Source: Yuukianura sp. NJ FZ-2021 (lineage: Eukaryota). Taken from it: DNA of 64,000 nt. Location of the stretch: positions 12,710,001-12,774,000 of the forward strand of contig CM102286.1 in assembly GCA_046563655.1 (NCBI GenBank), written 5' to 3'. Below the pieces are notes generated by a model. It saw nothing but the letters and a program-made list of their open reading frames with translations, ran no database searches and was not told where the DNA came from. Of the stretch, positions 1-64,000 are shown one piece after another (position 1 is the stretch's first letter; each line of letters starts with the position of its first letter). A program made the position numbers and the translations under genes.

Positions 1-764
1 TTAAAGCTTCTCCTTTTCTACTGGTTAATCTGTTGGATTGAAGTTCAGCCGCTCCCAAAAGTAAAAGAAATTGTTGGACAGAAGGATAAAAGAGAAAACG
101 AGGTTTTCAAACAAAGTTCGATGATGCTTCATCTAAAAACTTCAGATTTCACTTTACTTTCACTTTTTTTTTTACTTTTTCGGCGGCAGTGTCTCCGTTT
201 GGTAGCAAGTGTGTGACAAAAAACGGTTAGCACTTTGAAAAGAGAAAAAAGAAGATAGAATGAAGTATTTATACAAAGAAACTCCCACAAGACTTTGACT
301 TTTCTTCTCTCTCTTCCTCCTTTCAAAGTTTCAGAGTCGTTGAAAGAACTTTCTCCAACCAAAATTCCTTCATCCTTGTTACAAATATTGACTTTCAGAG
401 AAGAAGACGAGGATCGATTTGGTGCTAAACGATGAAGATGAGAAGGAGAGAAGAAAGATAGATTTTCTTCCCCATACATTTATATCGTTTCGAAAGATAG
501 AAGAAGAAACTCCCAGAAAAACTGTTCGAACAAAGAATTCCAGAAAACGAATGATTTTTCTCTTCTTTTTGTGGAATTCTATCTCTTTTTGAAATCTAGG
601 TCGAAGCCTTACGGCTCATGGGAGAATTGAATCGCTTAGTTATAACGTCACTACTGGTAGCCAGAACAGTTTGTCTGATTGCATCCGAGACTTTATCTCC
701 GGGAGGTGTCAAGAAGCATCTCTGCAACTTTCTGGAGGTCTATTTGCCAAAAGAACCTTGCATC

Positions 765-1030
<266 letters not shown>

Positions 1031-1137
1031 TCAAAAAGAAAACAACCAATGTCAGTCAGACACTCCATAAATCTCACTAAAACTAAACTGGCCAACAGTT
1101 AATTTTTCCGAAAAAAAAATGTTGATAAAAAAGTTAC

Positions 1138-1288
1138 GCCAAAGTTTGAGGCCGCAAATCTGTCAGAGGCTGACACTGCGGAAGACGCCGTTGTATGGGC
1201 ATAGTACGCATTGATGTTGGCCAACAAAGTACTCATCACAGCTGGAACACTTGGACACAAGTACTTGGTAGAAAGACAATGAAAATGT
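1138..1288 (-). CDS. unc-13: MUN exon [50 protein letters not shown]
   Basis: tttcgcag|A CAT...TTT GGC|gtaact. Confidence 0.97.
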
Positions 1289-1985
1289 CTGCGAAAAAAA
1301 CCAAGAAAAAGACAACATGATTAATTTTCTGGAGACAGGCACTTTGTCCCGTCACAATTTTCTATGTCCTCAAAAACAGAAAAATAACTTCCAGGTTTTC
1401 ATTTTGATCAACACCGACGTGCTCAATTTTGTTAAAACAAAAAAGAGCGTCAACTCTACGCAGTTATAAATTTTCATTTTAAAATGTCAAGATAAGGAAA
1501 AAGAATTCGGTGATTCCTTGATTGCACCTAAGGGGTTCAGGAGACACTTGAAGGGCTCTACTGAAATAAACTTAGAAAATGAAGTTAAATAAAGAAAAAC
1601 CAGAAAAGAGACTTCAACACCGTACCAAATGTACCACAAATCAACAATCTCATCATCAAATTCCCAAGGGAAGGAAATTCTTCATTTCCTTTTAACAATA
1701 GGATCTACTCAGAAATCCATCACAAGAACCGAGAGGGAAACGGAAAACGCCTAAAAATAGTGCCTTTCCCTCAATTTAATTTCAGTTGTTTACGTTGTTC
1801 CTTTCAATTTTGTCTTTTTCCGAGAAAAAGAAAGGCAAAAGGTCATGAATTTTAAAGCAGCAGCTTTCTTTCAATGATTTAGTCAATTCCAATACACTCT
1901 CTCCCTCTCTTGTGCTGGATTTCCAATTCCAAAATGATTGATAAAGCGAAATTGATTGAAAAGCTCTTCTTTTGCTCATCCTTAC

Positions 1986-2185
1986 GTCATGGCTTGATAA
2001 ATGGACTCAATTCCATATCGCATTGCAAACTCATCTACAACATCTTGACCTGGATCTTCAAAGTAGACTTTCCAAGCATCATCGCCCTTTGGACTCGGGA
2101 GCTTCATCATGCCACCCAAGTGCTCACAGAGAAAGTGGAAGAGATTCTCATGAAGACAAGTGTACTGGACGTGATAGGGTGCAAC
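1986..2185 (-). CDS. unc-13: Post-C2B/MUN exon [20 protein letters not shown]...[31 protein letters not shown]
   Basis: cccctag|GTT GCA...ATG AC|gtaagg. Confidence 0.98.
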
Positions 2186-2437
2186 CTAGGGGATTTCAAA
2201 AAGATTTTAAAAAGTTGAGTCCATAAGTAGCTGGTTCTCTTGTTCAAAAAGAACAATAGGCGGCGTTGAAGCCTCTCTACTTTAAATTCTGAAAAGTTCT
2301 TTCCTTTTATAAGTCTTTCCACAGAAGTCGATTTTTCAAATCTCTGCCTACTTTTGCTTTCACTTTTTTGACTAAACTTTCAACCACGTAATACTTATTT
2401 CTAGGAAATTTTTCTGACGTCTAACTTCATTTTTCTA

Positions 2438-2611
<174 letters not shown>

Positions 2612-2736
2612 TTAATGATGTGGTTCAAACCACTCGACTCCATTCTTTACACTTCAACTCAAATCTAAAACATTTTCAAAGTTAAGCTTAACTTAACCTG
2701 TTAGCCTAACAAATATTTATAGAGGCGTAAACTTAC

Positions 2737-2863
2737 TTCAATTATTGTTTGGCCCAAGAAGTCATCAGATTCGCGCGTAAACTTTTGGCGGAGCTTGGAT
2801 TTGATATCATTGTCTTCGTCCCAGACACGAACTTTTATCCGATCCGAAGAATTATGACATTCA
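2737..2863 (-). CDS. unc-13: C2B exon [42 protein letters not shown]
   Basis: tgtgtag|T GAA...ATT GAA|gtaagt; WDED and SDDFLG motifs. Confidence 0.98.
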
Positions 2864-3046
2864 CTACACAAGAAAGAGTAAACGAGAAATTGAATTGGAG
2901 CGTCTGGTGTTCAGGAAAAAGTAAACTTTTTAGATTTATAACTCAATTTCCTTTTCAAAGAAGAAGAAGAACTTGGAAATTATTATTTTTCATTCAGTTC
3001 CTTCTTCTTCCTGAATAACTTCCATTTCCTTTTGCCAAACACTTAC

Positions 3047-3188
3047 AAGTAAAACTTTTCGTTCCACACGGGGTTCAGTTCCTGCAACATTGTTCTTGTC
3101 CTCTTCTTGACTTTGCCGACTTGAACTGTAACGTAGGGATCGGAAGTGCCACTTTTATCTTTGGCAATCAGGCCTTGAGCACAAATAA
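3047..3188 (-). CDS. unc-13: C2B exon [48 protein letters not shown]
   Basis: gtacag|TT ATT TGT...TAC TT|gtaagt; Ca2+-binding loop 1 aspartates intact. Confidence 0.98.
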
Positions 3189-5259
3189 CTGTACGATGAA
3201 AAAGAGAAAGGAAATTAGTTACTCCCCGAAGTTGAATTAGACTTGAAAGGAGGATAAATGGCAGTCTCTGGCACAAGCACAGGCAACAACGTGTTGAACA
3301 TAGAAGAAAGAGGAAGAAGAAAAGCGAAGATGCTGTTACTCTGCAGAAGAAAAAACATCAATTTCCTAAACACAGATTTGAAGAACAAGCCAAAAAAGCC
3401 ACAGGAATTTAAGATGTTAAGGTTAAATGGAAAGTGAAAGGAGCAGAGAAAGTGGAGAAACATCAAACATCCTCATTTCCGTTTTGTTTTTCATCCAAAA
3501 CCTAAATTCTTCATCATCTTCGCATCTTCACATCGAAAAATCCCTTTGATCTCTGTTTACTCTTCCTCTTTGGCATGTTGAGGATTATAAGCACCAAAAA
3601 GTTGGTCCAATCTATTTTGGAAGACTGTGAGAGTCTTGTCAAAACTTTAAGCTTTTTTTCAGTCTTGCGTCGTATCGTTAACTTTCGTAGCGTCTTCCCA
3701 AATTCGCTTGGGAGATATTACTTTCTCCTTATCTCATTATTCACTTTCTCACAGGTCCCCATAGGCCGATGCTTTCTCCACTTTCACCCCTAACCACTCC
3801 GCTCTCCAATACACTTCCAGACTATCAAGATCAGAACAAGAGAGGAACCTCCAGTCCATAAAAATTGAATAAATGCTACGGCATTCTCATGCATTGACAA
3901 CCAGACACGCCAAGTACATAAAACCACAACAGATAACCTTAGGAAAACTGTGCAACAAGGGAATGGAGAAAGTGGTGTAGAGGGAACAGAGCAGTCACCA
4001 CATCAAGGCAAAATTGTAATTTGACTACTTCAAAAAGCTTTGAAGAGTGTGAGTACAAAGGCACAAAACCGCAACACGATAAGCATATTTATAGGCTCAT
4101 GTAACTTTTATAACTTTTAACTACATTTCATGAGCTTTACTAGGAACATCATCTGAAAATACGAAGAGCGGAAATGAGCAAAAGCCTTTCACTTTCTATT
4201 TCATTTATGACATGACCTACACTAGGTCTCAGTGGGTTTGTTTACTCCTACGGTTTAACACTAACCAACTATGATCTTGTGAACTACACTAGAGATTTCA
4301 GTGTCGCTGTACTTATTATGCCTAAACTAATCACATGACTAGATTATACCCACACTGCAAAAATTATACCCTAGGCAAAAATTGGTAGACATTGTGCAAA
4401 GTGGTGGCTATAAAAACATTAAGATAGAACTTTATGTGAAATACAGAAACTTTTTTTTTTATATAAAAAGCTCTTTTGGCAAAAACTAAAATATTTCATA
4501 GCGCCTGAAAAACACTACCTTATATGCAAGATTTTCCCTTGGATGGCGCATTTCATTTACGGTTATATTTTTTTTTTCAAAATTCGACAGTTAGAATAAC
4601 GTCAAGTTTTTGATTGACTAGCAACTATCGTGTATTCCAAAAGTGAGTTTCATCTTTCTCTGCACAAAACTCATAAGCTCCAAAACCTCCACGGCGAGAG
4701 ATGGGAGATGAGATGGAGAAGTTACACAGGGAGGAAAAAAAGATGAAACTCACTTTTGGAACACACGATACAATGTAAGGCGAGATTTTTTTTTAATATA
4801 GAAAACCTGGGCACTTTTTTTTTACCAAATTTTTGCCAGGGAATTTACTTTCACTCCAAAAAATTTCTTAGTAACTAACGGACGTCAGCGCGTGTAAAAC
4901 TGCAAATGAAAATCGTGAATCTCGAGAGCGTCTAGTTTTAAAAATCTGCTCCAACTATCCAATTTCGCAGCGGCACAACTCACTAGGCAACTACTTTTCT
5001 AAAAGGGCAGCCTTTGACAAAGGTGTAAGTAATAAAAAAGTGTTTGTCACTGGAGTTACTAAAAGTGAGAAAAAGTTGCGAAACAAAAAAGTTACTAAAG
5101 GAGAGCAGAGATGTGTCAAAACTATAACAAATTAGAATTGGATAAACGTGAAGTGCCAGAAAAATTTAATTAACACCTCTGCATATCACTCTGTAGCTGA
5201 CTAATTACTACTGTTTTGGTATATTCGACAAAGGGATTGTACAGAACTTAAGTGTATAC

Positions 5260-5366
5260 CTGTAATTGCAATTTTGCAGGACCATTTGGAAGTACCCTCA
5301 ACAACAATAGACTCTGCCTCTTCTAAGTTATCTAGGTGCGTGTCAGGGTCGACACCAAATGTGGTT
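5260..5366 (-). CDS. unc-13: Mutually exclusive exon b: TTFGVDPDTHLDNLEEAESIVVEGTSKWSCKIAIT (107 nt)
   Basis: ccttgacag|A ACC...ACA G|gtatac; same length and phases as exon a, paralogous sequence. Confidence 0.93.
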
Positions 5367-6089
5367 CTGTCAAGGAAGTTATTCATTTCATTATTGCATA
5401 CTTTTTTTCGCGATAGTTTCTAACCTAGACCGTTTCGCCTTTCACCTGCAGAAGTTAGCGCATGATTTGTGACACACAAAAAGATTACGAAGTAACCTTT
5501 GACATTTCAGCATGCAGTTTTATGAATGTCGGGGTCATTGAACTTGTCATTGAACTAAAAAAAATAACTGGAACCGACCGCGCAACCTCAATTTCTCCCC
5601 AGCGAAATGAAAGTTTCTGCAGGGCTTTTGCCTCTAGAGCCGCAGATTATAAATAATTCGTCTGTAGTAGTAGTCGTGGGGTTATTTGGATGAATAATGA
5701 AGTTGAAAAGTTTACGACCATGTCCGTCTGTTTTCCACAGAAAGAAAGTTTAGACTAAGAAATTTTGCAACGACTAGTCAAATGTACATCAGTCGCACTT
5801 AAACTAGTCATTTCCCTAATAGATTTTCTGCAAATAATCCAATTAGTTTTCCTCCATCAACACTTTTCTAGTAATTCGTTACTTAATAATTGTTTTTAGT
5901 CTTGGCTTAAATTAACACCTTTTAGTGTAACCTTAGGTGAGTACAAGAAACAGAGCATAAAGCAGAGACAGCATAGAGACAGAAAACACCAAGGTAAATG
6001 AAGTATAACACACCGTTCAAGAATTACGTGACAAAGAAAGTTGAAAGGGAAAGTTCTTTTTTGTTTGAATCTTTGCAGAATTTACAAAC

Positions 6090-6196
6090 CTGTGATGGCA
6101 ATTTTCGCAGACCATTTGCTAGTTCCATCTAAGACTGATTGCTTTATAGCCTTCATGTGTCCTGTGTGACTCTTTTCTTCTACCGTAAATACCTCC
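6090..6196 (-). CDS. unc-13: Mutually exclusive exon a: [35 protein letters not shown] (107 nt)
   Basis: attctag|G GAG...ACA G|gtttgt; phase 2-1; canonical [15 protein letters not shown]. Confidence 0.95.
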
Positions 6197-6994
6197 CTAG
6201 AATACAATCATTTCATGATAGAAATGGCTCCAAAATTCAAAAATTTCAAATTTTGAAAAATCACACTACATAAGAAATTTGAAATTTGATCATTTTGACT
6301 CTCCGGGAAGTTTTACTGTCCTCTTGTGATTTCCTTGAAAAAGATGGAATGGGTGTAACGAACTTTTTTTTAGTTCAAAAACTCTTCTTTTTTCAAAAAA
6401 AAATCATGTAGATTTTATAGCGCTGCAGCGCTGGCCCATATAAAAATCAAATTTAGCTCCCCGACTTATAAAATTTTTAGTAACTCAAATTGGATCTTAT
6501 ACCGGACGAGAATTTTGTTTCAAAATTTTTGTAGGATAGCTCATTGCGTAATGTTGCAACTCTTTTGCGCATCAGAAAAAAACTTTAGAAGGAAGTTTTC
6601 AACGTCTGTCAAATGCATCACTGCTTTCCACGTTAAGTGCATTGATAGAAGATCACTTTTTCTTCAACATTTCTTCAAAATATATTGAAGTGTCACGTAC
6701 AAAGTATGAACGGAAAAGTTCCAAATTGTAGTCGAAATCACTAAAAATTTTGTCCATTAAATTTTTACACTCGAAAGAAAGTGATACTTTTCTTCCTTTA
6801 ACTTCTGACATTTGCTATTCTAATACGGCATTTGCCATCAAATTTCCTGAGGGAAATTAGGATATCCATGGTTTGGTTTAGGTTCAATTCAATTATGTGA
6901 AGGCCACCATGACCACAAGTCTAAAGTTCTTCGGTTGAATTAATTAAATTTTAGTATTCAAAATTCCCATTTCAACATGAAGAAAGCTACTAAC

Positions 6995-7115
6995 CTGATG
7001 AGTTCAAATATTTCTGGCTTTTGTCTCTCCCGCTGCTTCATAATCTCTTTCATGGCTGTTATGATCGAGTTTGCTTTGTCTTCCGCTCCATGCTTGCAAC
7101 TTTTCTCCGCCGCTC
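6995..7115 (-). CDS. unc-13: C1-C2B linker exon [41 protein letters not shown]
   Basis: aattttag|GA GCG...ATC AG|gttagt. Confidence 0.97.
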
Positions 7116-8110
7116 CTAAAATTACAGAAAGAGAATCCGAGAATTTCAGAAACTTCAGGAATCCAGTGCGCCCATCTGCTCTCCATTGACTTGATTTTGA
7201 CCTCTCTTGACCTGTGATTTTCCATTCAATTAATCCCACCAAAAAACTCAAAATCATAAAAAAAAAGAACCAAAAAATCAAAAATCGACAAAATCAAAAC
7301 CCAAAATGTGAATAATCAATAGCAAAGCAAAGCTCGGCTTCGCCTGAAAAACTTTTACCCGGCAAGTTTTGTCAAAAAAAAAATTATTTTTAGCTCGTCT
7401 CGCCATTGTTGTTGGCAGTTAAATAAAAAATTCAAAAACTAAGAATCATTTTTTAGTATTATGTTTCAAACTGGAAATTCCGGTGATTTTCCAGTTCTAA
7501 AATAGCCATAATTCTGTTCGTCCACGGCCAATTTATTAAAATGAGGGCTCATTTCCTCATACATTTTGAACCATTAGTCTAAAATTTACCAATGAATCTC
7601 TTTTGGTGACACTTTGGCCAAAGGCATTCTCTTTTCCTTTCCAGATTCCCATCCATTTCACTTTCACTTTTGATAATGAAAATCAATTGAATTTAAAAGT
7701 CAACTTAAAAGGAAATGAAAGGGAAAGAGAAAGTTCCTTTTGATCTCCTGTTCCAATCTACTACCAAAGCAACCAAAAAGTTCCTTAGAAAATTTTCCAG
7801 ATAAGAACCGAGAATGAGGCCGCTCTCAACTGAGAATGAACAAATCGGATAAAAAACTTAAAAAGAAGTCTTTTTCCAATGGGTTGGAAAGCAGATGGAA
7901 AAGACTGAAAACTTTCTTCGCCTACTCAAAAAGACTAAAAAAAAGTTTAAATCAGTTTTAACTTGGACAATCTGACACAATTTTTATAGGCACTACACCA
8001 CCGCCTACTTTTACCATCGTAGAACCTAAAATGTTAAAATGTTCTAGACAACTGGGCAAAAACTTATTTTTTTCGTAGTGAAACTTTTGGCGCGCTAAGT
8101 TTTTGATTTA

Positions 8111-8439
<329 letters not shown>

Positions 8440-9825
8440 CTATAGTGTCAAAACCAAAAAATAAAAAAGTAGAGCAACCCATTGCAGAAAGATTAAAAAA
8501 GAAAACGTCTCCAGCAGAGGTTTTCTAAAAATGAAAGAAAAAAAATCCACCGCGACCAACATTTTTCACTTAAAAACAAATGCGAGACGCCCCCAGTCCG
8601 CTCTATGCTTTCTATTTTTATAATACACATGTATGTACTTTCGCATAATTTCAAATTTCCCGCAGAGTGAACGGAAGAAAGAACACAGAGGGTAATGGCG
8701 GAAGTGCCAAAGAAGAGAAATCACTCGACTGTAAAAGTTACGCCTTCAATTTCTCTACTACTTTTTCTTGCTAAAAAGCGGCTGTAGCACCAGAAGAAGA
8801 AAAAGCGCCCTCCAAGACACTGTCGAAAACCATTGCCTATTTAATTTCTCATCCCTTTGTTTGCTTCAACCAAAAAAAAAGTTAAAATAGTTTTTCGAAA
8901 ATAACAAAAGGATTGAATTTGCGGTAAAAGAGAAACCGAAGTGGCTGTGACGAAGATTGGTTCAAAGCTGAAGTGGAAAGTTCATTTTTTCTCTTCTCCG
9001 CTTTTTCTCTAGGGAATTTTCTTTTTGAATTTCATTATGAAAGAGACGCCCCGAGTTTTCAATTGAGGATGAGCAAAGAAAAACGAGCGGGTTTTCAAAA
9101 TTACGCGCGACTCCTCTTCAAAAATGAATTCCTATTCACTTTGTCAGGCTAAAAACTAAATTAGGTTTTAGATCCGAAACAGAGATGAGATAATCAGGAA
9201 AGGTTTTGAATTCCGGATTTTGGCGCTCTTGAAAACAGCTGCTGCCGTCATTTTAAAAGCCATGTTAGCGGTATGGTTTAAGCGTTGGACGTTAATAGAA
9301 TTAGAGTCTAATTTTTCAATCCAAATCCTTACTCCAGCGTTCTGCTTTACAGCTTTCACTACCATTGTTTCGGCTTTTTCTTCCTTAATTCACAATAACG
9401 AATTCAATTTACACATGTTGATTGCCATCAGTATCAGTAAATACAACTTATACAGGCGATATTTTTTAAATCAACTTTTTTTAAGCATGCCTGTGAAGAT
9501 TTCGTAAAATTCTAAGTTGCCGGGTTTGTGCACCAACGAAAAAACCAGAATGTGAACCAAAAATGCGAAAGTTCACTTCTGGTTAAAACAATAATTCCCG
9601 CCTTTTGCTACTCTTCAGACGGAATTTTTCATTTTAAAGATACAGTTATAGATTTGAAGTCGAGCAAAATGTAAATGTTATCATTCCGTTCGACGTTTCG
9701 TCTGTGAAAATAAGTAAAACAAACGAGACGGAAGAAGATGGCATGGCGCTGCTCTTTTTCCCGCGTTCGCTCGTAAATTTCAATTTGCCTGGTTGTTACA
9801 GAAGTGAAATAAAAGTGATGCATAC

Positions 9826-9900
9826 CAATTCTTCATCGTTGAGTGTAGCTCGAGGGATGGCATTTGTGAGGCCTGCTTGACGTTTCGTGGCCGCCATTGT
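9826..9900 (-). CDS. unc-13: 75-nt exon TMAATKRQAGLTNAIPRATLNDEEL
   Basis: ttcttttag|ACA ATG...GAA TTG|gtatgc; conserved pre-C1 sequence. Confidence 0.95.
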
Positions 9901-10354
9901 CTAAAAGAAAGTGAAAGTCGAAAAAATAAAATGTAGAGAATTTTGACTATATAGTAACAGCACGGCTCTCTGCCCAATTTTTGATTCCATTAGGTTAGAT
10001 TCAGCTTTCAATTTGGAAATAAAGCAAGAAGAGAGTAGCAGCAGGACGAGAGTTTCGGTTAGGTAGTGGGTAGAATTGAAATTGAATTTACATAAGAGAA
10101 AGTAAAGGAAGTAAAGGCACTTTCGAGTTAAGGATAGAAAGGCTTTTGGGCTGACTTTGGTTACGTAAAAAGAAGATAGCAAATAGAAAAAGTAACGGAA
10201 TGAAATTGATGATGGAGAGGAGAGAAAGCATTTGGGTTTTGAGCATATCAACGTCATAAGGTTACAATGGAAATAAAGTAAGACAAATTGACTGGGAGAA
10301 GGAGGGAGACAGACGGAGGAATTGGTGCTGGTTACAATGTGAATTAAAGAATAC

Positions 10355-10363
10355 CTTGAGAAC
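10355..10363 (-). CDS. unc-13: 9-nt microexon encoding VLK
   Basis: Long polypyrimidine tract, then ttctaatgggatcag|GTT CTC AAG|gtattc; phase 0-0 between LVSEL and TMAATKR. Confidence 0.78.
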
Positions 10364-11115
10364 CTGATCCCATTAGAATCCATTTGAGAAGAAAGCAATA
10401 GGAAATAGAAGGATAAAAAGAAAGTATTCATTAATGTAGTGTACTACTCAGAAATCACATTCAGAAGAAAAGACAATGACTGTAAAGTTCTTGGAGAGAA
10501 CTGGAGAACACGCTACACGTCAAGTAACACATCAATTACGAAATACGTAGAACTCAAAATGGAGAACAGAGTGAACTCTGAACAAGAATTATTAAATCAG
10601 CGAAGGGAGACGAGTAAAAGGGAAGGGTACAAGAATAAATTAATATTAAATTTCCATTTCAAATGGGAACAGAAGAAGACACGTCTTAAGAGTTCATTGA
10701 TCTTCTCAATTTCTTTGGAATGACGCGTGAACCGAAAATGTAACATGAAACGAAACTAAAAAAAAGCCTCTCTCTTTTCCTATCATGATTCATGAGAAAA
10801 AGATATGTGAAAGTTAATAATCATTGTCACACTTTTGTCCGAGCAACTTTCTCTAGTACATAAATTGAAGTTCAAAAGAATTTTGACTTTCATTATTTTG
10901 AAAAGTATTTTGGCAAATGAAACTTCTCCGAAAAGACGTACCACAGAAACATGACATAAAATTCTACAGGTATCAAACGTAACTTTTCGACAAAACATAA
11001 ATTGACAAACATAGTTGTTCCTAAATTTTGAAATATTTCTAACTGCAGTGTTTTAGAAAACGACAGAATATTTGTATGGATGGGATATTTTTAATTAAAA
11101 AAAATTCGGTCTTAC

Positions 11116-11206
11116 CAATTCGGACACCAAAGGAATGGATTTCCGCCTGGGTCGAATGTCAGGCATACTGTCGATTGTGGAGTAGAATGGATTGTCACTA
11201 GGATGA
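11116..11206 (-). CDS. unc-13: 91-nt exon HPSDNPFYSTIDSMPDIRPRRKSIPLVSEL
   Basis: ttttgcag|T CAT...GAA TTG|gtaaga; carries the conserved Unc13 IDSMPD..IPLVS motif. Confidence 0.96.
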
Positions 11207-11594
11207 CTGCAAAATGGAAATACAAACAGAGACATCAACTTTTATAAGTATTCTCACGACTAACTTTATACAAAGCGCAAACCCCAACGCTGGAGGCAAC
11301 GAACCAAAATGTAAATAACGTAAACCAGTGCCAACTTACTTTAATTTACAATTTGGGTTGAAATCTAGCCGCAAAGGAAAGATGACAAGTTGGAGAGAGA
11401 CTAAAACTGCTTTCTCCAAATTGTTACCATTCCCTTGGCATTACGTTACTTTCATGACAAAATACAATTCCAACAAATGGGACCATTACACGCATTTACA
11501 TAACGTTCTCTCATGGTTCCATAGAAATGTGTCCTTTGGCAAATAAATATACGACTAAAATAACATACGCCATCCGTCCAGATTTTATTCTTAC

Positions 11595-11632
11595 CCGCTT
11601 CCGCGTGCCCCATCAATTCCTCCGCCACCGCT
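11595..11632 (-). CDS. unc-13: 38-nt Gly-rich linker exon SGGGGIDGARGS(G)
   Basis: gagcag|AGC GGT...AGC GG|gtaaga. It supplies the phase 0-to-2 bridge needed between the CaM exon and the next exon. Confidence 0.75.
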
Positions 11633-13196
11633 CTGCTCAAAACCAGTAAAAAAGTCAAAAGTTAAGATTTACATCACAAAACTTTTGAATCAAGCTACTA
11701 CAATCTTTTCAAACTACAACAATATAGTATTTCAAATTTTTTCTGATCAAAATCCAATTCTTTCATGGGCTCTCTTCTAACGAAGGCTAATTAATCATAG
11801 CGTCTAAAAGTCTGCGCTGCTCACAGAATTTCCGGAGCGGAAGTAAATTAAATTGGAGTTTTAGAGGAAAAGTGAAAGTTGAAGTACCGTTTCTTTTGCA
11901 AGTTAAAAGAAGGTTAATGAGTCTAAAAATAGAAATGTTTAGATACGACTTTGTTACTTTCCTGCGCCATTTGAAGTTAAATACTAAGCTAACCAAAAGT
12001 TTTTGCAAGGAAACTCCAGGTCCAGGCAAGCAGAAAGTTATGAAAGTTTCGGATAAATAAATTATTACGGTGTTTCCAACTCCAACTTTTCACGTCCAGA
12101 TAATTCCAAATGTAAACGACGACTCTGAGTTGAGTCGTGGGAAAGTTTGAACTTGGAAAGTGTCACGGAAATGACATTCCCATAACCCCATTTCCCATCT
12201 CGATTCTGTCATAATATGCTCAAACTATGTTCTAAGAACTTTTAGACCAGAAATTAACGGAACCGTAGTTGCGTAGTTGACAAACAATCCTTATTTGAAC
12301 TTTGCCACGCTTCATCACACGCTAATGGTTGAAAAAAGGGGTTTACTTATGAACGTCCAAGTTTCTCCGAGGTTACTACTTTCTGTTTTGACTGTTTGGT
12401 CATTTACAAAGTGCAGGGGGGTCATGTGGTGCTGTACCAGTTTCAACAGATTCATACTACTTCCTTAACGTGTCTGGAGAAGAATAGATTTAGAATTGGA
12501 GTTGAGACATAGTTGAGTGAACTCAATTTACTTTCTCTGACATGAAACGACCGAGAAAGAACCGATATTTGTCTTTCAGTAGCCCGACCCGACTAAACTT
12601 AGCATTATTTTTGTTCACCCGCTTCGTAGTCTGCTGCAGTGACTGACAAATAGTGACGCTCGAATGTAATCAAATTATGCCAAGTAAAATACGAAAACGT
12701 AAAGTAAAATGGAGAGTAACAAATTCTAGCTAGGCGACTGAAATCAGGAATGTTACACAGTGATACATCAACCCAACTTGAAATGCAAACTAACACATTG
12801 AGTCAAAGCCTGAGAATCGATTATGTGTCACATTATTCCAGTGGCGTGCAAAGCCGAAACATTTCCTGAAATCTCAGGCAATATCTGTATAGAATCTCTA
12901 GTATTCTTTGTCACTTTCGTCAACAAAGTCGACCAAACACAAAAACACTATGCAAACCTCCATTTTAAAAATTTCTTAATTCTCGCATACTTTGGAAATC
13001 ATTTTGAAAATATTTCCCCATTCAGCAAAACACACGTTTGACTTTAAAAACCGGAACTAAAAAAATCCAAACTTAGATTTAAAAAATCTAACTCCAAATT
13101 TCATAGTTAGTTCTGAGATTGGCATTTCGAAATAATTTGGCTGTTTCAAAAATTATGGCATCTAACGCCCATCGTAGAAATATAAAAACCACTTAC

Positions 13197-16100
13197 GAGT
13201 TCAGAATAAATTATGTTTACGACTGCCGTTGGATTCTCTTTCTCTTCAGCCTTTTTCTCTTTGAGCGTTTTGAGGAAAGACCATTTACTACCAAGGCGAC
13301 CATCGTATTTTCCCGCCTCTTCCGCAGTCATTCCCGCCAGAGCCTCTTCATCAACCGACATAGACCCATCCAGCATCCGTTCCCGGAAAGAACGATGCTC
13401 TTCCATCAATTGTGACTCTGATATACTTCCACGCTGCTCTCCAGCATCAATTGACCCTGTCCGATCCTCACTTCCGAATTTCTTAAGGTCACCCATGGAC
13501 AACATATCAAGTAATTTACGAGGAATTGACAGCGTTGAGCCTCCAGTGGTAGACTCTCGTCTACTACTGGCCGTTGTTACTGGAGGTGTTCCAATTGCCG
13601 CATCAATTCCCAACTGCTTTCCAGAGGCAGAAGTATCTTGATCTTCCGCGTCATCGGCCACTGCTGCAATTTCTTCTTCTTCCTCAACAGATTCCTGTGG
13701 AGTGTCAGGCCCACTCGTCTCGCCTGAAGATCCCTCAGTCTCCTTTCCCTGTTCTTCTGGAATGTCTTCCCGCCAAATATTGTCACCTAAAGAACTAGAC
13801 GAGGGAATGCTTATTGAAGGTCGTTCTTCCGTTGTAGTCGTTCTAGAATTGTCTCGACTGTAGATGGCAGATTCTGAGCTCCTAGCACTCACTGAATCTT
13901 GTTGACTTTCTTTACTCTTGGATTCATTGATGAGCAACATTGTAGATGGTGGAGGCGGTTCAATCATGGATCCAAAGTCAAGCGAACTTCGACCTGAGTC
14001 ATCAATTCCTTTACTCCAGACGGACTTTTCGGAATGGTCGTAATCGTAGTCATCGTGGGAAGTAGACCGGCGCCGACTCACGTAGCCCAATGGCTCATCT
14101 CCCATTGAATCCTCTCTCTTCAGAACTCGTGAGCCTGGAAGGCTTTTACCAAACGAAAGACGTCGTTCCAAATTAGGTTCTTGTTTACGACCCTCTTTTG
14201 TCACGGTAGTTGCAGAGAGGATTTGACTTGGAAGACTTCCTTCTGGAACGGCTGACGCAGCCTTCAGAAGTTCCTGTAAAACAATGTTCATGCGTTCCTT
14301 CATGTCCACAGTGGCTGCAGTAGGGATTCCATGTTGCGAGGGAAAGTTGGCTTGTGAATATGGATAAGAGAAAGCGTACGAATCTGCTGTCTGTTGACCT
14401 CCACTACTTTCGATGGCCAAAAGCTGTTGCCGTTCCAATTCTTCCAATTTTCTTAATTCATATTTGTACCATTCATCTTCACTGTCAATTGAATCTTCCG
14501 TACTTTGGCGGCGAGAGCTCACACGTGAACTTCTATAAGAATGAGTACTTCGCGTGTCATCCTCTTCGGACAAGGTTCGTTGTTGCGGTAGGTCAAGCCT
14601 GTTTTTACTGACTCTCGTGACACTGTCTGAGGAACTGCCCATGTCCGTTTCACTAAACGATTTTGTACCTTGAGTTTGCATGATTTTTGGAGAAGAACGC
14701 AGAGAAATGGAACTGAGACTCTGTGTTCCTGGAGACACTGATAGAGTTGTAACAGGCAGCGTAGGTTGTGAGGTCGAGGTCACTGCGTTTCCAAATGTTT
14801 GCAAAAGAGGGGAAGATGCAATTGATTTTTCAAATTCAGTCAAATGGTCATCGTCTGGACTTAGTCTCTCTTTCATAGAATCGGAAATGATGGGAATTCC
14901 TAAACTTTCTCCAATTTCCAAATCCGAAGGCCGCACTGTTTTTGTTTCGTCTGTAGTTGGTGTTTGATCTTTCGTTTGATCAACCAATGGTAAACTTTCT
15001 TCTGTTTCCGCAGTTGGGATTGGTGGAGTGGAAAGTTCATCATCTCTCAGTCTTACTTCTTCGTCTACACTTGTACTTCTGGGTGGCGGAGGTCGTGGAG
15101 GAGGCGCAGAATTATTGGCTTGTTTCTGACGATATTTTCCTACAGCCCGAGAAGCAGCGAATTCACCCGAACTTGATGCAGTAGAATGTCGGGCCAAATC
15201 GGCTGGACTCGTTGGTGACTTCTTTTCATCAAATTCTTGACTACTTAGCTGGTCACCGCCTTTTTTGGCATCTCCAATGGTTGCAAAAAGGTCAGAGGCT
15301 AGGTCAGGCAGTTGACCAGTCTCTGACTCTCCAGCGCTCTCTGACATTGTCCGACGAACCGAAGAAGGTGTTTTGGGAAACAGTTGACGTGTGGAAGCTG
15401 GTTGAGTACTTTCACTATCGGAAAAGTGTCGATAAGGACGACTCCCGCGAGGTTCTTTATGGTGACCTCTGACGGGCATTCCACCTTGAGCTCTCCTTCT
15501 ATCCGAATCGGAAACTTCTGAGTCTTCCGACTGACTACCCCAACGTTTATGAGCCTTTGTGATTAGACCAGACATGGTGGACACGATGGAGTGTCGCTTT
15601 CGTTTATGTTTCGTTGTGAGCGAAGGCGGTGGTGCATGTTTGTGCAGATCTGGTTGACTTCCAGGAAGGGAGTTGGAGCGGTTTCGTTTGAGGGAGCCCA
15701 TACTAATGTCCGGAAGCCAATTTCCGACTGAGTGCATTGCAGATTTGAGGGTATTACTCTTCTTAGGTTTGGTTCGTCGTTTTCCTTCATTAGCTCGTTC
15801 TACAGTATCCGGAACGAGAGGACCAGCGGCACGACCCGCCGGAACGTATCCCGTGGTAGACATGGCCGGAGGGCCTGGAGCACCTCGATAATAAATCGGT
15901 TGTCCCCTATTGTCACTGAGAGGGTCATGCACTCTCCTATCCTGACCTTGACCTTTGAACCTTGGATCCTGGGAGTCTTGTCCATAAGCGGCTATGATTT
16001 GTTGTTGAACGTCGTAGTAGGTCTGTGGACTGGATCCTACGCTGACGTATTGCCCTCCGGCGGTTCCTAGAACATTTTGCATTCCTTTGATCATTCCTTC

Positions 16101-19100
16101 ATGTCTTCTATTGGATACGACTTCTTGGAAGTCGGTGGGACTTGATGACTTCCGTTCTCTGAACTCATCTTTCTCTGTCACCAGATATGATGGATTTTCA
16201 TAACAACCATTTTTACTTGGAAAGTACGAAGCAGCAGTAATACTATTTCGATATTGAGTATAGTAGTAGTTAATACTCGCTTCCCGTTCTCTACTTTCCC
16301 GCTCCAGTTTGGCTTCCTCAAAATACTGCTGCTGTCCATAAATCTCATTGACATTGGCCTGGTGAACATCAGAAATTGATCTTGCATTACCAGCAGTATA
16401 GTAGGGAACTGATGCAGAATAATTATTGGATCTGGCGGCGCCTGACGAGGCCGTTTTCTTGTGTCTCCTTTCTCTGGGCGTGTAACTCTGTGTACTGGAG
16501 TCATCCGAGTCACTTCCAGGGAAAGCAACGGCTCTTGATGCTTGAACTTTGTCGTTTGTTCCTCTCGGAGAAAGTTCATAAGTACCAGCCCTCTGCCTGT
16601 TATGCAACACTGTTCCTCCACTTCCAGATCGATTTCTGTGATAGGACATAGAGGATGAACCTCGACTTTCTCCAACGCCGCCGCTGCCAGCAAATGGACT
16701 TGAATCTCTGGAGTCAAGAGAAAGTCCGCGCCCAGCATACCCACCACCAGAAGAAGGAGAAATAACAGTTCTGTAATGTGTCATTGTTTCCAGCCCAAGC
16801 CCAATCCCAGTCTGCTGAGCAGGATAAACAAGTTGAGACTCCTGGAGGAGTCTTGATGGACCCATTTCAGCAGGAGCACAAAAGCTATTTATACCACCCG
16901 CATAGCCAGTTGAAACTGAACCACCAATAGGAACACTGTATCCTCCAGCCGCGATATTCTTAGTACTTCCAAGTGGACTTCGAGCTCTGTCCAGAGGCAT
17001 CAAGTCAGCCGGAATGTCCAATGAACCAAAGTGAGGTTGAGACGACGACAAATTGATATTTCCCAGGGAAGAGCTGGAGTAGGATCCCAGAGTCACATCC
17101 GGCGGTAAAAGTTCTTCCTTTCTCGGAGTTCTACTGCCACTGCCACGGAGTCTCATCTTGGATTCAGTTGACGTCACAGGGTAGCTAATACTCATGGTTG
17201 TAGCCGTATGTGATCCCATGTTGGCAAATCTTGATGGACTCGTTGGTGATCTCTCGACACTTGACCAGTAGCTCAGTTCCGAAACGCCAGAATCTGATCT
17301 GGCATGCATTAGAGACGGCGTGGACCGGGAAGGTTTTGGAGAGCGTGGACTTGGACGAATGTTGGGAGCTATTGGGCCTCCTTCGTCACCTAATCCATAA
17401 TTCTCTGGATTAGAAAGTGGAATTGATGATAGATCATTGAGTGGAGAGTAGTCTGGAAGTGGACTTAGGCGGGTAGGAATGGAGTGTGACATAAGACTAC
17501 TAGTCAAAAGCCCACTTTCACTTCCAGTCGGAAATGAAGTGTCATATTGATTAAAGTCATCCGCTCCAAGTTTACTGGACCTTATTGGACTTGGACTTGC
17601 TCTCCGTGGACTTCCAATTACTGGAGAACTACTTGGATAAACTGGACTCTTTGGAATTGGACTCAGACGGGAGTCTACTGTAGTTAGTCCTCCAGAATTT
17701 GAAATTCCTCTGTAAGACGGACTAAGCGGGGGTCTTGGACTCAGAGGTCTGGCAACATATCCATCTTGTCTCGTCCTTGGACTGCCTGTCACTAGATCGC
17801 TACTTGCACAAACAGCAGAACTTCTGTCGATTCCACTTAAATTTAAAAGTGGAGATCCATCACTGTAGTGTTGGCCTATTACATTTCCATAGTCATCAGT
17901 CGATGAGGAGTAGCCGAGAAGCGGAGATTTTGGACTCGTTTTGCTTGGCGACATGCCATGAGTTGACAGACGACTCGGACTGGACGGAGAAATAATCGAG
18001 ATTTTATCAGATCTTAGTATGTCTCCAGATCCAGGAAGTGTTTCAGCCAAGTACATGTAATCAGCATAGTTTGGACTTGGGGATATGGTTCTACTCAGAG
18101 CCAATTCAACTCTGTCCACTCTGTTTGTTTTTGAGCAAGTGCTGGAGAGGGCTGTAGATTCAATACATGGGATTGGACTTGATGCTGAGCTACGTCCATC
18201 TTCTGAAACCAACAATGTCGATGTCGGAACCGTACCGGTACCGTCTTCATCTTCTTCTGCAAGGCATAACCTTCGAAGCGATTCTTCCAGTGGTGTTCTA
18301 GTTTTCCTTTGCCGAGAGGGCGATCGACTGGCACTAACTTTCGGTATGGCGTAAATCTCACTTCGATTTTTCGAGTTCATTGTATAATTCTGAATTTGGA
18401 GTAATTGATTTTCAATTCGCTCAATATTGGCTAGCATTGCCTCAGTCGAATCCAGTGAGCTGGTGCTAATTGGTTTTATTTCGTCCGGTTTCGCAACAGC
18501 AATTTGATTACTTCCACGGTACTCCTTGTAGTCTCCTGCCGTGAACACATCAGTCTCACCTTTCGACCCGTCACTTCTCATATTAAGTGGTTCTGGCCTA
18601 CTTTCTCCGTCTAAAAATACTCCTAGATCGCCAACTTTCTCTTGGTGAGCAGCAGTCTTTTCCACTTCGATTCCACTTTCTCCAATCCTACTTTCAGCAG
18701 ATTGTCCAGAAGACGCTTCTTCCTTTTTGCTCAACTCAGGCGAAGAATCCATCGTAATTTTATCTCCAGTCTCTAATAAGTCTTCTTCCCAAATGAGACT
18801 CAGTTCCTGATCCTCTCCAGCTCCATTTCCCGAGTCACGATGAGCCACATTCAAGCTTCTGTAAAAAGCTTCGTCAGGAACTTTGGAAACTCTGCCAGTA
18901 TAACCGCCTAGCCCTCTATTTTCAGAATCTGTCGATTGAGACATATCTCCATTATGATGACGACCAAACCCACCACCACTTCCCGGCTGATTATCTGGAT
19001 CTTCTTCGTGATCTCTCTGTCCAATAATGTCTCCTCCTTCGTCATCAGCCTGTTCTCCCTTCATGATCCTACTAATAATACTCTGCTGTTTAGTGAGCAG

Positions 19101-19430
19101 AGCCTCTGCTTTCTCCATTCGATTCCACATGACTACGTACTCTTGAGAAAGGAGGTCGAGAGCCTTCCAGGCATAACGAAGTTCAGTTTCAAGAACGGAG
19201 AGCCGAGAGGCCAACTTCTCCATGTAATCCGATAAGATCCCATCGATATTTCCAGCCGAGGCGGGTGGATTCAAAATTCCAGCAGTCGTCGACCCTTGAC
19301 TTTCTTCGTTCGTTGCGTTTAAAGGTTCGCTCCTTGCGTTTCCAGGCACAAAGTCAGCAGTACTAGTTCGTCCACCTCCCTCACCTGGAGTCGTGTCACT
19401 CTGGTGGGCCGATATTAGCCCAATGTCCAT
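13197..19430 (-). CDS. unc-13: Giant alternative N-terminal exon (2078 codons), Unc13B-type intrinsically disordered N-terminus
   Basis: Uninterrupted 6.2-kb ORF inside the unc-13 intron on the same strand, with phase-0 donor TCT GAA CTC|gtaagt. Contains the coiled coil LETELRYAWKALDLLSQEY and the SIDSEDEWYKYELRKLEE motif, both resembling insect Unc13B N-termini (from recall, not searched). Confidence 0.88.
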
Positions 19431-22400
19431 TTCTCTCTCTACTGTGCCCTTTGAGCGACAGCTCCTCCGCCTTCCAGAATTGTAAAGTAAGAAGTAATTG
19501 AGAGGTTGCTGGAAGTCAAGACTTGAGTTAGTGGTTGGTGCTGCTGCCCATTGCCCAGCTTAGGTCCAGCACCCGCTCTTGCGTCGTTCCGTGGAGAAAT
19601 TTTAGAGAGAGAGAATGATTCCGCTGAGACACCCACAATTTCTCTCGTAAACATCCATTAAGGATTGAATTATGATCCCATCGTTCGAGACAGTTCCTCC
19701 GACGCGTTTGCTTCCTTTCTTTACGTTTAGTACGTTTACTCTTGTTTCACTTTCACTCTCTTCCGACGAACCTACTTTACTTTCACTATCACAAAAGGGA
19801 GCTCTGTGTAGCTTCCAGCGCAATGAGAAATCTGCCCTCCTAAAAAGTTACCAAACCAACCACCACAAATGGAGGAACAGAATTGAAACGTGTAACTTTT
19901 ACAAATTCCAGAAAGATTCCGTCTGCCAAAAACAGTCCGTAGACAAAAAAAATACTTTCAGGGAACACAGTGCATATTTATGTGAAGACTTTTAAAGCTT
20001 GCTTTGGTCGGTCATGTTCCCTTCCTCCTGCTTTCCAACAAAGACAAAGTCAGTACTTTCCTACAACTCGTTTTACTTTTACTCTCGGTCGTTACAAAAG
20101 CATAAAAGTAGGCATCTTACTTTTGTTCCGAAAAGACGTGACTCCTGCGCACGACCATCTCATAACTTTTCACCACACAGAAACCAAAGACCTTTGGAAC
20201 TCTAATTATTCCGGACTTTGATTGTTATGGATTTCATTTCCGAAAAACCTAACTTTCTACCCGAAACTTCTCAACTTCACCAAGAATATGCGTAGACTAT
20301 CGCATGTTTTCTTGCCGTGGTGAAATGACAGGATCAAATGACTAGCCTTCAACAAAGTCAAGACAAATGCTTATCTGAACCTAAGGCATAATTATTCTGG
20401 AGAAAGTCAAATTCTAAGTGGTTTTGGCTTACCTAGGCAAATCCTAGGGGTTTTCCAGCACAAAGTGAATGGAACAGCTTTAGCCATTTTTAGCCTCTTT
20501 CCCTTAATTCAACGAATGACGAGCAAAACAACCGGAAATTAGGCACATGAATTATCCAGCAAGAGAATTAGTCTGCCCAGCAGCGGCAGTGTTGGCTGGA
20601 CAAACCAAAAACGGCTTTTGAACTCAATGAAAACGGACACAGTTGTGGAAGTTCCCTTGACAAAGAGGAGACCAAGTCAGGTATTAAACCAAATGCTAAA
20701 AGTTTGCGGCCCAGATTAAGTTTGCATGTCTGCCCACGTCTTTCTCAAATGACAAAACGGCTTAACTTTCCAACGCTTTCGAAGCATTCAAAGAAACCGC
20801 ACAATGGCATTATAGTAAGGTGAAAAGATACTCTCTTATACTTTTGGTTACAAAAGAGGAACCTAATTTCTGCATCAGAAGGAGCAAGTTGTAAGGAACC
20901 AAGACATAACAATATGGCGAAAACTTTAAGCAAAAAAGAGGACTTTAGACATACTTTCTTGGTTCACTTCAAGACATAACTTTCTTTTGGTTCAATTCAG
21001 TTGACTCGAAGAGAATAAAAATCGAATTTAGAAAGTAAAAAAAAAGTAGAAAAGCACAGGAGAGGAAGAGAAAAGAATTGTGAAAGGAGTAAAAAAAATT
21101 CATAGAAACGGCGCGAAATGCGACCAAAAACGGCATGAACAAAAGCGCGTAAGCTCAACTACTTTCTCCTGACACAAAAAGGCAGTACACAAAGGAAAGG
21201 CCAAAGCCCAGTATTGACTTTTCTCCTGCCCTGTTCTTTTTATAGCAGTCTTTTGTAGCCTTTACTTTCATTCCATTGCATTTTGAACCTAAAAGTGAAA
21301 GTGCCTAGTTAATATGCGATACGACTAGATGGAGGTTGCAAAAACCAGGGAGCAAGGATCACCAAAACTTTTGGAACAAACTCTACTGTTCCTCCTGAAG
21401 CCAAAAGACAGCACACAAGAACTTAAACTAATTATGCAAATGTACATTAGAAACTTGATAGAATCGTCAGCAACAAGAGTTCCAAGGGAACGCAGACGCC
21501 TCCAAATTTAACTTTTCCAAAATACTTTGAACTTTGAAAAAATTTTAAAGTCCACAGTCATCGGAATGACTCGGATTTTACATCCCGAAACAGAGTGTCA
21601 AACTTCTACATTCTTCCAGTCTTCTGTTTTAGCACAAACTCGTTTCCATAATTCATGAGATGGATTGTCCCAGATTCCTGCACTACAAAAATTTTTAACT
21701 TTTACACTAAAACACACAAAGGAAAGCAAAACAGGGGCACAGGAGGACAAAACCCCCTGGTGAAAGTTGACAAAAATTCCAGGAAATATAACTTCCGTTT
21801 TATAAAGTTTTCAAAACTTTAAGAAACAATTCCACATGATTTAAGATCCGGCAAACACAAGTTTTCCTTCGTTTGTAAAAACACATTCCAGTGTGCTTTT
21901 GGCCTCTCTTTTTCATATATAAACTGTTTCTCATATAAAGACCAACATAATGTGCCAAAAAGATGGAAAATGATGACGTAGAAAATGAGGCCAGCAAGAT
22001 TATCACCTCATTTCATGGACTCGTGAGCAAAAGCATAATATCTCTTCTAGCACAATTCCAACACCTCCCTGGATTCAACCTACTTTCACTTCTGTCACTT
22101 TCCCTATGCCTCACCACGCTAACCACAACCAAGTCCACTTCCAAAAGTCCTTGGATCATTTCCTAATTCTCATTAGACTTTGCCTCAAATAAATATCTCC
22201 CCAATATAAATATCTCTGGAGGACAGATAGCGACATGATCCAATGTGGTGGATGCCAACAACTTAACTCAACTCTAAACGATGACGATGGATCTCTTGAT
22301 TAAAACAGGCTTGGCAGACCAAAAAGCTTTCTCTGCCTACAGTGCCTCAGTGGTTTAACGAGCGACACTCAAAACAAGTGTTTTCACCAAATTCTTCCTC

Positions 22401-25400
22401 CTCTCCTGCTGCAAAAGAGACAATAATCATTTCCGCCTACTTCAAAATACTACTGGGATCCTCGTGAGGATGAGAAAACACAACCTGTCGCCAGTGCTCA
22501 AATTTTAGCACCTCTTAAATGATACTGCTTTTCTCTCCTCACAGCTAAAACCCACTTCCAAAATATAGACTAACTTTTCCATAACGAAAGCTAATAAACT
22601 TTTGGCTACTTTTAGCCTAACGTTAGAGAGTTTCCAGAAAAGATATAAATTATGGTTGCCATTTTTTGATGAAAAAGACACATAATTTGGAGTCGTAACG
22701 CACTAAAAATCCTACCCTGAAAAAAATATTGGCAGAAGAGAATCAATTTTTATTGGAACCGGTTCAGCCAAAAACAAAAAAAAAAGGAAGAAAAAAGAAC
22801 TCGTATTGATTCTTCGTTTCCTTTCGTAGCTGTCACAGCCAAAGGCTAATTTTCAAACTTCAGAGAATACTACTGCTATAACGGACTTCGATTCGTCTAA
22901 CACACACCTTATAGCAAGCAAACATGAAATCTAATTCAAAATTCAATTTCGATTTGGAGCAAATGACACAAGAAAAAAAAAGTTGGACAAGCTAAACTGT
23001 TTTGGAAGGCGTCGTCATTCGTATATAAGGCCAATTCAGACAAAAGTGAAACTAGAAGCCTTTCCGTATGCTGTATTCATACCCATATCCTATGCATGAA
23101 CCAAGTACATAATCATAACTTTGTTTGAAAACGTCATTTTTACATGCACTCCAACGACTTTCACTGTGCTTTCTCCGTGATCCATTTTTATAAGCATACA
23201 ATTGCACGATTCGCACTGTTCTCAAGTATTGTCTTTCGTGCCGGATACTTTTCAGATTCATAAAAAATTTAACAAAGCAAATCCAGCCCCACATTCCCGC
23301 TACAACAAAATTTGTGACACACACTAGTAAAAAGAAAAGTAAAAAAAATTCTGAAAAATAGCGTGAATGCCACCACGCCTCTTTAAACTTGCCACAAAAT
23401 TGGAATTGTTTGGCAGATTTCACTTTCTACTTTTATTGTCTGCAGGAAAACTATTTCGCGCAGCTCTGACAGCAGAAAAAACGAAACCACGGAGTCAAAC
23501 GGATTTTTAAAATTTCTTCTCTTGTCTCGCTTTGTGAACAAATTAAAAAATACTTCATTTGAAGTGGAACGGAATGAAAATTTTGGTATTCAGGGAATTT
23601 ATTCATTTCAGGAAAACATGGCCCTGTGGACTTTCGACAAATTACATTCAGCAGTTGAGACGACTTCCAAAAGCATATCACCTCTCACGCTTCTTTCAAA
23701 AACAGTTAGACACAGGAGAAATTTTAGAGAAAGTCTGTGGAATTCTCATCTGTACTAAAGTAAAAACTAGGGAATTCGACAAAGATAAAGGCACAGAAAC
23801 TAGAAAAGCTCCAGCTAGTACTAATTAGGCAGTTTTCCCATACAACCCAGCAGAAAAATTCAAAAGTGAGCAGCGCGGGAAAGAGCTCTTCCGTCATGCC
23901 TCATTCGACTTCATCAACGTTCCCTAAAAACTCCAAATGGCTCTTCCCATTTCAAACTAATTCTCAATTTATATTCAAGGTTTTCGCTAATGTAAATGAT
24001 TTCCATATTTTTCTGGTTTCGACGAACCGAATAAAATGACCACGCTAGGGATGAATTCTTATGCTCTAATAAATACCTTCTGCATAAGTCTTCAACAGTT
24101 TTCCCGCGCTTTTCACTTATGTCTACCTCCATAATGTAAATTCTGAACAAAGGAAAACATTAAAGAAAAGTAGGAAGATTAACGAAAAGTATTTTGGAAA
24201 GCAAAAGGGGAAACGAGCAGACGCCTTCCTCTTCTAGCCATCAGAGAAATTAAAATTTCCATTTGATTGATGGGGAAACATGTCGGAGCAACACCAACTC
24301 TAAAAACTTTCTTGCCCTGGCTTACAACTTTTTACAAGCTAAAACGAGCTCAACTTTCTCCTCTACGCGCCATTTCATTTTATTATTTAGAAAAAGAGAA
24401 AGTAAACTGGGAAAGGGCGGCATATGAGCACAGCTCAGTCCTTTTCACTTCAAAAACCCTTCCAAATCCTTACTTCTAGAAAAAAAAGTCTTAAAAAACG
24501 TATTAGCTCGAAACAGAAACGAGTTTTTGGAAAATAGAACACTTGCAGTTCGCTTTTAAAAAAAGCCGCCTCTAATACTACCCGTAACTGTTCCGCTGTC
24601 AAAAATTTCAACTGCTCCTCTACCGTAAGCCCTGTGCACTCGCTATTCCCATTTTAATAATCAAAACATTCATTAATCGAACACTTAAAATCGAAACTTA
24701 AAGAAAATAACTTGCTGGTTAAAACGAGGCAGCAGAGTTCGGAATTTATTAAAATTAAAATTGACACCAATTTCGTAATTCAATTTCAATTTGCTTACGT
24801 CTTTTCAAATTACCGTAAAAACAAATGTCGAAAATGCCAAATCCAAATTTTCGTTTTAAAGGAAAAAAAAGTTTAGCAATTTAAAAAATTTCGAAGGGAT
24901 TTAGAAAGTAGCTTCTTGAAATTACTAGTCATTGAAAAACAAACTACGCCACAGGAAAAACAAAATCCTATCTTCAAAAATACCTTGCCTAAACTTTAGT
25001 TTAACGTTCCAAATCCTATACTTTGCTTTTCTTTTGAAAAAAATAATCTCATTTACGTGATACAGCCTTCAGTTTTGCTGAGTGTACGCACAAAATGGGA
25101 GAAAGTTCCTTTAGCTCTAAAATCGATAAACTTTCTCCTCGCCTGTAAATGAAATAACACTAATTTGATATCCACCCAACTACAAAGCTAGCAGAAATGA
25201 CAAACAAAGTTTTGTAGTAGTCGTTGTACCATTATTGGCTTTAAAAACGTTAAAAAGATAATACAAATGTATTAATCCTGAATAACAAAAATATGAACCA
25301 AAAGAAATGGTAAAGCAAACATTCCGTCAGTCTAAAAATTTCAAATTCCGCTTCGTTGTAGAATTGAATTAATTTTCCAGTCGTTTCTTTTACAAAAAGG

Positions 25401-28400
25401 GTACCTAAAAATATATTCCGTTCTAAAAATTTTGTTAAGGACTCATTGAACCGTAAGTTTCTGTCTAAGAGCATGACATTGTGACAGACTCATTCCAGAG
25501 TTTGACTTTTTGGAGGGAAAGGGATGAGATCATTGTCTGAAAATTGGATTTGATCATATAGCTCCAAATTACATCTCCCTCGTAAGCTGCATTACAAATT
25601 CCACATGCTGGAGGACATGCCGTACGTTTTCCACGAAAAACTACAAAGCGTCTTCAAACTTTGTTAACGCCAAAAGCACCTCCAGTCTTTACAAGCCTTT
25701 GAACTATGTACAGGATTACAACACTTTTCATATTACCTGCCCCGGAGAACCTAAAAAATCTAATCATGTGAAAAACCTGAAACTTTAGTCGTCAAAAAAG
25801 AAACAAAGTTCTAAAAAAAAGTCTCCTGGCACTTTTTCACAAGAGAAAAGACTCTTCCGAGGTCACAACGCGACCGGAATACAACAACCCTACTTTTATT
25901 TCTCAAAATACCAAAGGTGATGTTTTGGTTACACAAAAGATCCATCATCCCCCACGCACAATTTTGAATAACCCCGATAAAATAACAACAGACGAGAAAG
26001 AAGACGCAGAAGAATAAAGTAAGCGTAATCCGTATCCTTGAGGAAGCGAAAGTCATGACTTTTAGTGGGTCATGCTCACAACTTTCACTTTGAGATTGAA
26101 ACAAGATTGTGAGATGTTTTGAGACTTCCCGCAACCCTGGAGGGAGTTTAAGAATACAAGAAAACCTTTTACTAAATCACACCAAAATCCACTTCGCAAC
26201 CGCAGAAAGTAATGGTGACAATTTCCTAAGGAGGAAAACGCTTTCACCAACTTTCCTTAGTGTTCCCTCCAGCGACTAATTTCGTGTGAAATTTGCAATT
26301 CTTACGAGTTTCGCACAAAGAAAGTTTCACTTTTAGTCTTTCTAAATTCAATTTTCATTTTCCTTCTAAGTTGCCTGTCGCACAAAACACAAAGAAAATT
26401 CTAAACTCAAAAAATCCCAAAACGAAAAAAAAAGTGGCTGCTGTGCATTTCCTCCCCGGGCCAAACATGATCAAATTTCACCTGAATTTATATTTAATCC
26501 GTTTTGCATATTTGAAAACAATTTCTTGCGATCGATTTCTTCACAAAACTCTGTTGAACCTTCTTAAACTTTGAAATTTTACGAGTTTTACTGCTTCTAG
26601 CCAATTTGAGCGTAAACGTGAAACCTGTAAAATTGCAGTGCGTTACGAGTTCCATTTTGAAAAAAAAAATCAATTCGCCCTATTTCCGAAGCCTGTAAAA
26701 TCTGAACACGGGCCTTCATTAAACCGGATTAGGTGTCAACTTTTATGTCTATAATTTAGAAAACAATGCTTCTGGAGGTAAGCATAACCCTTGAGAAATG
26801 GTCTATAGCCTTCCGTGCTCAGGAATTCGCACGGCGTCACAATATGGTTAATCTTAAGTATTAAGTAGCTCCTCCACCGACTTTCCAGTCCACTACTTTA
26901 GCACCATCCAGAAGAAGCCTCAAGGAATCCTGCTTTCAGTACAGTGCAGCGTAGAAACTTCTATTTTATGCTTCATTGACCCCTTTGAAGGAAACTCAGC
27001 TGAAATTAGTCATTTACATTAGACTGACACCTCCCAAAGACAAAGGAAAGCCCAGCCACTCGTCCAAAATTACACGCTACAAAACTTTTTCAACTATTTT
27101 TTCAATTTGTTTGAATTTTTTGTTTCATCAAAAACTTTTTATACAATCCCGACTCTTTTTTCAATAACAAATGCAAAGTTTCAGAATGACGTAAAACCTA
27201 TTCTACATAAAACATCAACTCAAAAGACTGTTTTTTTTTCATTCAAAGTAACTTTCATTTTCTTTTCCTACCTTTCTCCCAGCAGACAAGGTTAGCTTTG
27301 ATGTTAAAAACTCCTTAAAACGGATAACTCCCCTAACGAAATTCCCGAAGCTTAAGAACCTGTCTAGTTATAAAGTCCCGAGCTGCTTTTCCGTGTCTAA
27401 GTTGACACAGCCCCTTCTCTGTCTGCTTTCTTTATCTCTCCGACATATCAAGAAAGAAAGTCCTTCATAAAGAATGGATAGAAAAGTTGGAAACAAAGGC
27501 TACAACGGCAGGAGAAAACAATTGGATTCCCATTAGGTAGCGGCATGGAACCAAAATCTCCCACTTCTGTCAAAGTTGAATTTCATCCTGCCCAGGCCTC
27601 TTTGGCAAACCTTTGTGTGAAAGTGATGAATAGGATTTTAACATAATATTGAGCACAACAGACTCTCAACCGACTCAAATTCAGTTAAAATTCTTGGGAT
27701 CGACTAACTACAAACTTCAAAGTTCTAAAAGTATCAACTTAGGAAGTCAAAAAAATTACAAAAGAAATCTGTTGACCATTAACATATGACCGACCAAGAC
27801 AAACAGCAACCCGCATTTGTTACTTTCTGTTTGAATTGAATTTTCTCTATTCAGGCACTGTGTTGGCAAACGGAATCCCACACAATTTTCAAAATTTTGA
27901 ACAAAGTGTCCCCTTACCTTGTCAGTGAAAAATGGGATCCAACCACTTTAGAGTTGAAGTGACTGAGAGAAAACTTTGCACCAAAAAACTTTCACTTCAC
28001 TGCCTAAGCCTTGTTAAAAAAGATAATCCTGGAGTGCATGCTCCTTGATATTTGTGTATTCATAACAGCGATATGTAAAACTCTCTTTACACAACTTACT
28101 ACTCCTCTTCCCAGGAAACTTTCTCCTTTCCTTTTCAAATCATCCCGTCAAATCTCCAGTTGAGATAAAATAATCCAGTTTCCAACTTTCAATTTTTCAC
28201 TCCAGTCGGCCGTTTTTACTTTTCCAAAAGTTTATACTTTGAGTCTGTTCAGTAAGCAAAGAAATGATGAAGGTTTCCAACTGTTTTGAGAAACTTGGCT
28301 TTCTTCCATTATTGTCTGGTCACCCATGACCTTTGACCTTGTGGATCAAGAGTTGCTGTTGACAGAATAATAATAGCCGGAAACCGTTTGAATTTGATGA

Positions 28401-29680
28401 AACTCGCCCCAACTTGACCGTGGTTCCCCCAACTACTTTGTGTCTCATTATCAGAGGTTAAGGCGGAGTGCCCGTCACCGCACACTAAGCCTTAAGTAGA
28501 CAGGCAGATACACATTTTCCGGGAGAGTGAAAGTGGGAGGAAAATAAATGAGAAAGAAGCACGAAAAAGAGGTTTGGTTCTCCGCCAAAGATAATTACCA
28601 ACTACGACCGAAATTCACACCAACTTTCAGTTTTCTCCACTTTCAGCTTAGATCCTTTCAGTCTTAAGGCTTAACTTCCTTGCGTTGCTCTAAAAATAGC
28701 ACCTCAGACGAAATTCTTGTTGACACTTTCCAAAATAAAAAAAAGTCCAATTTCCAGAGATCCAAAAATCCAATTTGAAGCAAATTTCGTTGAGCCCAAA
28801 CAAGTTCCAAAAAGGTACAAATATATTGCACTGGTTAAGGTTAGGTTTTGAGAACATAAAGAGGTTCGACTTGGGCACTAAATTCCTATTGCTTCCTTCC
28901 GCTGAAATGACCCGGTCGATGTTGTCGGAGTTGAACAAGTTTTTCCACTTCTACACTTTCTCCTTCGCTCAGTTTCAACAACCTCGGACATCATCAGCAG
29001 AGCACAGTCCAGCCTCCTAGTAAGAAAAGCCTACTTTTCTCCAAAAACGAAAAAAACACGCTAAAACTTTGAAACTTTGTTTCCTACAGCCCTTGTTGTG
29101 TTCGAGTGTGGATACGTGCCGAGGCTGAGGCAGAAACCAACTACTGCTCATTCTCCAAAGTTGGTCGACTCTAAACCCAGGGAGAACCGTTGCCTTTTCC
29201 TCCTCCTTTTTCCCTTTACTTTCACTAGAAAATAAAACCCTACATTGCTGCTGCTTTCCCCAACTTTCTCCCTGCTCTTCACCAGTAGAACATAGGAATG
29301 GCATGCAACTCTGTTTTCAATTGCGCACTCTACTCTCTGCGCACACCAACTATTGATTCCATAATAGTGGAGCAGAAAGCGTGTGCGTCTCTTCCTTATA
29401 GTATAGAGAAAGTACAAGGAAAGTTCCCTTTCAGGCAGCCACCTTTAGTACACAAGGCCCCACCAGGTCTTTTTCCCACTTCGAAGCAGCCACTGCCTAC
29501 CTCTTCTGTCAAACCACTTTAAATATTTCCAGCTCCAAACTCTTCCTCCAGAATTCCCTTCCTTAAGGAAACTCTTGTTCCTAGGTTTGGTTAGACTATG
29601 GAGAAAGTGGCAAGAGGGAAAGTGCAAAGAAACATTGACTCTGAAGGCAAAAAAAGCAAGTGAAACCGGCCTAGAAGCCT

Positions 29681-29715
29681 ACTCACCTAAAAAACTAAAG
29701 GAAAGGAGGAAGTGG
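29681..29715 (-). other. Second candidate recursive splice site (AG|GTGAGT at 29687/29686)
   Basis: Minus strand reads cttcctcctttcctttagtttttt ag|gtgagt. Confidence 0.4.
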
Positions 29716-32288
29716 TTGGGTGAAAAACCTTTCTCCACGACCACCGCCACGCGAAGCGACGTCAGCAACAACCAAATCTCAAAATGCAGAAGTTTGCTCT
29801 ATAACCTTATTCTGCTTGTGCTCCAGTCAAGCCCTCCACTCAACTTTGAAATTTCTATTGCAACCAAACCCTTCATCAACATGAAAAAAGAAAAACCAAA
29901 TCTATAAATCCCGACCCAAGCTCGAAAATTCCCAAGGATTTAGAGAAAACGTTCAAAAATAAGAGAAAACAAATCAGCATAAATTACAACAAAAAACAAA
30001 ATCCACCTAACTCAGCAACATTTTTTGCACAAAGGTAGATAAAAAGTCGGTCGTTTCAAACAAAATATAAATTGAACAACATCGGAGTTTTTTTTTAACT
30101 AACTTCAACTTCAAAAACAGGAATTACAAAGTTCCCACTCGACACACAAATGTTTACTTAGGTTTAGCAATAACTTGTGAAACAAGGACTGACGAGCATT
30201 TGTCATGTTATTTCAAGGATGATTATACACTATGGACCACTTCAACAAACTTCAAGCATCTGGATAGAACAAACATGTACTTTTCCAATTTCAAGTTTGG
30301 TTAAAGTACTTTTAAGTAGGTTAGGCTTCGCTACAAGCAGAAACGACTAGTGACATTAAAAATTAACCACTCAACATTAAACCTTCGACTTTTTTTCAAA
30401 ATGGTCGTCTTTTTTTTTACTTTTTAAAAATTTAGAAAAAAGCTTTCACTTTCTTATGCTAACGACTTTTCCTTTTTTTTTTTTTGTTCCTTGACTAACT
30501 TCCTTTCCACTTATCAGACTGACATTCCTATCAGAGGGGAGAGAGAAATCAAAAAAGAGAAATGGAGTTGACATGAGCTGTCGGATGAATCTTCGTGATC
30601 CATTCTTACTAACACCACCGCCCCCAATTCCCGCCAAAAAAAATGGGGAAAATGCAAAAGGCATTCCACAGCAAAACATACATGCCGCTCCTTATTCCAA
30701 AAACTAATCCCATGAATCCTCAAGTATTCTATTCACGTCCAACCCAAACAGGGCAACAACCAGCATAGTACGATCATGGGAGAGCCCGAAAATTCTCAAA
30801 CGACCGAAACGAATAAAGACGGGAAAAAATGTAGTAGAAGAAAAAACTCCTTTGTAAATTCAACTGCCATGCCACAAAATTGACTTTTTCCAACCAAATT
30901 TCCACAAACATTGGCATGCTCCTAGCCAATCTCAAAGAAAGTGAATCTCGACTTTCTCCATTCTCCGCCTTTCTTTACTGTGCATAAACAGGCTATCTTG
31001 TACTAACAGTTCAACAAGTTGAATAGCAAAAAAAAAATGGGCACAAGAAAACAAAAGTAGTAAAAGAAATGGACGAAAAGGAGACCAAAAGTTAAAATAT
31101 CCTCGTCACATTCCTACAGATTTCCTTCTTTTCCATTTCCAAACAAAAGACACAGTTTTCTGATGACATCAAAAGGATCCCACTGGCAAAAAAAGAAAGT
31201 CTTTCGGGAAAGTTTTAGTTTCTCGTCCGTAACAATCAAGCTTTTTCCCATTTCCCACGTCCTCGAACGAATGTAACGAACTGTAGATTTGAACACGGGC
31301 CAAAATAATATTTCCTTCGTACTATCCTCATTCTCTTTCTCACTATTAGTTCTCATTGTGAAAGTGAAAGGACAATAGGAGAAAGCGGTTTAACAAAATC
31401 GGCGAAGACGACGACTAACCTAACCGTCGTCTTCAAACCAAAAATAATATCCCATTGTTCGTCCAGCACAAGAAAAGAAAGTTACTAACCTTTATGGGCC
31501 CTTCTTCAATTCAGTCACTCAACAGCCTCTCCTTGGCCATTTCCTAGGTTAACCTAACCACTTTCTCTTGAAGAGAAAGGAACTGAGGCATTCACATTAG
31601 GATGATCATTGGAAAGGACCTTAACGGCCCCCTCACTGAGGTCACTTGAGATTAAGTACACTTTTCCCCGCCTTTTCCTAACCAAAATGCTTCCAGACAC
31701 TCTCTGGTTGTTAGGTTGGTTAGGTTATCTACTAACCCAAATATCCCGCGACTCCTAATCTATACTTCCATTCAGTTTCAGTTCGACCTCAGTCAGTAAT
31801 GGTACAGAAGAGGCCAAAATCAAATTAACTGCACCACCAACCTAACGCTTCCTTCGATCCATTTCCAGCAAAAGACTTCGCCAGTTCGCATAACCCCGCC
31901 AATAAATTTCCCATTCAAAATTCTAAACACGTAGAAGTTCCTTCCTTCCGCCGCCGTCCTCTTTCTCATAGCCTCCCCCCAACACACAACAAATTTTGAA
32001 ATGTAATTATTAACTTTCCCTTCTCCAGAAATATTTACATGTTGACACGTTCCTATAGTACTTCTCGTGTGCAATTCTCAAAGTGGCACACGCAAGAGAG
32101 CGCGATAGGCTCAACTTAATTATAGGACAGGCCACTTGAGATTGTAATTGCAGGCAGAACAACTTTCACTTTTGTGTGTTTTTAAACCGTGTGTTCAAAA
32201 CTCTTCTTTTTAGTTCGATATAACTTCATGGAAAATAAATGCAGTTGCTCCCAGCTCTAATCATTCTACACACGCATTTTTGTCATTT

Positions 32289-32460
32289 GAGCAACTCCTT
32301 GTGAATACTAAAAATTTTTGAAAAAGTGACACATATCGTATTTTTTTTTAAATGAACGAAATTTCTACCGTGTGTTCTGCTGTCGAGTAACTCTTTGTGA
32401 AATGTGTAAATTTTTTGAAAACTGACACACATCGTATTTTTAAACCAAATGAAATTTTGA
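32289..32460. repeat. Degenerate tandem duplication, period about 96 nt
   Basis: gagcaactccttgtgaa...aaaagtgacacatatcgtattttt recurs as gagtaactctttgtgaa...aaactgacacacatcgtattttt. Confidence 0.7.
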
Positions 32461-33417
32461 AGGTTAACAGTACTACCGCAGGGGCGAAAGCCGCCATTTT
32501 GCGAAACTTGCGTCATGATTATCTCCGCGCTGCAACTTAAAATTGTTTGTACAAAGTGCGCAGTTAATTCAAAATCTTCAAAGTTCAAACCTTCAAAAAC
32601 AATAGACTGTTAGATTTGAATCAAACTGAAATCCCAATTTGGGTTAAACTGAATCCCTACAAATCATATTTGGTCCAACGGAAACGTTAATTCAGAGAGC
32701 AACCTTTCCCTCCTTGTCTTTCCCGAGAGGACAAAAACAAGTTTACAAGCCAAATCCCGTAGTTTCCTGCAGACTCGTTCAAAAATTCAATCAAAATCCA
32801 TTAGTTTCTTAAACATCAATAATTAATTTGGAAGTTGGCCAAGGGGATGAGCAAAAGCTTAACTTTTCACCGCCATTCTATCAGAACTTGAGCTTCGGTG
32901 TCCCCCAATGGCGCTTACCAAACGTAATCCTCCCATTGTCTTTTAATTGAAATTTCCTTGCAAAAACTTTTGTTGCATTAAAATTGTTTTTTTTTTTTTG
33001 GTTGAACCAAAGTTAATTAACCTCCAGGCTTTAGTAAATACAAAAAGCATAGGCGTGTTAATTAAAACTATTTCTCCAACGCTTAATCACTCCCAAAAGT
33101 ATTTTTTGTCACCTACAAACATTAGCTTTACATGTTTCACCTTAACTTTGGATGCTTCATCAAAGTTTAAAAATCTTGCAAAAAATTACCGTTTAGGTAT
33201 GTCTTTTTTTTTCTAACAGAATCAAAAAATTATGTTAGGCAATTATGTTAAAGTTAGGTTTAGGTTAGAATTTGGCAAAAAAAAAAATCATTGTCAACAA
33301 TGGGAATTAGATATCTACGAGTTTCTAAAACTGAAAGTCTTATGCCCAATTTTCGAAAGTTTCAACTGCAGTCAAACTTTCACTGCGCGAGATAAAAAAA
33401 ATAGATCATAGGCTTAC

Positions 33418-33530
33418 CTGAGTTTAGCTGAGCAAACGGCCTTGAATTGGATTTTGATCACATCGATTGGTAAAAATAGAAAACAGATAGTACTTACCTA
33501 AAAAAAGGGGAAAAAACAAATTATTAGCAT
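33418..33530 (-). other. Candidate recursive splice site (AG|GTAAGT at 33498/33497) with an 80-nt cryptic RS-exon
   Basis: Minus strand reads gctaat aatttgttttttcccctttttt tag|gtaagta, followed 80 nt later by CAG|gtaagc. Confidence 0.6.
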
Positions 33531-34952
33531 TTCATAATCAGTCAAACACAATTTCCAAAACGTTTAACTTTGTACACAGTTTTGACATTTGGATTTAGCA
33601 GCGCAGGGGAATGACTAACCACTTCTGTTTACGTATTTGAAAAGACGTTAATCAGCCACAAAGATAAATGAATTTCCAAATACTATCCCATAAATCACTA
33701 ATTTTAGCTCCGTCAAGTTCGTCTCTATTGTCAATTTTTCACCGTCATGTCATGTCACATCTGCATTGGTAGCAAACATTGGTTCAAGTGGTTCTTCTGG
33801 AGCGGTGCCTCCAAGTCCCCACGGTCTACTTTCTCCTAAAACTAAAGCAATCCAAGCAAAACCTATGAGACCATCAACATGGACGAGATTGGATATAATT
33901 TGAATCCTGCCGCCAAAACTGGTCCCGGACTTAATTTAGGAGAAAGCTAGCTCATCCCGCTTTCACTCTGATGATAATGTCTTCCCTTCCCTTGTGTCTA
34001 CCATGTTAGGCTGTACACAGGGTTGCACTAGCGAAAACCTACAGTTTAATGGGCGTTCCATGTGCAGTCGGCAGATCAAGGACACCGCCCTTCCGCTCCG
34101 GCGGGAATTTCCGGATTTTTAAACTTTATTTCCTTTCCCCTCTATTTCAACTTTCGAAGTGTACAACTTTAGCTTCCATTTAAAACATACTAGACAAGCA
34201 GTACGAGTTGGTTTTACAGAAGAACCTATCTATTAATACAGTTCAGTTAGAATTGCCGCTTTCTCGCAACTTTTCAACACAAGGCAGATTTCTTTTCCTC
34301 CTACGCCACTAACGAGCTAGGAAAATGCGCGATACTTAAAACGCAACAAAACCCTCTCCTTTGGACTTGTTGTGCATCTCCATTAAACCTTAAGTTTGAT
34401 GATCCACTCAAACAAATTTTTCCTGTGCAACGTGCAACCTTAATAGTAAAAAAAAAATTGGGAGTTATTCGTCTGGAAGTGTTTCTTTTCAACACAATTT
34501 CGAAAAAGAAAATAGCTTAAGATGTGGAATTCGAGTACCTTTTCTTGCTTCATTTAAAACGTTCGCAAAATGGTTTCTAGCATCAGCTTCACAAAAGTCA
34601 AAAGTAAAGAAACTTAACAAGGCAAAAAACTTTTCCAGATCGAAAACTAGAACACAACCTTATTGACATTACAAATTTGAGCTTGCTAGCATAAATTGAG
34701 AGATTCGTAAACTGTTTCCCCAGAAAGTTGCTTTTTCGCAATTCCTAAAAATTCGTCGTAATCAAAAACAACAGAACTTTTGAAAAAGAAAATTTTTGAC
34801 TATAAAATAGATTCAACAAACATTGCGAATTAGAGCAACTAACGAAACTCTCATTAAGCAATCCGAACATTTCCATTTAACTCATTTAACATTTTTGACT
34901 TTGGTCAATTTTGGCTCAAGTTTGGCCAATTTAGTTCCGCACAAAACCTTAC

Positions 34953-36038
34953 CGCAATTATAGAAAACTGGAGTTGTGTTAGCTGTCGTTGCTTGATCAG
35001 CCGTGAGAGGCGCTTAGCTCTCTCCGCCGTTTGTAAAGGTTCCACTAGAAGCCTGTCGCCCATTTTCGTACTGTTGGAAGACGTCGCAGAACCTAGGTCA
35101 CCTAAACCATTTTTCCGCTGAGGATCCACTTTACTACAAAGAGCTGGAGTGAGTTCAAGACGCTGTGTATCAGCCAAAAAGATTTTAGGCTCCTTTTTCT
35201 TTCTAGGTGGCAATGGAGGAGCGTCTGCAGAATCCAAAACTGAATTGAGAGACGTTGACCCTGGAAGCTGTGCGATGTCTTTGCGACCTGAGAGAGCACT
35301 GTCTGATGAAGAATGTGAAACGGAATGTGACGGAGATGAGGGATATGAAGCTGAAATTGGCGTTCCAGTGTCACCTCCAGCATGTTCACTACTTGCTCCA
35401 TCATTTGTTCTGATGAATAGTCGATTTATGTTAATGGGACTGTTGCTTCCAGGCTGGATAATTTCGTCATTCCAGACAAAACCACCACTCTCTTCATGCC
35501 AGGACTCTGTTCCATGGATGTTCAGAATGGGAATGGACCTACTATGTTCTCCAGTGACATGACTGCCGTTGATTCCCAGACGGTCCAGCTCTTGTTTAGA
35601 CAAAGAGTTGGCTGACAGCGGTCGCTGCGGATGATGGCGTAAGGTTGCCGTAGAGTGACCAACAGTTTCCAGCGGAACTGTCATGGCCAGGAGTTCAGAA
35701 TTTGAAAGAGAATCGCGATTCGTACCATACTTCATGGCGTTCATCAAGTCTCCAAAACTCCCGACATTTCCTGTAATGTCTCCAAGGGATTTTTTGGACT
35801 TCCAAGTGAATTCGGTTCCAGGACTGCCAGCATTGGTCAACCTTGGCAACGAGTGCGTGCCGGAAGCGACGGGAAACAGCTTTGAAAGATTCAATTGCTG
35901 CTCTTTGTCTCGCATTGACTGAGGTCTTGAGCCTCCGCTGCGATGGTGTTCATCTTTCCCTGGCGGCGACATCTTCTCGTTTGCAGCTTTTGAACTGTCC
36001 GGTATTGTAGTCAAACTGATAGAAATCCGGCGGAGCAT
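34953..36038 (-). CDS. unc-13: Alternative first coding exon of unc-13 (362 aa, Ser/Pro-rich, ends AERAKRLSRLIKQRQLTQLQFSIIA)
   Basis: Long ORF on the unc-13 strand inside its intron, with phase-0 donor GCG|gtaagg compatible with the downstream phase-0 acceptors. Confidence 0.72.
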
Positions 36039-39000
36039 ATTTTTTCTTCTTTTAATTTTCTACTTAAAATCAACTTCACTCAACTAAACACTTCAATTTT
36101 CGAAATCCAAATGTTAAACAAGTCCGAAATCTCTCTACTTTTTGACAAACTTCAGGGTCAGTTGACAAATTCACAAAATTTAAAAAGTGGACGTAAAAAA
36201 TACGTCATGAAGTTGGGAATTATTTCTGTGAACTGCGATAGTTAGATTGCGGATCAAACACCAAACAGCAACTATTTCTGCAAAAAGTTAATTAAGACAA
36301 CCTTCAAAGAAACTAAAATCACCGAACACAATTAACCGAAAACCGACAATGGAAATTTCCAAGTTCAACTAATGTCACCGATGACACCGTCAAACTAAAC
36401 TTGCGTCAACCATTGACTTCAATTAACAAAAAAAAACTTAACACTTCACTTCACTTAGCCGTAGAAAACCACAACTTGAGTTTCAAATACAGTATAAAAA
36501 ACAGTTTGGTGCTAAAAATGTGCATTGATGTCAGAGTGTTCTGAACTTAGGTTAACACAATTTTCCTCATTTAAGTTGCACTCATTTGTCTAGTGCTCTT
36601 GGGTTATTTACTAAAAGCGCAATGTTAATGTCAAAAAGTAGCAAAACCATTTTGGTTCCATTTTTGTTTGATTTATCTGGTTATATGCGGGGGTTACAAC
36701 CATATGCTGCCTTGGTCGGTTTTTGGCAGCATCCGTCCCTGGATTTTTTATGACTAACTTTACCACCACTGGGAAAGTTTATTACCAAAAGTTAAGCGTA
36801 AACAGCCCTTGGAACTTCAGCTCCAAGCTCAACCCACATAATTCACACCTAAATGGGGATTTTGTCTAATTGAATTTTCCGTTTCTATAACTCTCCAGTC
36901 TTATTTATATCACTAAAACACTGGATTTCGGACATTGTTATCAGCAAGCGGCTCAAAAGTTTTGGAAAATGCAGCGCCGCCTATGTTGCACGACTCCTTA
37001 AAGTCAAGACCAATCAAGCAACAAACACTATTGATATTGAAACTTGAACTGCCTGAATTGGATCTTCTGTGATATTCCGTCAAATCAAGACGAAAAGAAA
37101 GAATCCGACTGAGAAATCTCTGCGACATTCCCACAGCTCTTATATTGCTTTCACTTGGAGAGCAAATAGAATGAAATTGATAGTCCCTCATCCTTAGCCT
37201 GCTGCTGATTCAATTTCCATTGGTTAGTGTCAACATGAGTTCTTGGGAAAAAAGCATTAGTGGTCGCAGCAGCAGTCGATTGACATTTCCGCTTCCCTTG
37301 GCCTCTCTCCTTGTCAACTTGACCTCCCACTTAAACCTCACATAACTCCCACAATTCTCATCTTCATCTTCCTTGTGTAAGAACCCCTCTTAGGCTTAAT
37401 CTCAACTACAATTAAGTTTTTGCCAGGCAAAAAGGCATGCAGTAATGCCATTTCCTGCAGAGGTCACCACAGGTCACCCGCTGTGCCACTGCCACCAGCT
37501 CGGCCTTTCAACCAGGCTTTGGCGACCAGCAGCAGGGGTGCATGAAATTGCATGAGCCCCGCATGGCAAGATGGCAAGTGCAATACTATAAGCTCCTATG
37601 CGGTAATTGAATATTCCCGCTCTTTTAAAAAAAAAAGTTTCTTGCCTTTCTGAAACTAAACTGGAAATTCTACGAAATGCGAAACTGACTTCACGCACGA
37701 ATTTCCGGTAAAATTTCTTACAGATTAAACAGATCCAGGCGATAATAAAGTCCACAAAAAAATACTAAAAAGAGGGAAAAGTCGAAAGATTTAGTGTTTT
37801 TCAATTGCCCATGCAGAAAGGATTGGATACCCCTCGAATTTATTGACTCCCTTTAAGTACCACTTTTCTCCGTCATCCGTGGTTGGAAATGAGGCTAATT
37901 GGCTATACTGCTTTTGCGGTTTTCAAGTGGGCACCTCTCTCCCCTCTAAACACACATTACCGTAAAACTTAGGAGGAAAGGCCGGGCTTCCATGTATTTT
38001 AACGCCTCCACACCCGACTTATATTGGCAACCCAGCTTTTATGCCGAGCCGACTTTCATTAGATGCTTTACGGTACTCATAGAAAGCCTAACGTCAAAAT
38101 CTCCTAGATTTTCTAAGTCTACGGGCCTCGTCTTGACTGCAGTTGACGCTAAGTATGTCTTTAAAACTAGAATGTGTAAATGGGCATCAAAGTTAGTATG
38201 GTTTTGCACAAAAGTCCAGGAGAAGCTAACAATTTCAGAGAAGGAATGCGCCACAATCCAACTTAAACCAAAGTTCCAACAGCTTTCATAGTAGAAAAGA
38301 AAATTTAACAGCGGCTGGAACACTTCTCAAAAGTTGTAGCACCCAGTTACTAGCGATTTCCAAAATGACTCATTCTAAAAGAGTCATTTATCTTGTGGAA
38401 GCAGCTTAACAGAAGGACGCTTAAGGCCAGACCATGGTTCTTGTGGAGAAATAATTTCCTCTAGTCCAAACAGGAAAACCACATTCAGTTCCAAATATAT
38501 TTTCTATAATCCTCAAAAGACTTTGCAGCACTGACCCTACGTTTAGTCCATTTCGCTTCATAAACTTCAGCAGCACTCTTAAGTACGAATCTTACAAGCC
38601 ACAATTAACACAAACTTTCACTTTGGAGAAAGTAAAGTCTCCAAGAATTACATTGCCTAGCTCACTCGTTTTACGAAATGAATTTTACGAAATAAATTTG
38701 CAGGATTTTCACATGCAAGAAAAAAATATTCCGCTTTTATGTAATGCTTTCACCAATTTCAGCCCATCCATCTTATTTCCCGCGCAAAGTGAAGTTCATT
38801 GACCAATGCACCTGAGACCTGTCCCATAGAACCAACTGAAAGATGCATCTACAGAAAAACCCGAGAAAAAACTAAAGTCGTAACAGTTACCCGCATTCGG
38901 AACTCAGAGTCTGACATGAGCGCATGTGCACAGCAAGTCCATTTTCCAAAAAAATAATTTATGACTCCCAGGTAACTTTCCCCGCGAAAATTGGGAGCCA

Positions 39001-39585
39001 GAGAAAGCGAGAGAAAAAGAAAGGCGTTTATTCTAGTTTAGCCTAACAAAAGAACTTACTCCACTTTGTCCCACTTTCACCCAAATTAACTCAAAAAATT
39101 CCTTTTAAAATGCAACGAAGCAAACAACACACAAACATATCGTAGTTGTGGTTCAAAGCTCTAACGTTCTCAAGAACAAAAATTTCTTGAAATCTTCTAC
39201 GCCCGCAATGTAATCGATCTCTCTCAAAACTGCAATCTTTAAGATGAAAGGAAAATTGGAACGAAATTCTTTCCAAACTTCTTCAATAAATCCAGTCCCA
39301 TGTCATACCAGGCACGTCCTTTGCAAAAACCATGACACAAAGTTACACAATCGTTTTCCTTTTTATAAAAGATGACATGCACTTGATATCAGATATTTCT
39401 TTCACCGGAACTCTCTGATATGCAACAAGTGACTTTTGACATATCAAGTCAGTCTCAAAGTTTTTTAATTTTACAATTTCCTCAACCATCAAGAAAAGAG
39501 AAAGTTCTAACTTTATGGGGGACTAAAAATTTTCGAAAACTTTGTTTTCCCATTCTCTAAACTTTTTGGACTCAACTAATCTCAC

Positions 39586-39702
39586 CTGATGCCCATTACA
39601 ATCGATCGCATTCAAATCTTCAAATCCCTCCTCCATCACTTCATCTTCCAGGATAATTCCAAGATCTCTTTTTCGTGTTACTGGAGACACTTCTGTTGCC
39701 AT
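39586..39702 (-). CDS. Candidate short alternative first coding exon MATEVSPVTRKRDLGIILEDEVMEEGFEDLNAIDCNGHQ (39 aa)
   Basis: aacaATGG start context, upstream in-frame TAA, 117-nt open frame, phase-0 donor CAG|gtgaga. Confidence 0.45.
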
Positions 39703-41146
39703 TGTTAGCCCACTAACTTAACTCAAAAAGTGATTCGCAGATGCTTCCAGCAGTCCAAGTCTAAGTTTCCTTGTGAGACAAAGGGATCATGGCCCTGGGC
39801 CCTTACAAAACGAACTTTCTTCCCACTTATGCTAGAGTGCACAACAACAAATAGGTTGAGTTTCTGCTAACCTTTTAGGCAAAATCTAACCTAAACCAGG
39901 GAGCAATTGGCAAAAACAGAGTTTGCCTCAAGACGTGGAAGAGCTAATTGCCAATTAGATTAATTAAGATCCATCCCTAGAGCTTTAAATAATTGACTCG
40001 ACTTTGCCTTGTCAACATCCATTCCCTTCTCCTTGGTGCGGAGCTAACTTCGAAAGACTCAAAACTTTTTTTTCACCCGGGCATCTTTTGACACTCCTTT
40101 TTAAAACTTTTCTGATTTTCAATCTTTTACTAATTGAGCAACTTTTGTTTAGCGAAAACCACTTTTTGAGCTCACTTCCTTTCAGTAAAATGTCAAGGCC
40201 GTCAAGGTCTAGAAGTTTGGAAAAAATTTGTGGTTTGAAATTAATACAAGGAAGGAGCGCCGATAATAAAAAGTCCTAATTTGCCAACCTAACAAGATGA
40301 AGGTCACTTATCCAATTTGCACAGCTGAATTGAGGAAACTATAACCTAGCCTAAACAATTTACAGTTAACTTACAATGCCATTCTACAATGTCGCTGAAC
40401 GTCAAAAAAGTTCAAATAGCGTCATTCAACTCAAGCGAAAGTCATTAGGTCTGCTGCAGTGAGCAGAAATTGAGTACAAAACGTTGCAAAATCTCGCAAT
40501 TTTCTAGAAATGCAGTGGTTGGCTTCAAATGAGGGACGTAATAGCAGCGGAATCTATTGGTTGAATTTAGCAAAACGAATCCTATCTTCGTTCTCTGCAA
40601 AAATGACATGGTCAAACCGTCCTTGGCGATCAGTGTAGCAATTACTGACAAAGTTTCAGTGTAATGCCATATCATTTCCAGTTGGCTGCTTTCTAAATCA
40701 AAAGCTGACCAGAGAGAAAGTAATGAAGCGTCAAGGTTCCCATAATAGCAATCCCTCCGCCCTATCCCGCCTTCCTTCAAAAAAAGAACGAAAGTTGCTG
40801 ACATCTTTCCCAATTAATTGACTTAGAAAGTTAGTGAAACAGAAGTTTCTATGGCTGAAGGCTGGGCGACGGCTCAAGGCTACTTAGTCCTGCATCCAGC
40901 ATCCAGTTAAGATGAGTTGCTCAAGATCAAAGGGCTCCCTTTGCCCTTTCAGACAGACAGGCTCTTTCACTGTCTCAACCTTTCAAATACTTCTTTTTTT
41001 CGTCAAAGTTTGGTCAGACTCAATTTCCAGAATTAAAACAAAGTTCCCTCAAACGGAACCTCACCTCACTATTTCTTGAAAAAACAAATGGCTGAGCGCG
41101 CGATCACCCCACAAGGTCAAATAATAAATAAAAAGTTCAAGCTTAC

Positions 41147-43187
41147 CTGAAGTGTAGAGCAGATTCGATTTACAGACCAGAGCCACTTCTCCTTGGACGT
41201 CATGCCTTGTGTATGTCTCTCCGGAACATTTTTTGGTGGCTCTTCGTCAAATGATACTGTTTTGGGGCCCTTATCTTTCCCTGGAACGTCTAACGATGCC
41301 TTCCTCTCTGATACTGATTCTTCATCGATGCTCACTTGTTGTGATTCTAGTTTTTGATGATCTGGAGGTGGAGATGTTGGCGGAAGCGTCTCACCTAGTG
41401 AGTCAACGGAGACGCTCGAATGTTTTCTCATGAAAGGGTGTTGAATTTCATCTTCGTCGTAGTCTCCCAAGTACTCTTGGTCTGCCACGTCAATTGAGCC
41501 TTCCGTTGTTTCTTGACGACTTAGCTCTCGTCTGACCTGACTGCCCTTCTTTTTTGGGGTCCAGTCGTCTGTATGGTCCAGGGAACTTCGGATACTTGCT
41601 CGCCCGCCAGACATCCATTCAGCTTCACTCTCCCTTCTACTTGTCACGCCTTTTTCCCCAGCTCCGCTAATCGACGATGCTGGCGGTGAAAACGGGCCTT
41701 CGTCGATTGATTCCAGTCGCTGGAGCGGTTGTTGGATTTGTTCAGGCACATCGAATGACCCGTACCCATTTGTGTAGTAATCCTGTGAATCCTGAGAGCA
41801 CATCGTGGCTTGTTCAGCAATTCGTTCCCTTTGACGCTGCCAGTATTGAGCTTCAAACTTTTCGTTGGCATCTCTGTCTCGAGTTCCAGGCTCAGAAGTG
41901 TTTGATTCCAAGGAGTCCATGTGTACCGGGCCTTCGCTATTGTTGCCTTCGGCAGCAGTTGATTGTTGGTCCATAGCCTCGTCATAGTGGTCGTATGCAT
42001 CTGTAGCAATAGTTTCTCCTTCCGCGTCGGCATATTCTTGACTTGTCCATGCACTGCCGTAGGCATCAGCATACATAGTACTTTGAGAATCGATTGTTTC
42101 TTGTTGTTTGAAGTTCGCTTTATTCCCTTTGATCGTTTCTGGAATTGGCTCAGGGGGTGCTTCTGATGATCCACCTTCCAATCCATAATCTCTGGTTGAG
42201 GTTTGCCTTCGGAAACCACGTCTGCGCAGAACGGAGTTGGCACGTTCGAGAAATCCCTCTCCTTTGGAAGGCTGATCAAAGGATGAGGATAAGTTATCTG
42301 TGCTGGCGTAAGCGTAGTTATACTCAACACTCGGCTGTGACTGAAAGCTCTGCTGCCGACTTCCTGCCGGAGGATAAGCAGAGTCCCTTACATCCGTGAA
42401 TTCTGCTGGATGATGACTACCGGTCTCCTCTGCATCTTGACCATAGTAGTAAGAATCGTCAAAGCTTTGTTGTACAGCGTCGTCGTAACTGTATTCCTGG
42501 GAGTATTGCGGTTGTACTTGTGCTGGGGCGGTAGCCTTCTGGTTAGCCCTTGTTCCGTAGTAGTTGGTGTCATCGTAGTTCAATTGTGAGGATTTTTCGG
42601 GTATATGAGTTTGTTGTGTGTCCGGCTGATCGTAGTAGTTGTAGCTGCCCGACGTGACGGGCGCAGTTTCTGTCGGGACAAAATTGCCACTCTCATCGTA
42701 GTACCCGTTGTAAGGAACGAAATTTCCGCTTTCGTCGTAGTAGCCATTTGTAAAATCCCAATTCTCATAGTCAAATCTCTCGTCCTCGTATTGAGATTGG
42801 CCGAGGTTGTCTGTGATTTGAGGTACGACTTGATCTGTATTGGGATAAGTGTAGGTTTGGGGAGAGTGACCATATCCTGTAGCATTAGAAGTCGCTGTCC
42901 CTGAATTGGAGTAAACGGATTGATTCTGGGGAGTTGAAGCGTTTGCTTGAGTTTTGTTTAAGGTTGTTCCGGAGGACATGGTTGGTGACGGATGGGTTGA
43001 AATTGAAGGAAAAACTGAAGCAATTGTTTTCTTGAGACTATTTAGGCCAAATTGTTGCTGGAAGGTTGGTTTTTCTGGTTGGTTCTGTTGTGTAGGAGGC
43101 GGATAAGGTTGAGAGTATTCTATTGTAGGCGGAGGAGGACCGTGGTCCCTCGGAGTGGTAGCGGGATACCAGGAATCGTAGGTGTAG
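41147..43187 (-). CDS. unc-13: Large (2041 nt) acidic, Tyr/Gln/Ser-rich exon ending in the calmodulin-binding motif KEKWLWSVNRICSTLQ
   Basis: gtttcag|C TAC ACC... runs in frame into ORF 41117..42979; donor CTT CAG|gtaagc (phase 0). The C-terminal motif resembles Munc13-1 KANWLRAFNKVRMQLQ. Confidence 0.92.
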
Positions 43188-43315
43188 CTGAAACAACATT
43201 CGAAAATTAGTATAACATCAACCCCGAGGATTTCATAATTTTTTAAGGAACTGATTTCAAGAACCTTGTTAAATTAATATTTCTTTTTCAAAAGATTCAA
43301 GTTGTGTAAAATCAC

Positions 43316-43432
43316 CTTTCCTGGCCTTGGGCTTGACTTTGGGCTGGGATATTGGCGGTGCTCCTCCTGGTATTGTCTACGTAGTCATTGGCAGGAGTTT
43401 CTTGATTGTATTTTGGATCGACGTAGTTAGTG
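43316..43432 (-). CDS. unc-13: 117-nt exon TNYVDPKYNQETPANDYVDNTRRSTANIPAQSQAQGQE
   Basis: tttttacag|C ACT...GAA AG|gtgatt; phase 2-2, open frame. Confidence 0.78.
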
Positions 43433-43792
43433 CTGTAAAAACGAAAAGAAATTGTCAAATGTCAATTACGAACTTCAAATGATTTTAGAAAGAAGCGCGT
43501 GCTGCGAATGCAGTTCCTTTTTAACTCAAAATATTTTTAGAATCCAACGCCGAGTTTGAAAATTGCATTAAAAATGCTTCTTTAGTTGAGCAGGATGCGC
43601 TTGGAGGAAACGAAATAAAGTACTACGTAAAGAAATGAAAGCTTTCACAAAATTTGGTTTCAAAAATTGTGTAAAAGTGAAGCTTCAAACAGAAATATTT
43701 TTGAATATATTGAACACTACGGACATCTTTATCCAGAAAGAAAAAATATTACCCACCACAAAAAGCCGTGTTCCGAAATGAAATTACTATAC

Positions 43793-44063
43793 CTGTTGTA
43801 CTCATCAGAAATCGGAGGATGGTAATAAGGTTCTGGTTGTGCTGAATCGTAAGCATCACGATGAAGGTGCGGAGTGGAACGATGACGCTGAGTACCGTAC
43901 TGATCACCTCGCAAAGTCGTACTGGCAGCATATCCAGCAACTTGCTGATTCCCATCATCCGACTTCCAATAGCCTTTATTCGTTTCTTCATAATCTTCAA
44001 GATCCTCATCCGCATACATCGTGTCCTGCCGTTCCAGACTCGACGCCTTCCTTCGGAACGGCT
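43793..44063 (-). CDS. unc-13: 271-nt exon KPFRRKASSLERQDTMYADED...PPISDEYN
   Basis: attcag|AG CCG TTC...AAC AG|gtatag; phase 1-2; lies within ORF 43729..44085. Confidence 0.82.
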
Positions 44064-44161
44064 CTGAATAATAATTTAAACCCATTATTAAGTAAACTGG
44101 CGCTTGGAAAACAATAATTATTCATGTCAAGGTCTTAAATCCGTTGAAAAATGTGTCTTAC

Positions 44162-44247
44162 TTCGACGTATAGGATGAGGCTGGTGAAACTCTTCTGCGT
44201 CATTGTAGTCATCGTATTCAGCCTCGTGCGGATGCGAGTAACCGTAA
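44162..44247 (-). CDS. unc-13: 86-nt exon YGYSHPHEAEYDDYNDAEEFHQPHPIRR
   Basis: ctttctag|T TAC...CGA A|gtaaga; phase 2-1 links both neighbouring exons. Confidence 0.8.
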
Positions 44248-44325
44248 CTAGAAAGATGTTGCCTGGGATTAAATCTACTTAAGAAAAGTAATTAAAAACA
44301 AAATGCATCCGTTCCTTGTCCTTAC

Positions 44326-44358
44326 CCGTTATCATACGAATCTGCTCGGTAATTTGAC
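44326..44358 (-). CDS. unc-13: 33-nt exon (K)SNYRADSYDN(G)
   Basis: tttccag|G TCA...AAC GG|gtaagg; phase 2-2, open frame. Confidence 0.78.
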
Positions 44359-44447
44359 CTGGAAATCAAATTAAAACGTCTTCCGTAGTAAACTAATTCA
44401 ATGTCAACGTCAACGCCTAAATCCCAAATGACCTTACAAAACCTTAC

Positions 44448-44787
44448 TTGTGTGAAGGTTTGGTAAATTGTGGACGACTGTTGTAGTACATAGGATCAGT
44501 CTCAAAGTTCCTTGAGTCATTAGTCGTATCATAACCGTGCGTCGTCGGAGGATTAATTACAGGGAGAAGGCGGGCGGGCGCGGCTCTTGGTGACACGGGA
44601 TAGACACTTCCTTTCTTCCGCTGCATCTCATGGTCATCCGTTTCATATGAATTTTCTCGCGTAGAATTGAGTGACCTTGTGATTTGATTATTGGCGGCTG
44701 AGAGATACTGGGAAGCTGAGGAATTAGGATGTTGCCCCACGGGGTAATTGACGTCAGAAGTGTAGTCGCTGTCCTCTGATACGCCGG
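44448..44787 (-). CDS. unc-13: Exon with the GVSEDSDYTSDVNYP motif, 340 nt
   Basis: ttgtttcag|CC GGC GTA TCA GAG GAC AGC GAC TAC...CAC AA|gtaagg. The DSDY motif is characteristic of the Unc13 N-terminal region. Confidence 0.9.
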
Positions 44788-45318
44788 CTGAAACAAAAGA
44801 ACAAACGAAGCCAAAGCCAAAGTAAATTAAATCTTCAAGGTCAGTTTCGCTCTTTAAATGTCAAAAAGGAGAGGCAATAATCGTATATTCAATTCCTCCA
44901 AATAATTTATTTCCAATGACGTCTAAAATGTAAAATGTGAGCGAAAATGCCGCTTTCTTCGCCTTTCTAATGCATAAGGGAATATAATTATAGGTGAAAG
45001 GATTTTCATTAATCTTCAATGACATAGAATCAAAGAATTTTGTCGTACTAAATCGCTCTGCTTTAGTAATTCGTAGTCTAACCGCTCGATTCACATTACT
45101 TTCTCCACTACTTTTTGAATTAAATATTTCTTATTGATGTATAAATGTGTTGACCTTTAGTATTTCAACATCATCAAAAGCTGTTGCTTACTCCGTTTAA
45201 GCGAAAGAAAGGAAAATACGTTATGTTAAGTGTGGCATCAAAATGTCAAGGTCAGGACGTTATTACCAGAAACTAAATTGGTTGTCTTGAAGGAAATCAT
45301 AAATGTACTCACACTCAC

Positions 45319-45438
45319 TTTGGATGTAGTATTGCTGCTGTCTTCGAGATTGTTCCGCACGAGCTTCTTGGTCTAGCATAGAATTGAGCATTTCTAATTT
45401 CCATTGCAGTTCTACAGCTTCATCCCCCTCGACGTCGC
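45319..45438 (-). CDS. unc-13: Post-C2A exon GDVEGDEAVELQWKLEMLNSMLDQEARAEQSRRQQQYYIQ, 120 nt
   Basis: ttttctag|GC...CAA A|gtgagt; a second in-frame gtgagt donor lies 6 nt further on. Confidence 0.9.
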
Positions 45439-45704
45439 CTAGAAAATGAAAAATGTCAGATCCATTACTTTGGTGTCTTCGCCCACTCGAGTAATCTCGC
45501 AATCTTCCTGTCCTAACTTTCACAATCAAGATCAACCTAAATAACTTCTTCCTCCTCCAGATCCACTCCACTCCAGAGTGGAGAAAGACCAGAATCGGTA
45601 ATTAAGATACATAGTTCTAGTTCAGTCTGATACGTATCAGCATCTTCGTCATGATCTTTATAGTAAGTATTGAGCGACTTCGCTAGAAAGGTTCAACAGC
45701 TTAC

Positions 45705-45828
45705 CTAATGGAAGCTCAAATCTGGCATCAACCAGTAGGACGTGACCGGTAGGCGACTTCGTTCCTACGACTTCTCCATCCCGCATTACCAACTCCGCAT
45801 CAAGAGATAACCATTGACCCGCACCAGC
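45705..45828 (-). CDS. unc-13: C2A exon [41 protein letters not shown], 124 nt
   Basis: ttgtag|GCT...TTA G|gtaagc; WLxLD and RFELP motifs at the end of Munc13 C2A. Confidence 0.96.
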
Positions 45829-45906
45829 CTACAATAAAAATTAAAATTGCAACTTTCAAACTAGTCTTTCTTTTCTTAAAAAGCGTGTTTTTGCAACAAC
45901 TCTCAC

Positions 45907-46024
45907 CACGTTTGAGCAATGGATGTCACTTAAGTACAGATAGTGATATCCGATCACGTTGTCCCAGAACCTCCCTTTGTTCCATACTTCTATCAGAAGT
46001 CCTACGTCCAAATTATTCAGCTCA
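45907..46024 (-). CDS. unc-13: C2A exon ELNNLDVGLLIEVWNKGRFWDNVIGYHYLYLSDIHCSNV, 118 nt
   Basis: ttttcag|T GAG...AAC GTG|gtgaga; contains the EVWNKG..WD C2A motif. Confidence 0.96.
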
Positions 46025-46245
46025 CTGAAAAAAAACACAGAAAGAAAAGTTTTATGCTCAATTTGTTATGCCAGAACCACGTGTTGCTCCAGGGAGAAAA
46101 CTGACAGACAATGTAAGCACTACTGACAAGGATCTGTTCGTTATCGTTATGCCGGTAGTCTTTTCTCCTCTGGAGTAACTTTCCAAACTAATCAAATTAC
46201 CCGAGGGATGTTTTTAGGATTACTTTAGAAGGTTTATAAACTTAC

Positions 46246-46348
46246 AATAGAAAATCTTGTTCCCAACTAGGATTTGAGCCCTTGACGACAACCGTGGTAG
46301 ATTTTACACTCTGTAGCTTGAGAGTAGCATAGGAACTCCATTGTGATG
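46246..46348 (-). CDS. unc-13: C2A exon [35 protein letters not shown], 103 nt
   Basis: tttttcag|...|gtaagt; strong similarity to Munc13 TLKVQNVKSTT...PSWEQDF. Confidence 0.96.
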
Positions 46349-46609
46349 CTGAAAAATATATGAACAAAGAAAGAAAGCAGGTCCATTAGCAAAGAGGAAC
46401 ATAAATTCGTGGGAATTTGAGACACTTGATCCCTCCCAAGTAAAGAATGTTGGTAAAGTACGTTATCATTGAACTGGACGGGCTTAAGTACTGGATTAGT
46501 GGCGGGAGGAGCGCTTATAGTCGTCTTGACAGTACTTTGCCTGCCAGCCGTTGTGGATCTTTCGTTTTAACGTCTACTGGTAAACAGATTCCAGGAAAAG
46601 AATGCTTAC

Positions 46610-46639
46610 CTTGAGATCCAACAAACCGAGCCTTTTTAA
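46610..46639 (-). CDS. unc-13: C2A exon (V)KKARFVGSQ, 30 nt
   Basis: tttgcag|TT AAA AAG GCT CGG TTT GTT GGA TCT CAA G|gtaagc; phase 1-1. Confidence 0.95.
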
Positions 46640-48178
46640 CTGCAAATAGACAAAGAAAGTTGGTATTTAGTATTAGTTTTTCCAGAAAACCGAGGAATTT
46701 GCCGTTAGAATACTGGCCTTAACTATTACCCTGGAGCTGCGCTCTGTTGCTTTGATGCCTAAAAGGGAAAGTTCAAAGGATAAAAGATGGCGAACACAAA
46801 CAGAAACGGGGTCTACGGGAAACACATAGTACTATCGGATCGGATAAGATTGAGATTCCAGCAACGTCGATTCCAGAAAAGAACGGAGATCAAAACGCGA
46901 AAGAATTTTGAAACTGACCTTGGCTTAGCTTTTGATCTTTCAAAAGAGAAAAAACGGCAGAAACACTTACTACACCAACATTACAAAATGACAGGCATGA
47001 CGTCGTAGTAGTTACGTAACCCACCAACCACTAACCAAAAAGAAAACGGTAACTGGTAAACATTGAATGATGTTAGATACCAATCTAATTTTCTAATACA
47101 GATCTAATTTTCGATACTTCTGCTTCACACCCACACACCCTTCAATATGATAAAACCATGACACCTATTGTACTGGAACAAACCAGTACCAGGATACTTT
47201 AGGAGCCAGCAGATACTTGTCAAAAGGAAATAAACTGGTGACTCGAGGCGTATTTAGTGTGGGCGACTTCCGTTTCAGTTCCCTTTAGGACATCCGTCAG
47301 TGGGTGTCGAGTTGACATAACAAGAATAGAGACAAAATCAAAAGTGATCCTGACCTGATAACCTTGGACGTTGAGTTGTGTCATCCTGGATGTTGATGAT
47401 GAAGTTAGTCACTGAAGAATCACTGATTAACCAATTAAGTTAACAATGGAAGAGGGAGAGACGAGAGTGACACATTGTTGACAAGACTGGAGATGAGAGT
47501 AAACAAAGACAAAGGACAGTCTACACAGGAAAGAGGGAGACGAGAAGAGACAAAGGGACGCCATGCCAGAGGGAGAAAAGGAGGGAGAAAAAAACGATGA
47601 TAACGAAAGAGACGCGACGCCATGAAAAAGGGAAGGAGGGGCAAGATGAGACGAAAACGTTTCTTATGCGAACGATCTGAAAACGTTTGTGGTCCTACTT
47701 GCCGCTTAAATTATTAATTTAAAAAATATATTAATTAATAACGTTTACATGCTAGTGGTAAAGTTTATATATACTTAAATAGCACATATTATGTTATTAT
47801 GACTTATTATAGTGTTTGCAGCATCTTGTAAACTTAATACTGTTTATTATAACAAAACTTGCATCCAGTTAATTGTTAAATTAAAGAAATTCTAATTAGT
47901 AAGTTATAAGTTGTTCCCGGTTTTGAAAATTATTAGTTATAAAGTTGATAACTACAATTGGTTAATTAACCTTGCACTAACAAAAGTTGCCGAGCATTAA
48001 CGCCGCGTAAGGAAAATCAGCTATACACTGTTACCATTCCCAACTTGTCATTATCGAGATAAACTAAACTTAAAACGTTCCGTACTTGCCGATTGAGGGA
48101 TTTGTGAAAAAATTGTCGAAGTTCAGTTTTTGACACGACGTTTTATGAATGGTTTAAATAAATAACGATTTAACTTAC

Positions 48179-48200
48179 CAGTGAAGCTAAGTAAGGACAT
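48179..48200 (-). CDS. unc-13: First coding exon of the C2A-containing isoform (MSLLSFT+G, 22 nt); the exon probably extends 5' as UTR to an acceptor at 48254
   Basis: ATG TCC TTA CTT AGC TTC ACT G|gtaagt resembles Munc13 MSLLCVG. Upstream sequence has a CTAAC branch point and tgcag acceptor. Confidence 0.9.
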
Positions 48201-51200
48201 CCTCTGCTGTCGTCAATTTGTTTTTCTTTAGTGTCGTGGGCTAGGATACATACACTGCAATGATCAGTTGTTAGTTGATCAGTAGTTTTTATCAAAAATA
48301 TAAATTACTTTTGTCACGCACTTGTAATGTTTCCTATTCTGATTTATTTTATGTCAATATTTCTTGTCGCCTTTTTGAAAATCTGGCTATTGTACTTTGT
48401 TCATAATTTGTAACCCACAATTTGGTGTAAACTGGTTACAATGTCGCAAATCGTCGCTGACTTTTTCCATTTCCAGCGCTCCGGTTCTGTCGGTGCTTGG
48501 TACATTTTAGATAAGCTAATATAGCAAACTTACAGGGAATTCCAGTGATCGCGAATCCAATTTGCATTGAAAATAACTGAACCGAAAAAAGGAAACGTGT
48601 GACAATCCCACTTTCTTTTTCACTTTCACCAGCGTGACGAATGTCCTCATAGTCAAAAGTTAAGTAATCACCACAAAGTAAAAGTGTCAAATGTCGTCAC
48701 CTTGACTGCTCCACAAAATCACAACAAAAGTATTAAGCTGATGGCTAAAAATCGTCGCCAGTTGACACTCCGGAGTCCAGTTGTTGGCCGGAGTTTAAGT
48801 TAACAAGAGTGAAGTGGGTGATTAAGTGAAAACTAAGGCAAGTGCATGGGAGCCTATATAAACTTTCTCTACTTTCGCCACAGTTCTCGTGCACTTTTGT
48901 AATCATGCTGCTTTCTGCCCCTGCGCCAAAATGAATTGGGAGTTTATGTATGAGGCCAGAGGACTTTCCACGCTGATTTTTCGTCCTACCAATTCCATCT
49001 TATATCTCTCTTAACTTTCACTACGTCACTTTCAGCTGCCTCTTCGTATCATAGTTGGATCCGTTCCCGTTATAGTCGGAGAAAGTCGAGAGCTGTGCCC
49101 TACTTTTTCCTCCAGAGAAAGTCATATGACTACTCCGAGATACGCTTTCCGAAATCATTATTCGGCCTTTTAGCACGCGTCTGGAACTATTAAGTAGAAG
49201 TAAAGGCATTTCCCATGAATGGTCAACAAATACTTGAAATCAAACTGTCCGTGATTGCCGTTCATTGTCCCGAACAGATATCGTGGCTGAAAGTGAAAGG
49301 ATGAAATATACGAAAGTTTTTATTGATCAAGTGAGAGAGAAACCAAAAAAGAAGCACGCGTATGAGAATTCATATTAGAATGTAGAAAGTTTAAGATTCT
49401 GAGCAGCTAAAGCTAAGATAATGCCAAGGATATAACTATTTCCCACGAGCATAGACGTCAAGCCTTTCACTCTCAGTAAAGAACGCTAAAACCCTTGTGT
49501 TGGCTCCAAAAAATATGCGGCTAAAACCGATCGATTCTTCCTCGTGTCTTGCTTTTCAGAATATAAAGAGCAGCGTCCAAATCTCCTTGAATATATTAGC
49601 TATGAAGTAACTTCCCGTCGTTGCGTCACTGTAAGCATAGTTGTTACCCACTTTCACTTTTGAGGCGCCATGTTAAGCTTTGCAGAGTTCAGATAGTACC
49701 TATATGAATGCCGGAGTTCGTGTGAATCCGAGTGTAACGTATTCGTAAACATTATTTAGGATAATCCATAATGCCTCCATAAAAGTAAAGCTAAAGCAAG
49801 TCATAAAACTCGTCCAACTGATCTGCAACAAGTATAAAATTAAAGTAAACAGTTTAATAATAAATAATTAGAGCATAGTGGCTATCACATCTTTTCATCT
49901 TATGTGTTAAAGTTCGAGACTGAAAGTTAAAAACCACTACATGCCTTTCCAGTTCGTCAAGGATTTCAACCGAATGTCGTCTAGTTTAGTTGAAATTAAG
50001 GAATTGTAGCAAAACACTCATCTTTGCAGACAGAATCAAGCAGTAGTTAGTAGTTAGTAGTAGAATCCTTGTGCGCCTGCGTCCGGATTCAGAAGAAGGC
50101 TGTATAAAAACAATTACTTCAATTTTAAACAATTTATATTTTATGTTATAAGCAAGCACAAGATCAACAACAGGTTAGACCGTCTCAAAATGTTTATACC
50201 TTCTCACCACTGCCTTAATTCAATTGGCGAAACACCATAGCCATAGCCTTCTTACGAAAATATTTTCAGTCCAAGTCGATCAGCCCATCAAAATTCAATT
50301 CTGGTTGGATGGAAGACACTGCGGCTCCTGTTCTCTACAATATTATGCCTTAACATGGATTTTTGCTTCATTACCTTTGAAATTAGAATCTAAAACGTGA
50401 ACAGCACGAAAGTTCATGTTGTGTAAATACCTGATTTCTGGTTTCAGGTCGTAAACAGAATTCCGAAATGCTTCAAGCAAAGCAAATCTAAATTAAGGTT
50501 TCTTGAGCATAATCTTGAATCGTAGATCAGCTAGCAATGTCATCCACGATGAACTCCAAGTCAAGTAGTAGTATATCTCCAAAGTTTTTCCCTCCAGACA
50601 GATGAAATGCTTTAGCATCTGAAAATCAAGATAATGGATCCATTGTTTTATTAATTCCAATGACACATTTCAATTCTTCATCGGGGCTGGGTATACTTGC
50701 AGTATGCTTGTACAGTAAACGGTTGAGCCATATACCTAAACAATTACGAAACTAACCTTGCGTTTGCTTACAACACAATTGCTGACTGCTAGTGCTGCTG
50801 ACTGCATTTTTGTGACAAGGACAACTGAATCTGATGGTTCTTGATTACTCCTCCTGTAACGTTAGCAAAAATTTTAATTCATTTGATCAATAACAGTTAA
50901 GGTTCGCCTTACCAGGTGGGATATACCGATGTAACGCTAACTTAATTCTACTAAACAAAAACAATTAACAAAATAAATTGTGAATTGAATTAAAAATACG
51001 AATTGTTTTGTATAGTTTTTTGTACAGTACATTGTTCAAAGCGGTGCAAAATACAAAAACGTATCCATTAGAAAATACAAAACCCGAGCAAAATGGCAAA
51101 TCAACTATGCATAAGTTATGCAGCATAACTTCAGCACACTAATCTGTATCAGGCGTTAAAACTACCTCAACTAAAACAATATTATCATCATTATAATTTT

Positions 51201-54200
51201 ATTTAATTACAGCTACCCCGTTCCCTAACTACTAATTATTAGTCAGTTGGAACTTCTGCACATAAACCTGTTTTTGCCAAACATCGTTATGCAAATGCAA
51301 GTGCAATTTCTCTTAGCATTTGCAATTCCTATTTGAAAATAGTTTCGCGCGCTTTTACAAAGATACAGGTTCCCCGGCGTACTAATCCACTGATAAGTTT
51401 GGAATACGTGAAATCTTAATAAGGTGAAATTATTTAATTGTAATTATAATTATTTTAGTTTTGAACATTATTATTATCGTGTCCGAAAGCTGGGATTTTT
51501 TTTGCAAATAAAAATTAAAACATCAACTGGCGTACTTCCGATCTAAAATGCAACTTAATTATTATTAAGAGTTTCGCCTTCAATAAGACGCAATTCTGGT
51601 GGCACAACCAAAATTTTGGAAAATAATTCCCACATACCATAGCAAGTTACAAAGTCAAAACAATATAAGAAGCTTATATTGTTTAAGCAAGCGTAAGTTA
51701 ACATAGACTTCTGGGTCAGTCAAAAGGTATAATATGCTATTGAAAATTTTAACTAAGGTTTCTCAAATGAAGCAGTCAATTCAAATAACCTTGATGCTAA
51801 CGTTAAAAGGAAATATAAAAAGGTTTTAGTAGCAGAGAATTCCATTCTCAAATGTAGAATCATTGAGACTTGCAACGTCAAGGCACAGTTAAAATAAGTT
51901 TGTGCCGTATGTATTCAAGAACGAGAAGTTATACAGACAAGTCGAAATAAATTCACAGGATTCGCACGCATCGCAGTGGTGTTATTATAAACACTCACGG
52001 CGCGATTCGTGTCAGAATATTTTGGCGGATATCAGCGGATTAGTGTGTTGCAATCTGTTGACAAACTTTAAATGACAGTTAATAGATAAAATTAAAGTCA
52101 GCCGACAAATGTAAACAAAGACAAAGAAAGTGTAAACAAACGGAGTCTGCCTTCGTCAGCATCAGCAAACAATCAGTGAACGGTAACCTTCATGGAATCC
52201 ACATAAACGTAAGTACTATAAACGTGTTAGTTACTTGATATCCCTACCGATCAGCTGTAGATTTAGATAAATTGAAAAAGTACGGTGGAATTTACACTAA
52301 ACATAATCGACTTAATTATTCCGAATTAACCGTGGTCGGTATCTGGTATCGGTCCATCGAAATCCTACCGCCTCGATGACCCCTGTAGCCTTTGTCTGAG
52401 CTTGTACATTGCTGTAAGCTTGCGAAACGCATATTAAACTTTACTTAGGGCATACTTCATCAAGTTTCGGACAGACCGACGGAGGATTCGGGTTCGAGAT
52501 AAACTGTTAACGCTCAAGTTATTCGCAAACTTCCTGTACTGCAACTTGTGATCAATGCTTTATGTTCATCGGTTAAGGGGAATTAAGAGTTAAAATTCAC
52601 GAATCATGATGCCCTTCTACTTTGCAATCCCCGATCTTAAAAATTTTTTTTTTGATGGGAATGGTACCCCCCTCCCTTCATTTTCAAAAAGTTTTAAAAC
52701 GTCAAAGTCCAAAAGTATTCAAAGGGGGGACCCTTCGCACCAAATATTTCAAAAACCTTTTATGTATGTATTTTTATACCACGTATTCAAAAAGGGAAAT
52801 TAGAATTGCTTGAAGTAAGTAATTCAACCAACTACTGAAGGAATTAAGGGATTCGCTGAATTCCAAAAAACGAATTCGATTTCGCTATGCTATGAGAATT
52901 TTTAAGCCGATGTGCCGCTAGTGCTCTTCATCTTGATCTTTAAGCAGAAGAATTGTATTTAATATTCATCAACCCAGAGACAATGATTTCCAGTTTCCAT
53001 CACTGCCTTTTAAAATCCTTTTGTATTTGGCAGAAGGCAGAGACTTTAGAAGTAGACGGACAGAAGAGTTAATGCATAATTCATGCTGCCGTCGTGAGCA
53101 TCTTCTTGAGAAACTTTCTTTTTGCACGATTGAAACTCTATGAAACATTTTTACATTCTTCCACAGCACCATTTTCATCTTGAGTAGAAAGAATTGTATC
53201 TAGGAAACGGCGTGAGAAAGTTGGAATATTTCTAGAAGCCATTTGTTTTTCGAATCCTATTTTTAATTTCTCCCCAGAGTGTGAGTGGGAAATGGGAAGC
53301 TTAAACTCTAGGAAATTAACTTCTTAATATTTATTACACTTCTAGTTTTTTGTGTATTTCAGGAAAATTTTCCAAGGACGAACGATTTCCACAAATTACG
53401 TTTCTACTCAATACATCCTTCTCGGAGACTCCGTGGATTCTGCAAAACTGATTTCGTATGTTTAATACTCTGTAAAACAATATTGCTTACTTTTTTTGTT
53501 AAAATAGTCTGAAATGGCCTGTCTTTTATATAGTACTAGAGTCAAATTTCCTGGAAGAGCGCCGTGGTTAGTGTCCTGGGCTTTAGAATGTCATGGAGCA
53601 GGTGTTTAGGGGATATCCAACCTTTCAAATTAATTCCCTCAATAAGTTTCTGTTCCTGGAGAAAATTCCTGGAGAGAAAGTTCGTACCACTACGGCACAG
53701 GGAAAAGCTATGGCTATGTTTGGCTTGTACTTTCACTATATCCCGCCCCGAACATACCGAATCCAGTAGGATTACAATTACGTGATCGACGACGGGCAGA
53801 GGCAAGGTTTGCTGACTTTAATTTTCTTTAATAGGTTGGGTAATACCTCATGTCTTTTTGTTTGATTTTGCAAAAGAAAAAGTGTCTTTCCATTTCAGGG
53901 CATCGTAAGTCATAACAGCCAAAATTTTTAAATTTTGCATATGAATTTGCATTTGAAGTAGCAATTTTTGGATTGGTACTAAAAACTGGTCCCAATTTTT
54001 CCTTTTTCGTTTTTCTGTCAACAAGCGAGGTAGTACCCAACCTACTAAAGAAAATTAACTTTTCGTTGTCAAAGAACCTTGGTCAGAGGAGAGGAACTGT
54101 GCGACGGCGGGAGGGGTTGAAGGAAGAGTTCGGGTTTTGGCGGGCGAGTTCGGTTTGTAGCCAGGGATACTTTCCGTCTTGTGACTCAAAGAAATAGGCC

Positions 54201-54499
54201 ATATAGTGTTCAAATCTGCGGGAGTGAAAGGCTCGTGAGGGAAAGCAGTTTTCTCCTATTGCGTCTGTCTGCTCCCCATCGACTCTTTTTCCTTCCCATT
54301 TATGACCCCAACCATTTCAAATTTTAGCCCATACTTCAATTTTCCCTACAACGTCCAACAACCTACACCAAAAGTTCCTCTGACTCAAATCTAAGTCAGA
54401 GGATTCGTCAGTGACATTTCCCATCAAACTGTTAGTTCGAGTGACCCTTTGACATTTCGTTCTTCGTTTAACCTACAAACTTTTCTACTGAATTTTCAG

Positions 54500-54616
54500 A
54501 TTTTGCCGCCAACTGCATCACAGACTCTTTACTTGAATCCATTCGTGAAGTATTTGATCTACTACGATCAGCATTCAGCAATTGATCACAACTAATTACT
54601 CAGTTTACATCTCAAG
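54500..54616 (+). other. Candidate non-coding (5' UTR) exon of a divergent plus-strand transcript
   Basis: ttttctactgaattttcag|...ctcaag|gtaagc; 117 nt with stop codons in all three frames. Confidence 0.4.
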
Positions 54617-57600
54617 GTAAGCCAAACCATTTATTTGACACGTTGCTAAGCGCGTTCCATTTTGTGCAGAGAAGTTACAGTTTCTACTTTAGTTTATGAC
54701 AAAAACTGTCGTTATAATTTCCATCTCCGGAAAATTTTAATTACAACCTCTTAGGAATTTGGCAACTCTTGTATGAAAAGCTGTAATTATAGGAACACTC
54801 TTCCAGTACATTATACTTGCAGCGCTGCTTATACTGCCAGTAACTTATGTGGTAGCTATAAAACGAAAGCTTTAGAAATCGACTTTTCTGATTATTGACA
54901 GACACGAAGTTCTTTTCTGAACGGAAACTTTTTTAAATTGGCTTAACTTATATAAAGTTTTTGAGTGTTTGGACAGTTTTCGATTTCAAATGGAACGAAA
55001 GTTTCGATTTTTTTCCAAATGATATTGACTAATTCATAACAATTGATTTTTCCAAACAGTTAAACTGGTTTCTAATTACTTTTCACCTGAAACCAACCCA
55101 TGCCAAGCAAAGAAAGATTTTGAACTCTTTGAAAAAGTTTGGAATTGGAAGACTTGAGTTCGTTAGGCTTTTCGTTTTTAACTTTTTCAGTCTTTCACGT
55201 GCTGCCTATTTAAAAGTTTTGAAATATAGTAGTTTCCATTTCAAGCTAAAATCACGTAATCGGTAAGAGACACGACGGTTTGAAGTGGAGCAGTGGAAAA
55301 CTGCGCGTGGTAACTTGTTCAACAAAAAATTAAGTTAGGATTTAATACAGAACGAACGGAAAAAGTTTTTCGCCAAAAGTACAAACTATAGAAGCGAAAT
55401 AAAAAATGGTTAGACGAACTTTTACTTCCTTTTTAACTCTAGTTTAGGTTTCCTGCGCTGCATTTGCTAGAAGATGAAAAAGAGTAAAAAAAAAAGTTCA
55501 ATTTTTTTTCTTCTACGTATTCTGCTTTCTGCTACAAACAACAGAGGTTCATTGCAATCAAAAGCTAAGCAAAGTTCTGTTTTTTTCGGGTTAAAAGTTT
55601 GTAATGAATATTTTAGTAAGAGCAAACCATGGAAAAGAAGAAGCTACAGTTTTTGTGATAGCAAAGAGCGAGGTCCTAAAAATAAAATTTCTTTTTCGTG
55701 ATCAATCTTCTTCTTCATGACTTTTTAACTTTAAATAAATAGATTCTGACTCTATCTCTGCGGTATCTTCTCAACCAGCACAACTTTAGTTCTGTTTTGT
55801 TATAACAGAAAAGAACTGCTTTTCCACTTTGTACTTTTCTTTTGTCTTATTTCATCTGTCTCGGTCTTTTCCGCTTTTGTCTGAGCTTTCCCTGCTCCAA
55901 ATCCGTGTAAGTGACAGGTTTATGTTTCCAAATGAAAGTAAAGGGGAGAATGAGGTTGAAGGACGAGTTAAACGATTTTGTCCTTTATTTTACCCGGGAA
56001 AAGCAGTGACAGGACTTGATTGGACTCATTCAAAGCGACAAAGGGGTTACAACTATGTCATTGTTTATATTAAATTGGACAGAGATTTGTATATGTTGGA
56101 AGAGAAAGGGGGAATTGCCTTTCAAGGACTTCCAGTTGTAGTTTGTACAGGGTGGTTCAAAAACATTGTCGAAAGGGAAAGTGAAAGTTTATCTTTCACC
56201 AATTTACAAATGTACAATAACAAAAGTTGACTGATTCTCGAATAGCATGTTATGATGGGACGAAATGAAAGTTTGAACACGTTATATGACTTAGATCGAC
56301 CGTTGTATTTAAAGTTGTGGTTTAGTTAGTTCTTAGTTGGAGATGGATTTTAGCGTGTTTTTGAAATTTTTGGCAAGTCGCATTGTACTTTTTTGTTGTT
56401 CGCTTTGTGTCCGTTTTTGCAGTGACATAAAACTTACAATTTTCGCTGCGAAAGTCAGAGGAAAGTAATTTGGCGAAGTCAAATCTCAACGATGTCGCAG
56501 AGGGTTGGCCTGGTTACAACTGTCGTATTGTTGTCAATGGGCATCGGTCGAAGGGCCACTATGTACTTTGTGAATGGAAGTGTCTTTGTTCTGAACATTC
56601 AGAGGAATGACGATGACGATGGTAAGAGCAGGACGACATGGGGGTTGTGTCTGTGTCATAGGAGGACTTTTAGTTTTTCCTAATAAAAAAAATCGATCCA
56701 TGCCATCTTCCTTTCCCCAACTTTCTCCTTGTTTCCTTTATTTCTTGAGTGACTCACAAGCATTGAGCCAACGGCAGAGGTTTAGAGTGGAGTCATCCCC
56801 ATTGTGTTACGTCTCTATCTACCCATCGGAATATTCTTCCAGGACTCTGTCCATCTCCAGTCATCCACTTCCAGCAGATTCCAGGAGGACTTGAATGTCC
56901 AGCTCAAAACATTCTCCACATGATAACATTTTTTTCTGGGCTCTGCTTTCACTCTTCCCTGAATTCTGATCCTGAAAAGCCACTAGAATGGTCAAAAGTA
57001 TCTAGAATCTGACCATTTTGAAAGACTTTCCATATGTTACGTACTAGGTTTGCCGTGCTAGGCTGGCACTGTTTTTGGCTAGGGATTTGCAGTTACGTGA
57101 CCACCTCCGCTGCTTCTGCGGTGGCGCTGCTTCAAATTCAATGTTTCAAAATTATTCTTCGAATAAATCTTGCAGTACACCAAATCCGGTGGTTTCTGCT
57201 GCCCTCGTGTCAAGGCTAGACGATTCAAGGTGAATGGACTCACACGCCATTTTCACTTTCTGAATCTTTGCTTTCTCTCTCTACTTCTGCTGTTTCCTTC
57301 ATCCTCCCCCTTCAGTCCTTTGGGAAATGGATCAATTTAGAAGGCAAACAGATTCTTATTTGTGAAGGAAAAGCAGGAAGAGAGAGCCAATCCGAATAAC
57401 ATTTCTTGGCATTCCAAGCATCCAGAAGTAATTGATACTCAGGAAATCGAGAAAGGGAAGGTGGAGAAAGTTCCACATCGAGTGATAATAAATCATCAGT
57501 TTTCTAGAAAAGGTTCGAAAAAAGATGAGGCTTCAGAATACTCCAGGAAAAAAGTAGAGCTCTTAAATCTTTCAAAGGTGGAGAAAACATTTCTAGGGTG

Positions 57601-60600
57601 AAAGTTAAAGGAAGAAGATGAACATGAAATATTGGTAATTGGAATAGAGATTAGTTTTTCAGTGGAGTTCAGAGGAGACACAGTTTTTCTTGTTTTTTTT
57701 TAGTTCTACTTTCACTGTTGAATTTGTCGGATTTTACAAAGGTTACAACTTTTCACTTTTTTGGGAGTAATTTTACCCGGGTTTTACGATTTGTCGAACG
57801 ACGAAGGAAAGCTTCACCTTACTTTTTTTCTTATCCAATGCTACTAACATAGGGTAGGCCTTATGGTGTTAGGGTTACGTTAGGCTTTTGCTTTGAGACA
57901 GATGAAGGAAATGGAAATCCTGGCAAAAGACGGATGGGGAGAGCTAAACGAAGTGAGTTGCTGGGGGTGGCTGGTGAGGGAGTTCCTTAATGCAACTAGT
58001 TTCAGGAGCAGGCGAACCTATTTTCTTTTCTCAGGAAGAAAAAAGAGGAGTGAAAGCAAGATTTTAATGGCAGAAGGCATTCTGGAGAAAGCAGACAAAT
58101 AAAAAAAGTAAAGCTCTGGCTATGGACTCAAGAGAGACAGATGGAGTTCTTTTGTGTCCGGGAAAACTACCACACCAGAACCATTGTTTGTATTTGGAAG
58201 GGGGTTTTTCCCATTGTTAGGTTCCCTGCGCAATGAACTTTCTTCGTGACGCACCACCACCACCACAAGCAGTACCAACAGTATGTGGTCAGCTTTGGTT
58301 CCCCTTTTGAAGGAATTGGACTTCAAACTTTTGAGAAAGAAACCAAACAACATGAAACACGAATTGACAGCAGCAGTTCCTTTGAGAGTTTGAGTTTTTT
58401 TTATACAAAATGTGGGGTTTTGGGTTTTTTTTTTGGTTTTTGGTTTTTGAAAGACGAGTAGAAATATATAGGATTTTGGTGAATAGAAAACGTAGTTGCC
58501 TTGGAGCGAGCAAAGGTTTTACTAAAGTCTCCTTTCTCTTTTTCTAAAAAAGAAAAAAGAAAATAGTTTCTCCCTCGAGACTTTTCGGTGGAGCTCCTGC
58601 TGGATTTTATGGTTGACTTAACTTTAGTATTTATTAATTCGGATTACCTTCTTATTCCTTTCTCTATTCGTTCTCTAAAAAAGTGAAAGTTGAGCTAGCC
58701 GAGTGCTATGTTGAACGTTAGGGTGGTTACGTTGACGGCGCAGATTAGGTTTGCTGGAAAGGAATTATATGTTATGTTGAAAATCTGCTGCCTGTTGCCT
58801 TTTACTAGGAAATTTCCTTTGTTGAGGTTTCAAGTTTAAAAGCCGTTTTCATTATTTACGCGATTTAGGAGACCATGATGGTTGCACTTCATTTACAAAA
58901 TCTAACCTGAAACAGGGAAAGGTAAAACCTAATGTTTGAGTGTATTTAATTAAAGTGAAATTTAAGCAATAATGTGAATTAACTTTTAGTTTAGGATTTA
59001 CCTAATAAATGGAAATAGTAAACCAGAGGTACAATGCTACATTTGGTGTCCTGACTTTCACCAGTCGCTCTACTGGTCCATGCTGAAAGTGAAATTTTCG
59101 CTGGATACAGGGAAATGCAAATTCAATTAAAAATTCCTTCACTCTAGTCCTGTTTTGGGTTGGTTTTTGGGAAGGAGAGTAGTGGGTACAAAGTTTATTT
59201 CTGGACTATTTCAACCTTCTACAGCATTTGCTATAGTCACTCTCTTTGGTCTGGTTGAAATTAGTCACTTCCATCCCTGTCTCTTTCTCCCACTTAGGAG
59301 AAAACCTCCTCTTCCGTGTAACGATTCAATTTTAGAGTGAAATAATTCAGTTTGAATTTTTCCTCCGGCCACTTCTTTTTCCTCCTTTCACAAACCATCT
59401 TTCTCATTTAGAAAATTCTAGCTCGTGTTGCTTAAATGAACTAACAAAAAACTGAGTTTTCCAATTTATTTCAACTTAACTTTCGGGAAACTAATTGCTG
59501 TTGACGTTAGCCACACATATTAATTTTAACTAATTTGAACCACAAGTTTTAGCGACAAGCAATTCTTTTCTATTATAAAACTTTTTTTACTCCAAAGTTT
59601 TTCAAAACCAATTTGCCGTATATGTCACTGCGCTTTCACGCGGGGCAATTGCTTCTGGCATTTATTGGCGCGATTTATTTACATTTTGAGGAAAAAAATG
59701 TTGTTTTTTTGGAAAACTGTTTGAGGATGACCTGCGGCGTACAAAAAAAAGTGTAACCAAAACGAATACTACAAAATTTTTAATACATTTTTTGATGCCG
59801 AATTTTTTGGTCGGTTGAAACTTCAAAAATAAAATATAAAATTAACATCGTTAGAAGGTGGAAAAAGTTTAAACTTTCGCAACTCACGCAATATTTTCTG
59901 GTATTGATGAAAAATCATGTCAATTTTATAATAATGTTTTTTTTTCTTCTTTTTTTTTAAATTAAGTTATGCTTCAGCATGGAACGTGCTTTACTACTAA
60001 TTTTGAAAACAATTGTATTTTTAAGTGCTTCTTTGATAGATTTTATATACTACTGGATTGCGTACAATAATGACTTGGAGTCGTTGAAAACTAGGCAGCA
60101 GTAGCGCCCTTGAAGTGATAAGGAAAAGTGTCTTAAGTGTGTTATGAGGAGATGAAAGTTTCATTAGCGAAGTCGTAAGGAGGAAAATAATGATAGAAAA
60201 ATCGCTTTTTTTTTCTTAAAAAAGTATATTAAGCTAAGTGAGAAAGTAGTGAACGGAGGCGGCTATGGTAGTATGAAGTTGGGAAGAGAAAGTACTTGTG
60301 AAAGCTCCACTGAAACTGCCGTATTCTCTGTGTTGAAGGGATGACGGAGAACTTGACTTTGTTTCTGGAGTTCTGGGAAAGTGCGGGAACTTCAGATTTC
60401 TGATGACGGTTCATCAATTGAATGAAGCTCTTCCCGCACTTTGTCTTGGAGGCCTTTGAGGATTTCCAGAAGATTGTCACTCTTGAGAGGAAATATCATA
60501 AAAGGAAATTCAGAGGAAAGTTGAAGAGGAGCCAAGAATTGGTCTTTAAACAGGGCTTTCACCATAGGAAAGAAGCACAGAATTGACGAAATGTGAAGAA

Positions 60601-63600
60601 GCTACTACTAGTACTAGCTGGTTCCCGGACACTTATGAACGGATTCTTACGGACGGTCATGATTTGACAATAACCTTATGGACATAGAGTACCTATTTAG
60701 CAAAGTTAACTAGAATAATAGCGACCGTCCGGAAACTTCCGCCCATACGAACAGCGGTGCATAAATTTCCGTCCATGACTGCCAGGTTACTCTACTACCT
60801 GCTCTTACACAGTGAAGCATTGCCCTCAACGGATTCCTTTGTCATAATTGATTATTCCTTGACGTCAAGGGTACCACCGCCTTTAAACTTTTTCAAAATT
60901 ATAACTTTGAAGTGACGTTTGCATAAAGACGAAAATAGGGAGTATCAAGTTTATTTTGAAAAGTATTTCAAACAACAACTTTAAATCAAAATGAAAATGT
61001 TTTTTGTAGAATTTGAAACTTTCCAAGTCAAGGGAGAGCGAGAACAAAACAGATCGCTCCAGTGTTAATTCCAGTGGAAATTCGACAGACAAACTTCTAG
61101 TTTTTCTCGCAACTTTTTTATTTTGAAGGGAAAGTTGTACAAATCCTTCTCTTTTTTTTTCGTTTTTTTCCTGAGTTTCAATTTCAGCAGCGGAACTTCT
61201 AAGGGTAAGGAGAAAAAATAATATTTTATGAAAAAAATATTCCAAGTGGGTGAAAACCAAAGCGAAAATCTTTTAGACATTTTCAAGGAAAGAAGGCTGA
61301 AGGCCTATGGCATTTTTTGTATAAATTGTCTTGAAGAAAAAATGTTGAAAAAATATGGTGAAAAGCTAAGGTTTTTAAGTGATCTTGAATACAAAGTAAG
61401 GAGAAAGAGGAAGTCTTTGGATTTTTATGTTTTGTGTATATAAAAAGAGAGAGGGAAAAGTTTGAAGTTTTTTTTTTTTCATAAAATTTCCGATTTCAGG
61501 GAAGACTAAGTTTGAATTGAATGTGTAGATTCAGTGTAAGTAAACCTTGGAGAGTTCTCTAGGTTTTTTTTCAATTCAAAAAAAAAAGATGACGTAAGAT
61601 CTCACACAACAACAAAAAAGTGAAAAGTAAAGAAAAGTTGAGAAATTTGGATCAGAGAAAAGCGAAACGGATATCGATAATAGAAGTTTCAAGTTCCTTT
61701 TGAAAACCCCGAAAATGTGGCACGGCAGTTTTTGTGTTTTGGAGAAAGTCAAGGAATTTTTTTGTTAGCATTTCTAAAAAAAGAAGGCAAAAGAAATTGG
61801 AAACCCTGTTTCCTAAATGTTTTGAATTTTTGAAGAGACCAACACTTATATTTCCAAGACTTTCTCTAACTTTGTTTCCGCTTCCATTCCAACACTAACT
61901 TCCTGGAATGGTCCACTAGAAAGTAAATATTTGCAATTTAAAGGGAATGTGTGAGTGGATTTCAGTGGATTCTCGTTGGTCGTTATTTTCACAAAACGTG
62001 ACAAGACTGGGAATTGAACTCAAAACTCTCAAATAACTGCTTTCACCTGACGCCTCCCTTTTAAGTATTATAACTCATTCGGTCTGGAGGGTTTCTATGC
62101 CCACCTTCCGAACGACTCCACTCGTCCATTTATGTAATTCTAATCATTATTTCAGCAGCAAGGGGTTGGAATGGCAAGCTCAGAATTCAAAAGTTCCGCT
62201 AATACCCGCCAAAACTCTTTGATCTTCCAGTTCACGTTTGGAGAAAACTGAAACCCCTTTGGCTTGAGAGCTCTTAAGAGTTGAAGGACACTGGAAAGGC
62301 AAGGTGTAAATTACGATAGTGTCCGAGAAATGACCAGATACAGATCAAGTTTAGCGGGTTTTTCGGATTTGGAATACAAAGAGTTTCAAATCCTGGCGGT
62401 TTTACGACTTAACCTAAATAGTCGTATCGTCACATACTCCCCCCACGCAAAAGAGCTCTTTTGATCTTGGGCGGGAATGAAAGAATTAATTTGAATCTGA
62501 GTTTAGCTGGATTGAAATTTGAAGCGGATACAGTACGAGTGCTTGCTGCTTCACCCCGGGAGACTTTTTTTTTGTATTTCATGACTGTAATAATGGTTTT
62601 TGGCGGGAGGAGGGTAAGGTTAGGTTGAAAAGAGAGTTAGGTTAGCGTTAGGTTACGCATTATAGGCTGGTTTAGGTTTTTCGTGGGGATACTCTCAGAG
62701 AGAAACAGTAAGTTGTTATGTGGTCTGAGATTTTGATTCGGTTAAGTGACCATAAGTAGATTTTCATGCCGTCCAAGCCTGAGCGAACTTTCTCTTGCTA
62801 GCAGTAGCCGTTCCATATGTAACAAATTCTCTGCAGCACACCAACCCCCTTGCCACGGTGGTTTGGTTATGTGGGGCTACTTTATATTTTGAGTCGTCGT
62901 TGGTCGTTTGAGCAGAAGCATTATTGAGCTCCTCGATCAATAGAAAGTGATTCTTCCACTTTCCCCTACGGTCGAGAGAGCCCACTTCTTACGTTAGTTG
63001 TAGTCATTGTGTGTAGTGTTATGGCGGCTACTTTCCCCTCTTTTCGAATATCATAAAAAGTGGTTTCTCCCCCTTACCCCCCACTTAAACCTCCGCCCCA
63101 CCCCTGGTTTATGACACATGGACGCAGGCAATCAAGGCGTTAATTTACTTTTTCCATCCCCCATCTGTTCTTGTTCTTTGTCTGACCGTGCGTAGAGGTA
63201 ATGAAATGATTAACAAGACAATTTCATTGTTCTTCCGCAACATAAACATTTTACCAAAATTTTATTTTCTCCTGGAAATTTTGTTTTCTCCTCCAATTTT
63301 GTTTTCGTGAATTACGCTTTTAGCGTGGTAGGATTCTATACGATGGTTGATGCTTCACGGTTCTCATATTTATTGCCGACTGAAGGTACTTGGAAGTAGT
63401 TTAATGGATGCTGGAACCTTACTTATTCATGTTCAAATGGAGGAGGTCTCAAATCCTGTTCTATTTTTTGTCGTGCTGTAAGATCACTTTTAACTTTTCA
63501 GTATCTAAAAGTCTATGGGTTTTCTATTCCTAAGGACGTTAAGGCTAGAAGTTAGGCTTTTGGAGAAAAGAATAGGCGAGGGGGAGAAAGTTGAAGGTGA

Positions 63601-63904
63601 TGGTGGATTGAGCTCGTAAAGCTTTCTCTCCTACGGTTCTTTTCTGTTGTTTAATGACTCTCAGAGGTGTGTGTCTTGAGACATGGTAGTAGCTTGCTTT
63701 TCGAACAAAAAATTTACTTTCGTTTCAAATAATGTTTCTCCTACGAACAGAAACACGCCAAAGTACCGGAGAAATGGCTTTGGCCAGGCACAGAGGTTGA
63801 CTGAATTTTGAAACGAGGTGGATGCCATTGAAGTAATGGACAAGGACTTGACTCTGGCCACTAGTCACTTGACATGGGAACTAAAGCAAGTAGCATGCTT
63901 TTCT

Positions 63905-63972
63905 ACCGTAGCCTGGTGCTGGACTGACTTTAATATGGTTTTTGGCCATGGGTTCGAGTCCAGCCCGGGTTT
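63905..63972 (+). mobile_element. Possible degenerate tRNA-derived SINE head
   Basis: A-box-like TAGCCTGGTGCTGG and perfect B-box GGTTCGAGTCC about 30 nt apart; no intact cloverleaf. Confidence 0.3.
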
Positions 63973-64000
63973 CCAATTTATCCACCAAAGTGACAAACTC

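Follow-up and report, generated by a model that had tools for sequence, protein, structure and literature searches.

What is the function, if any, of an acceptor AG that is followed without a gap by the donor sequence GTAAGT and, 80 nt further on, by another strong donor, when the whole arrangement lies in a long 5′ intron of a gene that appears to be unc-13? The question was raised by an earlier note on the 64,000-nt stretch of DNA analysed here (the window). Judged from the sequence elements and their retention in an orthologue, the locus is probably an intronic recursive splice site, or ratchet point, with a cryptic RS-exon in the long 5′ intron of an unc-13 gene. In the following, the host intron and the site are described, the conservation and rarity of the site are assessed, and the recursive splicing model is weighed against its alternatives and compared with the ratchet points known from flies.

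Host gene, intron and site architecture

The unc-13 label is supported by an exon at 3043-3357 (-), as it matches Pfam C2 and has its best solved relative in the Munc13-1 C2B domain (E 3.7e-19). From its architecture and its fly-like splice features, the gene is taken to be that of an insect. The exons that bear on the intron are listed below, with a slash marking the splice junction.

41147-43273 (-): large upstream coding exon, inside a 718-codon open frame; ends CAG/GTAAGC, phase 0
39586-39702 (-): short alternative first coding exon with a Met start; ends CAG/GTGAGA, phase 0; the 5′ boundary is approximate and set at the Met
34953-36038 (-): upstream alternative coding exon with a conserved Met start; ends GCG/GTAAGG, phase 0
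13197-19559 (-): very large N-terminal exon (2,121 codons) belonging to a different unc-13 isoform; the single open frame here counts 2,137 codons from stop to stop
11632-11595 (-): common 38-nt exon, at which the long intron presumably ends; the exon after it begins at 11206

For the exon ending at 41147, the 5′ boundary given is provisional. The 39586 and 34953 exons have the appearance of alternative first coding exons, since in both of them the starting Met is kept in an orthologous metagenome contig, L001, after a preceding sequence that is unconserved and contains stops in at least one species. A phase-0 exit is common to the exons ending at 41147, 39586, 34953 and 13197, and the 38-nt exon (11632) has to be entered in phase 0 for the exon at 11206 to be read in its conserved frame; it is this reading frame that points to 11632 as the likely final acceptor. 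Accordingly measured, the intron spans 23,320 nt (34952-11633), or about 28 and 29.5 kb when counted from the donors at 39586 and 41147. The distances from donor to ratchet point are 1,455 nt (34953), 6,088 nt (39586) and 7,649 nt (41147), and 21,865 nt remain between the ratchet point and 11633.

At least four alternative N-termini appear to feed the one common 38-nt exon of the unc-13 gene. The huge exon at 13197-19559 (-) probably starts near 19430; its donor is CTC/GTAAGT at 13197/13196, and it is located within the intron that hosts the ratchet point.

The elements of the site itself are as follows.

33528-33523 (-): candidate branch motif GCTAAT, with 33524 (-27 relative to the exon start) as predicted branch A
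33520-33500 (-): polypyrimidine tract of 21 nt with a single G; 19 of the 20 scored positions are pyrimidines, with TT at -5/-6
33500-33498 (-): acceptor TAG, directly after the pyrimidine tract; the AG is 33499-33498
33497-33492 (-): putative ratchet-point donor GTAAGT, directly adjoining the AG
33497-33418 (-): candidate cryptic RS-exon of 80 nt, open in phase 0, with exit in phase 2
33420-33418 and 33417-33412 (-): CAG and GTAAGC of the RS-exon donor CAG/GTAAGC; the last exon base is 33418

The earlier note had described the branch motif, the tract of about 20 nt and the TAG/GTAAGT junction, and every letter and coordinate of this description is correct on the minus strand; the letters of the second donor, CAG/GTAAGC, also match at the claimed distance of 80 nt downstream of the ratchet AG. 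Its description of the 80-nt exon as open in phase 0 with a phase-2 exit is reproduced by our translation, which gives 26 residues with 2 nt left over, although by our estimate a 26-codon open frame in an exon of 80 nt is nothing remarkable. The splicing arithmetic proposed there holds as well, namely that the frame is kept when the 80-nt exon takes the place of the 38-nt exon (11632-11595) and is joined to 11206, and that it shifts when the 80-nt exon is joined to 11632.

Conservation in an orthologous contig and expectation by chance

All conservation evidence comes from one pairwise comparison, that of the window with L001, a metagenome contig of 8,638 nt that was located via a protein search with the 34953 exon through the close relative P0002. 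Searches confined to longer proteins and to near lengths gave P0001 and P0002 alone, and the full representative protein search with this exon returned six matches. Four of these (P0001, P0003, P0004 and P0006) are copies of the exon at a greater distance; P0001, P0004 and P0006 run past the exon end into apparent intron, hence they seem to be genomic open reading frames and are uninformative on splicing. P0005 looks unrelated (E 2.3e-4), and alignment-based scans of genome contigs and viral contigs yielded no further relative.

The window is collinear with L001 from 43126 to approximately 33700, a stretch that takes in all three coding exons upstream of the site along with several islands within introns. 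The exon ending at 41147 has 66% nucleotide identity to L001 86-2089, with the L001 donor at 2077; the counterpart of the 39586 exon is conserved and ends at 3227; and the 34953 exon is orthologous to P0002, encoded at L001 6155-7267, with 57% amino-acid identity in a MAFFT alignment and 49% and 58% by other tools. The CAG, CAG and GCG ends of the three exons, as well as the CAG/GTAAGC donor, are conserved.

Downstream of the last of these exons, the elements of the proposed site recur in order. In L001, 843 nt separate the donor at 7267/7268 from a CAG/GTAAGT in a pyrimidine-rich setting (8110/8111). Conservation of the AG/GT in relatives had been put forward in the earlier note as a check of the ratchet point, and in this one orthologue AG/GTAAGT is indeed retained, identical and at the collinear position (8109-8116). 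The branch motif is TTAAT in L001, with its A at -25 as compared to -27 in the window, and lies in a shared GAAAT..TAATAAT block; the TT at -5/-6 is kept, and 14 of the 20 positions are pyrimidines there vs 19 of 20 in the window. At the other end of the exon, the 9-mer CAGGTAAGC is identical in L001 at 8199-8207 and places the donor CAG/GTAAGC at 8201/8202.

The body of the RS-exon is in contrast poorly conserved save for an 8-nt core, TGATCAAA, and is interrupted by indels of 6, 3, 2 and 4 nt. Its L001 counterpart (8111-8201) is 91 nt long vs 80 nt in the window, and the only residues common to the phase-0 translations are the first two, encoded by the GTAAGT, which is identical after the AG in both species while the following ~20 nt differ. 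The earlier suggestion of a frame-compatible coding exon that acts as an isoform switch finds no support in these data, because the lengths of 80 and 91 nt are 2 and 1 modulo 3, respectively, the indels are partly non-triplet and the translations are unrelated after two residues; an in-frame alternative exon is therefore unsupported, and a conserved coding cassette exon was rejected for the same difference in length and the absence of peptide similarity to L001. The further proposal that the frame outcome would depend on which upstream first exon is used fails on the common phase-0 exit of the exons ending at 41147, 39586 and 34953. What does differ among these exons is the donor that they would regenerate, which is CAG/GTAAGT behind 41147 and 39586 and GCG/GTAAGT behind 34953.

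The selectivity of this conservation can be judged against the surrounding intron, which is otherwise largely unalignable: blastn of the window vs L001 gave no alignment across the site at E<=1. The window segment 34952-33200 holds ten AGGT, and collinear L001 partners exist for two of them, both being the proposed sites; similarly, the only GT[AG]AG in 34951-33200 are the ratchet donor and the RS-exon donor, and both are conserved. The retention of branch motif, U-rich tract, AG/GTAAGT and downstream donor around a drifting, frame-breaking exon is as the recursive splicing model predicts. With all elements kept in L001 in collinear order and the exon body and intron diverged, the earlier reading of the locus as a ratchet point with an RS-exon is supported by the comparison.

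How often such an arrangement would arise by chance was estimated from dinucleotide shuffles. The 8-mer AGGTAAGT is found once within 128 kb (both strands of the window), where about one per strand is expected, and 104 of 300 shuffled versions of the intron (23,320 nt) contained it, so that its bare occurrence is at chance level. A composite motif, in which AGGTAAGT is preceded by 20 positions with 14 or more pyrimidines and followed after 30-150 nt by a GTRAG donor, appeared in 2 of the 300 shuffles. For the L001 intron (1,371 nt, n=2000) the corresponding counts are 40/2000 for the 8-mer and 1/2000 for the composite. On the sense strand, AG/GTRAG sites with at least 14 of 20 pyrimidines number two in all, one of them the ratchet candidate. 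The window sequence by itself, without the orthologue, is suggestive rather than conclusive.

Several other intronic segments are also similar between the two species. Noncoding islands at 33937-33885 and 33741-33728 (-) match L001 7757-7815 and 7916-7929, an identical 14-mer included; they lie 200-440 nt upstream of the ratchet point and could be splicing enhancers or transcriptional elements. Blocks at 37187-37086, 36862-36832, 38491-38442, 39973-39944 and 40845-40799 (-) have 80-97% identity to L001, sit between the upstream exons and may be promoters or 5′ untranslated regions of the alternative first coding exons. The presence of such further blocks in the same intron implies that some of the local constraint has nothing to do with splicing.

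The recursive splicing model and its alternatives

In the model that we favour, the 80-nt RS-exon would initially be recognised by exon definition through its CTAAT branch motif, U-rich tract, TAG and CAG/GTAAGC donor. Whichever upstream exon is present in the transcript, ending at 41147, 39586 or 34953, would then be joined to 33497 with removal of 7.6, 6.1 or 1.5 kb, respectively, and its ligation would regenerate the GTAAGT at 33497-33492 as a 5′ splice site. The junction so recreated, CAG/GTAAGT or GCG/GTAAGT, would be spliced to the 38-nt exon at 11632, taking out the remaining 21.9 kb, a segment that would include an internal promoter and the 2,121-codon exon of the other unc-13 isoform, and the RS-exon would normally leave no trace in the mRNA. 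What was observed directly is that the sequence elements are present, that they are rare and that one orthologue has kept them selectively; from this we infer the use of the site and the order of these steps.

The same pattern is poorly explained by an ordinary cassette exon, by an upstream first exon or by chance, yet each of these has some points in its favour. The locus might be an ordinary regulated 80-nt cassette or poison exon, with the GTAAGT at its 5′ end being incidental or an occasional donor, and its inclusion would then lead to a frameshift, nonsense-mediated decay and less unc-13. The exon has a strong, conserved splice site at either end, its donor has eight of nine U1-pairing positions and equals or beats the regenerated donor behind the 34953 exon, inclusion ahead of the 38-nt exon does break the frame, and expressed RS-exons and poison exons are known categories (Joseph et al. 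2021). A plain exon, however, has no need for a GTAAGT at its start that is identical in both species when the next ~20 nt are not, nor does it account for the TT at -5/-6 and the very strong pyrimidine tract, both hallmarks of ratchet points; moreover, the exon body carries no coding conservation and its length differs by 11 nt, and altogether we regard a simple cassette or poison exon as unlikely. The AG/GTAAGT could on the other hand serve as the donor of an alternative first exon, absent from annotation and lying immediately upstream, with CAG/GTAAGC as its alternative donor, in which case the islands at 33937-33885 and 33741-33728 would serve as promoter or exon. In favour of such an exon, both species have conserved noncoding blocks 200-440 nt before the site, and the gene clearly has several alternative 5′ exons, but the conserved branch motif, the 21-nt tract and the TT at -5/-6 right before the GT would be left unexplained and the short ATG-initiated frames upstream are closed, and we hold this reading to be very improbable.

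A functionless juxtaposition, with the likeness to L001 as residual neutral similarity, seems still harder to accept and is given hardly any weight. The bare 8-mer is expected about once per window strand, as the 104/300 intron shuffles illustrate, and shared 8-mers are common between the two introns, with 57 in total; the composite, however, occurs in 2/300 shuffles of the window intron and 1/2000 of that of L001 and yet is found collinear in both, in an intron that is mostly unalignable elsewhere and for which blastn gave no match across the site at E<=1. Two other origins were examined and rejected. A repeat or transposon is not indicated, as blastn of 33200-34000 against the window gave the self-match alone above noise, and for a structured RNA, Rfam at E<=1 returned a single sub-threshold, snoRNA-like match on the other strand at 34384-34484, scoring 22 bits against a gathering score of 47.

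Within the recursive splicing model, the fate of the RS-exon would depend on competition between the regenerated donor and the donor of the exon. Counted against the textbook U1 consensus, the U1-pairing positions number 9/9 in the donor regenerated behind 41147 or 39586, 7/9 in that behind 34953 and 8/9 in the RS-exon donor. With 8/9 vs 7/9, skipping is not clearly favoured for the 34953 isoform, and the RS-exon may be partly included in it. Both species have CAG, CAG and GCG at the ends of their upstream exons, and for this reason we speculate that the competition could differ by promoter. In its extended form, the idea makes the ratchet point a shared landing pad for the three alternative first coding exons with a promoter-dependent outcome: the CAG exons would regenerate a perfect CAG/GTAAGT that beats the RS-exon donor and gives traceless splicing, whereas the GCG exon (34953) would produce a weaker donor, so that a fraction of its transcripts might keep the 80-nt frame-shifting exon and then be degraded. 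We consider this promoter-dependent arrangement unlikely; if true, it would constitute a built-in, isoform-specific dampener of one unc-13 N-terminal variant. Because the site lies between alternative promoters, it in any case lends itself to asking, in a natural setting, if the terminal nucleotides of the upstream exon influence the choice of ratchet donor vs RS-exon donor. The gene product is an essential factor of synaptic priming, and the site would represent a vulnerable point of the gene, as accidental inclusion of the 80 nt would shift the frame of all three isoforms made from the upstream promoters.

Comparison with known recursive splice sites

The juxtaposition of a 3′ splice site with GTAAGT is the same as in the Drosophila ratchet points (Hatton 1998; Burnette 2005; Duff 2015; Joseph, Kondo & Lai 2018; Joseph et al. 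2021), and the locus shares with these the TT at -5/-6, a branch near -27 and a host intron of more than 11 kb in a neuronal gene. In the set of Duff et al. (bioRxiv), TT at -5/-6 is present in 196 of 197 ratchet points along with a prominent pyrimidine tract, recursive branch points mostly lie between -36 and -21, host introns range from 11.3 to 132.7 kb and segments from 2.6 to 63.6 kb (the smallest being 2,596 nt), the flanks of ratchet points are more conserved than other AG/GT of the same intron, and there is a bias towards neuronal genes. The present intron of 23,320 nt, with its final acceptor 11632 deduced from the frame, falls inside the length range, as do the segments of 21,865, 6,088 and 7,649 nt within theirs, and the conservation of the flanks has its parallel in the proposed sites being the two of ten AGGT conserved collinearly in the one orthologue. 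One segment falls below the 2.6-kb minimum of the Duff set: from the nearest donor to the site there are 1,455 nt (1.46 kb) in the window and 843 nt in L001.

For the cryptic exon, Joseph et al. 2021 describe ratchet points that open a short RS-exon of ~50 nt closed by its own donor; SA/SD are ultraconserved, and the interior of the exon is poorly conserved and as a rule out of frame. The short downstream exon with its own donor, the conserved splice motifs and the diverged, frame-breaking body of the present site are all like those of the Drosophila RS-exons, although at 80-91 nt the exon is longer than the ~50 nt given there as typical. The same source has the ratchet donor usually outcompeting the exon donor, with hth as an exception. 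Among the expressed RS-exons that it treats (Ubx mI/mII, msi, ps and heph) the donor is strong, as it is here, so some transcripts might retain the exon; however, the Ubx microexons are described in it as conserved over their full length, wobble positions included, which the 80-nt exon body is not, nor is its length frame-preserving. Taken together, the sequence features examined agree with those of the fly ratchet points, with two soft spots in the short first segment and the strong RS-exon donor. Another difference from the Drosophila examples is the placement of the candidate site between three alternative coding first exons upstream and a fourth internal promoter and exon downstream. As ratchet points with RS-exons are well described in Drosophila, another case is a useful annotation rather than a discovery; it may be of interest that the architecture, RS-exon donor included, is kept in two species in which the neighboring coding exon is only ~57% identical in protein.

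A previously reported D. melanogaster candidate for recursive splicing carries the gene identifier FBgn0025726, which we take to be fly unc-13. This candidate, listed in the S1 table of Pai et al. 2018 (PMC6110457) as 4:904267-906385 with the site at 906313, is placed by that table 72 nt inside an intron of 2.1 kb, and its motif is weak, with a score of 0.73. It is likewise called a recursive site in the same gene family, but the intron is a different one and its sequence is unrelated to the site in the window, and a 37-mer from that fly intron had 0 matches when the window was searched with a tolerance of 3 mismatches, so that at this one place the DNA is not that of D. melanogaster. The Joseph 2021 LSA supplements hold no unc-13 entry, and in the supplements of Joseph & Lai 2021 PLoS Genet, unc-13 appears only among exonic cryptic sites suppressed by the EJC, on chr4. 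Among the papers searched, none connected recursive splicing with this unc-13 intron. A D. melanogaster counterpart may already be listed in the catalogues that supplement Duff 2015 and Joseph 2018.

A cryptic exon of human UNC13A is reported to be repressed by TDP-43 (Brown 2022; Ma 2022). It is likewise intronic in a gene of the unc-13 family, breaks the frame on inclusion and must stay out of the mRNA, but it differs from the present exon in intron, species and mechanism, which is repression by an RNA-binding protein and not re-splicing, and the parallel implies no homology.

A second ratchet-like site is present in the same intron at 29687 (-), spanning about 29720-29680, in a region before which L001 ends. 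No GTRAG donor occurs within 150 nt of it, and the nearest GT is a weaker GTAGGC ~187 nt downstream. Its acceptor side resembles that of the first site, with pyrimidines at 18 of 20 positions and TT at -5/-6, followed by TAG/GTGAGT.
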